From positions 1 through 36,626 of IMG/VR virus record IMGVR_UViG_3300020037_000280: a stretch of DNA of 36,626 nt; one strand, written 5' to 3'. Origin of the DNA: a virus. The notes under the pieces were generated by a model. It was not told the origin of the DNA. It did no database searches and saw nothing but the letters and a program-made list of their open reading frames with translations. The position numbers and the translations under genes are program-made. Shown in pieces: positions 1-36,626 of this stretch; position 1 is the first letter of the stretch; each line of letters opens with the position of its first letter.

Positions 1-121
1 GCTATTAACTCTTGTTCTGTCATGGGTTTCATAAGCCACCTCTCAAGATTCCCAAGGCGGCTTCTGCATCACGATAAATATCAATGTAGTGAGGCGGTTC
101 ATTGCCGCGCAAATTTTTGTA
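1..121. repeat. Left copy of an exact 121-bp terminal direct repeat (circular-assembly overlap or short DTR)
   Basis: Bases 1-121 (gctattaactcttgttctgtcatggg...cgcaaatttttgta) recur verbatim at 36506-36626. Leftward ORFs are continuous across the junction. Confidence 0.95.
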
Positions 122-583
122 ACGCTGATGAATCTCATCTAACGATAATGGCTTTAGTTCAGGTGCTGGTGCTGGTGCTGGCTCTGGTGGTTCTTCACCA
201 ATTGCAGCAAACACTTCTGTGATGTGGTGTCCTAGCGGAAAGTTAGGAAATGACCGTGCGCGGTGCGCTATCATTTTCAGCAAATCTGTGTAATCTGGTG
301 CTGGTGGGTGGGTTGGCAATAACTCTGCGGTCTTTTGGAACAATGCGGGTACGTGTTCACCATACTGATAAATTATCTCGCCATCTTTTAAGGCTTTCCA
401 GCGCCATATCTGATTGAAACATTTAAGACGCTCTGCATCTTTGGTTAGCTCGGCAATGCGCCCTTCTTGTGCTAAATACGCTTCTATTAATTTTTCTATA
501 GCCTCTGCTGGTCGCGTCATCCGAACTGAACGTAAGGTAGATGCCATAGATTTAGCGTCATCAATTACGGTGTTTTTTGTCAT
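29..583 (-). CDS. Hypothetical early protein (184 aa) with a Pro/Ala linker
   Basis: Long ORF in the leftward operon. Its TGA overlaps (ATGA) the start of the next leftward ORF across the circular junction. PEPAPAPAPE linker present; no domain recognised. Confidence 0.7.
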   Translation of the reverse strand: MTKNTVIDDAKSMASTLRSVRMTRPAEAIEKLIEAYLAQEGRIAELTKDAERLKCFNQIWRWKALKDGEIIYQYGEHVPALFQKTAELLPTHPPAPDYTDLLKMIAHRARSFPNFPLGHHITEVFAAIGEEPPEPAPAPAPELKPLSLDEIHQRYKNLRGNEPPHYIDIYRDAEAALGILRGGL

Positions 584-679
584 ATCAATTCCTTAGTTAA
601 TCCCCCTAGCCATTAATAAAACTTAACGGCTATTGCATACGAGAGGGTGGGCGTATCTTTCTTTTACCGAGGAGGAAAG

Positions 680-949
680 TTAATCTGCTTTGTATGGTTT
701 TTCAGGGCTATCTGACCATTCGTGCATAATTCCGCTAGGCTTATATAAAACACCCACAAAAACACCGTCTACATTTTTAACATTACCAATCATCCATGAA
801 GCCCAAAATTTCTTTTGCGCTGCTATTGAATAGTCACTAACTTCTTTGTAGTTGTCTGAATATACAAACAGCACGTTAAAGCCTTTTCTTTTAGTGTCCC
901 AAGGATGCCCATAATTCCTAACTAATTGCGTCTTTAACATTACGATCAA
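680..949 (-). CDS. Hypothetical protein (89 aa)
   Basis: ORF whose start overlaps the ssb stop by 4 nt (946-949). No recognisable motif. Confidence 0.6.
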
Positions 950-1377
950 AAAGGTATATCTGAGTCCATATCATCAAACCCACTAGCAGCCCTAGGAGAT
1001 TGCTTAGGTGCTTGCCGTGGTGCACCAGCAGATTCACCGCTAGGTTTTCCACCCAATAGCTGCATACTGTCTGCAATAATGTCGCAGGTGTTTTGCTCTA
1101 CACCGTCTTTATTGGTGAACTTGCCATATTTCAAGCGCCCCTCTACATAAATAGGTGAACCTTTCTTCACATATTCGCCCACAATCTCTGCGAGTTTGTC
1201 AAAGAAAGTCACGCGATGCCATTCGGTGCTTTCAATGTTTTCGCCTGATTGCTTGTCTTTGCGCTTGCTGGTAGTGGCTACACTGATGCTTGCTACGGCT
1301 TGACCGCTAGGTAAATAGCGAATTTCCGGGTCTCGTCCTGCGTTGCCAATAATTTGGACTTTATTCAAACTTGCCAT
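946..1377 (-). CDS. ssb: Single-stranded DNA-binding protein
   Basis: OB-fold SSB N-terminus ([28 protein letters not shown]), a Gly/Pro-rich tail and the canonical acidic tip DDMDSDIPF. Confidence 0.95.
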
Positions 1378-1389
1378 TTTGTTTTCCTT

Positions 1390-1770
1390 TTAAATGTGAC
1401 CGTTTAAGTTATGAAATCTTGTGTGTTCGCCATTGGTCATTAGCTGTAAATTTTCAAGTCGGTTATCTGTTTTTTTACCATTTATGTGATGCACAACTTC
1501 CCCACGAAGTATTGATCTTCCAATGTGCATTTCCATAAAATGAATATGCTGTCTGCGCCATCCTTTTAATGTTTTCTGTTCGATATATCCTGATTTTTTA
1601 TGCACCCTTATTGACCCAATTGGCTTAGCCATCCGCTTATTTCTTATGGTGTTCGCACAACTTAGACAACTCCAAACACCAGTACGTTTAATGACCTGAT
1701 TGGTTTGTTTTAGAGTTCTTTTAAAAACGCCATCACATTTATGGCAGTTAATGTCAATTACTGATGCCAT
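1390..1770 (-). CDS. HNH homing-type endonuclease
   Basis: HHINGKKTDNRLENLQLMTNGEHTRFH (H-N-H motif) plus an N-terminal CxxC...CxxC zinc-finger-like segment. Sits between ssb and the annealing protein. Confidence 0.85.
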   Translation of the reverse strand: MASVIDINCHKCDGVFKRTLKQTNQVIKRTGVWSCLSCANTIRNKRMAKPIGSIRVHKKSGYIEQKTLKGWRRQHIHFMEMHIGRSILRGEVVHHINGKKTDNRLENLQLMTNGEHTRFHNLNGHI

Positions 1771-1773
1771 GAT

Positions 1774-2427
1774 TTATGCTGCTTTCTTTTGTAGTGATTG
1801 ATGATGGTTACGAATTGCTGTGCGAATGTTTGACGGTAATAAATTGTGCAAAGCAATAGCTTCTTCTCCGTCTGTGATTCCCATTTTTTCGCCATAAGCA
1901 TCAATGATGTTATCTTTTGCAAAATGCTCTTTGATGTTTTCCGCGCATAACTGAATGATTGCCAAGCGGCCTGCACTGATGCCAAGTGTTTCAGTTTTGG
2001 GGCTTGCAGGGATAATGGTTACTTTGGTATCTTTCTTTGTGTCAGGTGCTTCTTCACCCTCTGGTAAATCTTCGCCAGCATAGATATACAAGCCCAAACC
2101 ATGCAGGGATAACGCCTTGGTCATACAGCGCATAATGGCGGTATTGACTTGGAAAGCATCGGGGTTTGATATGGCCTTGTTGCGATGATCCATTACGGGT
2201 AATTGGCAGGTCATAGCCTTTTCAAACATGGTTACAGTTACCCAAACCATGCAAGTGCCGTTAATATCCATGAAGCATTTGTCGCCGAACATTTCTACTT
2301 TGTAGGACACTTTAGGGTCAGCTTTCAATGCTTCAGCCCAAGCCCAAGCCCACGATAGATAAATCAGGTTTGCTTTCTTTTCCGTGTGTTCATTCACATT
2401 TGTTTTTAAGAGTGTTTCGATATTCAT
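1774..2427 (-). CDS. DUF1071 / Sak3-like single-strand annealing (recombination) protein
   Basis: Motifs YLSWAWAWAEALK, LPVMDHRNKAI and ALSLHGLGLYIYAGEDLP match my recollection of DUF1071 phage SSAPs. Adjacent to ssb. Confidence 0.7.
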   Translation of the reverse strand: MNIETLLKTNVNEHTEKKANLIYLSWAWAWAEALKADPKVSYKVEMFGDKCFMDINGTCMVWVTVTMFEKAMTCQLPVMDHRNKAISNPDAFQVNTAIMRCMTKALSLHGLGLYIYAGEDLPEGEEAPDTKKDTKVTIIPASPKTETLGISAGRLAIIQLCAENIKEHFAKDNIIDAYGEKMGITDGEEAIALHNLLPSNIRTAIRNHHQSLQKKAA

Positions 2428-2547
2428 AATGTCCTCTGTTAAAAATAATCAGGATTACCGCCAGCACGTAAATGACGGCGATATTTCTATGCGTCTAACG
2501 CTACTTGAATAGCGTGTTTAAGGTCTTGTAGTAGTGTTTTCATAAAG

Positions 2548-2679
2548 TCACCAAAAAATTAAATAAACTGCCAAACAAACAAGCGCAATAACCCATGCAC
2601 ATATCCAGCAAGTCGCACGCGCAAATTCGGCATTGATTGATTCGTCGCTGTCATCACATTGGCCTAATGAGCATTTCAT
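2548..2679 (-). CDS. Possible 43-aa tail-anchored membrane peptide
   Basis: ATG overlaps the stop of the upstream gene (ATGA at 2676-2679). MKCSLGQCDDSDESINAEFARATCWICAWVIALVCLAVYLIFW has a C-terminal TM helix. Below the ORF-track cutoff. Confidence 0.35.
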   Translation of the reverse strand: MKCSLGQCDDSDESINAEFARATCWICAWVIALVCLAVYLIFW

Positions 2680-3068
2680 TTGGACACCTTGCATACTGTT
2701 TGAATAGATTTCGCTACGCGCTCAGGGTCATCATTGAAGTAATAACCAAGGCACATTTGCACCTTTTCAGCTTTGAACATCTCGCGCTTAATCGCGCCTT
2801 TGAAGTCGTACTCAGCCAGTTTTGCGCCATCGCTCATACCGTCTAATCGCACAGATTCACTACGGCTAATCATTTCGTTTTCGCTTGCAATTTGACCGAT
2901 TGCAAACCCACCAGCGACCAAGCAAGTAGCGATGACGGCAGTCTGAGAATGTTTATCCATCCATTTGTCAATAGCGGGTAATTGGTTTTGTTTGAACAAC
3001 CACACGCGCAAACTAATGGCGCTTTTGAGCTGTAGATATTCTTCTTTGAGAGGGTGGTTTAGTCTCAT
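2676..3068 (-). CDS. Hypothetical membrane-anchored protein (130 aa)
   Basis: ORF with a central hydrophobic helix TAVIATCLVAGGFAIGQIA. Its start overlaps the upstream stop. Confidence 0.7.
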   Translation of the reverse strand: MRLNHPLKEEYLQLKSAISLRVWLFKQNQLPAIDKWMDKHSQTAVIATCLVAGGFAIGQIASENEMISRSESVRLDGMSDGAKLAEYDFKGAIKREMFKAEKVQMCLGYYFNDDPERVAKSIQTVCKVSK

Positions 3069-3412
3069 GCTGTCACCCCCTGCACAATTTCATCTTCAAT
3101 TTGGCTAATCAATCCTTCTGATAAAACATCTTCAGCTTTGAGCCATTGACCATCAATCCAAACTGATAGCACGTTGACTTGTGCATCAAAAGATGGGTCT
3201 GTTCCTGTTTCGATTTGTGCAGGGTCAAACTCGTATGACACCCAAAGATTTGCGCCATATGCTTCAGTGCAGTGGAGTCCTTCACCAACAGGTGCGCTTG
3301 CAGGTTCTTTCTCAGCGCGTAGAGTTGCAACGATTCTGTAAGCGTTGTCTAGCTTGGCTTTCAATGCGCCAACTTCTTGCGACAGTCTTGTGATTTGTTC
3401 TAGCATGTTCAC
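3065..3412 (-). CDS. First gene of the leftward early operon, hypothetical (115 aa)
   Basis: Strong SD (ccaaggagtgaacATG on the minus strand). N-terminal coiled-coil-like segment. No repressor-like HTH seen. Confidence 0.7.
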   Translation of the reverse strand: MNMLEQITRLSQEVGALKAKLDNAYRIVATLRAEKEPASAPVGEGLHCTEAYGANLWVSYEFDPAQIETGTDPSFDAQVNVLSVWIDGQWLKAEDVLSEGLISQIEDEIVQGVTA

Positions 3413-3439
3413 TCCTTGGTTTAGTTAAGAGTTCGTTTA

Positions 3440-3468
3440 GTGATATGCCCCAAGCAATAACAGGTCAA
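3440..3468 (-). promoter_or_regulatory. Candidate leftward early promoter (TTGACC-17-TATCAC)
   Basis: Minus-strand TTGACC (3468-3463), a 17-nt spacer, then TATCAC (3445-3440), about 20 nt upstream of the SD/ATG at 3412. Confidence 0.45.
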
Positions 3469-3546
3469 ATTGTTAATAAATAACCTGAAGCACATCTCTA
3501 AACAAACTCTGCTTTATCGACAACACTAATTTGCAGCCGATGATGG

Positions 3547-3645
3547 ATTGTAAACCAAATTACAGAACTTCTGCGAATTATTTTATACTCCCGAAGCATT
3601 ATAGGGTTTATACCTATGTAAGTTTGATTAAATTAGGTTTACAAT
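3547..3645. promoter_or_regulatory. 10-bp inverted repeat pair (ATTGTAAACC / GGTTTACAAT), candidate operator half-sites
   Basis: attgtaaacc at 3547-3556 and its exact reverse complement ggtttacaat at 3636-3645. A related gggtttatacc lies at 3604-3614. Confidence 0.4.
3560..3589 (+). promoter_or_regulatory. Candidate rightward early promoter (TTACAG-18-TATACT)
   Basis: TTACAG at 3560-3565, an 18-nt spacer, then TATACT at 3584-3589. The -35 abuts the ATTGTAAACC repeat arm. Confidence 0.4.
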
Positions 3646-3652
3646 CGCGTTT

Positions 3653-3865
3653 ATGAACAAATCTTATGCTATCCAACTGTTAGGCGGCACAGCGTCAAAA
3701 GCTGCACGAACTATAGGCAGAACGCCACAGGCCGTTATCCAATGGCCTGACCCATTAACCGAGCGCATACAAGAGACGGTAGAGTTCCACTTTAACAGAT
3801 TACCACCATCACAAAAGCGTAAAAACAAAGCTAAAGCAGAAGCGTTATTAAGGGGGCAAGAATGA
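3653..3865 (+). CDS. Cro / YdaS-like HTH regulator (70 aa)
   Basis: AIQLLGGTASKAARTIGRTPQAVIQW matches the YdaS/Cro-type HTH pattern. It is the first gene of the rightward operon next to the divergent control region. Confidence 0.6.
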   Translation: MNKSYAIQLLGGTASKAARTIGRTPQAVIQWPDPLTERIQETVEFHFNRLPPSQKRKNKAKAEALLRGQE

Positions 3866-4077
3866 ATGGTAAAAAACTAGAAAAAATTGATAGCGCGGAC
3901 TTGAAAATGATACGCGAAAGATACAGCCTAAACGGTGGTGTAACAGTACGAGGAATGCTGACTCTTATTGATGCAGTGCAGGTTGTATTTTGCGAAAAAA
4001 ATGGATTGACGTTAAGAGATTCAGAAACTGAATTAAGCGAAAGAATCAAACAATTTAAAAAGGCGTTGGAAGCATGA
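3862..4077 (+). CDS. Hypothetical early protein (71 aa)
   Basis: ATGA overlap with the upstream stop. No domain recognised. Confidence 0.6.
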   Translation: MNGKKLEKIDSADLKMIRERYSLNGGVTVRGMLTLIDAVQVVFCEKNGLTLRDSETELSERIKQFKKALEA

Positions 4078-4298
4078 AGCTATCTAAACATAACGCCTTT
4101 ACCCCAAACCTCTGCGCTATAACTGGCAACGTTCGTACTAGCAGCATTGTCATTGCACAGCTAACCCCACAGCAGTACAGAAAAGAGCCAAAGACAGCAT
4201 CAGACATTACTGCATTTATGTCACCTAGCGCACAGATAGTTATCGGTACTAAAGCTGATTCTGATAAACGCGTTTCATTTAGCAAGGCGCGGATATAG
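4074..4298 (+). CDS. Hypothetical early protein (74 aa)
   Basis: ATGA overlap with the upstream stop. No domain recognised. Confidence 0.55.
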   Translation: MKLSKHNAFTPNLCAITGNVRTSSIVIAQLTPQQYRKEPKTASDITAFMSPSAQIVIGTKADSDKRVSFSKARI

Positions 4299-4378
4299 TT
4301 TGCGATTGTAGAAAAAGCAAACCCCATAATCATAAGCCAATGATTACAGGGTTTTAACCAAAAATAAGGAGGTATTTT

Positions 4379-6589
4379 ATGGCTAATGATATTTTATACG
4401 AGGATTTTATAAAATCCAAACGGCGAACAGAGATTGCTACAGGACATACTCCGGGCGAGTTAAACGAGCATTTATTCGATTTTCAACACGCCATTGTTTC
4501 GTGGGCTGTGAGGCGTGGACGCGCCGCCATATTCGCAGATACTGGACTAGGAAAAACTTTAATGCAGCTCTCATGGGCTGACGAGGTGTCAACGTATAGC
4601 GATGGCATTGTTTTGATTTTAGCTCCATTGGCTGTATCAGAGCAGACTATTGAACAGGGCGCTACTTTTGGTATTGAAGTTAAACGAGTGCCAGAGGGTG
4701 AAACTCCTAAGAATAGCGGAGTTTGGATTACCAACTATGAGCGAATAAATGCAATAGACTTTGATTCATTGACTGGTATTGTGCTGGATGAATCAAGCAT
4801 TTTGAAAAGCCATGATGGTAAAACAAGGACTGCAATTATTCAATCATGCCAGTCAATACCGTACCGACTAAGCTGCACAGCTACGCCAAGCCCTAATGAC
4901 TTCGAGGAATTAGGCAATCAGTGCGAGTTTTTAGGCGTAATGACACGGACTGAAATGCTCGCTACTTATTTTGTAAACGACGCAGGCGATACAGGTACAT
5001 GGATATTAAAAGGATGGGGGCAATCAAGATATTGGGAATGGATGGGGACTTGGTCTGTTGTATTGCGTAGTCCTGCTGATATTGGATTTGATGGGTCACG
5101 TTATGATTTGCCGAAACTTGAATATCATGAGCACGTAGTTGCAACTGACGTGATTGGCGATGAATTATTCTCACGGCCTGCTATGGGATTGGCAGAGCGT
5201 AGGAAAGCCCAAAGAGATAGCATCATTGAACGATGCAAAGCACTGGCCGAAGTCGTTAATTCAGAGCCGAATGAGCCGTGGTTGATTTGGTGTCATTTGA
5301 ACGATGAAGCAGAGATGCTGCAAAGCATGATTGCAGGGTCAGTTAATGTCCAAGGCTCTGACAAACCAGAAAGCAAAACAAAAAACCTGCTAGGGTTTGC
5401 GCATGGTGATATTCGCGTATTGATTAGCAAGCCAAAAATAGCAGGCTACGGCATGAATTGGCAACACTGCGCGCGCATGGCGTTTGTCGGTCTTGACGAT
5501 TCATTTGAAAAGTTTTATCAAGCCGTGCGCAGGTGCTATAGATTCGGGCAAAAGCGCGAAGTCCAAGTGCATATTTTCACGGCTGAAAATGAAGGACAGA
5601 TATTGCTAAATATCAAAAGAAAAGAAGCCCAACATCACAAAATGAGCATTAATATGATTGAACACATGAAAGATATTATGAATCAAGAATTAGCAGGTCA
5701 GGTAAATATCGTTGACACATACAAAGAAGATACGCATAAAGGCGATGGCTACACGATACACCTTGGAGATTGTGTGAAGTGGGCGCGTAGAATGGATGAC
5801 AACAGCGTTGATTATTCAGTATTTTCACCGCCATTTGCAGATCTATTTGTTTACTCAAACAGTGACCATGATATGGGGAATTGTCGCAATGATGATGAAT
5901 TTGTGGCTCAATTAAAATTTTTAATTACTGAGCTTTATAGAGTTATTAAACCCGGTCGCAATGTTTCATTCCATTGCATGAATCTGCCAACAACAAAAAT
6001 GCGTCAAGGGTTTATTGGGCTTCGCGACTTTAGGGGAGATTTGATCCGTGCATTCCAAGAAGCAGGTTTTATTTATCACTCAGAGGTTTGTATTTGGAAA
6101 GACCCAGTAGTCGCAATGCAGCGTACCAAAGCACTTGGGTTGCTGCATAAAACAATACGCGAAAACAGCACAATGAGCAGAATGGGGCTACCTGATTACG
6201 TTGTAACAATGCGAAAGCCGGGAGATTGTGAAGAACGCGTTACGCACGGCGATGACTTGCCAGTCTTAATGTGGCAAAAGTACGCCAGTCCTATTTGGGA
6301 CGATATTAACCAAAGTCGCACACTTAACAAAATGCCAGCGCGTGGTGAAAATGATGAAAAGCACATGTGTCCATTACAACTTGATGTCATTGAAAGATGT
6401 ATCCATCTTTGGACAAATAAGGGCGATGTTGTCTTTTCCCCGTTTACAGGAATTGGATCAGAGGGTTATACGGCTGTAAAAATGGATAGGAAATTTATAG
6501 GGACAGAATTAAAACCAGAATACTATGAACTTGCCTGCCAAAATATCAATGATGCTATGCGCGAAAATATGGACTTATTTGCAGCATAA
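4379..6589 (+). CDS. SNF2-family helicase fused to a beta-class N4/N6 DNA methyltransferase (736 aa)
   Basis: Strong SD taaggaggt. Helicase motifs ADTGLGKT (I), VLDESS (II), CTATPSPN (III) and QAVRRCYRFGQ (VI, SNF2-like). MTase motif IV DYSVFSPPFADLF precedes motif I FSPFTGIGSEG, which is the beta permutation. Confidence 0.85.
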   Translation: MANDILYEDFIKSKRRTEIATGHTPGELNEHLFDFQHAIVSWAVRRGRAAIFADTGLGKTLMQLSWADEVSTYSDGIVLILAPLAVSEQTIEQGATFGIEVKRVPEGETPKNSGVWITNYERINAIDFDSLTGIVLDESSILKSHDGKTRTAIIQSCQSIPYRLSCTATPSPNDFEELGNQCEFLGVMTRTEMLATYFVNDAGDTGTWILKGWGQSRYWEWMGTWSVVLRSPADIGFDGSRYDLPKLEYHEHVVATDVIGDELFSRPAMGLAERRKAQRDSIIERCKALAEVVNSEPNEPWLIWCHLNDEAEMLQSMIAGSVNVQGSDKPESKTKNLLGFAHGDIRVLISKPKIAGYGMNWQHCARMAFVGLDDSFEKFYQAVRRCYRFGQKREVQVHIFTAENEGQILLNIKRKEAQHHKMSINMIEHMKDIMNQELAGQVNIVDTYKEDTHKGDGYTIHLGDCVKWARRMDDNSVDYSVFSPPFADLFVYSNSDHDMGNCRNDDEFVAQLKFLITELYRVIKPGRNVSFHCMNLPTTKMRQGFIGLRDFRGDLIRAFQEAGFIYHSEVCIWKDPVVAMQRTKALGLLHKTIRENSTMSRMGLPDYVVTMRKPGDCEERVTHGDDLPVLMWQKYASPIWDDINQSRTLNKMPARGENDEKHMCPLQLDVIERCIHLWTNKGDVVFSPFTGIGSEGYTAVKMDRKFIGTELKPEYYELACQNINDAMRENMDLFAA

Positions 6590-6592
6590 ATC

Positions 6593-6841
6593 ATGCAATC
6601 AAAGACGCAATCAATCATTGAAACAATTACAAACGTGGTGATAGGCTACATTGTGGCGTTACTGTCGCAATTAGCTGTATTCCCACTGTTTGACATTCAC
6701 ATACCGCTATCGTCTAATCTCATGATAGGCGTATGGTTTACTGGTATCGGTTTGGTACGGGGATATTTTGTAAGGCGTTACTTTAATTGGAGACACCATC
6801 ATGCAAACACAACAAAACAAACTAATCAAACGCCTGCGTAA
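6593..6841 (+). CDS. Small two-TM membrane protein (82 aa)
   Basis: Two hydrophobic helices (VVIGYIVALLSQLAVFPLF and LMIGVWFTGIGLV). Confidence 0.65.
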   Translation: MQSKTQSIIETITNVVIGYIVALLSQLAVFPLFDIHIPLSSNLMIGVWFTGIGLVRGYFVRRYFNWRHHHANTTKQTNQTPA

Positions 6842-7007
6842 AGGCTGGTTAAACAGCCTGCAAGCGGTCTACGAATGTGATTGTCTCAAACTTACGACTA
6901 GAGCAAATGAACCTAATTTCCTGATAAAGATAAACGCGCTCGGTCTTAAACTTGAACGAAAAGTAGCAAGTGGAACTCGGTACGTTAGCTATAGGCTGGT
7001 GAAATAA
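6801..7007 (+). CDS. Small winged-HTH-like DNA-binding protein (68 aa)
   Basis: The pattern LIKRLRKGWLNSLQAVYECDCLKLTTRA...YVSYRLV resembles the HTH_39-type phage wHTH. SD ggaga lies 8 nt upstream. Confidence 0.55.
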   Translation: MQTQQNKLIKRLRKGWLNSLQAVYECDCLKLTTRANEPNFLIKINALGLKLERKVASGTRYVSYRLVK

Positions 7008-7010
7008 ATC

Positions 7011-7038
7011 TTGCTATGAATGAAAATAGCGGTATAAT
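7011..7038 (+). promoter_or_regulatory. Candidate promoter TTGCTA-16-TATAAT upstream of the replication module
   Basis: ttgcta (7011-7016), a 16-nt spacer, then consensus tataat (7033-7038). Confidence 0.55.
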
Positions 7039-7070
7039 GATTATGTCTTTGCTGGCACTAAGACGAACAG

Positions 7071-7149
7071 AAGCCCTTAAAGCCTCTACTTTCGAGCCGT
7101 TAAATCGGTACTGTGCCAGCAGGAAAGTAGAAGCTTTAGGGGCTTTTTT
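7071..7149 (+). terminator. Long-stem intrinsic terminator / attenuator 15 nt before the YdaU-like gene
   Basis: aagcccttaaagcctctactttc (7071-7093) pairs with gaaagtagaagctttaggggctt (7123-7145): 23 positions with one G-U and one mismatch. A T6 run follows at 7144-7149. Confidence 0.7.
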
Positions 7150-7163
7150 GTTGGCTAAATAAT

Positions 7164-7928
7164 ATGCATTATTACTCACATCACATTGGAGATATGATAC
7201 GCGATACAGCGCATTTGGACGATCACCAACTGGCAACGTATATGCGAATGATTTGGGCGTATTACCAAACAGAAAAGCCATTTGAAAACAATATGGAAGA
7301 CCTTGCGTTCGCTATGCGTTCGGATGAAAAAACCATTCGATTGCTATTACGCCATTACTTCAAATTAGATGGTGAAGTATGGCGGCATGGTCGGTGCGAC
7401 AAGGTGATTGCAGAGTATCACAGTAAGTCAGAGAAGGCCGCACAAAGCGCAAAAACACGCTGGACTAAAGCAACTGCAAAGCAAACGGATAGCGAAAGCA
7501 ATGCGAACGCATTAGTAGATGGTGCGAACGCACAGAAAAACGATGCTAACCATAAACCAATAACCAATAACCATAAACCAGTAAATAAAGAATACAAGGC
7601 GCAAGCGCCATCAGCTTACGCTGATTTGTTATCCGAAGTTGCTCCGCAGGTTGTTGACGATTGGAAACAGCTCCGAAAAACCAAAAAAGCAGCCGTAACG
7701 CGAACGGTCGTAGAGCAAATCATTGTCGAAGCGGGTAAGGCTGGTTACTCGCTCGAACGGGCTTTATCCGAAAGCTGCGCTAGGGGTTGGACTGGCTTCA
7801 AAGCCGAATGGGTTAGCGGAAAACAAAACGGATTTACCCCTCAAAACCTGAACAAGCAAGAGGCGCTAGAGGCGCGGAATCGCAAAGTTGCAGAACAGTG
7901 GGCTAGAGACATGGCAGGAGCAATTTAA
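7164..7928 (+). CDS. YdaU / DUF1376-family replication-associated protein
   Basis: The N-terminus MHYYSHHIGDMIRDTAHLDDHQLATYMRMIWAYYQTEKPF is the characteristic DUF1376 signature. Confidence 0.8.
   Translation: MHYYSHHIGDMIRDTAHLDDHQLATYMRMIWAYYQTEKPFENNMEDLAFAMRSDEKTIRLLLRHYFKLDGEVWRHGRCDKVIAEYHSKSEKAAQSAKTRWTKATAKQTDSESNANALVDGANAQKNDANHKPITNNHKPVNKEYKAQAPSAYADLLSEVAPQVVDDWKQLRKTKKAAVTRTVVEQIIVEAGKAGYSLERALSESCARGWTGFKAEWVSGKQNGFTPQNLNKQEALEARNRKVAEQWARDMAGAI
7502..7582. repeat. Repeat cluster inside the replication gene: TGCGAACGCA x2 (21-nt spacing) plus (AACCAWW) x5 heptamer array
   Basis: tgcgaacgca at 7502 and 7523. aaccata/aaccaat/aaccaat/aaccata/aaccagt run from 7548 to 7582. Confidence 0.8.
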
Positions 7929-8524
7929 TGGATATTTCAGAATCACAAGCGTTTTCAAACATGATTACCGATGCATTGGCGTATTGGAAGCAGGACGCTA
8001 GCAAATTCACAATCAATGTATGGTGGCAAGGTTGCAAACCATTCACATTGGAGCAGGTATCAAAGGCATTAACAGCCCACGCCACAGACCCCGACAAAGG
8101 GCAATTTCCGCCCAAAGTAGCCGACATAGTGCGACACCTAGCAGGAACTAAAACAGACCGTAGTTTGCTGGCATGGGGCAAGGTTTACGACGCAATGTCC
8201 AGTGTGGGCGCGTATCAGGATGTTGATTTTGGCGATGGTGCTATTCACGCCACGATTATCGACATGGGCGGCTGGCCAAAAATGTGCAGGACTGAATCGG
8301 ATGAACTTAGCTATCTACAGCACAGATTTTGCGAATCATACAGAGCCTACCAAACCGCAGGAACGATAGAAATTCCATACCTGATAGGCGATAGAAGCCC
8401 TGACGAAATGTACCTAAAGCGTGGTTTGCCAGTGCCAAAACCCGTACAGATTGGAGAGGGTAAATCACTGACAAAAGTGAGCCTGATTGAATTGCAACGG
8501 GCAGCATTAGGAGTAGCAGCATGA
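7928..8524 (+). CDS. Replication-module protein of unknown function (198 aa)
   Basis: TAATG-coupled to the YdaU-like gene. No ATPase motifs. Assigned to the module by position only. Confidence 0.65.
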   Translation: MDISESQAFSNMITDALAYWKQDASKFTINVWWQGCKPFTLEQVSKALTAHATDPDKGQFPPKVADIVRHLAGTKTDRSLLAWGKVYDAMSSVGAYQDVDFGDGAIHATIIDMGGWPKMCRTESDELSYLQHRFCESYRAYQTAGTIEIPYLIGDRSPDEMYLKRGLPVPKPVQIGEGKSLTKVSLIELQRAALGVAA

Positions 8525-8742
8525 AACGATTTACAAAACAAAAACTTATTATTGATTTGTTAAGTCACGCAGAAATGATTAACAAAGCCCATAAATTTAA
8601 TAGCAACGGTCTTTCGCAAGTATGGCCAGTTGGGGCAACAGAAAAAGAAAAACGAATTATTGAAAAAGCGTATCAATATGGTCGCTGGACAGCGGCAAAT
8701 GATTTTGCATCGTGGGTTGTAAACGGGGACTTTGGAGCATGA
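8521..8742 (+). CDS. Hypothetical protein (73 aa)
   Basis: ATGA overlap with the upstream stop. Confidence 0.6.
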   Translation: MKRFTKQKLIIDLLSHAEMINKAHKFNSNGLSQVWPVGATEKEKRIIEKAYQYGRWTAANDFASWVVNGDFGA

Positions 8743-8796
8743 AAACACTAAGCCCCTCCGAACTTTGGTACATCGACCACGACCATGAACTACTAA

Positions 8797-9000
8797 ATGA
8801 CCGAGCAAGAAATCAACCGTCTAGCCTATCAATTCAACAAACAGAACTACATCAACATGATAGTCAAACAATACAAGACAGACCCCAAAGAAGCCCGTAT
8901 AGCTTGCAGGTGGTGGATGGACAATCATCCATTAGTTTTGGCAGACCTAGGTAAGCTGGTGAAGCGTGAATTAGATAAACAAAGTCAAAGATGGACTTGA
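8797..9000 (+). CDS. Hypothetical protein (67 aa)
   Basis: Helical-looking ORF whose stop overlaps the start of the kinase-like gene. It competes with the overlapping 8739..8954 frame (see rejected items). Confidence 0.55.
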   Translation: MTEQEINRLAYQFNKQNYINMIVKQYKTDPKEARIACRWWMDNHPLVLADLGKLVKRELDKQSQRWT

Positions 9001-9452
9001 TAGTGAACAATTTTGAATTAAACGACATAGTTCAGCTAGAGGCGCTGAATCTGCTATGCGACGAAAAGCTAGGAGAAGGCAGCATGAGAACCGTTTTTAG
9101 ACATGCCTTTGACCCAAAGCTAGTTGTAAAAATTGCAAAATCAAGTGACGGCGTTAAAGCAAACTGGGAAGAGTTTTCGACATGGGAATCGGTGGAATTT
9201 ACAAAACTAAACTCATGGTTCGCCAGAGTTCATTCTGTGGGCGACTACGGAACAATATTGATTCAAGAGTGGATACCAAACATACCAGCTGGCAAATACA
9301 AAATACCATCATTTTTCACTGATTTGAAGCCTGAAAATTATGGGCTGGTTGTAGGTACTAAAAGTTCGCAAGTTGTTTGCAGAGACTACGGTATGCATTT
9401 GCTTAGAGAAAAAGGCATGAAATTATCGCTGGTAAATTACAATGTGACGTGA
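8991..9452 (+). CDS. Minimal protein-kinase-like protein (153 aa)
   Basis: The core ePK motifs appear in the correct order: G-loop LGEGSMRTVF, VAIK-like VVKIAK, catalytic-loop TDLKPENYG and DFG-like RDYG. The C-lobe is essentially absent. Confidence 0.6.
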   Translation: MDLIVNNFELNDIVQLEALNLLCDEKLGEGSMRTVFRHAFDPKLVVKIAKSSDGVKANWEEFSTWESVEFTKLNSWFARVHSVGDYGTILIQEWIPNIPAGKYKIPSFFTDLKPENYGLVVGTKSSQVVCRDYGMHLLREKGMKLSLVNYNVT

Positions 9453-9466
9453 ACTAGATAAAGCAA

Positions 9467-9919
9467 ATGACTGAAACCTACAAAACCACGATATACGAGG
9501 CAGTACAAGGCCACAAAGCCTTGCGAGAGGCTTGGAATTGGGTAAAGCCTATGGTCATTGCAGGACACCGCTTAAACGTGGTAATCAAGCCTGAAAGCAA
9601 AACCCGTGAGCAAGAGGAAAAGTATCACGCCATGATAGGCGAAGTGGCAGAACAAGCACAGCATTTAGGCTCATCGTGGCAAGCTGAAGATTGGAAGCGA
9701 TTATTGCTTGACAAGTTTGCACGGGAAACAGGCAGAACACATGGGAAAGTCATACCAAACTTAGACAAAACGGGCGTGGTGGAAGTGGGTATTTTGTCGC
9801 GCAAATTCAACAAAGTAGACGGCGCTGAATTTATTGAATGGCTCTACGCATGGGGAATTGAGAACGGTGTGACTTACAAAGATGGTGCTACAGAGCGCGA
9901 CGAAAGGTTGGCTGCGTGA
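9467..9919 (+). CDS. ninB: NinB/Orf-family recombination protein
   Basis: Size, position before ninG, and the pattern KPESKTREQEEKYHAMIGEVAEQ...WQAEDWKRLLLDKF are typical of NinB. Confidence 0.7.
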   Translation: MTETYKTTIYEAVQGHKALREAWNWVKPMVIAGHRLNVVIKPESKTREQEEKYHAMIGEVAEQAQHLGSSWQAEDWKRLLLDKFARETGRTHGKVIPNLDKTGVVEVGILSRKFNKVDGAEFIEWLYAWGIENGVTYKDGATERDERLAA

Positions 9920-10494
9920 ACCAAATCAGCCCAAATAAAACCTACAAATGCCGTATCTGCAAAGCGCCATTTGTAAAATCACGACCTATGCAAAGCATCT
10001 GTGGTGATACCAAGTGCATTGTAGAGACTGTCTACCGTTCACAAGCCAAACGTGAGCGCACAGAACGCGCCACAACGAAACAAAAACTAGCGGCAATAGC
10101 AACTAAGCCAGAGCTAACAAAACTGGCTCAAAAAGCCTTTAACGATTACATCAGAGCGCGGGACTATGGAAAGCCGTGCATTTGTTGTGGGAATCCTATC
10201 CCTTGGGGAACAACAAAAACGACAGGCGGCGTTTGTGACGCAGGGCATTACCTAAGCATTGGGGCGCGAGTAAATCTGCGCTTTGATGAAAGCAATGTCC
10301 ATGCTCAACTAAAAAGCTGTAACAACTACAAAGCTGGTAACGCTGTCAATTACCGCATAAACCTGATTAAACGCATAGGACTTGAAAGAGTAGATGCGCT
10401 TGAATCTGACCATGAATTGAAGCATTGGACGAAAGACCAATTACGGGACATTGCCACGAAATACAAACAAATGATAAAGGAGTTAAAGAAATGA
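9916..10494 (+). CDS. ninG: NinG/Rap-family recombination endonuclease
   Basis: N-terminal CRICKAPF...CGDTKC zinc cluster, AFNDYIRARD, CICCG, DAGHY...RFDESNVHAQLKSCN and N-Y-R motifs as in lambda NinG. Confidence 0.85.
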   Translation: MNQISPNKTYKCRICKAPFVKSRPMQSICGDTKCIVETVYRSQAKRERTERATTKQKLAAIATKPELTKLAQKAFNDYIRARDYGKPCICCGNPIPWGTTKTTGGVCDAGHYLSIGARVNLRFDESNVHAQLKSCNNYKAGNAVNYRINLIKRIGLERVDALESDHELKHWTKDQLRDIATKYKQMIKELKK

Positions 10495-11117
10495 GATTCA
10501 AAAAAGAAGGAAAAATGATCCGCGTATTTAGCAATGACTATGAAATTGCTTACACAATAATTGGCATTTGCGGGTTACAGGTAGAAATTGAATTCCCCTC
10601 TGATTGGCACGAAAACCGCAGGGCATGGGTAAGGCTTGGCTTCGGTTTTGGAAAGTTGTGCTTTTCTTTTCCTTGGTCAAAAGCAGTGCCTGATGAGCAC
10701 CAATGCTCTGGCCCAACATACGGCTTTCAGTTTTACGAAGACCTCTTTTGGCTTAAATACGGCAAAAACAAAGGAACAAGAAACGACCCAAGAATTGCCA
10801 TATCAATGCCTTGGGCGTGGAAGCATAAAGAGCATAAGGTATTAACCACACCAGAAGAACACCCGTACACATACACACTGCGCTCTGGTGAAGTGCAACA
10901 TCGTACAGCCGTTATCAAAGCTGAAACACGCGAGTGGACGCGGTATTGGTTGCCTTTCAGATTAGTGAAAAAAACGATTGACATCACGTTTTCTGATGAG
11001 GTTGGAGAGCGCTCAGGCTCATGGAAGGGTGGCGTTATTGGCTGCGGGTATGAAATGAAGCCAAACGAAACACCGCTTCAAACACTGCGCCGCATGGAAA
11101 TAGAGAGGACGTTTTAA
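10491..11117 (+). CDS. Hypothetical protein (208 aa)
   Basis: The ATG at 10491 overlaps the ninG stop (ATGA). The upstream extension in the ORF track lies inside ninG. Trp/Cys-rich; no domain recognised. Confidence 0.65.
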   Translation: MRFKKEGKMIRVFSNDYEIAYTIIGICGLQVEIEFPSDWHENRRAWVRLGFGFGKLCFSFPWSKAVPDEHQCSGPTYGFQFYEDLFWLKYGKNKGTRNDPRIAISMPWAWKHKEHKVLTTPEEHPYTYTLRSGEVQHRTAVIKAETREWTRYWLPFRLVKKTIDITFSDEVGERSGSWKGGVIGCGYEMKPNETPLQTLRRMEIERTF

Positions 11118-11326
11118 TGAACCTCTACACCACCAAAGAAAAACTACTAGCCATCCAACTACTAGGAATGGCTAAACAAAGCGTAGCCCAATACGCGAAC
11201 CCATGTGACCGTGAAGCAGGTGTAGAAGCCGTCCTGACATTGGCTGCTGAATATGCCAGAACGGGTGCTGATTTGATGGTTCTACAAGTATTGGAGTACC
11301 CCGATACAGCGAGGGCTAACAAATGA
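11117..11326 (+). CDS. Hypothetical protein (69 aa)
   Basis: TAATG-coupled ORF. Confidence 0.6.
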   Translation: MNLYTTKEKLLAIQLLGMAKQSVAQYANPCDREAGVEAVLTLAAEYARTGADLMVLQVLEYPDTARANK

Positions 11327-11541
11327 CACGTCAACGAATAGTCAAAGAAAAGCCCGTGCCACTTGAAGTCAGCAAAGCACAGTTGATCGAAGTCATCAAA
11401 AAGCAACCAGGAATCAAGCCTAAAGCAGCTGCGCGGATATTGGGTTGGACAGAACGAAAGATAGCGAGCGTGATGACAAAAGCAAAAGATGAGTTTGTGT
11501 GTGGGTTAGTTTTATTAACAAAAGGCAAGCCAAATAGCTGA
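11323..11541 (+). CDS. Small HTH-like protein (72 aa)
   Basis: ATGA-coupled. KAAARILGWTERKIASVMTKA resembles an HTH. Confidence 0.55.
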   Translation: MTRQRIVKEKPVPLEVSKAQLIEVIKKQPGIKPKAAARILGWTERKIASVMTKAKDEFVCGLVLLTKGKPNS

Positions 11542-11550
11542 AAGGCAACG

Positions 11551-11946
11551 ATGCTAGACCAAAAGAGCATGATTGATGACCTACTAGCCGACTGGCACAT
11601 ATACGCCAGTAGAACCGCTATTGTTTCGATGCCAGGGAAATGTGCGATGTTTTCACAATCTCAAAGCCCTAGGCATTGGGACACCACAGGCGATATTGAC
11701 GATGCTCATATTCATCAATCCACAATGGCTGCGCTAGACTTCGCTATCCTAGGCGATACACGCGGTCAAGGTGGATTAGATGAACCTTACAGAGCTGCGG
11801 TAACATGCTATGCTCGGAATTTGGTCGCAAAAGTAAGTGTTTGGAGCAATCCAAGACTACCTACAGACCAGATGAAACGGATAGAAGTAACCAATCATGC
11901 GTTAGAGATGTTGGCGAAGAAATTAAAGAGTGCGGGGGTGTTATGA
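11551..11946 (+). CDS. Possible Q-type late antiterminator (131 aa)
   Basis: Lies just upstream of the late promoter and terminated leader. LLADWHIYASR is weakly reminiscent of the phage-82-type Q N-terminus (LERWGAWA). The function is inference only. Confidence 0.35.
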   Translation: MLDQKSMIDDLLADWHIYASRTAIVSMPGKCAMFSQSQSPRHWDTTGDIDDAHIHQSTMAALDFAILGDTRGQGGLDEPYRAAVTCYARNLVAKVSVWSNPRLPTDQMKRIEVTNHALEMLAKKLKSAGVL

Positions 11947-12137
11947 CAGACAAAGAAGAATATCTACACCAGATGATTAGATTATTGCAAGAGGAGCACG
12001 CCAAACAATTGCAGCCGTACTATGAGCAATTGGCAAAAATACGAGCGATGGAAATTAAGCCAAGGTGCTATATACCAACTGAGGATATTCTAGCAGCAAG
12101 GCTAAGAAAGTTGCTAGGTAACACAAAGGGTTTATAG
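11943..12137 (+). CDS. Hypothetical protein (64 aa)
   Basis: The ATG at 11943 overlaps the upstream stop (ATGA). The longer track ORF (11805) lies inside the previous gene. Confidence 0.55.
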   Translation: MTDKEEYLHQMIRLLQEEHAKQLQPYYEQLAKIRAMEIKPRCYIPTEDILAARLRKLLGNTKGL

Positions 12138-12154
12138 AGAATAATCTTTAACAC

Positions 12155-12183
12155 TTGACGCACGTCAAGAAAAAGTTTACGAT
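12155..12183 (+). promoter_or_regulatory. Candidate late promoter TTGACG-17-TACGAT with the -35 inside a 7+7 palindrome
   Basis: ttgacg 12155-12160, a 17-nt spacer, tacgat 12178-12183. The palindrome cttgacg-ca-cgtcaag spans 12154-12169. Confidence 0.55.
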
Positions 12184-12219
12184 GCGTTTCAAGGGCATAA
12201 CTGCCTCTATACTTTTTGA

Positions 12220-12255
12220 AGCCTGCTACTAACCCTAGCGGGCTTTTTCGTTTTT
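12220..12255 (+). terminator. Intrinsic terminator about 60 nt downstream of the late promoter (tR'-like)
   Basis: agcctgcta / tagcgggct stem (9 bp, one G-U), a 7-nt loop, then tttttcgttttt. Confidence 0.7.
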
Positions 12256-12609
12256 GCAATTAAAGCAAATCCTCTACCAGACGAATATGCAGCTTTGTCC
12301 TGCTGGTAGTTGTAAGGAGTGACAAGCGTGGGACTGGCGAACCCTTTAGCAATCAATCAGCCTAAAGCACCACTAAGTAGCCTCAGATCGGAGCTATCGA
12401 GCATGGTAAAAGCGGGGTTTAGCGAAGAAATGCCTAGACTTGGCTCATGCGGCATACATCGGGCTTAATCGCGTCCGTAATGGAGCTGGAAAGCGTAACC
12501 AGCACAAATTTAACAGTTCTAGCGGTCAATTCACAATCATTGCATAAACCTTACGCAACGAATTGCACCGCAGATTCATCACCGCCATGGTTGACATAGC
12601 GCAACCTTT

Positions 12610-12630
12610 GCCACTTCGGTGGCTTTTTTA
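12610..12630 (+). terminator. Short hairpin with UUCG tetraloop plus a T-run just upstream of terS
   Basis: gccac-ttcg-gtggc followed by tttttt (12624-12629). Confidence 0.45.
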
Positions 12631-12642
12631 TTTGAAAGTCTT

Positions 12643-13041
12643 ATGAAACTAACAGTTAAGCAAGAGGCTTTCTGTCTAGCCTACATAGAGACAGGAAATG
12701 CAAGCGAAGCATACAGGCGATCCTATGACGTGCAGGATATGAAGCCTGAGAGCATTAACCGTAAAGCAAAAGAGTTAATAGACAACGGCAAGATTACGGC
12801 AAGGGTTGCAGAATTACAACAGTCCTTAGTAAAACGCCATGAAGTAACAGTAGATAGCCTAATGCTAGAGCTTGAAGAGGCTCGTATGGCTGCAATGGGA
12901 GCATCAAACCCACAAAGCGCGGCTGCTGTAGCTGCAACGATGGGTAAGGCTAAATTGGCTGGCCTGCTGGTTGACAGAGTAGGCAACCCTGATGGCACTC
13001 CAATGGATATGAGCGTAAAGGTATCGTTCGTTAAGCCATGA
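12643..13041 (+). CDS. terS: Terminase small subunit (Terminase_2-like)
   Basis: MKLTVKQEAFCLAYIETGNASEAYRRSY is the typical N-terminal HTH of this TerS family. The ATG at 12643 is preferred over the upstream GTG, which lies in the hairpin. Confidence 0.85.
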   Translation: MKLTVKQEAFCLAYIETGNASEAYRRSYDVQDMKPESINRKAKELIDNGKITARVAELQQSLVKRHEVTVDSLMLELEEARMAAMGASNPQSAAAVAATMGKAKLAGLLVDRVGNPDGTPMDMSVKVSFVKP

Positions 13042-14306
13042 ACGTTGAATTCCCTGAAAAGCTAAAGTTCTTGTTTCAACCTAAGCGGTACAAGATAGCT
13101 AAAGGTGGGCGCGGTAGTGGCAAGAGTTGGAGTTTCGCTAGGGCTTTGTTGATACAAGGCGCTGAAAAGAAGCTACGCATCTTGTGTACTCGTGAAGTTC
13201 AGAAGTCAATTAAAGACTCCGTGCATAAACTATTAGCCGACCAGATACAAAGTTTGGGTTTCGGTGGGTTTTATGAGGTATTAGAGAATGAAATTAGAGG
13301 AAAGAACGGCACAGTTTTTACCTTCGCAGGCTTGGCTACCCATACGATTGAATCAATCAAGTCTTATGAAGGCGTGGATCGGGTTTGGGTGGAAGAGGGT
13401 CAAGTAGTAAGAAAACGTAGTTGGGACGTATTGATTCCAACGATTAGAAAGCCTGATAGCGAGATATGGGTTAGCTACAACCCCGCGCTAGAGACAGACG
13501 AAACTCACCAAAGATTCGCAGCAAATGGCGGCGATGATTGCATTGTTGTTGACATGAACTACAACGACAACCCTTGGTTTCCTGAAGTGCTAGAAGACGA
13601 ACGTCAAAAAGCAAAAATCAGGATGCCAAAAGCTGAGTATGAGAACATTTGGGAGGGCAAATGTATGCCTGCTGTAGCTGGTGCTATTTACTTCAATGAA
13701 GTGGCCAAGGCAGAAGATGATGGCAGGATTACGAATGTCCCACATGACCCGATGCAAAAGGTTCATGTAGTCTTTGATTTGGGTTGGAATGACGCAATGG
13801 CGATTAGCTTGGTACAAAAGAGCCTATCAGCAATTGCAGTTATCGAGTACATAGAAGACAACTACAAAACACTGGATTACTACTCTGCACTGCTTAAAGA
13901 AAAGCGGTACAACTGGGGCAAGGTTTGGCTACCACACGACGGCAGGCACAAAGACTTTAAGACTGGCAAGAGCGCAGAAGACATTATGAAGGCTCTGAAT
14001 TGGGACGTAGCAATTACCCCGAATATAAGTGTAGAAGATGGGATTAGACAAACCCGCATGGAGTTTGGTAAGTTCTATTTTGACAAGAAAAAGACCGACA
14101 GGCTGGTGCAGTGTGCAAAGCGTTACAGACGGTCAATTAACCAACAAACCAACGAGGCAGGAGCGCCATTCCACGATGAATGGTCGCATGGTGCTGACAA
14201 CCTGAGATACATAGCGATTAACGCTGAAAAAATGAGTAACGATGATTATGGGTCTATGCGCCCACTGGCTGAATTACAACCAAACGAAGACGGAATATAT
14301 TTCTAA
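13038..14306 (+). CDS. terL: Terminase large subunit (PBSX/Terminase_3-like)
   Basis: Walker A KGGRGSGKS, Walker B-like RVWVEE and a C-terminal nuclease region. ATGA-coupled to terS. Confidence 0.9.
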   Translation: MNVEFPEKLKFLFQPKRYKIAKGGRGSGKSWSFARALLIQGAEKKLRILCTREVQKSIKDSVHKLLADQIQSLGFGGFYEVLENEIRGKNGTVFTFAGLATHTIESIKSYEGVDRVWVEEGQVVRKRSWDVLIPTIRKPDSEIWVSYNPALETDETHQRFAANGGDDCIVVDMNYNDNPWFPEVLEDERQKAKIRMPKAEYENIWEGKCMPAVAGAIYFNEVAKAEDDGRITNVPHDPMQKVHVVFDLGWNDAMAISLVQKSLSAIAVIEYIEDNYKTLDYYSALLKEKRYNWGKVWLPHDGRHKDFKTGKSAEDIMKALNWDVAITPNISVEDGIRQTRMEFGKFYFDKKKTDRLVQCAKRYRRSINQQTNEAGAPFHDEWSHGADNLRYIAINAEKMSNDDYGSMRPLAELQPNEDGIYF

Positions 14307-16549
14307 TGACTGAAACAACCCAAGAGCAAACAGGATTAGCATCACTGCTAGAAGACCGTTTAACTACTTGGGAAAAAGCACGCCTGCCACAAACTGAAAA
14401 GCTACTGGATTGCTATCAAGATGTGATGCGTATTCCCCGCGAAGATGACACAGCAGGCTCTGGCGCGGCAAGGGCTAAGAAAGCTAAAGGGCTATTCATT
14501 GGCTCAACCCGTAACAAGGTACGAGCTGCAAGGGCTAAGATTGTGGATGCCTTGCTTGGTGCAGGCAAGATGCCGTTTGACACGACACCGACTAACGAAG
14601 AATTAGCGCCTTTTGCTGATGTGGTAGAGGATATTCTTAAAGAGCAATTAGAGCGCGGACAATACAAAACTCTGCTTAGATCAGGCGTAAACACGCTGGC
14701 AACCTATGGAACTGGCTACACAGTCGGGCCATTGGTGCGCAAAGAAAAGATAGTCGAAGCAAGAGTAGAAAAAGCTGGTTTAAGCACGCAATTGGTTGAA
14801 TCTGTCTATGAATATGACCTGCCTTATTTTGAATTGTGCAACACCTTGGACTTCGTGCCAGATGCAGAGGCGCGGTCTATTGAAAAAGGTTTGGGCGGGT
14901 TTTGGGTAACGATGGAAAGTCGCCACACTGTCAAGGCGTGGGCTTCAGATAAGAGCTATAAGAACATCGAAACAGCCTTAATCGGGTGCAACGACAATGC
15001 CAATGAAAACGGCTCTGAACGTGCATCACAAATGCGAGCCAATGTTGATTATTGGTACAAGAATGACCGTATCAAAGTAGCTAGATTCTTTGGTAAAGTG
15101 CCAAAACGCTTGCTAGATGGTGCAAAACCAACAGAAGGCGAACAAGAAGACGGCGAAATGGTAGATGCTGTGGTAATCATGGCTGGTGGCGTAGTTGTTA
15201 AAGAAAGTGCCAGCCCTTACAAGAAAACACCCGTTCAACGCTGCGTATATGAAGCAGTAGAGGATGAAATGGACGGTGTAGGCGTAGCTGAAAACAACGC
15301 ACCACACCAAAAAGTAACCAATGCTGCTTTCCGCTTATTCATGGAAGGCAAGGGGCTTGCATTGTTGGGGACTAAGAGCGTAGACCGTTCTAAGTTTTTG
15401 CCAACAGAAGATTTTAAGAAGTTCCCCGGCAAAACCTACCAATTCAAACCGGGTTTATCACCAGACGAACGCAAAGACGCGATCATTAACCACACTGAAC
15501 CAGATATTACAGGTGGTTGGATTGATGTAATCCGAATGTCTGAGAACTTCAGCGATGATGACACAGGCATTACCAAGTACACCCAAGGCGATGATTCTAG
15601 CAACCTGAACAAGACAGCTAGCGGAATCAGTATGATTATGTCGGCATCATCATTGCCAATCAAAGAGGTTATCCAAAACATTGATTCGATGTGGATTGAG
15701 GAGCATATAGAGCTGCTTTTAGATTGGGATTTGAAGTATTTAGAGCCTGAAACCGTAGAGAAGATTCACGGTAAAGAACATGCTGAAAAGTGGGCGCAAA
15801 TCAAGGAATTTGGCAAGACTTCATTCATGGATTGGCAGGCTACAGGCACGTCAAGTTTCATGCAAAAAGAGATTTTGACCAATAAAATTAGAGCCTTTGC
15901 TGATTTTGCGTTAAGCAACCCAATGACAGCGCAAAAGATTGACGTTACTGAGATATTGCAGCAAACATGGGACGTAATGGAAATCGGGCGCGAATCGCCC
16001 ATCTTGAAAGACGATAAAGGCGGTATTCCACCTGAAATGCAACAAATGCAAGAGCAAATGAAGCAACAAATGCAGGCGATGGGTACAGCTTTGGAAAATG
16101 CGTCTAAACAAGTGGACGAACTAGAAGCAAAACTAGCTGACAAAGCAAAAGATACCGAGATTAAAGCGTTTGAAGCAGAGACAAAACGCCTACAAGCCAC
16201 ACAAACAACAGACCCTAACGCAATTGACCCAACTGCAATAAGGGTAGCTGAAATCAACGCACGATCTGCTGAAAAGATTGCACTGATTAACAAAGTAAGC
16301 CAAGGCACAGCAGAAACACCAGAGTTTGCAGAAAACGAAGAAACAGGCGAAATCGAGGAAAAACCAAGCCAAACGCAAGTAATGCTAGGCGCATTGGTTG
16401 AAAGCAATCAACAAGTAATGCAAGCAATCGGGGCTATGGCAGAAGCTGTAAGCGCGGTAGCAATCTCAACAAGCAAGCCAAATAACGCACAAATCGTGAT
16501 TCAGAAACAAGCTGACGGTACGTTTGTTGGACAAAGGATTGAACAATGA
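14306..16549 (+). CDS. Portal protein (747 aa) with a long C-terminal coiled coil
   Basis: Size and position after terL. The C-terminal helical EMQQMQEQMKQQMQAM...ELEAKLADKAK region recalls the P22 gp1 barrel. Confidence 0.8.
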   Translation: MTETTQEQTGLASLLEDRLTTWEKARLPQTEKLLDCYQDVMRIPREDDTAGSGAARAKKAKGLFIGSTRNKVRAARAKIVDALLGAGKMPFDTTPTNEELAPFADVVEDILKEQLERGQYKTLLRSGVNTLATYGTGYTVGPLVRKEKIVEARVEKAGLSTQLVESVYEYDLPYFELCNTLDFVPDAEARSIEKGLGGFWVTMESRHTVKAWASDKSYKNIETALIGCNDNANENGSERASQMRANVDYWYKNDRIKVARFFGKVPKRLLDGAKPTEGEQEDGEMVDAVVIMAGGVVVKESASPYKKTPVQRCVYEAVEDEMDGVGVAENNAPHQKVTNAAFRLFMEGKGLALLGTKSVDRSKFLPTEDFKKFPGKTYQFKPGLSPDERKDAIINHTEPDITGGWIDVIRMSENFSDDDTGITKYTQGDDSSNLNKTASGISMIMSASSLPIKEVIQNIDSMWIEEHIELLLDWDLKYLEPETVEKIHGKEHAEKWAQIKEFGKTSFMDWQATGTSSFMQKEILTNKIRAFADFALSNPMTAQKIDVTEILQQTWDVMEIGRESPILKDDKGGIPPEMQQMQEQMKQQMQAMGTALENASKQVDELEAKLADKAKDTEIKAFEAETKRLQATQTTDPNAIDPTAIRVAEINARSAEKIALINKVSQGTAETPEFAENEETGEIEEKPSQTQVMLGALVESNQQVMQAIGAMAEAVSAVAISTSKPNNAQIVIQKQADGTFVGQRIEQ

Positions 16550-17685
16550 GCGACAACGCAACCCTACCCGCAACAGGCACAGTAGTTCGCGCTATTGACA
16601 AAGCAGGAACGGTAACGCAGGTCACGGCTATTGACATTGGCGGCTCAGGTGCTGAAACACTGCTAAGTTCATCTAACAAAATGCCTGTTGTCGCATCGGA
16701 GTTGGACGCGCTTTTAACAACCATTGCAAACTCTGTTAAAAACCATAATTCACCATTTGTTGACGGCATGGCCGGGCAGGTTATGCTGGCTAAACGGCGC
16801 GACTCTGACGGTACATCTGTTGCTGATGGCGACTTAAACATCTTGAATCAGGATGAAGAAGGCCGACTAAAGGTATCAACAAAGCCAGCAAGTTACTCAA
16901 CAGTGACAGGCGATATATCCGCAGTAGCTGGTACTGTTTCGATTGATTGCCAACGATTCTCAGGTATCGCATTACAGGTACACGGCACATTTGCTGCAAT
17001 GAACTGTACATTTGAAGTATCGAACAACTCAACCAATGGCACTGATGGCAATTGGGGTGTTATTCAAGCGGCACGTTCAAACGCAAACACAGCAGAAACA
17101 GCGACTGGTAACTTATCAGCAAGCCCTGCATATTTGTGGGAAGTATCGGTAAACCCTTACAAATGGTTCAGGGTTAGATGCACTGCTAGAACAAGCGGTA
17201 CACAAACATGGACTTTAGTGCCGGGTAGCTATGCGACAGAAGTTACGCCTGTTGTTCAGGTAACAGGTACGCAACCCGTATCAGGCACGGTTACATCCAC
17301 AGTAACAGCAGGAACGATAAACCCTGTAGTCCCTGCTACGCCTTATTTTGTAAACAGCGCAGCGACTACCAACGGCGCATTGGTTCTAACTGGCACAAGT
17401 AACCTTTCATCTTTCTATGCGACGAACGAAGGCGCAAGCACAGCCTACGTGAAGTTATACAACAAGGCCACAGCGCCAACGGTCGGCACTGATGTGCCAG
17501 AAATGACTTTTCCAGTTCCTGCTGCTGTAGGTGGAGTGCCAGGTGTAGCCAACCCAAACATAGGTTTTCATGGCTTCAGGTTCGCTTTGGGCATGGGTAT
17601 CGCCATTACACGTAACGCCGTTCATTCAGACACGACCGCTGTCGGTGCATCAGAGGTAAAGGTCAAACTTAGCAGGACTGTCTAA
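16546..17685 (+). CDS. Beta-rich virion-module protein of unknown function (379 aa)
   Basis: ATGA-coupled to the portal gene. Thr/Ser/Val/Gly-rich beta-type composition with no recognisable motif. Confidence 0.7.
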   Translation: MSDNATLPATGTVVRAIDKAGTVTQVTAIDIGGSGAETLLSSSNKMPVVASELDALLTTIANSVKNHNSPFVDGMAGQVMLAKRRDSDGTSVADGDLNILNQDEEGRLKVSTKPASYSTVTGDISAVAGTVSIDCQRFSGIALQVHGTFAAMNCTFEVSNNSTNGTDGNWGVIQAARSNANTAETATGNLSASPAYLWEVSVNPYKWFRVRCTARTSGTQTWTLVPGSYATEVTPVVQVTGTQPVSGTVTSTVTAGTINPVVPATPYFVNSAATTNGALVLTGTSNLSSFYATNEGASTAYVKLYNKATAPTVGTDVPEMTFPVPAAVGGVPGVANPNIGFHGFRFALGMGIAITRNAVHSDTTAVGASEVKVKLSRTV

Positions 17686-18068
17686 TGCTGTTGCTGATAT
17701 TTCAGGCTGGCGAAGTTACGCCACCAGAAGAACCTACTTTAGTAGGGCAAACAAGCTACTCTGTTAAGAAGAAAAAGCACTTAGGAGGTCATTACTGGAA
17801 GCCTGAAGAACTGGCATCTGTAGAGCCATTGGTAACTAGATTGCCAATGCCTTCAGAGCCTAAAGAGCTGCCTCCAATAGCGCCTAAACCGCGCATTAAC
17901 CGATTAGACACATTTGCAAGCGCACATTCAGCACTGGCAGAGATAGGAATTCATTACAAGCAATCATCTATTGACTATTCAAGTGTTATCAATGCCCTAC
18001 AAGCAGAGATACAGCAACAACAAGATGATGACATGGCGATTGCCACACTGGTAGCAATGCTTATATGA
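17685..18068 (+). CDS. Hypothetical head-module protein (127 aa)
   Basis: TAATG-coupled ORF. Confidence 0.6.
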   Translation: MLLLIFQAGEVTPPEEPTLVGQTSYSVKKKKHLGGHYWKPEELASVEPLVTRLPMPSEPKELPPIAPKPRINRLDTFASAHSALAEIGIHYKQSSIDYSSVINALQAEIQQQQDDDMAIATLVAMLI

Positions 18069-18319
18069 CGGACGAAAACATTAAACAAAGAATTGCCGAC
18101 ATAGGGCAAGGATTACAGGCTATTCAAAACGGATGGCCTTTTTTATTGGGTGAAATCAATTCACGCATAGACGAATTGACTACCTCATTAGTAAACAACA
18201 ACGATGAGCAAACACGAGGGCGCATTAAAGCCCTGATTGCTATCAAGAAATTACCTGAAACTCTGGAAGCAGAGCGACATGGTATGAGCGCAGCATTATC
18301 TGAAAAGGACGCTGCATAG
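18065..18319 (+). CDS. Hypothetical head-module protein (84 aa)
   Basis: ATGA-coupled helical ORF. Confidence 0.6.
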   Translation: MTDENIKQRIADIGQGLQAIQNGWPFLLGEINSRIDELTTSLVNNNDEQTRGRIKALIAIKKLPETLEAERHGMSAALSEKDAA

Positions 18320-18362
18320 TTTGTGGATTATCGGGAGTAACCGACCCATCAGGAGTTATGAA

Positions 18363-19118
18363 ATGACAGACGAAGAGTATCAAGCGGAGTACGAAAAGGC
18401 CGCCAAAGAGTTGGAAAACGGGAAGCCAGAAACCGAGGCAAAAGCAGAACCAGTGAAAACTGAAGAAGCCAAGCCAGAAGTTAAAGCTGAAGAAACTAAG
18501 GTAGAGGAAACAAAACCTGCGGAAGTTGACCCGTTACAGGAGCTGCGCGAAAAGAGTGAAAAACTCGAAAAGCAATTAAAGGATACTAAGGCTTGGGCGA
18601 CTAAAAATGCTCAGGAACTAGCAGCCATTAAACGCGCACAGGAAGAGCGAGAGCGCGAAGCATCACGACCTGCGATTTTGGATGCAAATCCCGAATTAGA
18701 GGCTGCGATTCGCTACGTAAACCCGCCTCCACCTCCAAACTTTGACGAAAGAAATGCACAGTGGCAACAAATCATTGACAAAGCCCACCCCGGGATTTTC
18801 GATAAAAACATCGACCCCGAACTGGAATCTGCACTGGTTACAAGGCTGCAAGCATTAGGCGAAGAAGTACAAGACCCACTGATCGTAATTCGTGAAATTT
18901 CAAAAGAGAAAGAAGCGTATGCAGAGCGAATGATTGGCAAGAGATTTGCTATGGAATCCGCAAAAGCTGCGCAAAAGAACGCGATGGCTGTCCCTGTAGC
19001 TGGCGCTGGTGGTGCACGAACTGCCCCACAAGATTCAGATTTAGAGGCTAAAAATCGCATTTTGAATATGTCACCTGCCGAATTCGAGAAAGAACGACGA
19101 AGGGTGATCGGTTATTAA
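18363..19118 (+). CDS. Scaffolding protein (251 aa)
   Basis: The ATG at 18363 lies 7 nt after SD aggag. Highly charged, helical, Glu/Lys/Ala-rich (EAKAEPVKTEEAKPEVKAEE). Immediately upstream of the major capsid gene. Confidence 0.7.
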   Translation: MTDEEYQAEYEKAAKELENGKPETEAKAEPVKTEEAKPEVKAEETKVEETKPAEVDPLQELREKSEKLEKQLKDTKAWATKNAQELAAIKRAQEEREREASRPAILDANPELEAAIRYVNPPPPPNFDERNAQWQQIIDKAHPGIFDKNIDPELESALVTRLQALGEEVQDPLIVIREISKEKEAYAERMIGKRFAMESAKAAQKNAMAVPVAGAGGARTAPQDSDLEAKNRILNMSPAEFEKERRRVIGY

Positions 19119-19133
19119 CTTTAGGAGCAAATT

Positions 19134-20123
19134 ATGGCAACAACCACACTGGCGCAAGTCCCACCAGGCGTACAAGCCTTTTATGATCGCAACCTGCTCA
19201 CACGAGCAAAACCCAATGAAGTGCATGGCCGTTTCGGTCAAAAGCGCCCCATTGCAAAGCGTAACGGAAATCAAATCAAGTTCCGCCGCTATTCAGCATT
19301 AACTGCTGCTACCACACCTTTGACAGAGGGTACAACTCCATCAGGCTCTAGCCTTGCAGTGACTGACGTTACAGCAACTTTGGCGCAATATGGCGATTTT
19401 GTTACCTTGTCTGACATGGTGGATATGACCAATCAAGACGCAGTGGTTACAGAAACTACCGATGTCTTGGGTGATCAGGCTGGTTTGACAATTGACCAAA
19501 TCCGCCGCGATGTGTTGGTAGCTGGTACGAATGTGGCTTACGCTAACGGCGTGGCTGCTCGTGTCAACGTCAACGTGAAACTTAGCACTGCTGATTTGGA
19601 TAAGGCGATTCGTTACCTTAAAAACCAAAACGCCAAATACATCAAAGAGGGTATCCCCGCTTCTGATGGTGTTGGCACTGGTGCTGTACGTAAATCGTTT
19701 GTTGCAGTCTGTCACCCTGACACTGAATATGACTTGGAAGGCTTGACTGGCTTCCGTGCTGTCAGTGATTACCCATCACAAGAAATGCTCTTGGAAGATG
19801 AAATCGGTTCATATAAAAACATCCGTTTCGTTTCTTCTACCAATTGCAAGATCTTTGCTGGTGGTGGCGCGGCTGGTACAACCGTTTACAAAAACAACGG
19901 TGCAAACTTTGACGTGTACGCAACCATGATTTTCGCGGCTGATGCTTATGGTATCTGCCCGTTGTCTGGTGAAGCGATGAAAACATACGTGAAATCTCTT
20001 GGTTCTGCTGGTACAGCCGACCCATTAGACCAGCGTTCTACTGTGGGCTGGAAAGCGACAACAACTACCAAGATTCTTAACGAAGCTTGGATGATTCGCT
20101 TAGAGCACGCAGCTTCTTTGTAA
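19134..20123 (+). CDS. Major capsid protein, N4-gp56 family (HK97 fold)
   Basis: The N-terminus MATTTLAQVPPGVQAFYDRNLLTRAKPNEVHGRFGQKRPIAKRNGNQIKFRRY matches the N4-gp56-family signature as I recall it. Strong SD, and a terminator follows. Confidence 0.85.
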   Translation: MATTTLAQVPPGVQAFYDRNLLTRAKPNEVHGRFGQKRPIAKRNGNQIKFRRYSALTAATTPLTEGTTPSGSSLAVTDVTATLAQYGDFVTLSDMVDMTNQDAVVTETTDVLGDQAGLTIDQIRRDVLVAGTNVAYANGVAARVNVNVKLSTADLDKAIRYLKNQNAKYIKEGIPASDGVGTGAVRKSFVAVCHPDTEYDLEGLTGFRAVSDYPSQEMLLEDEIGSYKNIRFVSSTNCKIFAGGGAAGTTVYKNNGANFDVYATMIFAADAYGICPLSGEAMKTYVKSLGSAGTADPLDQRSTVGWKATTTTKILNEAWMIRLEHAASL

Positions 20124-20139
20124 TCTAAGTAACTTAACA

Positions 20140-20168
20140 AAAGCCCACCTAAGACGTGGGCTTTTTTA
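20140..20168 (+). terminator. Intrinsic terminator after the capsid gene
   Basis: aaagcccac-ctaagac-gtgggcttt followed by a T-run (cttttttatt). Confidence 0.8.
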
Positions 20169-20181
20169 TTGGAGTAATTAA

Positions 20182-20493
20182 ATGGCACGACCAAAAAAAG
20201 AAGATGGATTAGCACAAGCCCCATCTGTAGCAGTTACCGAAGTAGCAGAGCCTGTAAAGCCTGCGAAGAAAGTAAAAATAACCATCCATAGCGATGCTGA
20301 CGGTGGCGATAAAGGCGACGTGATTCTTGTCCACAATTTCAAATTGTTGCAAATCATGCGTGACAAAGAGGTTGAAATCGACGCAGTTTATTTAGATGTA
20401 TTGAAAGCATCCGTTATCAATACACAAGTCAAAGGCGGGGACGAAAAGATGCGCCCCGTCACATTACCCCGTTACTCATACACAGTGAGCTAA
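20182..20493 (+). CDS. Hypothetical head protein (103 aa), possible decoration/cement protein
   Basis: SD ggag. Lies immediately after the MCP gene. The function is positional inference. Confidence 0.6.
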   Translation: MARPKKEDGLAQAPSVAVTEVAEPVKPAKKVKITIHSDADGGDKGDVILVHNFKLLQIMRDKEVEIDAVYLDVLKASVINTQVKGGDEKMRPVTLPRYSYTVS

Positions 20494-20494
20494 T

Positions 20495-21136
20495 ATGACA
20501 GCCAACGAAATCATACGTGGTGCGCTTGAACTTTGCGGAGTGCAGGGCGCTGCTGAACCAATCAGTGCAGAAGATGCCGAATTAAGCCTTAAAGTGCTTA
20601 ATCGCGTGCTTGCTTTATTGCCTACGTATGGGTTTTCTTGGCCTAACATTTCAAGTGCAGATACATCAATCACATGGTCTGTACTTACCCAAAACACATT
20701 TACAACACCAACTAATTACTTTGGTGTACCCGTTTTGCGCATGACTGATGCAAGCGGTAATGCAGTGCCTTTAACAGAGCTTACAAAGCCTGAATATGAC
20801 GCACTGCCAAACAAGGCATTAACAGCGACCTACCCAACGCACTTTTACCTGACTCCAAGCAGCACATTCATTCTCTACCCTGTACCGACACAAGACCCAC
20901 AGCTAAAACTTAGCTATCAATCGGTGGTTACAGAAGTTGGTTTGACAGATACGCCTACAGTCTCCGCAATCATGCAGGACATGATAGAGCATTGCTTGGC
21001 TAATGAAATAGCTCTCAAATTTGAAGTGCCGGAAGCAAAGCGCATAGAGATTAACAAACGATTCGCAGCTAAAAAAGAACTAGCCTTACAGTGGGCGGTT
21101 AGTACAGCACCGATAGTGATAGAGGTCGCGGAATAA
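20495..21136 (+). CDS. P22 gp4-like head-to-tail adaptor
   Basis: The N-terminus IIRGALELCGVQGAAEPISAEDAELSLKVLNRVL parallels P22 gp4 [32 protein letters not shown]. It precedes the gp10-like gene. Confidence 0.6.
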   Translation: MTANEIIRGALELCGVQGAAEPISAEDAELSLKVLNRVLALLPTYGFSWPNISSADTSITWSVLTQNTFTTPTNYFGVPVLRMTDASGNAVPLTELTKPEYDALPNKALTATYPTHFYLTPSSTFILYPVPTQDPQLKLSYQSVVTEVGLTDTPTVSAIMQDMIEHCLANEIALKFEVPEAKRIEINKRFAAKKELALQWAVSTAPIVIEVAE

Positions 21137-22530
21137 TGCTCCCCATCCCGCTATTCGGTATCGGCAATCAAGGTCGATCCGTGAATGTTGACGCGCAAGA
21201 AAGAACGAACCTCTACGTAGAGTTAAACAACGCTGACCCGCAAAAGAACATTGTTACGCTTTATACAACGCCCGGCTTAGTCTCATTTGTAGACTTTGGC
21301 GCAACACCTATCAGGGGTTTGTATCAGGTTGGTGACTATATGTATGCGGTGCATGGTGATAAGTTCTACAAAGTCTTGAACGATGCCACATTCAGCGTCA
21401 TTGGTACGCTTTTAACCAACACTGGTAACGTTGACATAGCTGATAACGGCAATCAAATCATGATTGTTGACGGTACGAATGGCTATATTTACAACCTAAC
21501 AACACTTGCATTTGCGCAAATCATAGACGTTGATTTTGTGGCAAGCGATACGGTTACTTACTTTAACTCCCGTTTTGTTGTCCAAGAAGCAGGCAATACA
21601 GGACGGTTTGCTATCTCTGCACAATATGACGGCTTGGCATGGGACGCTTTAGACTTTGCAACAGCCGAGGCTTCACCCGATCGCTTAGTACGTGTTTACG
21701 CTGATTCTGGTTTACTTCAGTTATTTGGCGACAAAACTAATGAGCCTTGGGGTGATAACGGCGCTGTAGATTTTCCGTTTAGCCGTATCGGTTCTGGCGC
21801 GATTGAATGGGGTTTAGCTGCTAGGTGGTCATTGTGCAAATTCATTGATTCGCTGATTTTCCTACGCACAAACCGACTAGGACAAGTGCAAGTTTGCGTA
21901 CAAGCTGGCGGTGCAGCTCAGGCCATCTCAACACCTGAAATGGACGTAGAGTTTGGCACGTACTCAGTAACGAGTGACGCTACAGCCTTCACTTATATGC
22001 ACAGTGGACACGCTTTCTATCAGATTAACTTTCCAAGTGCTAATAAATCTTGGTTGTTTGACGGTCAATCTAAATCATGGTCTAAGTTGCAATCTGGCAC
22101 AGGCAGACACAGAGGCGACAAGTACACCCAATATCTAGGTCGTAACTTCGTATCTGACTACGAAAACGGCAAGATATACCGCTTGGATATTAACGAGTAC
22201 ACAGATGATGGCGCGATGATTATTCGTGAGTTTATCTCTCGCCATGTTGGACAGGGTGATTGGTCAACCCTATCTATGCTTTGGTTAGAGTTTGAAGAAG
22301 GCGTAGGCTTAGAGACTGGTCAAGGCAGTGACCCGCAAGTCATCATGCGCGTAAGTAAAGACGGAGGCAAGACCTACGGATTAGAGCAATGGCGTTCTAT
22401 TGGCAAGATAGGCAAATTCAACACAAGGGCGGTATGGAATCGCCTAGGACGCGCGCGCGAATGGACATTCAAATTCCGTGTAACTGACCCGATTAAGGTA
22501 GTCATTACACAGGCTTGGGGAACGAAATAA
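21136..22530 (+). CDS. P22 gp10-like packaged-DNA stabilization / tail hub protein
   Basis: 464 aa versus 472 aa for P22 gp10. The C-terminus VSKDGGKTYGLEQW...FNTRAVWNRLGRAREWTFKFRVTDP parallels P22 TTDGINYGREQM...YDKRVLWKRVGRIRRLIGFKLRVITKSP. Confidence 0.75.
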   Translation: MLPIPLFGIGNQGRSVNVDAQERTNLYVELNNADPQKNIVTLYTTPGLVSFVDFGATPIRGLYQVGDYMYAVHGDKFYKVLNDATFSVIGTLLTNTGNVDIADNGNQIMIVDGTNGYIYNLTTLAFAQIIDVDFVASDTVTYFNSRFVVQEAGNTGRFAISAQYDGLAWDALDFATAEASPDRLVRVYADSGLLQLFGDKTNEPWGDNGAVDFPFSRIGSGAIEWGLAARWSLCKFIDSLIFLRTNRLGQVQVCVQAGGAAQAISTPEMDVEFGTYSVTSDATAFTYMHSGHAFYQINFPSANKSWLFDGQSKSWSKLQSGTGRHRGDKYTQYLGRNFVSDYENGKIYRLDINEYTDDGAMIIREFISRHVGQGDWSTLSMLWLEFEEGVGLETGQGSDPQVIMRVSKDGGKTYGLEQWRSIGKIGKFNTRAVWNRLGRAREWTFKFRVTDPIKVVITQAWGTK

Positions 22531-23600
22531 TGGCAAACGCATTACTAGATTTTCTGCAAGGTGCTAGCAATAGCGCGGCGGCTAATGTATCTGCTCCTGT
22601 GGACGGTATCGCATGGCTATTGCGTAAAGCAGGAATCAACGTAGACAGACCTGTAATGGGTTCAGATTGGATGCGCGAACGTGGATTAACAGCAGAGCCT
22701 ACAAACAAGCTAGCAGGCATATTAGGTGAATCTGTAGGCGGTGTATTGCCTATGGTGGCAGCGGCTAAAGCACCACAAATAGCACAAGGCTTATTGCAAG
22801 CTGAAAGAAACCTAGCAGCACCTAGAACATTGAACCCACAGACAGGCGCTATTTTGTGGCATGGTTCACCGCATAAGTTTGATGCGTTTGATGCGTCAAA
22901 GATTGGCACGGGTGAAGGCGCACAGGCTTATGGGCATGGATTGTATTTGGCCGAATCACCAGATGTTGCAAAACAATATCAGGCGGCATTAAGTAGCCCT
23001 GAGTATTCATCAAAAGGTAGGACGCTAAAAGGCAATGAAGCATGGGCTGCTCAATTCTTGCACGACTTTTCAGGTGATGCATTACCCAAAAGACGAAGTA
23101 TAGAGAAAGCCATAAATAGAGCTAATTCCGTGCTAAACGATACTCCTACTAAACAAGAAATACTCAAACATATATCAACACTAGATAAAAACGGTGTTGA
23201 TGTTGTTAATGGCTCACTCTACAAAGTAGACCTACCCGACGAACACATAGCAAAGATGCTGGATTGGGATAAGTTGCTTAGCGAACAACCACCAGAAGTA
23301 CAAAACGCTGCAATGAAACTAGCGGGCGGGAAATTGCAAGACTTGGCTAGTTCGCAGCATCGTTATTTGCCAACTGTAAAACCGTTGGACACAATGACTG
23401 GCGAAGAATTTATTAGAACCTTAAACAACGGGGCACGCGGTTCAACTGAACAGATATTGCAAAAACAAGGCATACCAGGCATCCGCTACCTAGACGGCGG
23501 TTCAAGAGGTACAGGTGCAGGAACATCAAATTATGTAGTGTTCCCCGGTAACGAAGGATTGTTATCAATCTTAGAGCGTAACGGTCAACCTCTCAAATAA
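22530..23600 (+). CDS. Virion-module protein with an ART-PolyVal-like core motif (356 aa)
   Basis: The ATG at 22530 overlaps the upstream TAA. ILWHGSPHKFDAFDASKIGTGEGAQAYGHGLYLAESPDVAKQY and the C-terminal SNYVVFPGNE resemble the ADP-ribosyltransferase-like module of phage/plasmid polyvalent proteins. This is from memory, not a search. Confidence 0.45.
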   Translation: MANALLDFLQGASNSAAANVSAPVDGIAWLLRKAGINVDRPVMGSDWMRERGLTAEPTNKLAGILGESVGGVLPMVAAAKAPQIAQGLLQAERNLAAPRTLNPQTGAILWHGSPHKFDAFDASKIGTGEGAQAYGHGLYLAESPDVAKQYQAALSSPEYSSKGRTLKGNEAWAAQFLHDFSGDALPKRRSIEKAINRANSVLNDTPTKQEILKHISTLDKNGVDVVNGSLYKVDLPDEHIAKMLDWDKLLSEQPPEVQNAAMKLAGGKLQDLASSQHRYLPTVKPLDTMTGEEFIRTLNNGARGSTEQILQKQGIPGIRYLDGGSRGTGAGTSNYVVFPGNEGLLSILERNGQPLK

Positions 23601-23602
23601 CT

Positions 23603-23845
23603 ATGGAACTACCAAACCAAACCGCAGTAGATAGCGGAGGCAGTTTCACGCCTGTATGGGTTAACTTCTTCGCACGAGTTCAAGCCGTGTGTAACGCAGG
23701 ACAACAAAGTGGTGCGACTGCTGATAGACCAACTACAGGGCTATGGATAGGTCGCAGGTACTACGACGAAACATTAAGCAAGCCTGTTTATGTACGCTCC
23801 GTCCGTCCGACGGTATGGAAAGATTCTCAGGGAACTACTGTATGA
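23603..23845 (+). CDS. Hypothetical virion-module protein (80 aa)
   Basis: ORF coupled on both sides. No domain assigned. Confidence 0.6.
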   Translation: MELPNQTAVDSGGSFTPVWVNFFARVQAVCNAGQQSGATADRPTTGLWIGRRYYDETLSKPVYVRSVRPTVWKDSQGTTV

Positions 23846-24168
23846 CAGCGATATTAACGCTAGACGATATAAACATTAAACACTACTTTGGGCACAAAGA
23901 GTACATCAAAGAAGCCCACATTGATGCAGGCGTAGAGCTAGAACAGCACAAACACAAGCACAGCCACTTGTCAGTATTGATGAAAGGTCGCGCAGCCGTG
24001 ACTGTAGATGGCGTAACAACAATTTATGACGCGCCAAAGATACTAAAAATAGGGGCATTAAAAGCGCACAAGATAGGGGCAATTACAGACGTAATTTGGC
24101 TATGCGTTTGGGGTATTGACCCAAGTTTGCGTGATTCTAAAACTATTGATGATGGGTTAATTGCATGA
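23842..24168 (+). CDS. Small cupin-fold protein (108 aa)
   Basis: The ATG at 23842 overlaps the upstream TGA. GVELEQHKHKHSHLSVLMKG fits cupin motif 1 (G-x5-HxH...G), and a second His lies in ALKAHKIG. Confidence 0.5.
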   Translation: MTAILTLDDINIKHYFGHKEYIKEAHIDAGVELEQHKHKHSHLSVLMKGRAAVTVDGVTTIYDAPKILKIGALKAHKIGAITDVIWLCVWGIDPSLRDSKTIDDGLIA

Positions 24169-24698
24169 AACCATTAGAACTTGTAGCAAGGGGTGTAAAT
24201 GTCCAAGACTTGTATTGGAAATTGCTTGCTAACCCACAATTGTGGAATGAAAATGATAAGCGCACGCAAGACCCATCATCACCGCATCACGGGCTAGATG
24301 ATATTTGGGTTCGTTTCGGAGAACCAAATCAAAATCCACGTCAACCGCATGATTCTATTTGGTATCCATCCGCAGATATTTTGGGCGTGAAGCCAATGAT
24401 TATGCGTTTATTCGCAGCCGTGGGCGGTACTCGATTAGGTGGTGTGTTGATTACTCGCATACCCGCTGGCAAGACCTGCAAACCACATGAAGATAAAGGC
24501 TGGCACGCGGATTTTTACAAAGACAAGTACGCCATCCAAATAACAAGTGCGCCGGGGCAAAGATTCTGCTTTGACGATATTGAATTTGAATCAAAACCCG
24601 GCGATGTTTATTGGTTTAACAACTCATTCAAGCATTGGGTGCCAAATCCGACACCGTATGAACGCATCACGATGATCGTGTGCATAACCAAGGAGTAA
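24165..24698 (+). CDS. Aspartyl/asparaginyl beta-hydroxylase-like 2OG-Fe(II) oxygenase (177 aa)
   Basis: IPAGKTCKPHEDKGWH (HxD) and WFNNSFKHWVPNPTPYERITMIV (distal His, N, R) follow the Asp/Asn-hydroxylase (LpxO-related) cupin pattern. Confidence 0.6.
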   Translation: MKPLELVARGVNVQDLYWKLLANPQLWNENDKRTQDPSSPHHGLDDIWVRFGEPNQNPRQPHDSIWYPSADILGVKPMIMRLFAAVGGTRLGGVLITRIPAGKTCKPHEDKGWHADFYKDKYAIQITSAPGQRFCFDDIEFESKPGDVYWFNNSFKHWVPNPTPYERITMIVCITKE

Positions 24699-24701
24699 AG
24701 T

Positions 24702-25631
24702 ATGCCATATGCATTAGTAGCAGCAGGACTTGGCTTGGCAGGAGCTATGGTATCAGCAGATGCATCAGGAGACGCTGCTGACGCGCAAAGCAGTGCAAAT
24801 GCAGCAGCACTAGAAGAACAAAAGCGCCAGTTTGACCTGAATCGTGCCGACCAAGAACGTTGGGGCATGATGCAGATTGCAGGCGAAGAAGAATTTGACC
24901 GTCGCAATCGTGCGGATAAAGAAATGGCTTATCAGCGCGGGGCTACCTTAAACAAAGGTAACGTAGACCGAGGCGAAGTCGCAGGCAATCAACTATCTTA
25001 TTTAATGGGGTTAGGTGATAAAGGTACTGGTGAGAAAGGTTGGTTATCCAAGCAATTCACCGAAGCCGACATGACCAAAGATGGTGGCTATGACTTCAGA
25101 ATGGGTGAAGGTCAAAAGAGCGTAGGCAACCAATTTGCTGCAAGTGGTAATTTGTTATCTGGCGCGGCAATGAAAGCCCTTACACGCTTCAATCAAGACT
25201 TTGCAAGCAACGAATATAACAATGCTTATGGACGCTTTAACAACGACCAAACAAACCAATATAACCGATTGGCAGGCATCCAAGTTGCAGGGCAAAATGC
25301 TATCAACTCTACTAATGGGTTAGGTGGCACGATTCAAGGCAGTGCAGGTAATGGCGCGTCAAACATGGCGGCTCTTTCCACAGCTAACAATAACGCCTAT
25401 GGCAACGCAGCAGCCCAAAACGCAGCGAATCAAGGCAACATCAATGCCAATCTAGCTATGGCGCGTGGCAATGCCTTTAATCAAGGTTTAGGCGGTTTGA
25501 CAAATGCATGGAATACCTATCAGGCACAAAACAAAAACACTGGCAGCACTTGGACAAATAACGGGAATACGTGGACTAACAACGGTAACACGTACACCAA
25601 TAGTGGCGGCTACGATTACCTAGACTTTTAA
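24702..25631 (+). CDS. Asn/Gly/Ala-rich internal virion (ejection-type) protein (309 aa)
   Basis: SD aaggag. Low-complexity N/G/Q-rich sequence with a C-terminal TWTNNGN tandem repeat. Occupies the position of the P22 gp7/gp20/gp16 analogues. Confidence 0.6.
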   Translation: MPYALVAAGLGLAGAMVSADASGDAADAQSSANAAALEEQKRQFDLNRADQERWGMMQIAGEEEFDRRNRADKEMAYQRGATLNKGNVDRGEVAGNQLSYLMGLGDKGTGEKGWLSKQFTEADMTKDGGYDFRMGEGQKSVGNQFAASGNLLSGAAMKALTRFNQDFASNEYNNAYGRFNNDQTNQYNRLAGIQVAGQNAINSTNGLGGTIQGSAGNGASNMAALSTANNNAYGNAAAQNAANQGNINANLAMARGNAFNQGLGGLTNAWNTYQAQNKNTGSTWTNNGNTWTNNGNTYTNSGGYDYLDF

Positions 25632-25640
25632 GGAACAATT

Positions 25641-26924
25641 ATGGCAGGACTAGACCCATCCATTATTTTGCGCGACATATCGCCCAAGTTTGAGCCGTAT
25701 GAAAACGTACTAGCAAAGCAGTATAAATTAGATGATGCGCGACAACAAAGTGAGCAAAACGCCTTCAAAATGCAGGTTGAACGCGACGCGTATCAACAGC
25801 AAAACGCGCTTGCACAATTATTAAGCCGTCAAGGATTTAACCCACAAACACCTGAAGGGCAAGCCCAACTGTACGGCGCAGGTGGTGTGGCAGGTGCGGA
25901 AAAATATCTAAAGGGCGCGGCTGATTTGAGGAAAGTACAAGCCGATACTGCAAAAACAGGCGTAGAAACTGAAAAAATCCAAATTGAAAAGCATTTCAAA
26001 AAGTTGGAATTAATGGGGCAACTAATGGGTGGTGTGCGTGACCAAGCTAGTTATGACCAAATGAGAGCACAGGCAGCAAATATCCCTGAATTAGCAGATT
26101 TAGTGCCTAACATGCCTCCGCAATATGACCCGCAAGCGATTGAACTAGGACGACAAAAAGCCATGAGCGTCAAAGACAGCATGGCAGCGCGTCACCAAGA
26201 GCTAACACTTGCCGAAACAGGCCGACACAATAAAGCAAGCGAAGGCATCCAAATACGCGGTCAAGACCGTCAATCTGCTGATAACGCTGCAAGCCGTCAA
26301 GTGCAGATGCGCGGTCAAAACATGGTTGATTCTCGCAGCCGTGAAAGCAACGCAGCATCTATGTCTAAGCCTTTTGAGGTGACAGACGAAAGCGGCAATA
26401 AGGTCTTAGTACAGCAAGACAAGCAAGGGAATATCAAGCGAGTAGAGGGATTTAGCCCTAAATCCGGTGCTGATAAACCTCTGACAGATGCACAAAGCAA
26501 AGCGGCATTGTTTGGCACACGTATGCAAAACTCAGACCAAATCATTAACGATTTAGCGGGTAAAGGCACGACTACTAGTGTTCCATTCTCACGCGCTGGC
26601 TTTGGTGTTGGAAGCACGATTAACGCTGCAAGCAGTGGCAGCCAACAGCAATTAGACCAAGCCAAGCGCGACTTTATCAACGCTACCTTACGCCGTGAAT
26701 CTGGCGCGGTCATTAGCCCTTCAGAATTTGATAACGCTGAAAAGCAGTATTTCCCACAAATCGGGGATAGCGCGGCGGTCATCAAACAAAAGGCGAATAA
26801 CCGTGCGATAGCAACTCGTGGCGTACAAGCTGAAGTACCAAAAGGACAGCGCGGCGTGATTAACGAGATTGCAGGCAGCAACACTCCAAGCATTGATTCA
26901 TTACTTCAAAAATACGCAAAATAA
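25641..26924 (+). CDS. Internal virion / ejection protein candidate (427 aa)
   Basis: SD aagga. Gln/Ala-rich helical protein. Assigned by position. Confidence 0.6.
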   Translation: MAGLDPSIILRDISPKFEPYENVLAKQYKLDDARQQSEQNAFKMQVERDAYQQQNALAQLLSRQGFNPQTPEGQAQLYGAGGVAGAEKYLKGAADLRKVQADTAKTGVETEKIQIEKHFKKLELMGQLMGGVRDQASYDQMRAQAANIPELADLVPNMPPQYDPQAIELGRQKAMSVKDSMAARHQELTLAETGRHNKASEGIQIRGQDRQSADNAASRQVQMRGQNMVDSRSRESNAASMSKPFEVTDESGNKVLVQQDKQGNIKRVEGFSPKSGADKPLTDAQSKAALFGTRMQNSDQIINDLAGKGTTTSVPFSRAGFGVGSTINAASSGSQQQLDQAKRDFINATLRRESGAVISPSEFDNAEKQYFPQIGDSAAVIKQKANNRAIATRGVQAEVPKGQRGVINEIAGSNTPSIDSLLQKYAK

Positions 26925-28600
26925 TGGCAACACTAGAACAACTCCATGATGCTTTGATTAAAGCTGATGCGGCTGGTAATGTTGACGATGCACGCGCTTT
27001 CGCTGCTGAAATACAGAAGATGCGAAGCGTACAGCCAGAGGCGGCACAGCCAAGCATGATGCAGTCTATCAAACAAGGCGCTGGCAACTTAGTTGCTGGT
27101 GCAGTGCGTGGGGCTGGTTCTATCGGGGCAACATTGTTAGCACCTTTTGACATTGCTGAAGATGCGTTAGCTGGTAAAGGTCTATCAATGGATCGAAACA
27201 ACGCTAGACGCGCTGGTATTGATGCAGGGCTTCAATCAATGGGTGCAGAGCCTGATTCCATGATGTATAAGGGCGGCAAACTCGCAGGTGAAATAGCGGG
27301 TACGGCTGGCACTGGTAACGTATTGGCTTTGGGCGCTAAAGGCATGGGCGCAGCTCCTACTGTAGTCAACGCTTTGCGAACTGGTGGCATGACAACTGGC
27401 GGCGGTCAAACATTGGGACGCGAACTGGCTACACGGGCAGGCGCAGGCGCTTTGGTGGGTGGTGCATCTACTGCATTGGTTAGCCCTGAAGATGCGGGAA
27501 CTGGTGCGTTAATCGGTGGTGCATTGCCCGTAGTCGCTAAGGGTGCAGGCATGGCAGGTAACGCACTTGGTAAGGCATTTGGCAAGGCAGAACAAACGCC
27601 TGAAATGGTCAACGCCATATCTAAAGCGCGTGATGCTGGTTATGTGATTCCACCGACACAAGCTAACGCCTCTTTAGGTAACAGATTGGTAGAGGGATTT
27701 TCAGGCAAGATTACGACTGCACAAAATGCAAGCGCCAAAAACACACAGGTTACTAACTCACTCGCTGCTAAGGCATTGGGCTTACCCGCAGAGACAAAAA
27801 TCACACCTGAAATACTGACAGACATTCGCGTAGCTGCAAGTAACGCAAGCGGTGAAATCGCCAAAACAGGCACGATTACACCGACAAAAGCCTATAACGA
27901 TGCTTTAGACAAACTCGCAGAGACACACCTTACGGCGGCTAAAGGCTTCCCAAATGCGAAAGAAAGCCCCGTTATTTCATTGGTTGATTCATTGCGTACA
28001 CCCTCATTTGAGGCAGGTTCAGCACTGGCCAAAATCCGTGAATTGCGCTCTGCTGCTGATGACGCTTTCCGCAAAGGTGATACCGACATAGCACGAGCCA
28101 GCAAAGGCGCGGCTAAAGCCTTGGAAGATGCCGTAGAAACGCATTTGCAAGACATAGGCAACCCTGCATTACTTAACAAATTTAGAGATGCCAGAACGCT
28201 GATTGCGAAAACCTACACCGTAGAAAAAGCTCTTAACTCAACCACTGGCACGGTAGACGCTAGAAAACTAGGAGCGATGGTCAACAAGGGTAAACCGCTT
28301 ACAGGTGAATTGCGTCAAGCTGGTGAATTTGCTAACCGATTCCCTAAAGCAAACCAAACTGTAGAGGGTATGGGTAGCTTGCCACAAACAAGCCCGTTAG
28401 ATTGGGCGGCGGCTGGTGGTATTAGCATGGCTTCAGGAAACGTATTGCCTATGCTTGGCGCTGGCGCTAGACCATTGGCCAGAAAACTTGCGTTATCCGA
28501 TATTGTGCAAAACAGATTAGTTCAGTCACAAGGCGCTAACCGATTGGCAGATTTACTCCAATACTCGCCAATGGCAATACCCGCTATTTCTTCCCGTTAA
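26924..28600 (+). CDS. Internal virion / ejection protein candidate (558 aa)
   Basis: TAATG-coupled. Gly/Ala-rich hydrophobic stretches (GAGALVGGASTALV, GALIGGALPVVAKGAG) suit membrane insertion. Confidence 0.6.
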   Translation: MATLEQLHDALIKADAAGNVDDARAFAAEIQKMRSVQPEAAQPSMMQSIKQGAGNLVAGAVRGAGSIGATLLAPFDIAEDALAGKGLSMDRNNARRAGIDAGLQSMGAEPDSMMYKGGKLAGEIAGTAGTGNVLALGAKGMGAAPTVVNALRTGGMTTGGGQTLGRELATRAGAGALVGGASTALVSPEDAGTGALIGGALPVVAKGAGMAGNALGKAFGKAEQTPEMVNAISKARDAGYVIPPTQANASLGNRLVEGFSGKITTAQNASAKNTQVTNSLAAKALGLPAETKITPEILTDIRVAASNASGEIAKTGTITPTKAYNDALDKLAETHLTAAKGFPNAKESPVISLVDSLRTPSFEAGSALAKIRELRSAADDAFRKGDTDIARASKGAAKALEDAVETHLQDIGNPALLNKFRDARTLIAKTYTVEKALNSTTGTVDARKLGAMVNKGKPLTGELRQAGEFANRFPKANQTVEGMGSLPQTSPLDWAAAGGISMASGNVLPMLGAGARPLARKLALSDIVQNRLVQSQGANRLADLLQYSPMAIPAISSR

Positions 28601-28692
28601 GACCCCGCCAAAAAGAGACGATGAAAATCACTACGCAGATTGCGATGGCTTTCCAAATCTTGAATTCGATATAGTCCAAAACTTCTCCACAT

Positions 28693-28716
28693 AACCCGCC
28701 AAATGCGGGTTTTTTC
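28693..28716 (+). terminator. Intrinsic terminator before the tail-fibre genes
   Basis: aacccgc-caaat-gcgggtt followed by ttttt. Confidence 0.7.
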
Positions 28717-28730
28717 ATTTTAAGGCAAAT

Positions 28731-29633
28731 ATGGCAGCTTATTTTAGTCCTATCGGCAACGGGCAAATAATTGATGTTAATGGAACGCCTGTATCTGGTG
28801 GAACGATTACCACGTATGCAGCAGGTTCAAGCACTCCAATTACTGCTTATACCTCTAGTACTGGCGATGTTGCGCAGGCCAATCCAGCTACGTTAAACAG
28901 CGTAGGGGCACTTGATAACCCTTTATGGTTAGCGATTAACACAGCATACAAGATTGTCGTTAAAGACGAAAACGAAAGCACTTTATTCGTATTTGACAAC
29001 ATTACGGGTATAGGTTCTTCTGTATCTAGTTCTGCTGCTGATGAATGGGTTTTATTCTCAGGTACTGCAACTTATATCAGCGCGACTTCATTTAGTGTGG
29101 TTGGCAATCAGACTGATACATTCCAAGTCGGACGCAAAACCAAATCTCAAAACAGTGGTGGCGTGAGTTATGGCGCGGTCACGAATAGCGTATTTTCCGC
29201 AGGTAATACGACAGTCACGTTAAGCAACTCAGTTCTAACCCTAGATTCTGGTTTGAGTGCCATGTATTACGGGTTTTTGAGTGCCATCAATTCATCAGTA
29301 CCCGATACTTCAGCGCCCACGGTTCGATCAATGGTTGACATCTCTAGTGCTAGTTCAACTATCACATGGGATGTTTCCGCAGCACCAGATGCAAAAATAA
29401 CCCTAGACGGCAATAAAACGCTTGCTAGCCCTATTGGATTGACTAGCGTAGGCGACAAGTATCTTCAAATTATCAACCCTGCTAGCTACACAGTTACGTT
29501 TGGTTCTGGCTATAACTTTGTTGGTAGACCCGCTTACCCGCCCGATTTAGGCACTGGTGGCAACGTAACGATATTGACAGCCTTTTGCGATGGCGCGGCT
29601 ATTCGCACTTCATACGCTCCATTCGTCGCATGA
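28731..29633 (+). CDS. Tail fibre/tailspike paralogue 1 (300 aa)
   Basis: An N-terminal region of about 190 aa is homologous to the 30340 ORF (FSPIGNGQIIDVNGTPVSGGTITTYAAGSSTPITAYT versus ISPVGNSQFLDVNGNPLSGGKLYTYEAGTTTPLAAYT). The C-terminus is divergent. Confidence 0.75.
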   Translation: MAAYFSPIGNGQIIDVNGTPVSGGTITTYAAGSSTPITAYTSSTGDVAQANPATLNSVGALDNPLWLAINTAYKIVVKDENESTLFVFDNITGIGSSVSSSAADEWVLFSGTATYISATSFSVVGNQTDTFQVGRKTKSQNSGGVSYGAVTNSVFSAGNTTVTLSNSVLTLDSGLSAMYYGFLSAINSSVPDTSAPTVRSMVDISSASSTITWDVSAAPDAKITLDGNKTLASPIGLTSVGDKYLQIINPASYTVTFGSGYNFVGRPAYPPDLGTGGNVTILTAFCDGAAIRTSYAPFVA

Positions 29634-30343
29634 TGTACCCCGCCATTAGAACGGTAACGATAGATTCACCCGCAGCAGAGGTGAATTTGTCCACACTGAT
29701 AGGAACAAGAGCGACAGGTTACATGATGGTTTTTGCAACCATTGTGAATATCGGAGCTTTTGATTCTGGTACTTGGAGTGGTGCTGATATTTTCGTATCT
29801 GCACCAAGCATTACAGGGATAAGCGGTCAAGATGGGTTAGGTGGTGCGGGCGGTGCTGCTGGTTATGGCAATCCGTTTCATACAGGTGTTACAGGCTACG
29901 GCGTTAATGGCACTTCAGGCAGCGCTGGCACGAACGGTAAAACTGCTTTTAAGACCACAACAAAACTAACCCTTACCGCCATAGGTAAGACTTTCACCAA
30001 AGGCTCAGGCGGTAGAGGTGGTGGTGGCGGCGGTGCTGGTGGCTATGGCACGACAACGCTAGTGCCATTTGTGCATTATTACGGTGGGTATGGTGGGCGC
30101 GGCCAAGGGCGCGACGGTGCGGCGGCGGCTGGAACTGCAAGAGGGTATGCAACGGCGGCAGATGGCGCAAACGGCGGCGCATTTAATACCGCAGGCAGCG
30201 ATTCAGCAGATGAAGGTCAAGGCACTTTATACGGTACGGGTGGCGCGGCTGGTATTGCTGGCACTGACGGCAAAGCACTAGAAGGCTATTCACTCATTCG
30301 ATTCATTGGCGCAGAGCCAACATATTCAGGGACAGTTACATGA
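29630..30343 (+). CDS. Glycine-rich protein between the two fibre genes (237 aa)
   Basis: The ATG at 29630 overlaps the upstream TGA. Contains GGAGGAAGYG, GSGGRGGGGGGAGGYG and YYGGYGGRGQG tracts. ATGA-coupled to the next fibre gene. Confidence 0.65.
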   Translation: MMYPAIRTVTIDSPAAEVNLSTLIGTRATGYMMVFATIVNIGAFDSGTWSGADIFVSAPSITGISGQDGLGGAGGAAGYGNPFHTGVTGYGVNGTSGSAGTNGKTAFKTTTKLTLTAIGKTFTKGSGGRGGGGGGAGGYGTTTLVPFVHYYGGYGGRGQGRDGAAAAGTARGYATAADGANGGAFNTAGSDSADEGQGTLYGTGGAAGIAGTDGKALEGYSLIRFIGAEPTYSGTVT

Positions 30344-31782
30344 CAGCAAACATTAGCCCCGTAGGGAATAGCCAATTCTTAGATGTAAACGGCAATCCGC
30401 TAAGTGGTGGCAAGCTCTACACCTATGAAGCAGGCACGACTACACCACTAGCAGCGTACACCACAGCAGAGGGGGATGTTCCACAGCCTAACCCAGTTAT
30501 TCTTAACTCACTAGGAACATTAGATGACCCGCTTTATCTAGCTAATGGGGTGGCTTACAAAATCATCGTTAAAACCTCTGCTGGTGTGTCTTTGGGGCTA
30601 GAGTATGACGATATTTATGGTGTAGCTGCTGCTGATACAACGGCGGATGAATGGCTAGAATTTACGGGCACTTTCACCTATGTGAGTTCCACATCATTTA
30701 CCGTATCAGGCGACCAAACAAGTATTTTCCAAGTAAGCAGAAAGCTAAAAACACAAAATACAGCAGGTATCGCTTATTCAAATATCGCTAGTGCGACCTA
30801 TTCAGCACCCGATACGACAGTAACGGTAACAAACACATTCTTAACCCTTGATTCAGGTCTTAGCCAAATATGGTACGGCTTCTTAGAGCCTACACATTCA
30901 TCTATTCCTGAAACAACCATAGGAACGGCGGTAAGGGTAGGGACGCAGGCAGAGGCACAAGATGCGCTAGATGTTTACAGCACGACAGAGGTGGATGATG
31001 CGATTGATGCTGCGGTGGGTGCTATCAATGTTGCACAAATTCAACCCATAGCGGCATCAGTAGCCTCAAACGAACTGACAGCAACAATCAACCCGACAAA
31101 GTTAGATTTTAGAAGCACCACATTAACAAGCGGCACGGTTACAACCGTTAACCTTGCATCTGCTGCCTCTTTGGTTGTCCCAAGTGGTGCGACATTAGGA
31201 ACAACTAACAGCGTAGCAGCGAGGTTGGCTGTCCTTGCTATCAATAATGCAGGAACGATAGAAGCAGCCATCATTAACTTATCAGGTGGCATAGACCTAT
31301 CTGAAACGGGCTTAATCAGCACCACAGCATTGTCTACAGGTTCAGATAGTGCCAACGTGGCTTATTCAACCACAGCGCGTACAAGCGTGGCATATCGCGT
31401 GGTTGGCATTATTGACATTACCGAAACAACGGCAGGCACTTGGGCTACAGCGCCAACATTGGTACAAGGTGCAGGCGGTCAAGCGACTGTTTCAATGTCT
31501 ACCTTGGGGTTTGGTCAAACATGGCAATCCGTCACTGGTAGCCGTACAAGTGGAACGACTTATTACAACACCACAGGCAAGCCAATCGAAGTTTATGCGG
31601 CTGGCGACCCGACAGCATCAGGCGGCAACCTTAGCGCAACGGTTAACGGCGTTCAGGTTGGATTACAAGGTTCACCAACAAGCATTTACGGTGTAAGTAT
31701 TTCATTCATTGTGCCAGTAGGTGCAAGCTACGTCATCACTTGGTCAAGTTTAGCCAAGTACGCAGTATCAGAACTTCGTTAA
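30340..31782 (+). CDS. Tail fibre/tailspike paralogue 2 (480 aa)
   Basis: Shares the N-terminal module with 28731..29633 and has a distinct, longer C-terminal domain. Confidence 0.75.
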   Translation: MTANISPVGNSQFLDVNGNPLSGGKLYTYEAGTTTPLAAYTTAEGDVPQPNPVILNSLGTLDDPLYLANGVAYKIIVKTSAGVSLGLEYDDIYGVAAADTTADEWLEFTGTFTYVSSTSFTVSGDQTSIFQVSRKLKTQNTAGIAYSNIASATYSAPDTTVTVTNTFLTLDSGLSQIWYGFLEPTHSSIPETTIGTAVRVGTQAEAQDALDVYSTTEVDDAIDAAVGAINVAQIQPIAASVASNELTATINPTKLDFRSTTLTSGTVTTVNLASAASLVVPSGATLGTTNSVAARLAVLAINNAGTIEAAIINLSGGIDLSETGLISTTALSTGSDSANVAYSTTARTSVAYRVVGIIDITETTAGTWATAPTLVQGAGGQATVSMSTLGFGQTWQSVTGSRTSGTTYYNTTGKPIEVYAAGDPTASGGNLSATVNGVQVGLQGSPTSIYGVSISFIVPVGASYVITWSSLAKYAVSELR

Positions 31783-31790
31783 GGGTAACT

Positions 31791-32213
31791 ATGAACTTCA
31801 AAGATGAAAACGGCAAACTTCATGTCATTGACCGAGGGTATGAATATCTGCTACCGCCAAATTGTGTGCAAATAACAGACGAAGAAGCGCAGGCAATTGT
31901 TGATGCTGAAAAGCCACCAACAAAAACCACACTCGAACTGGACACCGAGAAGTACCTCAAACGCGCTGCGGCTAAAAATCAATTGATGGCTGAAATGGCG
32001 GCTATGAACATTGGACGGCTGAAAGACCGTACATGGACAACGCAGCAGCTTGTCGGCTTGATGGCTGACCCTGACATTGTGAAGCTAATCGCGCACATGG
32101 AGACATTGAGTTTTGAGCTTGCAATTGGCGTGATTAACGGCATCACAAACGAACTGGTGACACCTGCTATCAAAGCAACATGGATAAGCCGATTGCAGGC
32201 TCATTTGTACTGA
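31791..32213 (+). CDS. Hypothetical protein (140 aa), possible fibre assembly factor
   Basis: ATG at 31791. Lies immediately after the fibre gene. The function is positional inference only. Confidence 0.5.
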   Translation: MNFKDENGKLHVIDRGYEYLLPPNCVQITDEEAQAIVDAEKPPTKTTLELDTEKYLKRAAAKNQLMAEMAAMNIGRLKDRTWTTQQLVGLMADPDIVKLIAHMETLSFELAIGVINGITNELVTPAIKATWISRLQAHLY

Positions 32214-32214
32214 C

Positions 32215-32646
32215 ATGAAACTAGGCTTCAAACGCGGTACTGAATGGTATAGCGCGGTCAATCGTACTCTACTCAATAGCCAATGGTCGCACAGTGCTGT
32301 AGCGATTGAATGTCCTGATGGCTGGCGTTTGTTTGAATCGGCTGCGCTGAAAGGTTCGCACGGTAAAGCTGGTGTACGTGACTATCTGTTGACACCTGAA
32401 GTATCTGACGATTATGTATGGATTGACCTTGGCAATGCTGACGATCAATCAGCTTTAGAGCGTTACAAGCAAGTGCGCGGCTATGGCTATGACTATGCCA
32501 GCCTGTTGTCGTTTTTACCTGTGTGGAACGTGCGCGATTCAAAGCGCCTGTACTGCCATGAGTTAACGCTTCACATGATGGGCGGTTACGTGAAATGGCG
32601 CGTAACGCCTGAGATTATTTTGTATCAACTAACAATAAGAAAGTGA
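32215..32646 (+). CDS. Permuted papain-like (YaeF/YiiX, C92-type) cysteine peptidase/amidase candidate
   Basis: The order His then Cys (WSHSAVAI ... LFESAALKG ... SKRLYCHELT) matches the permuted NlpC/P60 arrangement. Confidence 0.5.
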   Translation: MKLGFKRGTEWYSAVNRTLLNSQWSHSAVAIECPDGWRLFESAALKGSHGKAGVRDYLLTPEVSDDYVWIDLGNADDQSALERYKQVRGYGYDYASLLSFLPVWNVRDSKRLYCHELTLHMMGGYVKWRVTPEIILYQLTIRK

Positions 32647-32909
32647 CAGGCATGACACCAGATGAACAACAGCAATTTATTGATGCTGTCACTGCTGCGG
32701 TCGCGGCGGCTGTCACTGCTGACAAGGCGACGATGTATCCACCAGAGCATTCGCAGTGGGTAGAGCTTGCAATCAAACGGCAAGCGCAATCAATTGCTTT
32801 GAGACAGGCAATTATCGAGAAATCAATCACAGGTTTAGTTTGGGCGGGGATTGTAGGTCTTACGTTGGTAATACGTGAGTGGTTAAACGCACATGGGTTA
32901 AAAATATGA
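32643..32909 (+). CDS. Small membrane protein of the lysis cassette (about 85-88 aa)
   Basis: C-terminal TM ITGLVWAGIVGLTLVI. The start is either the GTG at 32643 (overlaps the upstream TGA) or the ATG at 32652. Confidence 0.55.
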   Translation: MTGMTPDEQQQFIDAVTAAVAAAVTADKATMYPPEHSQWVELAIKRQAQSIALRQAIIEKSITGLVWAGIVGLTLVIREWLNAHGLKI

Positions 32910-33124
32910 AATTAGTAGATAACGCAAAACAAGCATGGCGCTGGTTTAGCGTACAAGCAATGGCACTAGCAACAGCTATACAAGCAACGTGGGCTATGTT
33001 AGACGCAGATATGAGGGCAGTAGTGCCTTATAACGATGTAGTCGTACCCGCGCTAACAGGATTGTTGTTGGCATTTGGCATTGCAGGTCGATTGGTTGAC
33101 CAAAGCAAGCCTGAGACAAAATGA
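32906..33124 (+). CDS. Holin-like two-TM protein (72 aa)
   Basis: MKLVDNAKQAWRWFSVQAMALATAIQ...ALTGLLLAFGIAGRLVDQ is a motif common in phage lysis cassettes. ATGA-coupled to the endolysin. Confidence 0.6.
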   Translation: MKLVDNAKQAWRWFSVQAMALATAIQATWAMLDADMRAVVPYNDVVVPALTGLLLAFGIAGRLVDQSKPETK

Positions 33125-33744
33125 CACCCGTTCAACTAGCCAAAGCCACAGGCGCGCGCATAGACCGTGCTACTGAATGGCTACCCGTGATTGAATCCGC
33201 CATGCTTGAATTTGGCATCAATACCCAACAACGACAAGCCATGTTCTTATCTCAAATCGGGCATGAAAGCGGCGGTATGCGTTACACGGTGGAAATTTGG
33301 GGAAACACGGCTGCACAAATCAGCTATGAGGGGCGTAAGAACCTAGGCAATACCCAAGTAGGGGACGGCTTCAAATATCGCGGTAGAGGGCTTATACAGA
33401 CCACTGGACGCTATAACTACGAAGCCACAGCTAAAGCACTAGGGATAGATTGTGTCAATAACCCTGATTTACTTGCTGAACCTGAAAACGCTGCACGCTC
33501 TGCGGCTTGGTGGTGGCAATCACATAATCTAAACAAGTACGCAGATGCAGACGATTGCAGAGGTTGCACCAAGGTTATCAACGGCGGTTACAACGGGTTA
33601 GACCAACGATTAGCACTCTATGAAGCTGCTAAATCCGTATTACCACAAGTAGAGATTCCAACGGTTAGAGCGCCTTCTGTGTTGACGGCGATTCTGACTA
33701 TCTTAAAAACCGTTTTCACCATGTTTCAAAGGGGTAAACCATGA
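33121..33744 (+). CDS. Endolysin, glycoside hydrolase family 19 (chitinase-like lysozyme)
   Basis: QRQAMFLSQIGHESGG, YRGRGLIQTTGRYNY and NPDLLAEPENAARSAAWWW are GH19 endolysin signatures. It also has a hydrophobic/amphipathic C-terminal tail PSVLTAILTILKTVFTMF. Confidence 0.9.
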   Translation: MTPVQLAKATGARIDRATEWLPVIESAMLEFGINTQQRQAMFLSQIGHESGGMRYTVEIWGNTAAQISYEGRKNLGNTQVGDGFKYRGRGLIQTTGRYNYEATAKALGIDCVNNPDLLAEPENAARSAAWWWQSHNLNKYADADDCRGCTKVINGGYNGLDQRLALYEAAKSVLPQVEIPTVRAPSVLTAILTILKTVFTMFQRGKP

Positions 33745-33860
33745 GCTTTTTTATTGGACTCATTATCGGTGCGGCATCAATGTATGCCTATCAGCGCGGA
33801 ATGTTGGACACACCTATCGCGGCAGTAGTTGACCTTGTACGCAATTGGGGCAAGAAGTGA
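33741..33860 (+). CDS. 39-aa single-TM peptide
   Basis: The ATG overlaps the endolysin TGA. Sequence MSFFIGLIIGAASMYAYQRGMLDTPIAAVVDLVRNWGKK. Confidence 0.45.
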   Translation: MSFFIGLIIGAASMYAYQRGMLDTPIAAVVDLVRNWGKK

Positions 33861-34258
33861 GCGAACTAGACGCAGCCAACGCAGCCCCGCCAGCTAGCGA
33901 CACAGAGCGTAAATCCGCGCTAGGTTGGATAGCGGCTGTAGTCGTGCTTGGTGTGATTGCCATGATTGTCGCGGGCGTTTACGGCTACAAAAGCCACAAA
34001 GCAGAGGTAGCCAAGATTGAAGCAGCGCCCGTAGCCTTGCCTGAATTGGTTAAGCCCACAATCTTTAAGCGCATTGCAAAAAAGATAGCACCACAGGCAG
34101 TAAATACGCCTACTCCACCAGCACCAGAGGTTGACCAGTTTCAAACCGAACAACCTCCCGCGGTAGAAGTAAAGCAACCATTATCAGCGCGTGAATTGGC
34201 GTATGAAAAGCGCCTGAATGAATTTGACAACCGTTTAACTAAAGGGGAAAAACCATGA
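33845..34258 (+). CDS. Type-II membrane protein (about 133-137 aa)
   Basis: Non-ATG start (TTG at 33845 or GTG at 33857, which overlaps the upstream TGA). One TM helix WIAAVVVLGVIAMIVAGVYGY followed by a Pro-rich periplasmic part. Confidence 0.55.
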   Translation: MGQEVSELDAANAAPPASDTERKSALGWIAAVVVLGVIAMIVAGVYGYKSHKAEVAKIEAAPVALPELVKPTIFKRIAKKIAPQAVNTPTPPAPEVDQFQTEQPPAVEVKQPLSARELAYEKRLNEFDNRLTKGEKP

Positions 34259-34671
34259 AACGTATATTTTTAGCACTTGCAATCGTTCTTACATTTACAG
34301 GCTGTGCCAGCACCGATTACGCACAATACGCATCTATCCATGTCGAACGGTCAAAAACCGAAGCGGCACGCTATGACGCACTTGCCAGCATTGCCCGTCA
34401 TTCAAACGACCAAACAACCCGTGTAGCTGCGGCTATGGCTTTAGCTATGGGTGGCAGTGCCAATGTAACAGGCGGTGCGGTATCAGCACCACAAAATGAG
34501 GCTTTGGCTTGGGGTAACTTGTTGGTCAATGGTGCAACTAGCCTCTATGGCTTGCGCGTAGGTGCTGCCATTAAATTAGGCGACATGAGCCGCGGTGCAG
34601 CCGATAAAGACGTACTGAATAACGCCATGTCAACATTGGACATTATCCGTAACACCGACACAGTTAAATGA
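34255..34671 (+). CDS. Lipoprotein (138 aa)
   Basis: Signal peptide plus lipobox MKRIFLALAIVLTFTGC. ATGA-coupled on both sides. Confidence 0.7.
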   Translation: MKRIFLALAIVLTFTGCASTDYAQYASIHVERSKTEAARYDALASIARHSNDQTTRVAAAMALAMGGSANVTGGAVSAPQNEALAWGNLLVNGATSLYGLRVGAAIKLGDMSRGAADKDVLNNAMSTLDIIRNTDTVK

Positions 34672-35144
34672 AGTGGTACGACCTATTCAACCCGTTCAAG
34701 TGGAGCGAAGTAGCTTTACAGATAGCGGGCGGTGCAATCATGTTTATAGCTTTAGCTTGGTTTGGGAATCGGTGGTTGTCCAATTACTACACGGAAGAAC
34801 TGAAAGAAGCGCAAAAGCAAGCCACAGCGAAAGCGGACGCGATAGTGACGGCGCGGAACCTGGAAAACGAACGGAGACGAAATGAAGCACTCACAGCACA
34901 AAAGCAGAAACTGGAGTCTAACCTTGCTGACGCTCGCAGTGCTGATGCTGCTTCTGCCAGCTTGCGAGACGATATACGTACCCTCCAAGACCGAAGTCAA
35001 AACGACCTTACCGCCTGTAGAAACTACGCCAGTTCCACGACAGAGCTATTCATTGCAATTGACGAATTTGCGTCTTGGCTTGCAAAAGAAGCAGATGGAC
35101 AAGCCTTAGATAAAAAGGCTTGCTATGATGCTTGGCCTAAGTAG
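34668..35144 (+). CDS. i-spanin (Rz-like, DUF2514-type)
   Basis: N-terminal TM VALQIAGGAIMFIALAWF, then a coiled-coil periplasmic domain. It contains an embedded +1-frame lipoprotein ORF. Confidence 0.8.
   Translation: MKWYDLFNPFKWSEVALQIAGGAIMFIALAWFGNRWLSNYYTEELKEAQKQATAKADAIVTARNLENERRRNEALTAQKQKLESNLADARSADAASASLRDDIRTLQDRSQNDLTACRNYASSTTELFIAIDEFASWLAKEADGQALDKKACYDAWPK
34882..35109 (+). CDS. o-spanin (Rz1-like), fully embedded in the i-spanin gene
   Basis: Signal peptide with a lipobox-like LLLPAC. The mature part of about 48 aa is Pro-rich (TTLPPVETTPVP). Embedded architecture as in lambda Rz/Rz1. Confidence 0.7.
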   Translation: MKHSQHKSRNWSLTLLTLAVLMLLLPACETIYVPSKTEVKTTLPPVETTPVPRQSYSLQLTNLRLGLQKKQMDKP

Positions 35145-35173
35145 TTGACAACGCGAAAATTATCTGTTAAAGT
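35145..35173 (+). promoter_or_regulatory. Near-consensus sigma70 promoter TTGACA-17-TAAAGT (copy 1)
   Basis: ttgaca 35145-35150, a 17-nt spacer, taaagt 35168-35173. Starts on the base after the spanin stop codon. A 45-nt block is duplicated at 35907-35951. Confidence 0.65.
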
Positions 35174-35179
35174 ATGGGT

Positions 35180-35540
35180 TCTTAGGTTGGAATTTACTAG
35201 AAATTTCTATTAACGAACTAAAGGACTTTGATATGTGACACTTATCGAAACCAAGGCGCTACTTAGGTAGCTGCCAAACGCATACTGATTGATACCTAAC
35301 CTCCAAGGCTTAAGGATGTGGTGCTTGGCAGTCAGTAGCCGTTTGGTGAATGTGTAGGCTGATGCACTTGTACGTTAGCGCGTATTTTTCCAAAGCCAGA
35401 GTTCAGCACTGGCCACCAATTAAATGCGGCTAAGACCCGACAAGCCCGTTTGAAATAGCGGGATAAGACAAGCCCAAGCCCCGCTTGGTAATGTCTGGAA
35501 CAACCCTCCCGCCATCACTGGTAGGAGGGTTGTTTTTTTT
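35180..35540 (+). ncRNA. Candidate ~360-nt structured non-coding RNA of unknown family
   Basis: Bounded by the promoter above and a strong terminator. No ORF exceeds 23 codons. Multiple local helices and repeated TAAGAC/CAAGCCC motifs. The 5' end is inferred, not measured. Confidence 0.45.
35501..35540 (+). terminator. Strong intrinsic terminator
   Basis: caaccctcc / ggagggttg 9-bp stem, a 14-nt loop with an inner cca/tgg helix, then T8 (35533-35540). Confidence 0.85.
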
Positions 35541-35651
35541 CGCCTAAAAGATACGACTTTGATATTTTAAGCATTTGGCGGATGGCTTCAGGGTCTAGCA
35601 TTTGGGTCATGCTGCTTTACCTATCTCAGCAGCGGCGCGAGCTTGCAGTAA

Positions 35652-35747
35652 TTCATTGCAATTGACGAATTTGCGGGAAAAACTGCGGTTGCGGCTGACG
35701 GTCACGCCTTAGATAAACGGGCTTGCTATGATGCTTGGCCTCGTTGA
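35652..35747 (+). pseudogene. Remnant of a second spanin 3' end (Rz and Rz1 frames both recognisable)
   Basis: The remnant encodes FIAIDEFAGKTAVAADGHALDKRACYDAWPR*, compared with FIAIDEFASWLAKEADGQALDKKACYDAWPK* in the intact gene. A 25-nt identical core (35651-35675 = 35048-35072) is shared. An in-frame TAA lies directly upstream (35649-35651). Confidence 0.8.
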
Positions 35748-35773
35748 AACTGAAATAGTGAATAGCAATTATT

Positions 35774-35880
35774 AATTGGCCCTTTTGTCTATTTAGATAA
35801 TGAATTTATTGGCAACTCATTGATTCATAACAAAAATATGGAATTGGCCCTTTTCATTATCCAAGCGCCTAGATAATGAA
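35774..35880. repeat. Direct repeats AATTGGCCCTTTT (x2) and TAGATAATGAA (x2) upstream of promoter copy 2
   Basis: aattggccctttt at 35774 and 35842. tagataatgaa at 35794 and 35870. Further catagata motifs at about 35885 and 35897. Confidence 0.8.
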
Positions 35881-35909
35881 ACGCATAGATACTTGCATAG
35901 ATAAAATAG

Positions 35910-35938
35910 TTGACAACGCGAAAATTATCTGGTAAGGT
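35910..35938 (+). promoter_or_regulatory. sigma70 promoter copy 2, TTGACA-17-TAAGGT
   Basis: The 45-nt block 35907-35951 differs from 35142-35186 at only 2 positions. Confidence 0.6.
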
Positions 35939-35959
35939 ATGGGTTCTTAGGAGTTCAAA

Positions 35960-36016
35960 ATGAAAGACTTAAATCCAGTTAGTATTATTACAAACGGTGG
36001 CGGCAGTGGTAGCTAG
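35960..36016 (+). CDS. 18-codon small ORF MKDLNPVSIITNGGGSGS
   Basis: SD taggag lies 7 nt upstream of the ATG and about 14 nt downstream of the predicted TSS of promoter copy 2. Whether it is translated is untested. Confidence 0.35.
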   Translation: MKDLNPVSIITNGGGSGS

Positions 36017-36064
36017 AATCGGTTTCTATCTCTGCATTGGCTACTACTAATTTTTCATCAGTAG

Positions 36065-36391
36065 TCATTTCACACCTCGTTTAACCAAATCAATTACAAG
36101 AAGTGCCGCAGCTTTTTCGATTGAATCTGATGGCACATAATCGACAGAGAAATCATCGTGGCAAAGAACGGCAGCATTTTGGCGAAATTGCGTAGTTATT
36201 CCCCAATGCTTGCATATCGCTACAAATACCACAGGCTCGCGGTAGTCGAATATCCGAAGATACCCGTTCTTATTGCAAAACACATGAGTAAATTTAATAC
36301 CGACTTCATTAGGAAGAATTTTCGATGCACTTGTGAATCGCCACCCCAACCTCTTAGCCAGCGCGATGTTTATTTGTAAGTCTGAGGCCAT
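36065..36391 (-). CDS. Last gene of the leftward operon, DUF2591/NinX-like hypothetical protein (108 aa)
   Basis: The pattern INIALAKRLGW...FDYREPVVFVAICKHWGI...AAALLVIDLV resembles DUF2591 phage proteins. Weak recognition. Confidence 0.6.
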   Translation of the reverse strand: MASDLQINIALAKRLGWRFTSASKILPNEVGIKFTHVFCNKNGYLRIFDYREPVVFVAICKHWGITTQFRQNAAVLCHDDFSVDYVPSDSIEKAAALLVIDLVKRGVK

Positions 36392-36537
36392 GACGCAACC
36401 CTTTCTTCAATTTGTTGTACTTCATCAATATCGCTCTTAACGCTTTCATTGTGAAACTCTTGATTCATCTTTTGTGTGGCGATATTGGCTCTAGCTTTGG
36501 CTTCAGCTATTAACTCTTGTTCTGTCATGGGTTTCAT
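36370..36537 (-). CDS. Hypothetical 55-aa protein spanning into the terminal repeat
   Basis: The ATG (36537-36535) overlaps the TGA of the 29..583 gene across the circular junction. MKPMTEQELIAEAKARANIATQKMNQEF... is helical. Below the ORF-track cutoff. Confidence 0.5.
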   Translation of the reverse strand: MKPMTEQELIAEAKARANIATQKMNQEFHNESVKSDIDEVQQIEERVASWPQTYK

Positions 36538-36626
36538 AAGCCACCTCTCAAGATTCCCAAGGCGGCTTCTGCATCACGATAAATATCAATGTAGTGAGGC
36601 GGTTCATTGCCGCGCAAATTTTTGTA
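36506..36626. repeat. Right copy of the 121-bp terminal direct repeat
   Basis: Identical to 1-121. It contains the 3' end of the 29..583 ORF and the start of the 36370..36537 ORF. Confidence 0.95.

Follow-up and report, generated by a model that had tools for sequence, protein, structure and literature searches.

A predicted self-promoted, modular non-coding RNA cassette behind the lysis genes of a phage, and the tRNA-like three-helix element that it carries

Comparison of a complete circular phage genome (36,626 nt; this whole stretch of DNA is called the window below) with its relatives allows us to show that positions 35145-35540 make up a predicted accessory transcription unit, self-promoted and non-coding, which lies between the stop codon of the spanin gene and the terminator of the late operon. 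Judging from the loci compared, the cassette is assembled from separable RNA modules, has its RNA on the + strand and is dispensable among relatives. We propose, with a probability of about 0.4, that it works as a composite in which modules of the kind found in phage leader RNAs would process or stabilize the transcript and an invariant 3' domain would act in trans.

The transcription unit and its genomic setting

The nearest isolated phages are only distant relatives of the window, with a portal protein identity of only ~25% to the closest isolates. Positions 36561-36626 repeat positions 56-121, and by extension the last ~121 bases repeat the first ~121. The cassette lies within a 920-nt gap between the end of the spanin gene and the convergent minus-strand early operon (Table 1), and no + strand gene is located 3' of its terminator. 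The near-consensus promoter that the first-pass annotation had placed with its first base directly after the spanin stop codon, TTGACA-17-TAAAGT, was confirmed by a scan; this promoter, P_A, is of the extended -10 type, is the best-scoring site within 34000-36626 and should start transcription near 35178-35181, which predicts an RNA of ~361 nt. The terminator is also present with its T8, and is stronger than the 9-bp stem originally described, in that its arms (35499-35514 and 35519-35534) are 16 nt each and 88% complementary. The start-stop ATG-TGA at 35233-35238 behind AAGGA and the listed helices were all found in place to within one base, as were the copies of TAAGAC and CAAGCCC, which reduce to a single pair of a 9-mer, GACAAGCCC. 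This 9-mer, in 2 copies, is the sole internal repeat of the cassette and was equalled or exceeded in 4 of 200 shuffles. The statement that no + strand ORF is longer than 23 codons did not hold, since a 27-codon ATG ORF was found at 35350-35433.

Table 1. Features of the cassette and of the genes on either side of it, in window coordinates
Feature	Position	Strand	Remarks
Late genes: holin, endolysin, Rz-like spanin last	spanin 34668-35144	+	
Promoter P_A, TTGACA, 17-nt spacer ending TG, TAAAGT	35145-35173	+	10/12 consensus positions
5' module, 7-bp hairpin with ACUAG loop	35189-35207	+	
5' module, AAGGA then start-stop ATG-TGA	35221-35238	+	
Long hairpin H4	35274-35346	+	tip hairpin 35301-35328
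Three-helix element, tRNA-like	35343-35419	+	signature match, covariation
3' domain, lineage-specific and near-invariant	35420-35498	+	comparison of loci
Intrinsic terminator, 16-bp stem and T8	35499-35540	+	
Early operon: SSB, HNH, Sak, small ORFs	convergent on the same region, ends near 36065	-	

A second copy of the final ~90 nt of the spanin gene is present at 35651-35741 with 78-88% identity, and P_A together with the first transcribed bases recurs at 35904-35951 (94% identity) as a second promoter, P_B, which is preceded by operator-like repeats and is the promoter of an 18-codon ORF that has a strong Shine-Dalgarno sequence. From the duplications of the spanin end and of the promoter we infer that the window holds a recombinant, partly duplicated version of the slot. 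This partial duplication, like the modular mosaic and the homology to lambdoid leader RNAs described below, had been missed in the first-pass annotation. The idea that the region represents an attP site or the 3' end of a host gene was unsupported, as no integrase was found and a 20-mer of the 3' domain occurs in no bacterial genome scanned.

Compared to shuffled controls the RNA has more structure, and it folds well on the + strand only. Specifically, the whole RNA folds at z = -4.28 on the + strand vs -1.97 on the - strand, the RNA without its terminator at z = -2.60 vs -0.43, and the stretch 35376-35497 at z = -4.14 vs -0.03, with the minimum free energy structure making up 36% of the ensemble. 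Searches of Rfam 15 with both gathering and lax (E ≤ 10) filters, run on the window, the V2 variant described below and three isolate phages, gave no match to a described family; the best match is a sub-threshold PyrR-like hairpin/terminator with 22.9 bits vs a gathering score of 54. ARAGORN called no tRNA or tmRNA in the window or in L051-L054. The first-pass annotation had also proposed to collect homologous loci, and BLAST of the whole cassette against phages, plasmids and E. coli genomes gave none; ~40 related loci and copies of single modules were reached by way of other queries, the module homologues surfacing only with short queries at a relaxed E-value.

Several known kinds of RNA and of small gene were considered for the cassette, and most were rejected. 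A ToxI-like type III antitoxin needs ~34-47-nt tandem repeats and a same-strand toxin endoribonuclease gene, neither of which was found, and for a retron msr/msd no reverse transcriptase was recognized among the scanned early ORFs and no + strand ORF adjoins the cassette. A CsrA sponge is not indicated: one AAGGAUGU loop fits the CsrA SELEX consensus, but the 6 GGA motifs in 361 nt are about as many as chance would give, and the other H4 tip alleles do not have the motif. The similarity of UCUAUUAACGAA in the 5' module to boxA is too weak to claim. A minus-strand ORF at 35420-35518 was rejected because its frame differs, on reading, between terminator alleles, and in a database look-up the 31-aa minus-strand ORF product was not on record. 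RNA anti-CRISPRs (Racr) are described as solitary repeat units that closely mimic a CRISPR repeat of the host (PMC10651486); among the CRISPR direct repeats in Rfam, none has a match inside the RNA at E ≤ 10.

A modular slot among relatives

The ~40 metagenomic loci, mostly from wastewater and digesters, were collected by exact-protein look-ups, for which the queries were the spanin and its homologues and the 108-aa protein encoded next to it. A metagenome scan added one new locus (L019); exact-pattern and protein scans of IMG/VR gave, besides the contig L050 discussed below, nothing or chance matches in coding genes (L015-17, L048-49), and a scan of genome contigs gave chance coding matches only (L020, L021). 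Among the relatives, the slot after the spanin gene has at least nine states. Variants of the cassette are found in L001-L043, always after the spanin gene, with the exception of L033-35, which have no cassette and no terminator, and L044-47 have the terminator alone, ~40 nt past the spanin stop and with no RNA body. In relatives without the RNA the terminator doubles as the late-operon terminator. The length of the RNA ranges from 195 to 405 nt across variants (361 nt for the window form), and the minimal 195-nt RNA of L036-43 is still folded at z = -4.26. Further forms of the slot have other H4 tips, a V2 middle module, another promoter allele with another 5' end, or an 18-codon ORF in front.

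The variation is found from the promoter through to the middle of the RNA. The second promoter allele, TTGACA-17-TAATAT, has an unrelated spacer, the only parts common to both alleles being the -35, the TGn and the -10. The 5' module, which is exchangeable, is identical in L010, L011, L019, and L014, is another sequence in L022 and L030, and is represented by the 18-codon ORF in L027. L019 and L022 have the same lower stem of H4 as the window with two other tips, the V2-type variants (L010, L011, L019, and L027) have hairpins 1 and 2 of the three-helix element replaced, and the minimal L036 form is without hairpin 1 and the 5' strand of the closing stem P1.

Only the last ~115 nt and the terminator are constant within the phage lineage. 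Positions 35385-35498 are 97-100% identical between loci vs 82-91% for the body of the spanin gene, positions 35420-35498 are 95.5-100% identical in every cassette-bearing locus, and the 3' domain stays constant through seven different upstream architectures. It consists of a single-stranded AUUAAAUGCGGCUAAGACCCGACAAG, a hairpin at 35445-35462 and a nested hairpin at 35466-35496, whose inner stem (35474-35488) carries C-G to U-G and A-U to G-U substitutions that keep the pairing on the + strand only. No INPHARED match of the 3' domain beyond hairpin 2 was found. The terminator has three alleles, in which two pairs are fully compensatory and four are changed on one side.

Other features of the slot in relatives should be mentioned. 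The mom gene is inserted next to the terminator, with HNH genes nearby and 8-bp repeats flanking the inserted mom cassettes, L030 holds a remnant of the spanin gene, and the junctions differ between architectures and have microhomologies.

A moron is defined as a transcription unit of its own that has been added to the operon of a phage (Juhala et al., 2000, cited in PMC4104026). The cassette has its own promoter and its own or an adjacent terminator, and it is present or absent among close relatives at a fixed slot between conserved genes. Being non-coding, accessory and modular, it is a moron by definition. The original proposal of an autonomously transcribed, ORF-less structured RNA moron is upheld by the two promoter alleles, the covariation in the terminator, the lack of a conserved frame and the relatives without a cassette. 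The accompanying expectation, that homologues would show covariation rather than codon-like conservation, is borne out by compensatory changes in the terminator and in the central module, which many phages have in common, and no reading frame with its start codon is conserved among the homologues.

The three-helix element, the long hairpin and their copies in other phages

The central module of the cassette, variable module V1 in the comparison of loci, is together with its flanks the part that is most widely conserved in other phages. It is a covarying RNA fold that neither Rfam 15 nor the GenBank and PGAP annotations contain. In the window, the 5' strand of P1 (UUGGUG, 35343-35348) is followed by AAU and by hairpin 1 (35352-35367, loop GGCUGA), and a 27-nt insert then leads to hairpin 2 (35395-35413, loop AGUUCAGCA), which runs at once into the 3' strand of P1 (CACCAA, 35414-35419). 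The signature of the family was written from other phages as GUGAAUG, a 4-5 bp stem with a GGCUGA loop, an insert, GCCRG-RWUCAGCA-CYGGC and then a strand complementary to the 5' flank. It has one match in the window, at 35346-35415, with 0 expected by chance, and the window sequence is paired in all three helices and qualifies as a member of the family. Covariation was examined in an alignment of eight distinct sequences, a small and related sample from which the insert was removed by hand. Pairing in the three helices holds in 95.4% of cells and 8 of the 19 pairs are compensatory, a value reached in 0 of 500 column shuffles, for a structure that was itself derived from the same eight sequences; sliding the partners by 1-3 columns left 0-2 compensatory pairs. 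The closing stem illustrates this, as it is GUUGUGGUG/CACCACAAC in phage ep3 and GAUUGGAUG/CAUCCAAUC in IME10 and the Stx2c phage, compared to UUGGUG/CACCAA in the window.

Copies of the element, all unannotated, are present in E. coli phages ep3 and HC6, KsaM-C1, Klebsiella phage KP591P1 and its relatives, Cronobacter phage ES2, Pantoea phage PA-1, Aeromonas phage 2_D05, the P22-like phage IME10 and an Stx2c phage. Of 5,426 complete E. coli genomes, 143 carry one particular allele, at sites where the annotation shows no feature. A 491-nt region of ep3 has matches in 191 INPHARED records, many of which cover the H4-like helix only and some of which are unrelated matches to its terminator. In KP591P1 the element ends 5 nt before tRNA-Ser, with ACCA following it and the tRNA starting one base later, and in HC6 a tRNA-Ile lies ~100 nt downstream. 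In ES2 the element is located between the antitermination protein and lysozyme genes, that is, in the late leader, as is a degenerate element in lambda, where it occurs with an H4-like helix just after tR'. In the LF82 prophage, IME10 and the Stx2c phage the element has cI/boxA-boxB on one side and an arginine-rich, N-like ORF on the other. In LF82 it lies between a cI-type repressor gene and a 99-aa ORF; in the near-identical Stx2c sequence the same ORF begins, by translation, MTVVITYLADDNARNRRRARRQ, and IME10 shows GCTCTTTAACA with a hairpin just upstream. By comparison with known nut sites, we take this position in LF82, the Stx2c phage and IME10 to be the N leader. Elsewhere, these gene orders place the families of H4 and the three-helix element in leaders, either downstream of nutL and ahead of an N-like gene or in the interval from Q/tR' to the lysis genes, or else immediately ahead of tRNA genes. 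These are contexts in which long transcripts are cut or tRNAs are matured, and on this basis we read the element as a putative tRNA-like processing or recognition signal.

The resemblance to a tRNA is partial. Hairpin 2 abuts the 3' strand of P1 as a T-arm abuts the acceptor strand, and at the same position Yersinia phage P400 has a canonical T-loop, GGUUCGAGUCC, compared to the non-canonical one of the window. A CCA, as ACCA, follows P1 in two of the eight sequences (KP591P1 and IME10/Stx2c). The window element itself gives no ARAGORN or Rfam call and has no anticodon arm, no canonical T-loop and no 3' CCA.

The long hairpin H4 can be followed in a similar manner. Its tip (35301-35328) has a CCAAG/CUUGG stem and the loop GCUUAAGGAUGUGGUG, and the 5' internal loop before it ends in ACCU. 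The lambdoid IMG/VR contig L050 has a copy with an identical 16-nt loop and a similar 5' internal loop, in which both stems, the tip of 5 bp and the lower one of 8 bp, are wholly different in sequence and still complementary; it lies between a boxA/boxB-like nutL and an ORF that on reading has an arginine-rich N-terminus. A second copy, in P400, also keeps the loop and internal loop with fully different but complementary stems, and is located directly before the stretch with a 9-bp closing stem and the canonical T-arm. Phages lambda, ep3, and KsaM-C1 have an equivalent long helix ending in CCGUUGUGGUG. The N leader of lambda contains a hairpin for RNase III, a double-strand RNase, and by analogy H4 may be the counterpart of that hairpin.

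A hypothetical mechanism, its alternatives and known systems

We propose that host RNA polymerase would make the ~361-nt RNA from P_A, probably constitutively, since P_A is without the operator-like repeats that are present before P_B. The leader-type modules would serve as folding and processing signals. Specifically, tRNA-processing enzymes of the RNase P type would enter at the tRNA-like element, as suggested by the stacking of hairpin 2 on P1 and by the genomic contexts, and H4 would be a site for a double-strand RNase, as in the lambda N leader. Together they would define and stabilize a 3' product, the invariant two-hairpin domain ending in the U8 terminator, which would be the working part. 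It would act in trans, on a partner from the host or the phage, and could be an Hfq-type RNA that base-pairs or serves as a sponge, or else a decoy for a protein. It should be noted that 361 nt is long for an Hfq-type sRNA. The main weakness of this composite explanation is that the tRNA-like element is dispensable within the lineage. As the V2 and minimal variants lack an intact element, the 3' domain cannot depend on processing by tRNA enzymes. Recent horizontal spread, rather than constraint, may also be what makes this domain nearly identical between loci.

A bolder interpretation, which we consider doubtful, is that the three-helix element represents a so far unrecognised class of phage tRNA mimic that is embedded in transcripts and read by the host tRNA-processing machinery as a signal for cutting or binding. 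If so, such a mimic in lambda-like N leaders and in late leaders would cut the downstream message off from the antitermination complex; at tRNA clusters its role would be to prime processing, and in the cassette it would either bring about the maturation or protection of a 3' RNA acting in trans or serve as a decoy against tRNA-directed host defences.

In an alternative that places the activity in the element itself, alone or with the rest of the RNA, it would be a decoy that titrates a tRNA-recognising host factor and so protects the infection, with RNase P, the CCA-adding enzyme, an acceptor-end-modifying toxin and a tRNA-directed defence nuclease as candidate targets. The T-arm-like position of hairpin 2, the canonical T-loop of P400, the ACCA in two of eight sequences, the location of the element at the head of phage tRNA clusters and the accessory nature of a slot that in relatives has mom and HNH genes nearby are all consistent with this. 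Nevertheless, we think it unlikely, as the element is lost from the V2 and minimal variants of the cassette, has neither an anticodon arm nor, in the window, a canonical T-loop, is called a tRNA by no tool, and in prophages is found inside mRNA leaders and not as a free gene.

The position of the cassette between the last late gene and the late terminator means that late transcripts must contain it, and the region is a convergent junction. The RNA might therefore act in cis, as a 3' untranslated region that stabilizes the 3' end of the lysis mRNA or as an insulator that shields the convergent late and early-left operons from each other, with P_A being incidental. However, relatives manage with the terminator alone, a near-consensus promoter is maintained in two alleles, and the modules are found elsewhere in 5' leaders and not in 3' untranslated regions, which makes a role in cis distinctly unlikely.

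It is very unlikely that the conserved stretches have no RNA function and are simply a recombination linker, that is, crossover points in mosaic genomes. The duplications in the window of the promoter and of the 3' end of the spanin gene, the spanin remnant in L030, the junctions that differ in each architecture with microhomologies and the 8-bp repeats flanking the inserted mom cassettes would fit such an origin, but it does not account for compensatory changes in the three helices of the element and in the terminator, or for folding that is strand-specific with changes to wobble pairs only.

The first-pass annotation had considered a regulatory or immunity RNA in a phage with no visible repressor, and indeed a scan of the early ORFs with Pfam and PHROGs recognized no integrase and no CI-type repressor. 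The further role named there, in anti-defence, is compatible with the data. An antisense or repressor RNA in place of a protein repressor, as with P4 CI or P1 c4, could in principle have its specificity set by the variable modules. We consider such a role in immunity or lysogeny control highly improbable, because close relatives with spanins that are 75-90% identical lack the RNA or carry truncated or rearranged versions, and because no significant complementarity to the phage's own genome was found, the best being 14 nt in a tail gene (E = 0.04) and the duplex energies lying within the shuffle range in what is a poor test for long RNAs; a Cro-like HTH ORF, identified by reading the sequence, is also present at 3653-3865. 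Finally, it is scarcely credible that the ORF at 35350-35433 encodes a Cys-containing peptide, for although both alleles (27 codons in the window and 37 in V2) keep an ATG frame to the same TAA stop with a shared C-terminus, PPIKCG, in the architectures of L036 and L027 no start codon opens this frame across the variable module, the Shine-Dalgarno sequence is poorly spaced and there is an overlap of the ORF with the covarying helices.

The essence of our proposed mechanism, namely processing modules upstream of a trans-acting 3' domain, can be compared to several known systems. AgvB and AsxR are anti-sRNAs of the lambdoid prophages of EHEC (Tree et al., 2014, PMC4104026). They are 51-60 nt in length, with a ~42-nt conserved 3' region and a 14-18 nt variable 5' seed, and are located 3' of PR' between Q and the lysis genes. 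Like the cassette, they are non-coding RNAs in a moron slot with a variable 5' part, a conserved 3' part and a terminator at the end, and they too have related, non-identical copies in many prophages (PMC4104026). By description and not by sequence, the cassette differs in its length of 195-405 nt, its position after the lysis genes and its large structured modules, and it falls outside the AgvB/AsxR family in both length and position. Nor is it a PR'-6S-tR' module of the lambda type, which lies between the Q gene and its late genes, as the cassette comes after the final gene of the late operon, opposite the convergent early-left operon; with lambda it shares only the modules of the leader after tR'.

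Spacer RNAs linked to tRNAs include 3'ETS-leuZ and the stable species 1 and 2 RNAs of the T4 tRNA cluster. The t-elements of plant mitochondria are tRNA-like processing signals inside longer transcripts (PMC1920247). The three-helix element resembles both in that its acceptor/T-arm-like stack is found in an mRNA leader or beside tRNA genes, positions at which cleavage would separate the upstream and downstream RNA. It differs in its closing stem, which is up to 9 bp rather than 7, in having a variable insert of 27-140 nt in place of the anticodon arm, in going undetected by tRNA finders, and in being a candidate site of cleavage. In both tmRNA and the YrlA-type RNAs, the two ends of a larger RNA come together in a tRNA-like domain. 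The topology is shared with the element, in the order 5' acceptor-like strand, small D-like element, long insert, T-arm-like hairpin and 3' acceptor-like strand, but the element is internal to the transcript, has no tag ORF, has a 3' CCA in two of eight copies and has no Rfam or ARAGORN match.

Few families of phage non-coding RNA have been defined and the cassette is a clear new example. The fold occurs at prominent sites: in P22-like and Stx prophages it is found in the N-gene leader, in lytic Escherichia and Klebsiella phages it heads the tRNA clusters, and a further site is the late leader, from Q to the lysis genes. If it is a processing or tRNA-mimic signal, the regulation of antiterminated phage operons would gain a step that has been missing. 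For annotation, intergenic gaps that contain the element should be treated as structured RNA instead of being left as empty spacer or given spurious small ORFs. No description of the element was found in the literature searched, which did not extend to older subscription literature, where a prior description is possible. Phage RNA morons and tRNA-like elements are both known kinds, and it is the RNA family, its modular make-up and the widespread three-helix element that are new to Rfam 15 and to the annotations examined.

Partial duplication of the spanin/RNA slot

The spanin/RNA slot in the window is a recombinant partial duplication. A remnant of the spanin 3' end lies at 35651-35741 and is 78-88% identical to 35048-35138, and the cassette promoter (P_A) together with the first transcribed bases has a second copy (P_B) at 35904-35951 that is 94% identical. 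The stretch that leads up to P_B carries operator-like repeats, comprising three copies of TAGATAATGAA, two of which make a 30-bp palindrome at 35852-35881, and two copies each of TTGGCCCTTTT and GCATAGATA, all of them above shuffle expectation. Such repeats precede the RNA promoter in most relatives; in the window, P_A has none upstream. One relative, L030, likewise has a remnant of the spanin 3' end, placed ahead of its RNA promoter.

Behind P_B is an 18-codon ORF that probably encodes a real micro-protein. The version found in three relatives (L027-29) differs from that of the window by two synonymous changes and in its stop codon, and there the ORF is followed by the conserved RNA 3' domain, with both predicted to be in one transcript.

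Features of the spanin/RNA slot in the window
Feature	Position	Strand	Remark
TTTCGCCT	35538-35545		Spans the end of the terminator T-run, after which the gene is inserted in L012 and L019
31-aa ORF	35515-35610	-	
Operator-like repeats	35776-35903		Upstream of P_B only
18-codon ORF MKDLNPVSIITNGGGSGS	35961-36017	+	Behind AGGAG and P_B

Insertions and possible mobile elements in relatives

Two relatives, L012 and L019, have a 192-aa gene inserted exactly behind the T-run of the terminator. An 8-bp repeat, which reads AGGCGAAA on the minus strand, borders the insert on both sides, and in L012 this gene was identified as Mom by Pfam. The terminator hairpin encodes its last residues (GEKKQPSYQ), as it likewise encodes the last residues of the 31-aa minus-strand ORF of the window, and in L012 and L019 this small ORF is placed before mom. 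An element of ~70 nt (TGTGTAGCG...TGACAAACTCGCTTGTGTAGCC...) may be a small mobile element, and its position differs between L019 (724-790), where the operator region is on one side of it and the promoter on the other, and L022 (4466-4530), where it separates two tandem terminators. Free-standing HNH endonuclease genes (HNH_3) are found beside the spanin and RNA slot in L011, L022, and L027, and L023 has an IS605 OrfB/TnpB gene (22-1086) upstream of the holin; we propose that these genes may drive local mosaicism.

Early region of the window

With its NinB, its NinG, and a replication protein of the O-like kind, the early region is lambdoid, in a genome that has its lysis genes last in the late operon. 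In 3412-4379 and across all early ORFs, neither an integrase nor a CI-type repressor was recognised by Pfam and PHROGs, and the ORF at 3653-3865 was read as a Cro-like HTH ORF.

RNA modules in isolate phages

Deposited "hypothetical protein" CDS features overlie structured RNA modules in Yersinia phage P400 (L051 1353-1550) and Pantoea PA-1 (L060 902-1270), and these are probably spurious calls. In lambda (L055 386-462), ep3, KsaM-C1, and HC6, CACAACA forms the start of the long helix that precedes the tRNA-like element; this motif is quoted in the text on AgvB, a prophage anti-sRNA, as the consensus that the R1 seed of GcvB targets (PMC4104026). Since the GUUGU of the outer strand of this helix can pair either with the upstream ACAAC or with the downstream CACCACAAC, the helix could act as a structural switch.
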